DNA from: an uncultured archaeon
Lineage (GTDB): Archaea > Asgardarchaeota > Jordiarchaeia > Jordiarchaeales > Jordiarchaeaceae
DNA: 24,455 bases
Assembly (NCBI GenBank): GCA_964510585.1
Contig: CAZECW010000156.1
Location: forward strand, 1 to 24,455
Direction of reading: 5' to 3'
In this document: positions 1 through 24,455 of the stretch, one piece after another
Numbering within the stretch: the first letter of the stretch is position 1
How the letters are laid out: every line of letters starts with the position of its first letter
Made by a program: the position numbers and the translations under genes
Notes under the pieces: generated by a model
What the model was told of the DNA's origin: nothing
The model's database searches: none
Seen by the model: the letters and a program-made list of their open reading frames with translations, nothing else

Positions 1-63
1 ACACTTGAGGCCGCCCAGTGGGAAGTAGAATTAAAGGTCGCGGTGTACAACCAGCTCTGCTAA
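1..63 (+). CDS. 3' end of an unidentified CDS running in from the window edge (TLEAAQWEVELKVAVYNQLC*)
   Basis: Frame +1 is open from base 1 to TAA at 61-63; frames +2 and +3 hit stops within the first 30 nt. The family is not recognised. Confidence 0.4.
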   Translation, partial: TLEAAQWEVELKVAVYNQLC

Positions 64-95
64 ACCGCCACCGGAAAACCCGTGGCGGGGCAGAG
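55..95. other. GC-rich hairpin overlapping the upstream stop codon
   Basis: CTCTGCT(55-61)/GGCAGAG(89-95) helix with one T-G pair, AAA bulge, CCGCCAC(65-71)/GTGGCGG(82-88) helix, AAAA loop (75-78). No U-tract follows it. Confidence 0.55.
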
Positions 96-211
96 GAAAA
101 ACTGCACTAAAAGGAAAAAGAGATAATTATGCAACAGGGCAAACCAATCAGAACATTTTAAAAAACTAGTAATATTAAAAAGGGGCTCAAGTCTAAAGTC
201 AGTAGGTTTCT

Positions 212-1039
212 ATGGTAGTAAAATTACTGGTGATAGGCTTGACAAATCATAATAATCAAATCTTCAAGCTCTCTGAGATAAATAGAACAAAGAAACCAAG
301 AATTGAGGGAATAACAGCCATTATTGATACTGGTCAAGGCCTCCCTACAACAAAAGATGTAATTGAAGGTGCCGCGAATTATATTGATTATTGTAAGTTT
401 GGATGGGCGACTTGGCTCATACAGCCCAAAGATCTACTGAAAAAGAAGCTAAAACTCTATCATTCCCACGGAATAAAAACGCTCAGTGGAGGTTCCGCCC
501 TAGAAGCCGCTATAATTATAGGAAAAACTGAAGCGTTTCTAGAAACACTCAAAACTCTAGGATTTACCGCCATCGAAATTTCCACAGGTGTTGTTAACAT
601 ATCCCCTCAGGAAAAATCGGAACTAATAAAAAAGGCTAAACAATTAGGGTTTCAAACCGTAATAACTGAAGTGGGCAGAAAAATCAAAACTGAGGACGCT
701 CAGCTCAAAATTTCTGACCGCATAAAACAGATTCAAAATGATTTAGACTCCGGGGCGGATTATGTAACCATCGAAGCTCGGGAAAGCGGAATTGGAATAG
801 GCCCCTACGACGAGGAAGGAAAAGTAAAAGAACCATTTATAGAAGAGATCGTCGCCAAAATACCATCCAAAAAAATTATCTGGGAAGCCCCACTCAAATC
901 CCAACAGTTATGGCTCATTACACGGTTTGGGCCTAATGTAAACCTCGGGAACATAAGACCCACCGATGTTATTCCCCTCGAAACACTTCGCATAGGACTA
1001 AGGGGAGATACTATGACTAAGTTCCTAGCTAAAAAGTGA
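212..1039 (+). CDS. comA: Phosphosulfolactate synthase (ComA family, TIM barrel)
   Basis: Family motifs KFGWAT, GGSALE, IEISTG, EVGRK, EARESG, IWEAPLKSQQ, NVNLGNI. The likely true start is TTG at 239, after GGTGA. Confidence 0.93.
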   Translation: MVVKLLVIGLTNHNNQIFKLSEINRTKKPRIEGITAIIDTGQGLPTTKDVIEGAANYIDYCKFGWATWLIQPKDLLKKKLKLYHSHGIKTLSGGSALEAAIIIGKTEAFLETLKTLGFTAIEISTGVVNISPQEKSELIKKAKQLGFQTVITEVGRKIKTEDAQLKISDRIKQIQNDLDSGADYVTIEARESGIGIGPYDEEGKVKEPFIEEIVAKIPSKKIIWEAPLKSQQLWLITRFGPNVNLGNIRPTDVIPLETLRIGLRGDTMTKFLAKK

Positions 1040-1767
1040 AAAAAATGCCTCTAACTCTAAAAAAAGAATCAACGGAAAATCAAGACGGGGAAGACTTTGA
1101 GGTTCACCTCGCATTCGGGACGCGAGGGGCCTTAAGAGCAGCACAAAAAAAACACATTATAGTTCTGGTTGACACCTTAAGAGCCAGCACAACAATTACT
1201 ACTGCATTAGACAATGGGGCTAAAAAAATTATAACAGCCGCAACAGTAGAAGAGGCAAAAAAACTAGCGCAAGAAATCCGAGACAAAGTCGTCCTGGCGG
1301 GGGAAAGACAAGGTTTCAAAATTCAAAATTTTCAACTAGGAAACAGTCCACTCGAATACACACCGGAAATAGTAAAAGGAAAAATCATAATACTTACCAC
1401 CACTAACCTTACAAGAGTAGCGAACAACGCTAGAATCGCCCCACACCTTTTTATAGGTTGTTTAATTAATGCCAAATCGGTAGCCCAAAAAGCTAAAAAA
1501 ATGGCTCTAAAGACAAGAAAACCAATCACAATAATACATGTGGGAAGACTTGACGAATACGCGCCAGAGGATTACATTGCTGCCCAAATAATAAAAAAAT
1601 ACATTCAAAACAGCCCTATTCCAAAAAACATAACCCAAAGAATATACAACACGCCTAACGCCCAATACTTAACACAAATAGGATTCCAAAAAGACGTACA
1701 ATATTGCAGCCAACTAAATATCACAACTACCGTACCCACCTACAAGAATCAAGCCTTCCAGAAATAA
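1036..1767 (+). CDS. comB: 2-phosphosulfolactate phosphatase (ComB family)
   Basis: Motifs VDTLRASTTI, LAGER, GNSPLE and TTTNLT (usually TTNGT). Overlaps the comA stop by 4 nt, indicating an operon. Confidence 0.9.
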   Translation: MKKMPLTLKKESTENQDGEDFEVHLAFGTRGALRAAQKKHIIVLVDTLRASTTITTALDNGAKKIITAATVEEAKKLAQEIRDKVVLAGERQGFKIQNFQLGNSPLEYTPEIVKGKIIILTTTNLTRVANNARIAPHLFIGCLINAKSVAQKAKKMALKTRKPITIIHVGRLDEYAPEDYIAAQIIKKYIQNSPIPKNITQRIYNTPNAQYLTQIGFQKDVQYCSQLNITTTVPTYKNQAFQK

Positions 1768-1939
1768 TTAATATTTCATAATTTAAAAAATTACAGAAAC
1801 TCTTTTTACGACTATCAAAGACTCAAGTAGACTCTTTTTAGGTAAGCACCTATAAACTTACATTTCTCAGGCAGAGAATGAAAATATGTTTTTAATAGCG
1901 TATATAGGAGCTACTAGAGATACTATTTGAAGCCTATTT

Positions 1940-2641
1940 TTACTCACGGATCCAAACGACTTTGCGAGCTTCGTCCTTTTTACCCTTAAGATAGAAGAGA
2001 CGCAGACCGTACTCCCAAGCCAATTGCTGCAGAGCTACAGCACTAATACGAGTACCATCAGTTACATCTAGAATGACTTCTTTTCTGCCTATTTCTCTTT
2101 CCACAATACTCTTGGCTACTTCGTAAATCCTCTTAAAATCATGCATCGCATACTCAGGAATCCAAATAATCTCTGCATTGTCCGGCTTACCACCAATTCT
2201 AGTACGCATCTCGCTCTCCGCAATAAAAACATAACTATCAGGGTCGATTCCTGTCTGCTCCCTTAAGCGCCGCCCCACTTCCCTCACCAGTAGAGGCTCA
2301 CTGTCTAAACTGCACAAACACAAGATAGGCGCTCTAACATTCAGATACCTACGAACCGCCTGTACCATAGTGGGAACAATCTCTGCATACTTACTCTTCC
2401 ATTCACGATACCGATTAATAAGTCCACTATTTTCTAACGCCTGCAAATTAAAATACAGTTTAGCGTCACTAATATCGTCTACATTAACCCCCAACTCCTT
2501 AGCCAAAGCATCCCTAAGCTCATACCCTGTTTTGGGACCCTCTAACAACTCCTTTAAAATAATCCGACGCGCCTCAACGCCTCCAATAGCCCGTTCAACA
2601 ATCATCAAGGGATCACTCAAATCCAACACACCCAACAACAA
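1940..2641 (-). CDS. Transcription regulator with N-terminal winged HTH (PadR/ArsR-like) and C-terminal CARF-like Rossmann domain
   Basis: N-terminus RRIILKELLEGPKTGYEL...KLYFNLQALENSGLI fits a wHTH. C-terminus has CLCSLDSEP and VILDVTDGTRISAVALQQLAWEYGLRLFYL, resembling the CARF DxTxGx[KR] strand-helix-strand. Confidence 0.7.
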   Translation of the reverse strand: MLLGVLDLSDPLMIVERAIGGVEARRIILKELLEGPKTGYELRDALAKELGVNVDDISDAKLYFNLQALENSGLINRYREWKSKYAEIVPTMVQAVRRYLNVRAPILCLCSLDSEPLLVREVGRRLREQTGIDPDSYVFIAESEMRTRIGGKPDNAEIIWIPEYAMHDFKRIYEVAKSIVEREIGRKEVILDVTDGTRISAVALQQLAWEYGLRLFYLKGKKDEARKVVWIRE

Positions 2642-3183
2642 TTAAATACTGAACACCGAAGATTATTAATCTAAATAAATATTAAAACCAACCCACCAAA
2701 CTGGAAGTGGCGCCTTTTTCCCTAGACGGCAGAATGGCGCAGGACATCCACCAGGGCACGAAACTCATAATCAATACCAAATTAAAGTTCCCAACACGGA
2801 ATAATAAATCTAACCCCAAAAAAGCCCCCGATAATACCAAAAGTCAGTTTTTCACCTTCAAAAAAATAATCACTGCATCCCTCATATTCATTATAAAAAT
2901 TTAAGCGAAAACTATGCTTAGAACGATCCTGCACTACCACTCAGACACCATTCGTATAACCTTAACAAAAGAGGGAACATCAACTCTATGGATGATATCG
3001 ATGATAAAGATTAGGTAAAAAAAACATTTAAAAGAACCAAAATCAATAATATAATCAAACAAAAACTTAATTTTAAAAAGCAAGATAAAACACATCCAAC
3101 AACAATAAAACCAACCACAAAAAAATAAAATAAAAATCACTAAAAATAAAGAAATCATAAAAAAATAAAGAAGAGGAAAAAAT

Positions 3184-4338
3184 ATGGCGATAGGACCACC
3201 CGAAGAAGAACTCGTAGCCGCAAAACCTCTAGTCCTAGACAACGGCACAGGACTAACCAAAAACGGATACGCAGGAGAAGACCAACCAAGATCCGTATGG
3301 CCCACATGCATAGGCTACCCAAAATACGCCTCAATCATGACCGACGTAGAACACTACACCCGAGAATACTACATCGGAGAAGAAGCCCTAAACCTGCGAG
3401 GCGTACTAAGACTAGTCTACCCCGTCGAGCATGGTACGGTTAATGATTGGGATGCTATGGAGAAGATTTGGCACTATACCTTCTTTAATGATTTGAGGGT
3501 TGACCCTGCTGAGCACCCCGTACTACTGACGGAGGCGCCTTTGAATCCGCGTAAGAATCGCGAGAAGATGGCGGAAATCATGTTCGAGACCTTCAATGTA
3601 CCTGCAATGTATGTTGCCATGCAGGCGGTGCTTTCGCTGTATGCTTCTGGGCGAACCACCGGACTGGTGATTGACTCTGGTGACGGTGTGACTCACATTG
3701 TACCCATATATGAAGGTTTTGCACTTACTCATGCTATCACTAGGATAGATCTTGCGGGGAGAGACCTTACAGAGTATCTCCGCCGACTGCTGAGGCAAAG
3801 AGGTTATTCTCTGGTGTCGAGCGCAGAGCGAGAAATTGTGCGGGATATAAAGGAGAAGCTTTGCTACGTCGCCCTAGACCCTGAGAAGGAGTTGAAGCTG
3901 GCCGAGAAAGTTGCGGGTATGGAAAAGACGTACATGTTGCCAGATGGTGAAACCATCACCATCTCCAGTGAACGCTTTTTGGCGCCTGAAGTGTTCTTTA
4001 ACCCAGGCGTGGTAGGTCTGGATGCGATGCCTCTTGATGAGGTAATAGTGGAGTGCGTCAAGAAGTGTGATGTTGACTTGAGGCGTGACTTGTACGGGAA
4101 CATTGTTCTCAGCGGTGGCAGCACCATGTTTCCAGGCCTTAAGGAACGCCTACACAAAGAGATTAGTGAACTAGTGCCAGAAAACATTGAAATCAAAATA
4201 ATTGCGCCGCCGGAACGGATGTACTCCGTGTGGATCGGCGGGAGTATATTATCTTCTTTGAAGACTTTCCAGAAGATGTGGGTCACTCGGAAGGAGTACC
4301 AGGAGCAGGGCGCTGCTGCTATTCACAGGTGCTTCTAA
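3184..4338 (+). CDS. Actin, Asgard/eukaryote-like (Lokiactin-type)
   Basis: DNGTG and DSGDGVTH phosphate loops. Segments almost identical to eukaryotic actin: [75 protein letters not shown]-terminus HRCF. Confidence 0.97.
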
Positions 4339-4339
4339 A

Positions 4340-4660
4340 CTAGGACTGATATATCCCTTCTCTTTTTCTTTTTTCTTTTATTTGTATTTTGGAGCGGTTT
4401 CGTAATTTGTTTGTGGCTTATCCATGCTTGTTTTTCATATTTTATAGGGGTACTGTTTAGAAATTGTTACTGTTTTTTTGCTCATGATTTTTTGGGTTTT
4501 GTTTTCTGGGGTTGGTTTGGTGGTTTTTGGCATTTTTGTGGGGTTTGGGTGTCTAAATTTTTGGTGTTTCCTGTTTTGTGATGTTAGTTAGGTTTGATTT
4601 GGTGTTTTGAATTTTTGGATTTGTGTTTGTTAGGGAGTAGGGGTATTTTCTTTGTATTTA
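4340..4660. repeat. Low-complexity G/T-rich intergenic tract
   Basis: Hand count: 53 of 60 bases in 4501-4560 are G or T. Contains many T(n)G(2-4) units and no credible ORF. Confidence 0.8.
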
Positions 4661-4879
4661 TGTGATAATACTAAAGTTTATATATTAATTGGGATAATAA
4701 GAGTTCGCTTTGTTTGAAGGAAAGGGAAGTTTGTTCTTTAATAGGATTTGCGTGGCGTGTTGGTAAGTTGTTATTTTTCTCTCCTCCCAACTTGTCTTTG
4801 GTCCTTCCCTCCTCCCAATTCTTCCCTTTCCTTTCTACTTTTGTATTTTGGATTTTGTAGGGTTAGTGTTTTAGCGGGT

Positions 4880-6091
4880 TTATTGTTTGGGTTGGGAGTG
4901 TTCTTTTTTGGTTAGGAGGTTCATGAATTGTTCTCCTATTAGGTAGCCTAGGGCGCCTTTTTTGGCTGAGTTTTCGTCGAACGTTTGTGTTTTGTCGCCT
5001 TTTTCGTTATTACAGTATATTGCTATGGGAACAGGGTCGTTGGTGTGCGTTTTTATTTTTATGGGGGTTGGGTGATCTGGTAGAATTGCGATTTTGTAGT
5101 TATCGGCTAGGTCAGTGATATTGTTCAGGACTTTTCCTACTATTTTTTGGTCTATGTTTTCTATGGCTTTTATTTTGTTTTCTATGTCTCCGGCGTGTCC
5201 TGCTTCGTCTGGGGCTTCCACGTGGATGTAGATGAAATCATGGTTTTTTAAATGTTTTAAGGCGTATTCGGCTTTTCCAGTATAGTTTGTGTTGTAGTAT
5301 CCTGTTGCTCCTGGAACCTCTATGGTTTTGAGGCCTATTAGTTTGCCTATTCCTTTTATTAAGTCTACTGCGGATATTATGGCGCCTTTAACTCTGAATT
5401 TTTCTTTAAAGCTTTCTAGATGGGGTTTTTTGCCTTGCCCCCATGGCCATATGGAGTTTGCGGGTTTTTTTCCTTCTTGGATTCTTTTTATGTTGATTGG
5501 ATGGTTTTTTAGGATTTCTTGGGATTTTTTGATGAGTTCTAGTAGAATTTCGCTTCCTTCTCCTCTCGGAAGGTGGGGGGTAATGGTTTTGCCTGTTATG
5601 TCGTGGGGGGGTGTGCATTCTGCCCTTTCAGTTTCTTCATTCTTTATCAGTAGGATGTGTCTGTAGCTTACCCCGTTATAAAACTTTATAGAGTTGCTGC
5701 CCAGCTTTTTGTTTAATGTTTTGATGATTTCCTTTGCTTCGTTGCTGTTTATATGTCCTGCACTGTAATCTTCCATTTTTCCGCTCTCTAGTGTTACTAG
5801 GTTGCATCTAAAAGCTGTTTCTTCTCTCTTTAGTTTTATTCCTAGTGAAACCGCTTCTATAGGGCCTCTTCCTGTATAGTATTTTAGTGGGTCGTAGCCT
5901 AAGATGGACAGGTTTGCTATGTCGGATCCTGGCTGCATTTTTTCTGGGATGGTTCTAAGTATTCCGCTTTTTCCCATCATAGCGATATAATCCATGTTTG
6001 GTTTATGGGCTACTTGTAATGGGGTTTTCCCGTTCAGTTCCTCAAGGGGGTAGTCTGCCATTCCGTCTCCAATAATCACAATGTATTTCAC
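4880..6091 (-). CDS. apgM: Cofactor-independent phosphoglycerate mutase, archaeal ApgM type (alkaline phosphatase superfamily)
   Basis: IIGDGMADYP, TPLQVAHKPNMD, GSDIANLSILGYDP, GRGPIEA, HVEAPDEAGH, LPDHPTP, HTNDPVP. GTG start preceded by GGTGA. Confidence 0.92.
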   Translation of the reverse strand: MKYIVIIGDGMADYPLEELNGKTPLQVAHKPNMDYIAMMGKSGILRTIPEKMQPGSDIANLSILGYDPLKYYTGRGPIEAVSLGIKLKREETAFRCNLVTLESGKMEDYSAGHINSNEAKEIIKTLNKKLGSNSIKFYNGVSYRHILLIKNEETERAECTPPHDITGKTITPHLPRGEGSEILLELIKKSQEILKNHPINIKRIQEGKKPANSIWPWGQGKKPHLESFKEKFRVKGAIISAVDLIKGIGKLIGLKTIEVPGATGYYNTNYTGKAEYALKHLKNHDFIYIHVEAPDEAGHAGDIENKIKAIENIDQKIVGKVLNNITDLADNYKIAILPDHPTPIKIKTHTNDPVPIAIYCNNEKGDKTQTFDENSAKKGALGYLIGEQFMNLLTKKEHSQPKQ

Positions 6092-6457
6092 AGATGGTCA
6101 CCGATGCTCTAAAATTGACTCTTATAATTTTAAAAATGTGGGGGGTTTCATATCTTCTATGTATCTTTGTAAACTTAGTCAGTAGCTTTATTTAAAATTG
6201 ATTCAGGATCATGAAAAGCAGGTTAACTCGGGGTTTATTTGAGGTTTTTAGTCGCTCATAACTCGAGAATTTTTTAGTTAGGTTGGTTTCAGTTCCCAGC
6301 ATTACCAAAAATTGTAAGTTACTATCCTCCAAGGCGAATGAGGAAGAACAGGGGAAAATAGCTAAGAAAACAAGTTTAACACTTCGCTCGGGTAAAAATT
6401 AAATTCACACTGTGACAAGATATTTTAGTTTTCATTAATTTCTTTTCTGGAGGGATT

Positions 6458-6961
6458 TTGTTGCCTTCTCAAGTTGGTGTCATTGGAAGTGATGGTAACA
6501 TAAGCGAAAGGGTAAAGATTCTGGCCCAGAAGATAGGGCGACTGATTGCTAATCGAGGAATGATTCTTGTCTGTGGGGGTCACTCGGGTGTGATGGAAGC
6601 TGCAGCTAAAGGTGCAAAACAGGAAAAAGGTATTACTGTTGGAATTATACCTGAAGGGGATAGAAGGTGGGCTAATCCGTTTTGCGATATTGTAATTGCT
6701 ACGGGTATTGGTAGAGCTAGGAACCTAGTGATTGTAAATTCAAGTGATGTTTTGGTTGCAATATCGGGAGGACCCGGTACACTGTCTGAGATAGCTTTAG
6801 CTCTTGCGGAGAAAAAGCCGGTCATTGTGTTGAAGGGATCAGGAGGGGTATCTGATTTGCTCGCAGGCAAAATGATTGGAGATTCTAAAGTTTTGGAGGC
6901 TGAGTCTCCCGAAGAAGCGATAAATCTAGTTTTAAAAATTACCAAAAAGTTGGTTACTTGA
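6458..6961 (+). CDS. LOG-superfamily nucleotide-binding protein (TIGR00725-like)
   Basis: VCGGHSGVMEAAAKGA, ATGIGRARNLVIVNSSD, GGPGTLSEIALA. Confidence 0.88.
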   Translation: MLPSQVGVIGSDGNISERVKILAQKIGRLIANRGMILVCGGHSGVMEAAAKGAKQEKGITVGIIPEGDRRWANPFCDIVIATGIGRARNLVIVNSSDVLVAISGGPGTLSEIALALAEKKPVIVLKGSGGVSDLLAGKMIGDSKVLEAESPEEAINLVLKITKKLVT

Positions 6962-6966
6962 TACTA

Positions 6967-7674
6967 CTAGAATACTCTTTGGGTGAATATACTTGTGGCT
7001 AATATTCCTAGGGTAAAGGACAGCCAGAAAAGTAGTACTGATGCAATAGCATATATAAATGGGTGTTTTGTTTCTGCAACTTTTGCGGCGGAATATGATG
7101 TTATTACGCTTATTGTACACAGGGTGACTAGTGTGGGCCAATAAATTCCAAGTTGAAATCCAATTATGCGTATCGTTAAGAATTGATATTGAAAAATGTT
7201 TGAGGATATGGAAAATAGCGGTGCGAGGGAACTAATTAGCCCCATTATGGCTGAGGCGGTAGCTGAAAGTATCTTTATTTTAAATAATTGTGCTTTGAGT
7301 TGATTCTTACGCTCCTCTACCAGTTGTTGGTCTTCTCTTATTTCCCATATGGTTCTTTCGAGCATTTTACCTGTTTCTCGAGAATTTTTAGTTAAAGCCT
7401 TCTTGACTAACCATAATATTCTTCTAATTTGAGCATTGCCAAATAATTTATCAAAGTGGTCCCAAACCTCTTCTAGCGAAGAACTCCCTAGGATAACTTC
7501 GTTAGCTATAGATGTTAGCTGCTCTTTTAATGGCCCCGAATAGCTCTTAGCCGCTATATTCAAAGAGATTTCTGGGCTTTTCCCCCTTTTTAATTCTTCA
7601 CTAAAGTAAGTTAGAAAGCTCAAAATCTCTTGGAAAATTTCTTCGTTTTCAAGCTCCATCTCATACTCCTCCAT
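6967..7674 (-). CDS. Type II secretion system F domain membrane protein (TadC-like)
   Basis: Segment ELKRGKSPEISL...GPLKEQLTSIANEVILGSSSLEE fits the T2SSF helical pattern. About three C-terminal hydrophobic helices. Co-oriented with the secretion ATPase. Confidence 0.75.
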   Translation of the reverse strand: MEEYEMELENEEIFQEILSFLTYFSEELKRGKSPEISLNIAAKSYSGPLKEQLTSIANEVILGSSSLEEVWDHFDKLFGNAQIRRILWLVKKALTKNSRETGKMLERTIWEIREDQQLVEERKNQLKAQLFKIKILSATASAIMGLISSLAPLFSISSNIFQYQFLTIRIIGFQLGIYWPTLVTLCTISVITSYSAAKVAETKHPFIYAIASVLLFWLSFTLGILATSIFTQRVF

Positions 7675-7722
7675 TTATTAGATAGAATCTTATATCTACA
7701 CTAATTTTTGGTTACATTCCAC

Positions 7723-8619
7723 CTAATTGTAAGTGTGTTTTGGTTTTGTTTCTAAGATGTTAGTTTTGTTGCGTGTAACGAATCGTTCAAGAACCACTAG
7801 GATCACAACATGCATTGGTATTATCACTAAAAAGAGTGGATTTGCACCTAGCCCCCTTATTAATAATCCTAGAGATATTACTATGGGTATAAAGAAGCCT
7901 ATGCCCATTACTATGAGTAAGCGTGCTTCGAGTTCTAATGTATGCCTTTGATATTCGTTTCTAATTTCACGCTGTGCGATTCTCACGGTTTTTTCAGCGA
8001 AATCATCAGAGATTTCTGTAGATTTTAGTATTGTGGGAATGTGGATTTTTAGGGTTTCTGTGGGTTGATTGTGAGCAAAGTTTACAAGCAACTTCTCTGG
8101 TTTTTCGCCCGAGTTAACCCAGTTTGCTATTTTTTTGAATTCCTGAGAAATAAGGGGATAATCCGCATTAGCTACAAATAGAATAAAATCAAAAATCGAC
8201 CCCGTGGAAGACAATACGAAGAGGAGTTCTTCCAAAATGAAGTCAGCGTAGCGAGCCACTGTCCAACGATTTTCGGTATATTTCTTCGGAAAATACGTCA
8301 ATACATAATTGCATGCAAAAATGAACATTGCTAGTGAAAGCACAGCAGCTAATAGTATATTAAAAAAAATTCCTACAGTTAGAGTCAAAATAGATAGGAA
8401 AAGGCCGAGTCCTAATGCGCCTCCAGCAACTTCTTCGGCTGTGACTTGCCCTTCTTTAAAAAAATGGTCTATAGAAAGTATCAACTCTCTTGAGACCATT
8501 CTTTTACCAATTTTTCGTAAAGTATTATTTTTTCCGAAGAATTTAGATACTCTGACTATAGGTTTTGATTTTATAACCTTTTTATTTCTTCCATTATTGT
8601 CCTTCTTATACTTTCCCAA
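7723..8619 (-). CDS. Type II secretion system F domain membrane protein (TadB-like)
   Basis: N-terminal TM pair, then STGSIFDFILFVANADYPLISQEFKKIANWVNSGEKPEKLL (T2SSF pattern), then a C-terminal TM pair. TTG start after GGAGTGG; overlaps the ATPase end by 49 nt. Confidence 0.78.
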   Translation of the reverse strand: MGKYKKDNNGRNKKVIKSKPIVRVSKFFGKNNTLRKIGKRMVSRELILSIDHFFKEGQVTAEEVAGGALGLGLFLSILTLTVGIFFNILLAAVLSLAMFIFACNYVLTYFPKKYTENRWTVARYADFILEELLFVLSSTGSIFDFILFVANADYPLISQEFKKIANWVNSGEKPEKLLVNFAHNQPTETLKIHIPTILKSTEISDDFAEKTVRIAQREIRNEYQRHTLELEARLLIVMGIGFFIPIVISLGLLIRGLGANPLFLVIIPMHVVILVVLERFVTRNKTNILETKPKHTYN

Positions 8620-10814
8620 TCAACCACTCCCTTCTCCATTTCTTGTTCTGAAATTAATGCATAAAGACTGTGGAAAATCGAAATGTTCCTTGATAAATCA
8701 AAGATTTCATTTTCAGCCAAAACTGAGAATACTTGTTGGTATGTTTCTAATTCACTGAAAAATGATTTTTCATCTATATAATTTAGGCTTTTTATTTTTT
8801 CAAGCGTTGGTGTATTATATAATTCGCAAGAAAGAATCAATTCTTGCTCTTTAGGTTTCCATAGAAAAATATCTTTAATGACATCTTGGGAAAGAACACT
8901 TTGAATATCTTTAAACATCTCCCTATTTTTAAAATCAATCTCGCAAACACGTAATACCTTTCTTTCTCTCCTAAAATAGCTCTTCAAACGGTTAATCTGA
9001 ATTATTATACATAAGTCCCGTAAACATGAAGGAGAAACGCCATGATGAACAACCCAACGTAGAATCATATCCTCAACTGACGCTCCATGACAAGTTTGCA
9101 GTCCCGATATCCCTGAAGAAAGAGCGTGAAACATTGCTTGACTATCTTGGGCGGTTTGTATCTCTCCTAAAAACACCCAATCAGGAGAGCGATGAAGCAG
9201 GCGTATAATCTCCTTGCTTTTGTTGCGCCTTTTAATATCCTCTCCTTCGAATGGTTCAACTTTAAAACGAGCTTGATGATTCCCATATTCTGATTGAGGG
9301 ATACTCTCTATTACATCTTCTAAGTAAATTTTTCTCCAGTCAGGGGGAGTTAATATATCCAGAGCGTTTATTAGAGTTGTTTTTCCTGCTCCGGGTTCTC
9401 CTATTACAGTAATGTTCATTCTTCGTAAAAGACAAAAGAGTAGATATGCAGCTGTTTGCGCATTTAAAGTTTTATTATTTATAAGTTCTGGAATTGTGAA
9501 GGGATTCTTCCTTAGCTTTCTAAAGTCTAGGTGTACACCCTCTGGCACTAGAGGTGAAATATCTATAGAACTCCTAACATGAAAATCATCTGTTATTATT
9601 TCAGTTTTAAGGGATGGTTTTGATTCATCAAGTTGTATTTCGCTTTCCGCTCTTATACGCGTAATAATCCTCTCAATTTCTTTCTCAGTCAAAGATATTG
9701 AAGCCTTGCATCTGCCCCATGTTCTGTGGTCTAAATAGATATTTGTGCCTTCTCTATCCAAATAGAACTCTTCCACATTTGGATCAAGAAGTAGAGGCGC
9801 GATGCGACCTATACCTATACTTTCATAGCTAAACATTTCAGCTATTTTCTCAGAAGAGGTAGCGGGTATTTCAGGATACTTGAAACGTAAAAAGTTTAGG
9901 GCATCATTTTTTCTTATTTTAATTACTTCGCCCATCTTAAAAAATCCTTTTTTATTTGTGAGAATTTGATTAACCGCATGTTCAGTGATTATCTCTTTAA
10001 GAATGTTTTTTCCAAATAACTTTGTATCCATCTTGTCAACGTGGTAAAACTTCTCAGTTGAACTTCTAACTAAAAATATTGTGATGATGTACGGTCCGAC
10101 CTCATACGTATCTATTAGGATTCTATTCTCTAATTCATTTTCGTTACTTATGCTCGGCGCTTCTATTTGAATAGAGGAGAATAAATAATTGTATAAAACT
10201 TGCCTCGGCTTATTCTTGATACTTGGTCTAAGGGTGTTATATCTTTTTATAAGCTTGATTTCTTCTAGTGGCATACTGAGGTTTTCTAGTATAGATGCAA
10301 ATTCATCAAGACATCTAGAACAACGGTTTTTCTCTGTAGCGAGCGCTTTACTATGAGATTCCTCTCGTTTAAGTTCCAAGTAGGCTTTTATTGGATCCTG
10401 ATAAATAAGCGCATTTTTGTCATTGTTACCAAATATCATATCTAGAAATGATTTCCTTTCATTTTCGCATATACTACCTTTGGGGCAATCTATTTGAACT
10501 AATTTACTAAATTTGAGCTTCTCTTTAAAAATTCTAGAAATTACCTTTGCAGTTTCTAATAAATATTCAGTCTGGACTTTACTAAAACTATTAGTTATAA
10601 CGGGGGAAAAAAATACTATTTCGTCAACACTATTTTCCTCTTTTAAAATTCTAAGACACTCGGACATACATGCAGGACTGCTTTTCGGATCTGATTCATT
10701 TATATTTTCACACTGCTTATCACACTTGAATATTAATTTGCAAATAACTTTACTATCTTTTCTCTCAAAAACTCGCTCAATTTTTGTACAATTTTTTTGA
10801 GTACTTGTCCACAT
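8571..10814 (-). CDS. Type II/IV secretion-family ATPase (TadA/CpaF/VirB11-like) with a long Cys-rich N-terminus
   Basis: Walker A GEPGAGKTT, Asp box LEDVIE, Walker B VFLGEIQ, His box QTCHG. Also LLLDPNVEEFYLD and LDFRK. Confidence 0.92.
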   Translation of the reverse strand: MWTSTQKNCTKIERVFERKDSKVICKLIFKCDKQCENINESDPKSSPACMSECLRILKEENSVDEIVFFSPVITNSFSKVQTEYLLETAKVISRIFKEKLKFSKLVQIDCPKGSICENERKSFLDMIFGNNDKNALIYQDPIKAYLELKREESHSKALATEKNRCSRCLDEFASILENLSMPLEEIKLIKRYNTLRPSIKNKPRQVLYNYLFSSIQIEAPSISNENELENRILIDTYEVGPYIITIFLVRSSTEKFYHVDKMDTKLFGKNILKEIITEHAVNQILTNKKGFFKMGEVIKIRKNDALNFLRFKYPEIPATSSEKIAEMFSYESIGIGRIAPLLLDPNVEEFYLDREGTNIYLDHRTWGRCKASISLTEKEIERIITRIRAESEIQLDESKPSLKTEIITDDFHVRSSIDISPLVPEGVHLDFRKLRKNPFTIPELINNKTLNAQTAAYLLFCLLRRMNITVIGEPGAGKTTLINALDILTPPDWRKIYLEDVIESIPQSEYGNHQARFKVEPFEGEDIKRRNKSKEIIRLLHRSPDWVFLGEIQTAQDSQAMFHALSSGISGLQTCHGASVEDMILRWVVHHGVSPSCLRDLCIIIQINRLKSYFRRERKVLRVCEIDFKNREMFKDIQSVLSQDVIKDIFLWKPKEQELILSCELYNTPTLEKIKSLNYIDEKSFFSELETYQQVFSVLAENEIFDLSRNISIFHSLYALISEQEMEKGVVDWESIRRTIMEEIKRL

Positions 10815-10995
10815 ATATTTCCCAAAATATTCTAAAAATAAGATATTTAAGTGCCACGCTCAATCAATCCTTTTTTATGATAAGAAATTCTGCAATATTT
10901 GTGGGGTTTAAATAGTAGTTAGCCTTGAAAAAGGGAGGAGAGAAAAATCGTAATTTAGACAGACAATAATACAAAAAATTGAAGTAGGTGAGATA

Positions 10996-11211
10996 ATGTA
11001 TAGAAAGGCTCTAAATTTTATCTTAGAGTTGATAGAAGATAATAAGGGTTCACCGTTGGTTGAGGAGGGAATTTTAATAGGTTTAGCAGTACTTAGTTTA
11101 ACCGTATTGATAGGAATAATTCTAAGTGTGCTTGGTTGGACAAGCAACTCTATAACAAACATTTTCAATTATCTAAACCGCGTTGCGAACGGTTTTTTTG
11201 TATTACCGTAA
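10996..11211 (+). CDS. Small Flp/Fap-like prepilin with class III signal peptide
   Basis: Leader ends LIEDNKG, followed by SPLVEE (Glu at +5) and a hydrophobic stretch of about 20 residues. Predicted mature length 53 aa. AGGTGA SD upstream. Divergent from the ATPase. Confidence 0.75.
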   Translation: MYRKALNFILELIEDNKGSPLVEEGILIGLAVLSLTVLIGIILSVLGWTSNSITNIFNYLNRVANGFFVLP

Positions 11212-11291
11212 TCTTGAAAATGTTAGAACTAGAATAAGAATACATTTTCATACCGATTAAAAAGGAAATCTTACCTTTCAACAAGATTTTT

Positions 11292-11442
11292 TGGTGCTCC
11301 GGCCGGGAGGTTCGGATCAACACACGGTGTTAATCATTCGAACCCGGGTCGAGGAGGCGAGTAGGCAGGCGTTCTAATCGACCGCCAAAAGCCCCTTATG
11401 CTTAGCCAGTAATCTTATTTGGCCGGACTACACCACCGGAGC
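11292..11442 (-). tRNA. tRNA-Glu(UUC) with three introns (positions 21/22, 34/35, 59/60) and encoded CCA
   Basis: Removing 11402-11418 (17 nt), 11361-11388 (28 nt) and 11309-11336 (28 nt) leaves a 78-nt cloverleaf: GCTCCGG TG GTGT AGTCCGGCCAA GCAT A AGGGG CTTTCGC CTCCT CGAC CCGGG TTCGAAT CCCGG CCGGAGC ACCA. Each intron has a 4-bp central helix with 3-nt bulges. Confidence 0.92.
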
Positions 11443-11470
11443 TCCCTGTCAGAGGTTTAAACGCCCTTTA

Positions 11471-11485
11471 GGTATTAAATTTTTC
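11471..11485 (-). promoter_or_regulatory. Candidate BRE/TATA promoter of tRNA-Glu
   Basis: The minus strand reads AGAAAAA-TTTAATAC about 30 nt upstream of the mature tRNA 5' end. Confidence 0.5.
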
Positions 11486-11603
11486 TATTTTAAATTTTCA
11501 GCATATTAAGATTCCCCTGGTGCTTCCTATCATAATTTCCTCCATTAGTGGAAATGCTGGTGAAAAAAGTGCTCCGTGCATTCTACACCTTTGTTTTATT
11601 TGT

Positions 11604-11738
11604 TATGAAAAACATTTTCATACTTTATCTGAACCGCGTAAGCGTATGGGAGTTTCCCATGAAAAACAATTTTTCATATTTCTGTCTAAAACGCTCTAGT
11701 GTGTGAGGTTTTTTATATTTGCTATAAAAACATGTTTT
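11604..11738. promoter_or_regulatory. Cluster of palindromes, candidate operator array
   Basis: TATGAAAA-ACA-TTTTCATA (11604-11622), ATGGGA-GTT-TCCCAT (11646-11660), ATGAAAAA-CAA-TTTTTCAT (11659-11677), AAAACATGTTTT (11727-11738). Confidence 0.5.
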
Positions 11739-11993
11739 CGTTCTTTGTCTAAGAAGCGCAGCTTATGTACGTTTTTATAGGCTTTGCTTGGGTTAAAGTT
11801 TTAATACTGGGTTTCTGTATTTTTTGTTATTTTTTTATTTAATACTTTCGGTTTACTCTCTTTCTACTATATATTTGTATTTTAAAAGGAATTATTTTTA
11901 TTCTTAATTTTGATAAAAATAATTTTAAAAATATATTTTTTATTAATTAAAAATTAATATATTAAAAGTATCTAAAAATATGGTGGTTTATTC

Positions 11994-12995
11994 TTGGACC
12001 AAGACAGCGAAAAATTCCTTTGCCCCGAATGTTCGGGTGCTTTAGTATTACATACTGGCGAATTTGTGTGTAGAGAGTGTGGTTTAGTTGTTTCCAAGCA
12101 GTATTTGGCACCTATTTTCGCTATAAATGAAGATGACTTATCAACCAACCAATATAAACACTATGTAGCATTGGGCAATAGGGTCCACCTAGTTGACGGT
12201 ATGGGTAGTTATATCGATTTTCAGCGTACTCCCTTCTTTTATGATGGTCAAGGTGCGCCTCTCTCTTCGGATAAACAGGCGTTGTACAGAAAATTAAAAT
12301 TCAAATACAGTCTACGTCTAAGAATAGATAAAAGAGAATCAGATTATAGAGCGTTAAAGTCACTGGATCATGTTACTTCCATGCTCCAAATTTCGAATTC
12401 TGTACGGGATAGGGCTGCTTATCTCTATCAAAAAGCAGTCAAAAAAATTAATAAAAAGATTTCGAATCACATAGTTCTCATTGCGGCTTGTCTTTTTTTC
12501 GCCATTAGAGAATATAAAGAACTAGCACCTTTAACAATACAAGAAATTACGCAAAGCTTTAAAAAATTAGGTCATAGAATAAGTGTAAAAAAAGTTATTA
12601 GAATAACCCTAGACTTAAGATCTTTATTCATAAGGGAGCATCCAAAAATCAGAAAGAGCGAAGATTATTTATGTAGAGTAATATCTGACGTAGTATCTTC
12701 CCCAATTATTGAAAGACGTTTAAAAGATAGAGACTTTAATACAGAAGAGTATAGAAATCTACTAATGAAAGAAAGTAACCACATATTAACTAAAGTCGGA
12801 AGTACCTCCCGTGGAGGAAGAAATCCATATATCTTTGCAGTCTCCACGGTTTATTGCGCGGACCGTATAATAGCTAAGAAAAAGGCTAAGAAACCAATTC
12901 TAACACAGAAAATCTTAGCCAAAATAACCAGAGTTGCAGAGTATAGTATTAGAGACCATTACACAACTGTTCTAAAAACTATGATAATGACTTAA
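11994..12995 (+). CDS. tfb: Transcription initiation factor IIB (TFB) homologue, divergent paralogue
   Basis: Zn ribbon CPECSG...VCRECGLVV. Cyclin repeats VRDRAAYLYQKA...LIAACLFFAIRE...TIQEI and GRNPYIFAVSTVYCA...LTQKILA...SIRDHY. Confidence 0.88.
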   Translation: MDQDSEKFLCPECSGALVLHTGEFVCRECGLVVSKQYLAPIFAINEDDLSTNQYKHYVALGNRVHLVDGMGSYIDFQRTPFFYDGQGAPLSSDKQALYRKLKFKYSLRLRIDKRESDYRALKSLDHVTSMLQISNSVRDRAAYLYQKAVKKINKKISNHIVLIAACLFFAIREYKELAPLTIQEITQSFKKLGHRISVKKVIRITLDLRSLFIREHPKIRKSEDYLCRVISDVVSSPIIERRLKDRDFNTEEYRNLLMKESNHILTKVGSTSRGGRNPYIFAVSTVYCADRIIAKKKAKKPILTQKILAKITRVAEYSIRDHYTTVLKTMIMT

Positions 12996-13236
12996 ATAGC
13001 CCCAATGGGTAACCTAATTTGCTCGGCAACTCTTCAGTTTCCTTCTATTACGCTCTTTAGGTTAGGAAAAAAGCTTTTTTGCCATCTTCTAAAAAGCAGT
13101 GAGAGACAAGCAACAATGCAAAAACGCAAGTGGGTTTCTTTTAAGGTGCCTTTGACTTTTTTGGAGTATCGAGACTCTCGTTTAATGAGCTGCAAGTAGG
13201 CTATTGTAGACGCAATATAGAGGATAGTGAAATTTT

Positions 13237-15195
13237 TTATTTCAATCTAATTGTTTCTAGATTCTGTGGTGCTCTAGTTTCTATTTTAAATACTTTGTGT
13301 GCTGTACTTGCTAGACTAATACATTTTGAATTTTCCCCATGGCAAGTGATTATTCTCTCGGGTTTGGGGGACAGCTTTCGAATATAGTCTAATAGTTGTC
13401 TCCTATCACTGTGCCCTGAGAAACCGTCTACCGTCTTAATATCGAGTCTCACATTCACCATTTCCGTTTTACCTTCTTTATTTTTCATAGGTATCTCTTT
13501 CCAGCCTTTCTGTACCCTGCGCCCGAGTGTACCTTCTACTTGATATGAGACAAATAGCAAAGTGTTTTTTGGATCGGGAGCCATCAGCTGGAAGTACTCT
13601 ACACTGGGCCCACCACTTAACATGCCAGAAGTAGCCATTATTATACAGGGATCTCCTTCTATGATGTCTGGCCTTGAGCTGGCTCCCTCTACTGGCTTGA
13701 AGTATTCTGCTAGAAAAGGATTGCTACCTTGATGGAAAATTCTTTCACGTAGATCCTTCGATAAATATTCTGGATGAGTTGTGTGGATAGCAGTAGCTTC
13801 GCTTATCATTCCATCTACATATATTGGAACTTCACGTAACATTCTTTTTCTCATATATTCCTCCAACACTAGAATGAGTTCTTGCGCTCTCCCCACAGCC
13901 AAAACAGGAATAAGCACTTTACCATTTCGGGATAGAGTTGCATTTATTATCTCCACCAGTTCTCTTTCAGCTCTTTTCCGTGAAGGCATTATATCGCTAG
14001 GTGCTCCATAAGTGCTTTCAATTATAATAGTTTCCAATCTTGGAAATGTGCTGCTTGCGGCCTCTAGTAGGCGGGACTTAGAAAATTTAATATCCCCGGT
14101 ATAAGCGATATTGTAAAGGCCGTCGCCTATATGTAAATGTGCAATCGCTGAGCCCAGTATATGTCCCGCATTATGAAGAGTGAGACGAATGTCTGGAGAT
14201 ATGTCTGTCACCTCACCATAATCTAGAGGTATGGTATGTAAAATTGCCTTTCTAACATCCTTCTGACTATAAGGTAGCAATTTTCCTTCGCGTTCTGCAA
14301 CATCTAGATAGTCTAATTGGAGGAGCGTCATTAGGTTCAGAGTAGGTTTAGTGCAATAGACGGGACCTTCATAACCATATTTAAATAAAAATGGTAAAAA
14401 TCCACTGTGGTCTAGATGAGCGTGAGTGATTATCACGGCATCTAAATTTTCCAAATCAAATTCAGGCAAGTCTATCCGCGGAAACGCCTGCAAAGAAACG
14501 CCTACATTAACACCGCAATCAATTAAAACCGAACTTTCAGCAGTTTGCACAAAAATTGCAGTCCGCCCTACTTCTCTGAAGCCTCCCAATGAGGTTATAC
14601 GTAACCAACCATCCTTAACTAATAAGGGGCGGTGTATTCGTCTACCAATATTTCTAAGTATTTGCTTTCTTGCTACACACTCTGTTTGCAAAGCATGTCT
14701 AATTTTAGATATCATTTCTGAGGCTAGTGGAGGAGTTCTAATTACTGAAGGCCTCCAAAGAACAGTCCTTGTTATTTCTTTTAGTGTAACTCCATTTCTT
14801 CCTATTACAAGGCCAGGCTTTTTCGCTTCAATTATAACTTCGCCCACATTTTCATCGAAATTTATATTCGTTATTTCAGCTTCGGGGTTAACTATTTTTC
14901 TTATTTTTTCCGCCGCTTCAGCGGGGGGCATTCTAACAGAAGGATCCGATCTAATTACCAACCTTTTACGTATGCGTTTTGCAAGCTCTTTAACAAGCTC
15001 GCTGTCATCGACCAAAATTTTGGGATTTTTAAGGTAGATTGCAATTTCTGGTCCTTCAAATTCTACTTCTGTAACATTAGCTTCTTTAGGTATTCCTTGT
15101 AAAATTGTATTTTTTACTTCGCTAAGAACTTCTTGTGATAACAACTTATGTCCTCCTTTGAGATCCAGAGAATATGTCCTTATTACCTTCCTCAA
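13237..15195 (-). CDS. fttA: Beta-CASP ribonuclease aCPSF1 (FttA) with N-terminal KH domains
   Basis: EFEGPEI, EAKKPGLVIGRNG (KH GxxG), SLGGFREVGR, HAHLDH, AGHILGS, ESTYG, FSGHSD. The likely start is TTG at 15144, after GGAGG. Confidence 0.96.
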   Translation of the reverse strand: MRKVIRTYSLDLKGGHKLLSQEVLSEVKNTILQGIPKEANVTEVEFEGPEIAIYLKNPKILVDDSELVKELAKRIRKRLVIRSDPSVRMPPAEAAEKIRKIVNPEAEITNINFDENVGEVIIEAKKPGLVIGRNGVTLKEITRTVLWRPSVIRTPPLASEMISKIRHALQTECVARKQILRNIGRRIHRPLLVKDGWLRITSLGGFREVGRTAIFVQTAESSVLIDCGVNVGVSLQAFPRIDLPEFDLENLDAVIITHAHLDHSGFLPFLFKYGYEGPVYCTKPTLNLMTLLQLDYLDVAEREGKLLPYSQKDVRKAILHTIPLDYGEVTDISPDIRLTLHNAGHILGSAIAHLHIGDGLYNIAYTGDIKFSKSRLLEAASSTFPRLETIIIESTYGAPSDIMPSRKRAERELVEIINATLSRNGKVLIPVLAVGRAQELILVLEEYMRKRMLREVPIYVDGMISEATAIHTTHPEYLSKDLRERIFHQGSNPFLAEYFKPVEGASSRPDIIEGDPCIIMATSGMLSGGPSVEYFQLMAPDPKNTLLFVSYQVEGTLGRRVQKGWKEIPMKNKEGKTEMVNVRLDIKTVDGFSGHSDRRQLLDYIRKLSPKPERIITCHGENSKCISLASTAHKVFKIETRAPQNLETIRLK

Positions 15196-15744
15196 TTAGG
15201 TATATTAATTGCTTTGAATTTTGGGCTATGATACGTTAAATCAGATATTATTAATAGTTGCTAAAAGTGTGATGCTTTTGTTCTATTTTTCTAAAGCGGT
15301 TCAGTGTTTCAGACAGGTATGAAATTATTCATACTTTTACATTTGCTTATTTGTGTTTCCCCAGCTTTTTGGAATTAAAGGTATTCGTATTTTGAAGCGT
15401 TTTAGAAGTGAGCATTTTAATAGCAAATATTGGGCACTTAAGTATCTAGCTGAGGAAAAATCGAATTTTAGAATTGCTACGTTCACTGAACATCCACTAG
15501 GTAATAAATATTTCGTAAAAGAATGGCAACGAGACTGCCAAATTTTTTATTATCCTCAGATTCATTTTTAAGTATGTAATGAATAAGATTTAATGTTCCC
15601 AAATTTTTATAGAAAACAAAAGGTTACGTCCTCTAGGCTTTAGGCCAAGGGGGCTTCGTAAAAAATTATCGTTTATAAATGCGAAAAACTCAAAGAGGAA
15701 TATTAATATTGTAGGGAATAATCAATAATGACTTTAGCCAATCG

Positions 15745-16812
15745 GTGAAAACTGAAATGAGATTACAATTTAAGACAGGAAAAAAGGCGCATATTCCAAT
15801 TTTGACCGAAGAAGGAGCTCTTGGCAGAGTAGGAGAAATCTGCTTGGGATTGGGCATTGCGGGTGGGGCTTTGATAGTTTCAGATCCTATAGTAATAAAG
15901 GTTACTGAAGATAAGATTTCCAATTCGCTTAAAGAATCAGGAATAGATTACTCATTTAAACTGATAGAAAGAGCTACAAAATTTGCTGTTGACCAAGTTA
16001 GAGAAGAGGTACGAAAATTAAAAAGCAAGGTAATATTGGGTGTGGGAGGAGGGGGAGTAATAGACGTATCAAAGCTTTCTGCTTCGCAGGAGAATATACC
16101 TTTCATTAGTATTCCAACTGCAGCTTCACATGACGGAATAGCTTCACCTCGAGCAAAAATTAATCACATCGCTCCATTTTCTATAGAGGCAAATTCCCCC
16201 ATTGCAATTATTGCAGATATTGATATTATATCAAAAGCGCCATACCGATTAACCGCATCAGGGTGTGGAGATTTAATAGCTAAGCTTACTTCTGTAAAAG
16301 ATTGGGAGCTAGCCCATTTGCGCAAAAATGAAAGATTCGACAAGCAGGCTGCAACTATGGCTAAAGAGAGTGGCGAATACCTAGTTAGAAATGCAAAATT
16401 AGTAAGGGACAAAACCAAAAAAGGCTACCAACTGGTGGTAGAAGGACTAATTAAAAGTGGAATTGCCATGGCCTTAGCGGGCTCAAGCCGTCCATCAAGT
16501 GGTGCTGAGCATATGTTTAGCCATAAACTTGACCAGATAGCACCGAATTCAGCTTATCATGGAGAGCAATGTGGAATTGGAACTATAATCATGATGTATT
16601 TGCATGGTGGTGATTGGAAAACTATAGTTGATACTCTAAAGACTGTTGGCGCACCTACAACTGCGAAAGATATTCATGTAGATAGCGAAATAATAATTAA
16701 AGCGATTTGTGGTGCAAAAGAAATTAGAAGTGATAGATATACCATACTTGATGAAAAAAAGATGAATCCAAAATTAGCAGAAGAAGCTGCAACAGTTACG
16801 GGGGTAATCTAA
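15745..16812 (+). CDS. egsA: sn-glycerol-1-phosphate dehydrogenase
   Basis: GVGGGGVIDVSK, PTAASHDGIAS, ASGCGD, SRPSSGAEH, HGEQCGIGT. The likely start is ATG at 15757, after GGTGA. Confidence 0.94.
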   Translation: MKTEMRLQFKTGKKAHIPILTEEGALGRVGEICLGLGIAGGALIVSDPIVIKVTEDKISNSLKESGIDYSFKLIERATKFAVDQVREEVRKLKSKVILGVGGGGVIDVSKLSASQENIPFISIPTAASHDGIASPRAKINHIAPFSIEANSPIAIIADIDIISKAPYRLTASGCGDLIAKLTSVKDWELAHLRKNERFDKQAATMAKESGEYLVRNAKLVRDKTKKGYQLVVEGLIKSGIAMALAGSSRPSSGAEHMFSHKLDQIAPNSAYHGEQCGIGTIIMMYLHGGDWKTIVDTLKTVGAPTTAKDIHVDSEIIIKAICGAKEIRSDRYTILDEKKMNPKLAEEAATVTGVI

Positions 16813-16819
16813 AGGATTT

Positions 16820-17275
16820 TTGGGATTGTCTATGACCAGCATTTTAACCCTTATTGGTGTTAAACAAGCAAAGAAAGGAGAAAAATTCGTTTACATGGGC
16901 CATGCTGAACCATGTGAAAAATGCGAATTTTATAAAGTATGTATTAGCAATCTTAAACCGAAAAGAGTGTACGAAATAATCGACGTCCGTGACATAGAAC
17001 ATCCTTGTAAGATTCATGAAGAAGGAGTACGTGTCGTGGAGGTTAAATACTCAAATATTCCCGCCGCTTTAGAAGCAAAACAAGTTATACAAGGAGTTAC
17101 CATTACTTATTCGCCAATAAATTGCAACTTTTATGACTGTCGTTTCATAGATTTCTGTAGACCTGACGGTCTCTTCGAAGGAGATAAATGTACTATCGAA
17201 GAGGTAATGGAGAAGATAGAGGAATGCAGAACAGGAAAGGTACTTAGGTTAGTATTACTCAAGATTGTTTCGTAG
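16820..17275 (+). CDS. UPF0179 family protein
   Basis: TLIG...AKKGEKFVY, CEKCEFYKVC, YEIIDVR...HPCKIHEEGVRVVEV. Lies directly after egsA, its usual neighbour. The likely start is ATG at 16832. Confidence 0.88.
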   Translation: MGLSMTSILTLIGVKQAKKGEKFVYMGHAEPCEKCEFYKVCISNLKPKRVYEIIDVRDIEHPCKIHEEGVRVVEVKYSNIPAALEAKQVIQGVTITYSPINCNFYDCRFIDFCRPDGLFEGDKCTIEEVMEKIEECRTGKVLRLVLLKIVS

Positions 17276-17975
17276 TGGTTCTTTCAAAAGTTTCTAAGAA
17301 TTTAACATTTTCAAAATCAAAATTTGAGAAGATATCACTTACAAGTCCAATTTTAGCCAGCTGAATATTATTAGCAAGAACTATTTCGGTAGGTATAGAT
17401 ATCTCAACTGATTTACCTGAAATATTAATTTTAAATTTGTTAGAATCAACACCAGAAAGTCTATTCTCAATTAACGCTTTTATCTTATCTTCATCTTTCT
17501 CTAATATGTTCCTTATCGTCACCTCATATTCTAAAACTTGACCCGCTAGTGGATGATTCATATCAACCCGCACCCTACCACCACCCACCTTTTGAACTGT
17601 TGCCAGACGCCCCTTTACACGTATCGTCATCCCCGGTCTTGGTTTCACATTTTGTTTTAGAAATTCCCGCGCAGAAAAAGTTTTAATATTTTTAGGATCT
17701 CTCTCACCAAATCCCTTCTCTGGCGGAATTTCTACAACTTTTGTTTCACCAACATTCATTGTTTCCAAAGCCTCATCTAGCCCGGGAAGCACCCAACCAG
17801 CACCAACCACAACCAGTCGTGGTTTGTACACTTCACGCTCATTAAAAATATCCGCCTTTACTGCAACTTCTTGAATTGTTGTATCAAAAACTTTTCCAGT
17901 GCTTTTAACACGACCAATTAAATCAACCAAAATAAAATTCCTTTTTCCAACTTGTTTTGCTCCAGTTTCCGACAT
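17259..17975 (-). CDS. slyD: FKBP-type peptidyl-prolyl isomerase (SlyD-like, long archaeal form)
   Basis: GKVFDTT, VVGAGWVLPGLDEAL, EIPPEKGFGERDP, RVDMNHPLAGQVLEYEV, plus a C-terminal extension. Confidence 0.92.
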   Translation of the reverse strand: MSETGAKQVGKRNFILVDLIGRVKSTGKVFDTTIQEVAVKADIFNEREVYKPRLVVVGAGWVLPGLDEALETMNVGETKVVEIPPEKGFGERDPKNIKTFSAREFLKQNVKPRPGMTIRVKGRLATVQKVGGGRVRVDMNHPLAGQVLEYEVTIRNILEKDEDKIKALIENRLSGVDSNKFKINISGKSVEISIPTEIVLANNIQLAKIGLVSDIFSNFDFENVKFLETFERTTTKQS

Positions 17976-18266
17976 AGCTGTTCACCACGCAATTCTAGAA
18001 ATCCCAGTAATAGATTATTATTAAATCTTTTTGTCTATTTCACTCCTCTCCTTCCATATGAAATTACAACATCACTAAAGTTTACGTGCCTATTTTTGGG
18101 CACTTCTAACCACTGAGATAGACTGTTATGAAAGCCAAAAAGTCGTTCTTCTGAGCTTTTTAAGCCCTCGTATTTCCTCTTATTATTGTGAGAGCTAAAT
18201 GAATTAGATTAAAAAGTTAATAAACGAATTCGTATATAGTGTTAAAAAAGAAAAAGCAAATTGAAG

Positions 18267-18740
18267 TTACCTTTCCCAAAAGCTTTCCTTATCTCTTGAA
18301 ACCCACTCAAACCCGTAAGTTTTCAGCACCTCGTTCACTACACCCCAAACCTCTTTACCCAGAAAGGCTTTTGGCTTGATTATAATTTTATCTTTTGTTA
18401 ACTCGAAACTCAGCATAAGTTGGTATTCGCTAAGCTCCTCCCTAACCGTTTCTAAAATAAGACTCTTTTTCTCGCCAGATTCTATTATCCTCTTTATCCT
18501 CTCTTTCTGGAGACACTTAATATAGTCTTCCCAGATATAAATTGGCGGCGAAGAAGTTAGTAGAGCCTCTATTAGACGCGCTTCCTCCTCTATTCTGGGT
18601 TTGGGTTCTTTGAAAACCTCACGTATAGCTCTACGAGCAATTTTGATTAGCGCGACGTACCTTTTCACTGCAAAATTAACAAATTCTTCGTCTTCATAAT
18701 CCAAACACATCATCTCTCCTTCTAGGGTTCTTGACGCCAT
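18267..18740 (-). CDS. Hypothetical protein
   Basis: 157-codon ORF with protein-like, E/K-rich composition. The likely start is ATG at 18713 or 18710, after GGAGA. No named family recognised. Confidence 0.75.
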   Translation of the reverse strand: MASRTLEGEMMCLDYEDEEFVNFAVKRYVALIKIARRAIREVFKEPKPRIEEEARLIEALLTSSPPIYIWEDYIKCLQKERIKRIIESGEKKSLILETVREELSEYQLMLSFELTKDKIIIKPKAFLGKEVWGVVNEVLKTYGFEWVSRDKESFWER

Positions 18741-19448
18741 ATACAGTCGACAAGATAAATGTGCAAGGCCACACCATTCTCTAAGTTATGAACATTTTTT
18801 TCGACAACAATGCACTTCTTGGATTTGAGTTGGTTCCTTGGATATTTGAACCTTACCTATGTCCACATGTCATTTAAATTCCCTACCAAAAGCAACCTCA
18901 AATCAAGAACCACCATCAAGAATGGGAAAAAGAACACCCGGGCATGCAAGCGCTACCTCACATAGTTAAACCCCACAATACCGAGCCTTTTTATTGAACC
19001 GTTTGGACGCCTGTTGAGTCTATCTACTTTGGTTGCGGGTAGCCTTTCCTTTATGGCAGTCTGTTTGTAGAGATTTTGCGGTTACCCTTTATCGTTTTCA
19101 AGAACGTAATATTCCTCCACTTTTTCTGGTTATAGAGAGAATTTTTCAGACGGCCTTTTCTTTATATCCAAGTTATGGTTTGCAGTAGTGATGTCTTCGA
19201 ATATGCAGTGTTAGTTTTGTTCATTTACCTCAAAAAGACTAAAATTTTGATAAATTCCATTTTTGGGATGTGACCGAAAAATTAAATCACTAGATGCTAC
19301 CTACAGTTATTTTTAATTCTCTTGTACCTGCTACAAAATCGTATTTGTCTACTGAAAAAGCTCATAATTTTCCCGAGATGTGAAACCCATAGGTTTAAGA
19401 GCAAAATTCTAAAGAGGATTGAAAGATTCTTTATTTTAAGTATTTCTA

Positions 19449-20330
19449 TTGGTGGAGACAAACATGTTTTATATAGAGAGAATCGAAAAACTGGAAGACT
19501 TTGAAAAATGCAGCGAGTTGGAAAAGCGTATTTGGGGAACAGAGGAGTCAACCCCACCACCCTTACTTATTGCACTCCAGAATAATGGAGGATTACTGCT
19601 TGGTGCATTTGATGAACGGCGAAACCTGGTGGGGTTCTGCGTCGGATTCCCAGGGAGTAAAGATAACCAGTCATATTTCTACTCCCACCAAACAGGAGTT
19701 TTACCTGAACTCCAGAGTTCGGGTTTGGGCTATATGCTGAAAATGAAGCAACGAGAGTATGCAATCAAGATGGGATTTAACCTGATAAAGTGGACTTTCG
19801 ATCCCTTACAGGGATTAAACGGAAACTTCAACCTTAGAAAGTTGGGTGTAATTTGCAGAACCTACCTTCCTAACTACTATGGCATTATGAAGGACAAGCT
19901 CAATGAGGGAATGCCAACCGACCGATTCGTAGCAGAATGGTGGCTAAAATCTAAAAGAGTAGTAGATAAAGAGCAAGGTAAAAATGCAAAAATTAACTTA
20001 GATGAGCTGTTGGCAGAGGGAGCGGAAATTGCGAACGAAACAAAAGCACTCAAAAAGGATATTAGAATAGTTGTAAAAAGCAATTCCAATATAGATTCAG
20101 ATCTTATACTTATTGAAGTACCACAAAGCATTAGAAGGGTTAAGGAAGAGTCTATAGATTTGGCTATAGACTGGGTGCAAAAAATAAGGCCCCTATTTTT
20201 AAACTATTTTAGTAAAAGATACATCGCTGCAGATTTTATTTCGGAAATATTTGAGGGGGAAAGACGCAACTTCTACCTACTTTTAAAGGAACACTTACTG
20301 GAAGATGAGCTAAAAGAAATTGAAACATAA
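19449..20330 (+). CDS. GNAT-family acyltransferase (COG3375-like; putative D-amino acid N-succinyltransferase)
   Basis: GGLLLGAF, YSHQTGV...GLGYMLKMKQRE, WTFDPLQGLNGNFNLRKLG, YYG...PTDRFVAEWWL. The likely start is ATG at 19464. Confidence 0.88.
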   Translation: MVETNMFYIERIEKLEDFEKCSELEKRIWGTEESTPPPLLIALQNNGGLLLGAFDERRNLVGFCVGFPGSKDNQSYFYSHQTGVLPELQSSGLGYMLKMKQREYAIKMGFNLIKWTFDPLQGLNGNFNLRKLGVICRTYLPNYYGIMKDKLNEGMPTDRFVAEWWLKSKRVVDKEQGKNAKINLDELLAEGAEIANETKALKKDIRIVVKSNSNIDSDLILIEVPQSIRRVKEESIDLAIDWVQKIRPLFLNYFSKRYIAADFISEIFEGERRNFYLLLKEHLLEDELKEIET

Positions 20331-21453
20331 GTATGGTAGATATCAGATGTTTATAGAAAAAATTGAACTCAGAAAAATACAAATGGAATATGTTTCACCC
20401 TTCGAGACCAGCTTGGGAAGGGAATACCATAAGACTGCAATAATTGTCAAAATAGAAACACAAGATCTTGAAGGATTTGGAGAGTGTGTAGCAGAGCAAA
20501 GCCCCTGGTACTCGTATGAAACTGTTGAAACTGCTTGGCATGTTTTATCCCAGTTTATTATTCCCACAATCCTTAAGAGAAACGTGGAAAACCCAGAGGC
20601 CCTCTTATCAATGTTAAAACCAATACGAGGGCACAACATGGCATGTGCAGCAATCGAAGGAGCATTCATAGACGCATATGCAAAGGCAAGAAAAGTTTCT
20701 CTCTCAAAACTACTTGGCGGAGTAAAGAACCGAATAGAGAGCGGTGTGAGCATAGGGATTCAAAAGAGTGTTGATAAACTACTGAAAATTATAGGTAATT
20801 ATCTAGAACAAAATTATCGCAGAATAAAAGTAAAAATAAAGCCACAATGGGACATCGAAGTGGTGGAAAAGGTAAGGGAAGCGTATCCTGATATAAGCTT
20901 AATGGTAGATGCGAATGGTGCATATACAATTAATGATTTGAATCATCTACAGAAGCTAGACAAGTATAATCTATTAATGATAGAGCAACCTCTAGATTAT
21001 GATGACTTGGTTTATCATGCAGAACTCCAGAGTAAAATGAAAACTCCCATCTGTCTAGATGAAAGTGTTCCCAATCTAAGCAGCGCCCAAGCGGCAATCA
21101 AATTAGGTAGCTGCAAAATAATCAATATAAAAGTGGGCAGAGTGGGTGGTTTACAAAAGGCAAAGCAGATACACGATTACTGCCAAGAAAAGGGGGTTCC
21201 AGTATGGTGCGGGGGGATGCTTGAAACGGGAATCGGGCGCGCAATGAATGTAGCCATAGCAAGCTTGCCAAACTACAAATTACCTAATGACATATCGGCA
21301 AGTGCCAGATACTATAAAGAAGATATAGTAGAACCTCCATTCCAAATTAACCGTGATGGAACCATAAATGTACCACGAATGCCAGGCATAGGGGTAGACG
21401 TCATAGAAGACCGCCTAGAAAAGGTAACGAAAAAGAAGAAAACCTTTACTTAA
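20320..21453 (+). CDS. o-succinylbenzoate synthase / N-succinylamino acid racemase (enolase superfamily, NSAR/OSBS subfamily)
   Basis: PFETS, GFGEC, RIKVKIKP (KxK), MVDANGAY, MIEQPL, ICLDES, INIKVGRVGG, WCGGMLETGIGRA, DISAS. The likely start is ATG at 20347. Confidence 0.93.
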   Translation: MKHKYGRYQMFIEKIELRKIQMEYVSPFETSLGREYHKTAIIVKIETQDLEGFGECVAEQSPWYSYETVETAWHVLSQFIIPTILKRNVENPEALLSMLKPIRGHNMACAAIEGAFIDAYAKARKVSLSKLLGGVKNRIESGVSIGIQKSVDKLLKIIGNYLEQNYRRIKVKIKPQWDIEVVEKVREAYPDISLMVDANGAYTINDLNHLQKLDKYNLLMIEQPLDYDDLVYHAELQSKMKTPICLDESVPNLSSAQAAIKLGSCKIINIKVGRVGGLQKAKQIHDYCQEKGVPVWCGGMLETGIGRAMNVAIASLPNYKLPNDISASARYYKEDIVEPPFQINRDGTINVPRMPGIGVDVIEDRLEKVTKKKKTFT

Positions 21454-21493
21454 TATTTTACTGCATATTTTAAAAGCCGTAGATAGTTCTCAG

Positions 21494-22651
21494 CTAAACC
21501 TTGATGCGAGGCGTGTCTGGCGAGATTTTTGGCAAATCTTTATTTACAACACAGCGAATTCCAGGCTCCATATAAAGCGATAAGCCGCATTCGTTGCATC
21601 TAATACACTTCTTTATGGAATCAAATTCACCCCGCTTAGACTTGTTTACGAGTTCGGGATCCGCTATTTGCGCCCGTCCAATAGCTACCATATCCGCCTT
21701 TTCTTCGCAGAGAATTTTCTCAGCAGTTATAAGGTCGTAAATCGCGCCTACTGTTATGACGGGTACATCAATATACTCCTTAATGCCCTTAGCCAAGTGA
21801 ACGTTAACACACTCTCCAAGATTCTTCGTTGGGGAAATATAGTCAATGTTCTCGAAACGACCACTAGAAATATGCAAAATGTCTATCCCGGCATCAACCA
21901 ACATTTGTGCCAACCTCTTAGATTCCTCCAAGTTTAAATCACCTTCAACCCGGCCATCGGCGCTCATCCTAAAGCATAGAGGAAAACGTTCACCAAGGCT
22001 ATCTCTAGTTTTCATAATGAGGTTAACAGCGAATCTCGCCCGATTTTCGAGATTACCACCATAATCATCAGCTCTTTTATTTGAAAAGGGTGATAAAAAC
22101 TCGTGTATTAGATAGCCGTGACAACCATGAAACTCAATAAACTCTGCACCAGCTTCCTTAACCCTAACAGCAGCGGCAGCAAATGCATCCTCAATTTCTT
22201 CTATTTCGCCCAAAGTCAATTCTCTAGGCTTCGTCATCTCCATAACCAACCCTTGACTCTCACTTTTTAAGACGCAGGGTAGGGGTGAAGGGGCCACGGG
22301 TTCAAAGTTAGGCATCCAAGCCTGTCGCCCGGCGTGAGAGAGTTGCAAGCCGGGAATAGCGCCATTTCTCTTTATTACCGCAAAAAGCTTTTTCAAGCCA
22401 TTTATATACCGATCATCATAAACGTTCAAAACATTTGGAAAACCCCGCCCATTCTTGGTTACAGCACTAGCCCCCACTATGACTAGTCCTGAACCTCCCC
22501 TTGATATTCTCTCATAATAATCCAAGTCCATCTTTGTAACGAATCCATCGGCTGTTCCGAAATTGGTATCGGTGGGGGGAAAGACAATTCTATTTGGGAT
22601 TTTTATCCCCTTTACTTCTATTGGTGTGAAGACCTTCTCCAAACCACTCAA
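21494..22651 (-). CDS. NADH:flavin oxidoreductase, Old Yellow Enzyme family, with a C-terminal Fe-S motif
   Basis: IPNRIV, QLSHAGRQ, EFHGCHGYLIHEFLSP..NKRADDYGG..ENRARF, MVAIGRAQIADPE, CIRCNEC-x11-C. Confidence 0.92.
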   Translation of the reverse strand: MSGLEKVFTPIEVKGIKIPNRIVFPPTDTNFGTADGFVTKMDLDYYERISRGGSGLVIVGASAVTKNGRGFPNVLNVYDDRYINGLKKLFAVIKRNGAIPGLQLSHAGRQAWMPNFEPVAPSPLPCVLKSESQGLVMEMTKPRELTLGEIEEIEDAFAAAAVRVKEAGAEFIEFHGCHGYLIHEFLSPFSNKRADDYGGNLENRARFAVNLIMKTRDSLGERFPLCFRMSADGRVEGDLNLEESKRLAQMLVDAGIDILHISSGRFENIDYISPTKNLGECVNVHLAKGIKEYIDVPVITVGAIYDLITAEKILCEEKADMVAIGRAQIADPELVNKSKRGEFDSIKKCIRCNECGLSLYMEPGIRCVVNKDLPKISPDTPRIKV

Positions 22652-22723
22652 AGTTTCTCACCTTTTCTCTATAAGTTGGAGAACATTGCTTAAAAGACTA
22701 TCTAGAAAAGACTCCTGTTTACT

Positions 22724-23512
22724 CTAAATTTTGGCTTTGACAAATTCCTTCACTTTTTTAAGGTCTACCGGGTTCTCGGTAATTTCGTTTTTCTTAAGAC
22801 TCGTACCTACTATTATTCCATCACATATGGTAAGATACTTTGAAAGATTATTTTTATTAACACCGCTTCCTGCTAGAACTTTTGATTGGGGGATTTTTTC
22901 CTTTATTTTTCTGATTTTATTTATATCTGCTTCCATACCTGTACTTTCCCCAGTTACTATTAAAGCATCTGCTAGGGAGCGATTCAGAAGTTCGTATGCC
23001 TCTAGTTCTGGAGATCTTTCTCTTAACTGTATGGCATGTTTGACTTGTACATCAGCAAATATTCTAATGTTATCAGCTCCAATATATTTTCTGAACCGAA
23101 GCACATTGTAAGCCTCCGATTCAATTATGCCCTGATCAGTGATTACGGCTCCGCCGAGTACATTTACTCTCACAAATTTACCCCCTACCACGTAGGATAT
23201 TGAGAGCGCTGCCAAGGCATCATTTCGCAAAACATTTATTCCCAAGGGCAAATCAATTTCTTCTCTTATCTGCGTTGCAATGTAAACCATTGAAGCCACT
23301 GTTTCAGGACTCACTCTTTTAGGATAGAAGGGAGCGTCACCATAGTTTTCAAGTATTATTCCATCCATTCCCCCAGAATAATAAGCCTCCGCATCGCTTA
23401 AAGCCCTATCGCAAATTTCTTTAAAAGAAAGCCCGTATCGAGGAGAGCCTGGAAGAGGCAAAAGATGAATTACACCAATTAAAGGCTTATCGCATCGAAA
23501 TATATCCCACAA
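22724..23512 (-). CDS. btpA: BtpA/SgcQ family TIM-barrel protein
   Basis: IGVIHLLPLPGSP, DGIILENYGDAPF, GINVLRND, FADVQVKHA, ADALIVTG, GSGVN, DGIIVGTSLK. Confidence 0.92.
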   Translation of the reverse strand: MWDIFRCDKPLIGVIHLLPLPGSPRYGLSFKEICDRALSDAEAYYSGGMDGIILENYGDAPFYPKRVSPETVASMVYIATQIREEIDLPLGINVLRNDALAALSISYVVGGKFVRVNVLGGAVITDQGIIESEAYNVLRFRKYIGADNIRIFADVQVKHAIQLRERSPELEAYELLNRSLADALIVTGESTGMEADINKIRKIKEKIPQSKVLAGSGVNKNNLSKYLTICDGIIVGTSLKKNEITENPVDLKKVKEFVKAKI

Positions 23513-24455
23513 ACAGACACCACTTACACGCTATTTCTAATTCATTGCCAAATATTTTGTAAATATATTGAAGTTGCTGTCAGCTCGGGACTTATTTGGA
23601 GGGCTCGTTTCTATTTTCACATTACCTTGTGCATTACTTTTGGAGAAAATATGGCGCCTCAGAAGATTATTTTATTTTCCCTAAATTTATATTTTGGGTT
23701 AAGCCGGCAAGATACTAGAGGTCACTTTTAATTAGCGAGGTTTCTTAAGGGGACATAAGAAGGCGCGTCACTGGAGTGCAGAAGGCCAACCGCGCTGTTA
23801 GAAGCTACTTCGCAAAGCCTTTAAAATTGAGCAACTGATTTTAACGAGCTCCAAGTATTGGGGATGTTGTATGTATTTGAGCTCCTATTGAAAGAGTGGT
23901 TCTTGAGGTATACTCTTCAAATACCAGGAACCGGCCTGATGACTACAAGCTCCGTAAGAAAACTAAGAAGGATACGAGCAAGTGCTTTTTGTAAGTGACT
24001 GCTAAAATTTTTCTCTTGAGCAGTTCAAATTTTAGGGGTTTGCTGTGTGTGGGTGAAAGGCAAGGTGTAGAGCTTGCATGTAGTGATGATTCTGCACCAA
24101 GAAGGATTGCATACCGGGTTTTTAACCACATCTTCCCAAAAAGCAACCCGGGGAACTAAAAAAGCTCGCGACTTCAGATTTTACGCCTGCTACAACCGCA
24201 CCTATTTACCACCAATAATAACTGAAAAGGAACATGCCTATAACACTCAAGAAAAGGCACCTACATCCAAAAACTAAAAAAGACGCTTGGGGAAAAAATA
24301 AGTTGGCAATATCTTGACTTTTTCGGGCTTAGCGTGATTAGATGGGTTCTGCGTGGAGGATTCTTGGACGGATAAAATACTTTCTCTCTTGTTTAAGGTG
24401 ACAGAATGCAGCAATCATTCCCTTAACGCGACCCAGCACCGTCACCGTCCTAAAG

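Follow-up and report, generated by a model that had tools for sequence, protein, structure and literature searches.

Transcription factors with a CARF domain are already known. The bacterial regulator RtcR, in which a CARF domain is joined to an AAA+ sigma54 activator domain and an HTH, senses tRNA fragments with cyclic-phosphate ends and acts outside CRISPR on the neighbouring divergent operon. Archaeal regulators of the PadR, ArsR and RosR type are without a CARF domain and dimerize via their C-terminal helices. In Can2, Card1 and VC1899 the CARF domain is fused to a PD-(D/E)xK nuclease. In Csa3 it precedes a winged helix-turn-helix (wHTH) domain (PMC8699464); this protein is a dimer which takes up cA4 in its CARF pocket and thereby controls transcription (PMC8699464, PMC8844856).

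The protein encoded at positions 1940-2641 of the window (the whole stretch of 24,455 nucleotides from an uncultured archaeon of the Jordiarchaeales that was analysed here; Table 1) shares features with each of these systems. Like Csa3a and Csa3b of the Sulfolobales it combines a CARF domain and a winged helix in a protein of approximately 210-230 amino acids; Csa3 (6wxq) is matched structurally with Z 10.6, and 4 of 24 family members are recognized by the Pfam model Csa3_N. However, the wHTH occupies residues 14-102 and the CARF domain residues 103-233, so that the order of the domains is reversed, just as the earlier note had stated; the gene lies away from cas genes and is paired with an actin gene, and most of the genomes carrying it are without Cas10. 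On the sequence level the CARF domain is nearer to Card1 and Can2 than to Csa3, and Can2, Card1 and VC1899 are its best structural and sequence matches. In contrast to these proteins the output domain is an N-terminal wHTH and there is no nuclease; the loop reads DVTDGTR where Can2 and Card1 have TGGTK, and the context is not CRISPR. With RtcR it has in common that a CARF-domain transcription regulator is found outside CRISPR beside a divergent neighbour, but it consists of two domains only and has no AAA+ domain. The N-terminal fold is shared with the PadR/ArsR/RosR-type regulators, with a weak match to Pfam PadR, and the CARF domain sets the protein apart from them. Architecture, context and target are new here, and a literature search, which did not cover the Makarova 2020 CARF classification, retrieved no published description of this wHTH-CARF family or of its pairing with actin.

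We think that the protein is a homodimeric, probably ligand-gated transcription factor which is dedicated to actin and derives from a CRISPR-type sensor, and we would put the probability of this reading at about 0.6. The work on Asgard actin has so far dealt with the filament and with binding proteins (profilin, gelsolin). To our knowledge no control of Asgard actin (lokiactin) expression has been described, and the regulator would be the first tangible candidate for switching the expression of an archaeal actin in response to a signal.

Table 1. Features of the regulator/actin locus (positions in the window)
Feature	Position	Strand	Basis and details
comB (2-phosphosulfolactate phosphatase), convergent neighbour	1036..1767	+	Pfam 2-ph_phosp, E 5e-59
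wHTH-CARF regulator gene	1940..2641	-	233 codons; ORF list and translation
CARF domain, residues ~103-233, with the predicted homodimer interface	1943..2335	-	VIA-align, Foldseek, profile, Pfam
CARF signature loop D192-V-T-D-G-T-R198, after beta4	2048..2068	-	fits [DN]x[ST]xxx[RK]
wHTH DNA-binding domain, residues ~14-102	2336..2602	-	Pfam PadR and fold matches
Divergent intergenic region regulator/actin, 542 bp	2642..3183	.	ORF coordinates
Near-invariant block of ~90 bp with dyad and actin core promoter	2973..3062	+	alignment of five genus genomes
Candidate operator, 26-bp dyad with arms CTCTATGGATGAT and ATCGATGATAAAG, GATATC core 2994-2999	2984..3009	.	in-register conservation
Actin TATA-like box TTTAAAA, preceded by an A-rich BRE-like tract	3027..3033	+	spacer alignment
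Actin (lokiactin-type), proposed target	3184..4338	+	Pfam Actin, E 3e-137

The gene ends with a stop codon at 1940-1942 and starts with a TTG at 2641. An alternative in-frame ATG is present at 2605 (codon 13); as codon 13 encodes Ile in a sister genome, the upstream TTG is favoured. The gene is present in a single copy in the host genome, and the databases contain proteins which are 100% and 90% identical. One contig of a metatranscriptomic RNA library spans positions 2171-2699; metatranscriptome contigs with this stretch make up a small share only, and transcript ends or levels cannot be read from them. The three motifs quoted beforehand (CLCSLDSEP, VILDVTDGTR and RLFYL) are all found in the translation. 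A profile of the full-length protein gave nothing useful against the PDB sequences. An AF2 model calculated from 11 homologues (pLDDT 83.8, pTM 0.78) consists of two domains, which were compared separately with known folds.

According to this model residues 103-233 adopt the Rossmann-like alpha/beta fold of CARF domains, with a parallel sheet. When compared with 48,161 chains by VIA-align, the ten best matches were all CARF proteins (Z 12.1-13.9, rmsd 2.4-2.9 Å, 108-127 residues aligned). The best matches were Can2 (8bao, Z 13.9), VC1899 (1xmx, Z 13.8), again Can2 (7bdv, Z 13.3) and Csm6′ (Z 12.8). Card1 (6wxw) was matched with Z 12.7, and Cam1, Cdn1, Csm6, Can1, Cad1, Csx1 and Crn1 are also among the matches, the wider list of CARF proteins being superimposed with an rmsd of 2.4-3.1 Å over 108-129 residues. 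Foldseek retrieved Csm6, Cdn1, Card1 and Can2 with E values of 2e-4 to 5e-4. A profile of the C-terminal domain only, searched against the PDB, found Can2 (E 1.7e-4), Card1 (1.1e-3), SiRe_0806 (1.8e-3) and Cdn1 (2e-3); a CARF-PIN protein is among these hits. Pfam searches with the 24 family members yielded CARF_Card1 for 9 of them (best E 1e-8) and HFX_2341_N for 5; with the protein of the window alone the CARF hints stay below the threshold (HFX_2341_N, 0.048; NCBIfam TIGR02710 'CARF protein', 0.0098). The structure search and the domain profile (Can2, Card1) thus bear out the proposal of the earlier note that a C-terminal CARF domain follows an N-terminal wHTH.

The signature loop fits the pattern [DN]x[ST]xxx[RK], which Makarova et al. 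(2014 and 2020) are said to have described after beta4 of CARF domains, and is aligned with NVTGGTK of Can2 and Card1 in the profile alignment, where the loop of the family reads D-x-T-G-G-T-K. Of the orthologues, 88% retain D192 and G196. Outside the Thorarchaeia the loop is retained across the classes as D-x-T/S-x-G-x-R/K; the Thorarchaeia have a degenerate signature, with loss of the glycine and of the basic residue at the position of R198. It had been noticed before that the usual TGG is replaced by TDG. This is correct for the clade linked to actin, which carries TDG or TCG, and the distant members have DLTGGTK. At the end of beta1 the protein has LCLCSLDSEP where the consensus of the family reads G-x-L-x-x-E/D-P; good conservation is limited to P105 and P116.

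The N-terminal fold is, again judged from the model, a generic wHTH of the ArsR/PadR/MarR kind. Residues 3-102 match winged helices of the ArsR/PadR/RosR type with Z 10-12 (RosR, 6ez1, Z 11.8; HlyU and CzrA, Z 11-12), and Phr (2p4w) is matched with Z 9.5. Pfam PadR (PF03551) aligns with residues 28-80 (E 1.6e-5), and we do not assign the protein to this family since the 25.2 bits fall below the gathering threshold of 27. Among 63 orthologues eight residues of this domain (R25, L29, G35, G39, Y63, N65, L69 and R97) do not vary. No part of the protein is better conserved than the wHTH, whose mean top-residue frequency is 0.60 compared with 0.40 for the CARF domain.

The homodimer model obtained a score of 0.61, the best control 0.01; of the proteins solved as homodimers 20 out of 30 attain the mark, of those solved as monomers 1 out of 23, and as CARF dimers have already been solved this result may reflect likeness to them. 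The dimer runs share at least 66% of the contacts, and the pLDDT of the partner is 88. The predicted interface lies wholly within the CARF domain (residues 167-169, 193-209, 215-220 and 229-231), and the signature loops meet on the two-fold axis with R198 facing R198 at an expected error of 2.3 Å. The modelling supports a pairing of the protein via its CARF domain, and a dimer which presents two winged helices would fit a dyad operator.

In CARF proteins the ligand pocket sits on the dimer axis. Where the R198 pair is predicted to meet is exactly this place, and together with the retention of the loop across classes outside the Thorarchaeia this argues against the view that the CARF domain senses nothing and that the former sensor is now the dimerization module of a constitutive dimeric wHTH factor. 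We regard this as unlikely, even though the wHTH is better conserved than the CARF domain, the Thorarchaeia have lost the glycine and the lysine/arginine of the signature, and the conserved CARF positions D192, G196, A203 and A208 all fall in the predicted interface. Because of the lower conservation and the degenerate signature of the Thorarchaeia, ligand gating by the predicted pocket is plausible rather than secure, and the CARF domain may serve dimerization only, be it in part of the lineages or in all of them.

We then return to the proposed ligand-gated actin regulator and consider its family. A search of 5.8 billion proteins found 13 relatives, and a search of 1.8 billion cluster representatives found 24 clusters. 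The relatives stem from metagenome-assembled genomes of Frey/Jordarchaeia, Baldr-, Odin-, Thor-, Hel- and Asgardarchaeia; those which bear a name in the databases are termed hypothetical, 'HTH domain-containing' or 'PadR family', and none is annotated as CARF. In 400 genomes of the phylum the family profile has matches in 176, corresponding to 62 of 85 genera, and orthologues are present in about 120-122. Strong full-length matches are found in the families f1-f6, f14-f17, f26, f27, f30 and f31. Here f2 denotes a Jordarchaeales group of 62% identity and f4 an Atabey-like group; on the basis of matching contigs and names, f1 was assigned to the Frey/Jordarchaeia genus of the window itself, f5 and f6 to Baldr, f16 to Helarchaeales, f27 to Odin and f31 to Thorarchaeia. 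In a maximum-likelihood tree 65 sequences of the actin-linked clade are separated from 13 paralogues with an SH-aLRT of 97. The orthologue is absent from the Lokiarchaeales including L. ossiferum, where actin is present. Thus actin expression in general does not depend on the regulator, and from its absence in the Lokiarchaeales and other families differences in actin regulation between the lineages are predicted.

The earlier note had suggested that the regulator controls actin, with which it shares a divergent spacer of 542 bp; the length follows from the ORF coordinates as given. The synteny was analyzed by tblastn around the orthologues with the actin, comA, comB and iPGM proteins of the window. 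The regulator is head-to-head with actin in 50 of about 60 loci inspected, which belong to 10 GTDB families (f1, f3, f4, f5, f6, f14, f26, f27, f30 and the Thorarchaeia), i.e., the arrangement is conserved in most Asgard classes. It is found in all six genomes of the genus of the window, in both genomes of f26, in 3/3 genomes each of the Baldr family f6 and of f4, in 4/4 Odin genomes and on a 712-kb Odin contig from ENA, in 6/6 genomes of the f14 genus g27 and in 23/23 sampled Thorarchaeia from 16 genera; f5, f3 and f30 also have it. The adjacent actins are 68-100% identical to that of the window, actins of 75-90% identity among them, and the spacer has a length of 107-594 bp in the other lineages. 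In f15 the neighbouring genes run in the same direction, one f17 genome has its actin gene 3.3 kb away from the regulator, and in f2 and f16 actin is located elsewhere in the genome. As related genomes are not independent, families should be counted: about 10 have the head-to-head arrangement, one has both genes side by side and co-directional, and in three they are separated. The members from f2, f16 and f17 nest inside the actin-linked clade, from which it follows that the linkage is ancestral, with secondary losses.

The gene beyond actin (iPGM in the window) is not conserved in the other loci, and other neighbours vary as well. comB recurs as convergent neighbour in f1, f2, f3, f4, f16 and the f14 genus g28. 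A control of comAB by the regulator had been considered, too. We reject this since comB is convergent (tail-to-tail), an arrangement which does not suggest a shared promoter; probably comB is remnant synteny and outside the circuit.

The gene had further been described as stand-alone and unrelated to CRISPR. Domain and repeat searches confirmed that the 24 kb of the window contain neither cas genes nor arrays, and in the loci inspected the orthologue never adjoins cas genes. The description needs to be qualified because the host genome and the paralogues have links to type III CRISPR. A search of the host genome for a cyclase, as proposed in the note, yielded on other contigs a Cas10 (HD and palm2) together with RAMP proteins, Cmr2_N, Cas1 and a Csm6-like CARF-6H-HEPN protein. 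Weaker wHTH-CARF paralogues are encoded 2-9 kb from Cas10 in five genomes (G241 with two loci, G195, G182, G120 and G116). Those Asgard paralogues which are associated with type III systems (for example on contig C100 of G120 and contig C29 of G241; P0029-P0036) have the same architecture and length (approximately 210-225 amino acids) and are homologous over both domains. They differ in that they carry the canonical DLTGGTK loop, are near Cas10 and not near actin, and form a separate branch.

These links, and the fact that the structures closest to the CARF domain are receptors of cA3, cA4 and cA6, could be taken to mean that the protein is a Csa3-like regulator, by which cyclic oligoadenylate from Cas10 switches actin and the regulator gene itself and an antiviral alarm is passed on to the cytoskeleton. 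We consider this very unlikely. The Cas10 palm domain is present in 69 of the 400 genomes of the phylum and in only about 25 of about 122 genomes with an orthologue (a count taken from two tables), so that approximately 80% are without it and a cyclic oligoadenylate of the CRISPR system cannot be the general ligand. Among the orthologue bearers the tallies are 0/19 in f14, 0/3 in f4, where two genomes consist of a single contig, and 12/89 in the Thorarchaeia; incompleteness of metagenome-assembled genomes weakens single absences but not the overall pattern. The lack of cas genes beside the orthologue in the loci inspected and the change of TGG to TDG or TCG in the actin-linked clade also speak against a Cas10 product as signal.

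A sensor of cyclic-phosphate RNA ends had been proposed as well, with reference to a multi-intron tRNA. ARAGORN and Rfam detected no tRNA and no RNA family in the window. tRNA splicing takes place in all archaea, and with the tRNA undetected the proposal is left without specific evidence.

The simplest history compatible with the sequences would be that the lineage re-used at the actin locus arose from a wHTH-CARF regulator associated with type III systems, the clade having split from the CRISPR-associated regulators and now acting outside CRISPR signalling. The ancestor from which most Asgard lineages descend may have recruited a CRISPR second-messenger sensor to be the input module of a ligand-gated transcription factor dedicated to the eukaryote-like actin gene; this is a tentative proposal to which we give somewhat less than even odds. 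If it is true, Asgard cells tune the production of their cytoskeleton to an intracellular nucleotide-type signal which is not a Cas10 product. The family also offers a clear archaeal case of a CARF domain which works apart from antiviral defence, for which the CRISPR-linked paralogues remain for comparison.

The DNA site through which the preferred dedicated actin regulator could act was looked for in the divergent spacer. An alignment of five genomes of the genus revealed the near-invariant block, the flanks of which have diverged within the genus. The block comprises the dyad, the centre of which is approximately 31-35 bp upstream of the actin TATA box in the window, and the core promoter, from which an actin mRNA with an A-rich 5′ leader of approximately 120 nt before the ATG at 3184 would start. 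Five deep lineages (Jord, Odin, f26, Baldr f6 and f14) share the dyad in register, and each spacer of Jord, Odin, f26 and the two Baldr families, again five lineages, has a single GATATC. In Baldr f6 the element is a near-perfect palindrome with the arms ATATAGATGAT and ATCGTCTATAT. In f14 the arms of 11 bp are perfect (CATCTCTATCA-N10-TGATAGAGATG) and can be aligned in register with the Jord element, CTCTAT-N3-TGATAWCGW-TGATARAG. Counted from the centre of the dyad the TATA-like box is at +31 in the window and in Odin and at +30 in f26 and Baldr f6. We had also considered a helical phasing of dyad and TATA box; the idea was dropped because the spacings, +30/31 in four lineages but +20 in f2 and +38 in f14, do not differ by whole turns of the helix.

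A symmetric position weight matrix (PWM) was built from the five lineages, the site of the window included. Beyond the training lineages f30 scores 20.1. In f2, where the regulator gene is not linked, the actin promoters have sites with scores of 14.7 and 8.1 (shuffle p <= 0.013), which are about as far from the ATG. The actin upstream regions of f4, most Thorarchaeia, f16 and f17 contain no convincing match to the matrix, nor do those of L. ossiferum, Harpocratesius and other Lokiarchaeales, with one AT-rich exception. The short spacers of f4 (107-112 bp) contain back-to-back TATA boxes only. In the Thorarchaeia, where the regulator is also most divergent, the BRE/TATA of actin (AAGGCTTAAATA) is well conserved, as is the start region, and the leader measures approximately 90 nt; a different TA-rich dyad is located approximately 45 bp upstream. 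The candidate operator is thus not universal.

It could be argued that the position beside actin is inherited gene order and that the factor regulates only itself, comAB or distant genes. In line with this, comB is likewise a recurrent neighbour, and f2 and f16 have lost the adjacency and kept both genes. We nevertheless give this explanation little weight. Gene order is otherwise not conserved between the classes, for instance downstream of actin, and the convergent comB shares no promoter with the regulator. Divergent pairs which are kept across class-level lineages usually reflect a shared control region. Moreover, the dyad keeps a fixed spacing to the actin TATA box and not to the start codon of the regulator, from which it is 35 to approximately 390 bp away in the different lineages, and it stays with the relocated actin in f2. 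Through the conservation of the pair across classes and of the dyad upstream of the TATA box the link between regulator and actin, first noticed in one genome, has become far stronger than a single genome could show.

From the co-conservation we infer that the actin regulator binds the dyad at 2984-3009; the dyad could also be the site of a different factor or an element of the promoter itself that lies upstream. If the regulator binds, pairing of the CARF domains would set the two winged helices on the 26-bp dyad, the centre of which falls at approximately -60 (about -48 to -74) relative to the predicted start of transcription, immediately before the BRE. There the dimer would modulate the recruitment of TBP and TFB. 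Archaeal sites upstream of the BRE are more typical of activators, and activation would therefore be the likelier direction. A small ligand in the pocket on the dimer axis might shift the geometry of the winged helices and in this way tune the transcription of actin. The target would be the divergent actin gene and probably also the regulator gene itself; with the dyad only 35-40 nt from the regulator start codon in the compact Odin spacer an autoregulation would be allowed. Since the protein, the DNA site and a pocket for ligand screens are defined, the signal controlling actin could be tested in vitro without a cultured host.

The matrix was also run across the 3.78-Mb host genome. Here the actin site, a member of the training set, is the best with a score of 29.0 and the next one scores 19.1; the lack of a second strong site suggests, as far as sequence can tell, that the regulon is local. 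The regular expression TATRG-N2-GATATC occurs 2 times in the host genome compared with roughly 6 occurrences expected by composition, and taken alone it is uninformative. A palindrome GATGATATCATC on contig C76 sits within a coding ORF.

The convergent neighbour of the regulator gene is recurrently comB, often together with comA, in the window's own Frey/Jordarchaeia genus (f1), the Jordarchaeales group in which actin has separated from the regulator (f2), families f3 and f4, the Helarchaeales (f16) and genus g28 of f14. Where actin has relocated, comB is still found at this place. The distribution suggests comA-comB> <regulator actin> as the ancestral gene order.

Both in the window and in the Thorarchaeia, actin transcripts seem to begin with a long 5′ leader. 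The window's leader is A-rich, about 120 nt long and contains a 20-bp tandem repeat. Thorarchaeial leaders (loci L047-L069) measure about 90 nt, carry a GAGGA Shine-Dalgarno sequence and share the conserved sequence TAGCACAGAGTT near the expected start.

The window's genome (G000) bears its type III CRISPR genes on short contigs. Since Cas10, RAMP, Cmr2_N, Cas1 and Csm6-like parts are all present, the organism probably has cyclic-oligoadenylate signalling. Another genome of the window's genus, the sister genome G120 (locus L116), has a Cas10 gene about 2 kb from a wHTH-CARF paralogue, and comparable pairs are found in the Lokiarchaeales genomes G241, G195 and G182. A 511-aa ORF of G000 is hit twice along its length by the wHTH-CARF profile (E 1.9e-27), contains a MarR/ArsR-type HTH and may be a tandem or fused paralogue.

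Coordinates of the features discussed
Feature	Location	Strand
comB, convergent with regulator	window 1036-1767; loci L002, L018-L022, L025, L031, L037-L040, L045	
Region of the apparent actin leader	window 3034-3183	
Tandem repeat	window 3085-3130	
SLOG-family protein	window 6458-6961	+
Putative tRNA-Glu, three introns	window 11292-11442	
Cas10 (874 aa, HD plus palm2), then RAMP	G000 C108 1-3313	
RAMP + Cmr2_N protein	G000 C147 34-2144	
Cas1	G000 C92 3250-4233	
Csm6-like CARF-6H-HEPN protein	G000 C210 308-1999	
511-aa ORF (HTH, residues 262-309)	G000 C213 2896-4428	-
wHTH-CARF paralogue (224 aa)	G120 C100 2483-3157	-
Cas10 (933 aa)	G120 C100 5274-8075	+

The putative three-intron tRNA-Glu of the window was detected neither by ARAGORN nor by Rfam at the gathering threshold, a miss which its multiple introns could explain. 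SLOG domains form a further class of predicted nucleotide-binding sensors, and a stand-alone protein of this family (Pfam LDcluster4, E 4e-46) is encoded 2 kb downstream of actin.

Follow-up and report, generated by a model that had tools for sequence, protein, structure and literature searches.

The window is a 24,455-nucleotide stretch from G000, an incomplete Freyarchaeia/Jordarchaeia MAG of which 3.8 Mb was scanned for compositional switches. Its actin gene (3184 to 4338, + strand) encodes a 384-amino-acid protein that matches Pfam PF00022 (458 bits, 3e-137) and is 100% identical to the actins of two sister species, G003 and G004. Upstream lie comA and comB (212 to 1767, + strand), a PadR-like gene (1940 to 2641, − strand), and an A/C-rich intergenic region (2642 to 3183; GC, 0.22 to 0.35). 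Downstream, a G/T-rich spacer (4339 to 4879) separates actin from the convergent apgM (4880 to 6091, − strand; PF10143/PF01676), which encodes a cofactor-independent phosphoglycerate mutase; a SLOG/LOG-like gene (6458 to 6961, + strand) follows. Scans for tRNAs and Rfam families returned no matches in the window. In a relative, actin transcription is high: its RNA contigs cover 3177 to 4625 at a depth of 65 to 466, compared with ≤10 over adjoining genes; the transcript enters the spacer for ∼290 nt.

The preferred codon ending changes abruptly within the actin gene, whose reading frame is unbroken. By third-position strings, 75 of codons 1 to 81 end in A or C, whereas all 15 of codons 82 to 96, and 43 of the 58 codons from 82 to 139, end in G or T (Fisher p = 9e-17 for the contrast across the switch). 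Given a genome-wide A/C-ending fraction of 0.531, the probability of at least 75 A/C-ending codons in 81 is 9e-15; over codons 82 to 384 the G/T-ending share is just ∼65%. The switch point occupies 3423 to 3427: the cumulative minimum of keto skew, (G+T−A−C)/N in 200-bp windows along the contig, falls at 3423, and the third-position flip at 3426/3427, between codons 81 and 82. To the left (1 to 3423), the + strand is A+C-rich and the − strand G+T-rich, with keto skew of −0.15 to −0.50; this arm runs to the contig start, so its length is a lower bound. To the right (3427 to 7400), the + strand is G+T-rich until the bias has faded by ∼7400, after which keto skew stays near 0 for the remainder of the contig. 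The right arm is composite, because its skew is weak within actin (+0.06 to +0.10, all positions) and reaches its maximum past the actin stop (+0.28 to +0.61 at 4400 to 5600). Together, the mirror-image flanks span ∼7 kb.

Flanking DNA and neighboring genes obey the same geometry. A+C accounts for 49 of 60 nucleotides at 3061 to 3120, and G+T for 53 of 60 at 4501 to 4560; these hand counts from the sequence-only reading, like those for the actin codons, were reproduced without exception. In the left arm, comA and comB have A/C-ending codons (third-position skew, −0.20 and −0.43, respectively), and the PadR-like gene is G/T-ending (+0.44 on its coding strand) owing to its minus-strand location. 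In the right arm, ∼80% of apgM codons end in A or C (coding-strand third-position skew, −0.61), and the SLOG/LOG-like gene, located where the arm is fading, leans toward G/T-ending codons (+0.25).

A mundane explanation raised earlier, that the switch is an in-frame assembly join or a recombination of two actin copies, is already refuted. Position 3426 is spanned both by an 11.6-kb contig of run X1, with 0 differences, and by a 19.7-kb contig of X4, an independent run from another study. G000 contains no second actin (the next match has E = 5e-5), and G003 and G004 switch at the same codon. In favor of a join, contigs of a further run, X3, stop at 3422 and 3439, with 12 differences in the piece covering 2940 to 3422 and none in that covering 3439 to 4398; this suggests strain-level mosaicism at the switch. 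However, the genome holds 144 further switches of the same polarity, and random joins would produce both polarities equally.

These further switches emerged from scans for skew jumps with arms of 500 bp or 1.5 kb, which extended the skew and switch count genome-wide, as had been proposed. With 500-bp arms, G000 yielded 145 jumps from A/C to G/T versus 43 in the opposite direction; with 1.5-kb arms, there were 42 versus 3, and for strong jumps (D ≥ 0.5) 25 versus 0. The same pattern is found in a closed genome of the same genus, G005 (31 up versus 4 down in 1.2 Mb), and in one other Asgard family. The closed Freyarchaeia genome is validated by long reads (PMC11291895). The switches, here called nodes, occur at 2.4 to 3.8 per 100 kb, many of them within genes, and are no denser on one replichore than on the other. 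On both sides of a node, the outgoing 5′→3′ strand is enriched in G and T, with a mean skew of about ±0.3 within 1.5 kb (±0.3 to 0.6 at maximum in the window) that decays over ∼0.5 to 3 kb. Third positions approach saturation around nodes (about 96% versus 97%): in RtcB, UvrA, and CDC48, ∼95% A/C third positions are followed by 44 to 50 consecutive G/T ones. The actin switch is thus a single node in an amino/keto sawtooth that spans the genome and is specific to the lineage. The claim that strand composition radiates from a fixed point stands; that of a single special domain centered on actin does not, because in the 1.5-kb-arm scan actin ranks 14th of 42 jumps of its polarity and is one node among many. 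We found no published description of such a sawtooth in the literature, and the pattern suggests that a local process, as yet undescribed, acts unequally on the two DNA strands.

The bias follows the DNA strand, as first read from the window, and persists when gene orientation is controlled for: + and − genes shift equally, so that third-position skew on a given DNA strand is the same for genes of either orientation. The + strand skews of neighboring genes in opposite orientation are positively correlated (r = 0.19 to 0.26), and within the ATP synthase operon, which has a single transcription direction, the upstream genes are A/C-type and the downstream genes G/T-type. Intergenic DNA is also skewed, at about half of the third-position value, and codon positions 1 and 2, together with protein composition, shift likewise but weakly. 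These data bear on the idea of a translational codon program in which A/C-ending codons are the "fast," Watson-Crick-decoded codons of highly expressed genes. Such a program would suit actin, given its high expression in a relative and its almost wholly A/C-ending codons in G005, G012, G023, and G011, and it would suit a metagene third-position skew that declines from +0.10 to −0.23 along the 5′→3′ direction. However, four thermosome genes are 42 to 70% G/T-ending, + and − genes that share a side of a node show equal but opposite codon-ending biases, and intergenic DNA obeys the same strand rule; the program is already contradicted by the thermosome and orientation data, and we give it almost no credence. 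A search for ribosomal protein L2 in the G000 MAG gave no match.

Nodes are heritable yet movable. The RtcB switch codon is common to five genomes of the genus and the UvrA switch codon to four, the closed genome being included in both cases, and node codons are kept between species with saturated synonymous sites. The switch comes directly after Walker B in six ABC-2 ATPase paralogues, although their neighbors differ. The RtcB and UvrA switches are sharper in hot-spring species than in G005, which comes from a wetland. As to whether relatives switch at the same actin codon, a check that had been proposed, G003 and G004 do so, and G005 and other families do not. Third-position strings from the four genomes with almost wholly A/C-ending actin, and skew profiles of L021, L023, and L024, place an older switch probably at 4237 to 4338 (+ strand; codon ∼352 to the stop), an interval in which G/T-ending codons return in G000. 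The actin node would then have moved from codon ∼352 to codon 81 in the G000/G003/G004 lineage.

Comparison of G005 with G000 over actin codons 82 to 200 gave 28 C>T, 25 A>G, 10 A>T, and 3 C>G changes, one change being nonsynonymous; at 4-fold sites there were 21 A>G, 11 A>T, 17 C>T, and 6 C>G. After relocation, therefore, most changes on the + strand were C→T or A→G, at the cost of about one amino acid change, and this one-strand pair of transitions, graded with distance, is a feature of mitochondrial-type asymmetry. In the G000 left arm, recent lineage-specific changes oppose the standing bias, with 45 amino→keto versus 16 reverse among singletons polarized between G000, G003, and G004; for G003, counts were small and unrooted. 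This may mean that the process is weakening in that arm or that the pattern is upheld by selection or gene conversion.

Node locations are far from random with respect to gene ends. Switches were enriched in convergent intergenic regions (23% versus 3.5% expected; 6.7-fold) and in tandem ones (31% versus 10%; 3-fold) but not in divergent ones (5% versus 5%), and the junction jumps were +0.35, +0.13, and +0.03, respectively. Such anchoring at convergent and tandem gene ends is a feature of transcription-associated asymmetry; a sign set by the transcribed strand, its other feature, was rejected because genes of both orientations shift alike on the same DNA strand. A motif shared by switch points had been suggested, but a position matrix built from the 145 switches returned composition only. 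A hairpin or palindrome at switches was rejected, since complementary pairs numbered 6.08 of 12 versus 5.91 (p = 0.09). Positions 1 and 2 co-switch in 23 of 39 genes. We rejected an amino acid "seed" for the actin switch, since in unskewed relatives the minimum at positions 1 and 2 falls at codons 119 to 152, not at 81 or 352.

A location at gene 3′ ends would also be expected if the skew were maintained not by mutation bias but by selection on strand composition or by gene conversion biased toward it: for instance, U-tracts and structure would be excluded from RNA heading toward a node, and RNA past it would be U-rich and terminate, making the node a two-way terminator. Strongly skewed genes are indeed more often A/C-type than G/T-type on their coding strand (134 versus 43), and A/C-type genes carry 0.57 sense runs of T≥5 per kb versus 8.2 antisense. 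The stronger skew of third positions than of intergenic DNA, the recent left-arm changes that oppose the bias, and the stability of the pattern across orthologues and paralogues agree with this explanation as well. However, the G/T bias of genes that point away from nodes equals in strength the A/C bias of genes that point toward them, and sense T≥5 runs, at 3.8 per kb, are not depleted in G/T-type genes relative to synonymous shuffles (183 observed versus 176 expected). The shift in positions 1 and 2 and in protein composition, and the flip from A/C-type to G/T-type within the ATP synthase operon, also argue against it, and we regard selection or biased conversion as an unlikely cause.

The polarity of the actin flanks had been likened to that of leading strands leaving a replication origin, at a site said to have no ORB, DUE, or cdc6. 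The absence was borne out: near 3300 to 3600 there are no ORB-like repeats, just low-complexity A/C versus G/T pseudo-complementarity between the actin flanks; no AT-rich unwinding element lies at 3426, where GC is 0.48 to 0.50; and no Cdc6_C match was found in the G000 MAG, window included. The polarity argues the other way. In G005, three orc1/cdc6 genes lie at 1.637 to 1.684 Mb (actin is at 1.782 Mb), and across this cluster the + strand goes from G+T-rich to A+C-rich (keto skew, +0.017 to −0.011; GC skew, +0.023 to −0.014), opposite to nodes; all site classes share this polarity, and gene orientation is outward from the cluster. Every genome with a Cdc6_C match has two to three copies, and hence no extra orc1/cdc6. 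Nodes are not orc1/cdc6-type replication origins.

Cryptic, ORB-independent initiation would have bidirectional forks leave the nodes while lagging-strand templates deaminate. The geometry fits, in that the outgoing strands are those that change, and the preference for convergent intergenic regions resembles that of yeast origins, which favor them too. However, node skew is gone within 1 to 3 kb and does not reach the next node, and nodes are dense, often intragenic, and indifferent to replichore. Moreover, an amplitude >10 times that of true replication skew is unlikely to come from a once-per-generation event, and we consider such initiation quite improbable.

Our preferred reading is that a mutational process that is strand-asymmetric, very frequent, and anchored at nodes has left node skew as its equilibrium footprint; we give the specific mechanism that follows a probability of roughly 0.35 to 0.4. 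On each side of a node, the outgoing strand would be repeatedly unpaired, either because nucleic acid synthesis starting at the node or passing through it displaces that strand in an R-loop- or D-loop-type manner or, equally possibly, because the incoming strand is excised and resynthesized, and the unpaired strand would gather C→T and A→G changes. We favor a process tied to transcription because local skew is >10 times the replication-linked skew (+0.017/−0.011), which calls for high frequency. R-loops are helped by G enrichment, but T enrichment, which makes for weak rU:dA hybrids, speaks against them. The division into {G,T} and {A,C} may be sharpened by reliance on EndoMS/NucS without canonical MutS: each amino↔keto substitution would pass through one mismatch class or the other, depending on which strand is new. 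EndoMS cleaves G/T, G/G, and T/T mismatches and spares A/C, A/A, and C/C (PMC4838380), and in Corynebacterium this specificity combines with a misincorporation bias to give strand-specific C→T and A→G (PMC6159521).

Among the genomes phenotyped, the strong sawtooth is confined to those with NucS and without canonical MutS, an association drawn from related genomes and confounded by relatedness; eight MutS-bearing genomes gave 3 up-jumps versus 5 down-jumps. Because the NucS-only families f2, f3, and f13 show weak signals, NucS-only repair is not sufficient. Other candidate correlates failed: EndoV and UDG occur in skewed and unskewed genomes alike, and topoisomerase IB is present in f1 and in the unskewed f7 and absent from the strongly skewed f4. 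Temperature was likewise rejected as a driver, the overall skew spread being equal (0.110 versus 0.106). Further observations weigh against the preferred mechanism: recent changes in the G000 left arm oppose the standing skew; nothing we found ties a node to one codon, be it motif, hairpin, ORB-like repeat, or (in actin) amino acid seed; the halving of skew in intergenic DNA is unexpected under pure mutation bias; and the unskewed thermosome genes mean that expression alone is not predictive.

Excision and resynthesis that converge at the node could also account for the sign by themselves. The strand with its 3′ end at the node would be removed and remade toward the node; A/C-type misincorporations, invisible to EndoMS, would render the new strand A+C-rich, and the exposed template would deaminate toward G+T. 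Both effects yield the observed sign, which matches the replication rule of the genus (a continuous leading strand that is A+C-rich), and the favored transversions, A→T and C→G, are explained. So is the absence of the pattern from MutS-bearing lineages, given the EndoMS specificity (PMC4838380). However, canonical 5′→3′ break resection would, by our reasoning, predict the opposite polarity; repair events are probably too rare for the amplitude; and the signal is weak in the NucS-only families. Resynthesis also needs kb-scale 3′→5′ removal, and we know of no archaeal pathway with kb-long 3′→5′ chewing from fixed sites. We think it rather unlikely.

More tentatively, >100 heritable nodes, each anchoring a frequent bidirectional strand-asymmetric transaction, could represent an unknown chromosomal organization in Freyarchaeia and at least one other Asgard family, with composition itself serving as a motif-free, self-perpetuating mark through speciation and duplication. 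Candidate transactions would be R-loop/D-loop bubbles or converging resynthesis at gene ends, leaving kilobases of near-pure G/T versus A/C. Strand skews are the main sequence-only view of replication, transcription, and repair in unculturable organisms, and DNA transactions in Asgard archaea are of special interest since these are the closest prokaryotic relatives of eukaryotes. Codon usage, amino acid composition, and dS estimates are distorted by nodes, so that marker phylogenies (actin, CDC48, RtcB, and ATP synthase) are affected. Standard skew-based origin prediction breaks down here, and in the closed Freyarchaeia genome, the published origin and terminus may be the wrong way round. The >100 nodes also provide natural reporter sites for R-loop, repair, and EndoMS-based mutational models.

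How do nodes compare with known strand asymmetries? Replication skew (bacterial GC/keto skew, archaeal oriC, and Z-curve MK disparity) is alike in its G+T versus A+C quantity, its C→T/A→G flavor, and its sign inversion; nodes, however, are local (1 to 3 kb), >10 times stronger, numerous (145, 25 of them strong, in 3.8 Mb), often intragenic, indifferent to replichore, and opposite in polarity to the orc1/cdc6 origin of the same genus. Mammalian skew "N-domains," which Touchon, Huvet, Arneodo, and colleagues reportedly described with upward S-jumps at replication origins, are said to share single-polarity upward jumps in T−A plus G−C and a gradual return. Nodes are ∼1,000 times smaller in scale, return to zero rather than declining linearly to the next jump, and are near saturation at synonymous sites, and their polarity argues against origins. 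Kataegis, reported by Roberts et al. in 2012 as strand-coordinated mutation clusters around double-strand breaks, likewise has mirror-image strand-specific changes that flip at one point over a kb range, but 5′→3′ resection is understood to expose strands ending at the break, which gives the opposite polarity, and kataegis is a single somatic event whereas nodes are an inherited equilibrium.

In human genes, a transcription-associated skew of the kind reportedly described by Polak and Arndt in 2008 shares with nodes the kb scale, the anchoring at gene ends, chiefly those of close convergent genes, and a G-rich strand displaced by RNA past the gene end. Human genes carry R-loop-prone GC skew at their 5′ ends as well as their 3′ ends (PMC3787257). 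Unlike these, nodes ignore the orientation of the genes they cover, add T enrichment, and often begin inside coding sequence. We know of no local, node-centered effect of EndoMS/NucS. The EndoMS substrate classes (PMC4838380) are exactly the keto/amino classes of node skew, but the asymmetry has been described only as a whole-replichore effect in Corynebacterium (PMC6159521), and its link to nodes is correlative. Vertebrate mitochondria show a heavy/light strand asymmetry with a gradient that follows single-stranded time (PMC3269012). They resemble nodes in near-pure G/T versus A/C synonymous sites, in C→T/A→G dominance, and in the gradient, whereas nodes are chromosomal, mirror-symmetric, repeated, and codon-sharp, in organisms with no known strand-displacement replication. 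Because node skew is kb-scale, mirror-symmetric, near-saturated, independent of orientation and replichore, opposite in sign to the origin, and inherited at the level of the codon, it matches none of these known kinds.

The plus strand of the window, which is the entire contig CAZECW010000156.1 of a 3.78-Mb, 217-contig metagenome-assembled genome (G000), turns from A/C-rich to G/T-rich at 3426/3427, within a full-length actin gene (ORF 3184-4338; Pfam, 458 bits). Actin codons end in A or C in 75/81 cases before this switch, then in G or T in 15/15, and in 43/58 up to position 3600 (Fisher P = 9e-17 for the flip), exactly as counted in the sequence-only reading, whose intergenic counts (49/60 A+C and 53/60 G+T) were also correct. 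Keto skew, (G+T−A−C)/N, in 200-bp windows is negative over 1 to 3400 (minimum, −0.50), positive over 3400 to ~7400 (maximum, +0.61), and flat on the remainder of the contig. Left of the switch, plus-strand comA and comB have A/C-ending codons and a minus-strand PadR-like gene has G/T-ending codons; to its right, minus-strand apgM has A/C-ending codons and a plus-strand SLOG gene leans toward G/T. Codon endings in the window track the strand of DNA rather than the gene.

Upstream of actin, 41 nt (3096-3136) are 73% complementary to part of the downstream spacer (4490-4530), and there are several shorter pairs; this complementarity is probably a by-product of A/C-rich versus G/T-rich low complexity. 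In a sediment metatranscriptome (run X21), a ~93% identical relative is represented by RNA contigs over window positions 3177-4625: actin RNA depth is 65-466 and that of the neighbors ≤10, and the actin RNA contigs begin 7 nt upstream of the ATG and end ~290 nt downstream of the stop codon, in the zone richest in G/T. In one X21 contig, 4132 connects backward to 3177 through 7 additional letters; the RNA may be circular or in tandem, or the assembly may be at fault.

Just outside the skew domain, the minus strand at 6967-10814 encodes a 747-amino-acid T2SSE/VirB11-type ATPase and two T2SSF-like membrane proteins, apparently an assembly module of the archaeal type IV pilus or archaellum-like kind; positions 11994-12995 hold a TFIIB-like gene. 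Between them, 11300-11780 is a variable or repeated element, not recognized by ARAGORN or Rfam. Joints in X21 and in run X4 skip 88-110 nt of it (11308-11419, 11628-11718, and 11637-11726), mostly with replacement letters; the skipped stretches adjoin a very AT-rich one (GC, 0.16 at 11801-12000), which is flanked at both ends by very deep contig coverage (654 at 11601-12000).

The mundane alternatives offered by the sequence-only reading, an in-frame assembly join or recombination between two actin copies, are excluded. The sequencing runs containing window DNA are hot-spring metagenomes, and contigs from two of them span 3426: an 11.6-kb Logan contig from run X1, with 0 differences, and a 19.7-kb contig, ~2% divergent, from X4, an independent 2023 study. 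Two other species of the genus (G003 and G004) switch at the identical actin codon and encode a 100% identical protein, and a search for a second actin in G000 as recombination partner found none. In run X3, contigs end at 3422 and 3439, with variation on the left side only; from this one observation, strains may be mosaic at the switch.

The actin switch is one of many. With 1.5-kb arms and a skew jump between the arms (D) of ≥0.4, G000 has 42 A/C-to-G/T jumps versus 3 in the opposite sense (25 versus 0 at D ≥ 0.5), among which actin ranks 14th; 500-bp arms give 145 versus 43 (45 versus 7 at D ≥ 0.5). Inversions or random recombination joins would yield both polarities and are rejected. The strongest switches fall within genes for a RuBisCO-like protein, ABC ATPases, LeuRS, two CDC48 paralogues, ATP synthase B, PurD, RtcB, thiolase, and UvrA, among others. 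Those of RtcB, UvrA, and CDC48 are sharper than that of actin, passing within a few codons from ~95% A/C-ending to 44-50 consecutive G/T-ending codons. The RtcB gene (contig C58, 4017-5036; open frame, 423 amino acids) matches its Pfam model only from position 95; its N-terminal part may be interrupted or divergent. Altogether, the switch phenomenon is genuine: the statistical evidence for it is overwhelming, and it is conserved and spread across the genome.

The skew does not disappear when gene orientation is controlled for: around the 145 switches, the plus-strand shift is equal in third positions of plus- and minus-strand genes, which rules out non-template-strand deamination by annotated genes. 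The shift is about half as large in intergenic DNA, about ±0.1 at codon positions 1 and 2, and detectable 2-3 kb away, beyond the 500-bp arms used in selection; plus-strand skews of neighboring genes correlate positively in any relative orientation. Expression-linked codon choice is not the cause, since four thermosome genes lack A/C bias, and translational selection is incompatible with the geometry of the switches. Switches prefer convergent (23% versus 3.5% expected) and tandem (31% versus 10%) intergenic regions; divergent ones hold 5% versus 5% and gene interiors 38% versus 76%. Jumps averaged over all gene junctions are +0.35 at convergent (88% positive), +0.13 at tandem, and +0.03 at divergent ones; read 5′→3′ along a metagene, coding-strand third positions go from a skew of +0.10 to one of −0.23; and strongly skewed genes are A/C-type in 134 cases versus G/T-type in 43. 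Thus, genes tend to point toward switches, and those oriented away are affected no less strongly. We looked for a motif, a hairpin, and a repeat at the switches and found none.

Switches are inherited. Those of RtcB and UvrA lie at identical codons in five and four genomes of the genus, respectively, among which synonymous sites are near saturation; both sets include G005, a closed, long-read-validated Freyarchaeia genome of 3,576,204 bp (PMC11291895). The UvrA switch coincides with Walker B of the second ABC module. In 6 of the 17 ABC ATPase genes, each of these six being of ABC-2 type and carrying the motif LFLDEPxxGLD, the switch comes a few codons past Walker B; the genes next to these six differ in orientation, and the skew extends over them nonetheless. 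In the two CDC48 paralogues, the switch positions are no more than seven codons apart.

Actin itself argues for a relocation by ~800 bp. Its codons are nearly all A/C-ending in G005 and in two other families (G012 and G023; G011 and G022), and in G005, G012, G023, and G011 the change to G/T-ending comes near codon 352, where actin and apgM converge; the switch at codon 81 in G000, G003, and G004 has therefore moved. Since then, 76 of the 119 codons from 82 to 200 have changed, with one amino acid change (third positions: C>T, 28; A>G, 25; A>T, 10; C>G, 3), as have 22/81 in codons 1-81. G/T density peaks beside the new switch and declines with distance, and the old G/T-rich domain past codon 352 is still present. 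Separately, four actin-like paralogues in family f4, that of G012 and G023 (G012 contigs C7, 4014-5171, and C20, 23905-25089; G023 contigs C97, 541-1701, and C20, 3196-4434) encode the part that matches actin residues ~86-380 upstream of the part that matches residues ~7-85, in one long frame (582-754 amino acids). Their layout suggests actin-fold genes that were circularly permuted, with the break near residue 85, not far from the codon-81 switch of G000.

In either direction from a switch, G and T accumulate on the strand whose 5′→3′ course leads outward. Canonical 5′→3′ break resection and fork stalling both predict the opposite sign and are rejected. One compatible mechanism is an R-loop, D-loop, or bubble that would start at or cross the switch and displace the outgoing strands, which would then deaminate. 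Also compatible with the geometry is removal of the incoming strands and their resynthesis toward the switch, the new strand gathering A/C-type errors invisible to EndoMS while the template deaminates. We favor a transcription-linked form of outgoing-strand displacement on frequency grounds; it fits the preference for convergent gene ends and the relative's actin RNA, which reaches a depth of 466 and continues for 290 nt after the stop codon, where G/T content is highest. However, it leaves unexplained the codon pinning of switches and their sharing by paralogues, and it sits poorly with intergenic skew being weaker than third-position skew and with recent changes in the G000 left arm that oppose the bias. 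On account of the last two points, selection or biased conversion is still a rival. That the composition reinforces itself is speculation. The mechanism is inferred, and we found no description in the literature of a kilobase-scale amino/keto sawtooth in archaea.

The sequence-only reading had likened the switch to a replication origin and named ORB-independent initiation among the candidate processes, invoking the bacterial rule, under which leading-strand skew is the reverse of that in this genus. In G005, over the 1.0-2.2 Mb examined, cumulative GC and keto skew reach their maximum rather than their minimum at the three orc1/cdc6 genes (1.637, 1.681, and 1.684 Mb); genes point away from the site (coding DNA on the plus strand, 44.5% left and 59.5% right), and skew falls from left to right in third positions of both orientations and in intergenic DNA. 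Skew maximum and gene orientation together indicate a leading strand rich in A+C and in C. Local switches are of opposite polarity to the origin, occur at equal density with the same polarity on both replichores (18 versus 3 and 13 versus 1), and are >10 times stronger than the replication skew, which removes the main support for ORB-independent initiation. The description of the switch was correct, and the data support the broader idea of a fixed-site, strand-asymmetric process but not the origin analogy. The published skew-based origin/terminus call for G005 (PMC11291895) may be inverted.

Compared across genomes, 1-kb keto skew has its widest spread in G000 (0.110), G005 (0.106; 31 up versus 4 down jumps in 1.2 Mb), and G012, of a different family (0.112). 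The spread is 0.056-0.063 in G006, G011, and G021 (16 up versus 5 down at a lower threshold) and 0.042-0.059 in eight other Asgard genomes (3 up versus 5 down). All eight of these low-skew genomes have canonical MutS; families f1-f4, f12, f13, and f17 have EndoMS/NucS and lack canonical MutS. EndoMS cuts G/T, G/G, and T/T mismatches and hardly acts on A/C, A/A, and C/C (PMC4838380). The intermediate of each amino↔keto substitution is a keto·keto or an amino·amino mismatch, according to which of the two strands was newly made, so a cell with EndoMS only would convert any new-strand asymmetry into amino/keto skew. However, some NucS-only families are weakly skewed and relatives are not independent samples, so this link is a lead, not a demonstration. 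In Corynebacterium, strand-specific C→T and A→G rates are partly due to EndoMS (PMC6159521).
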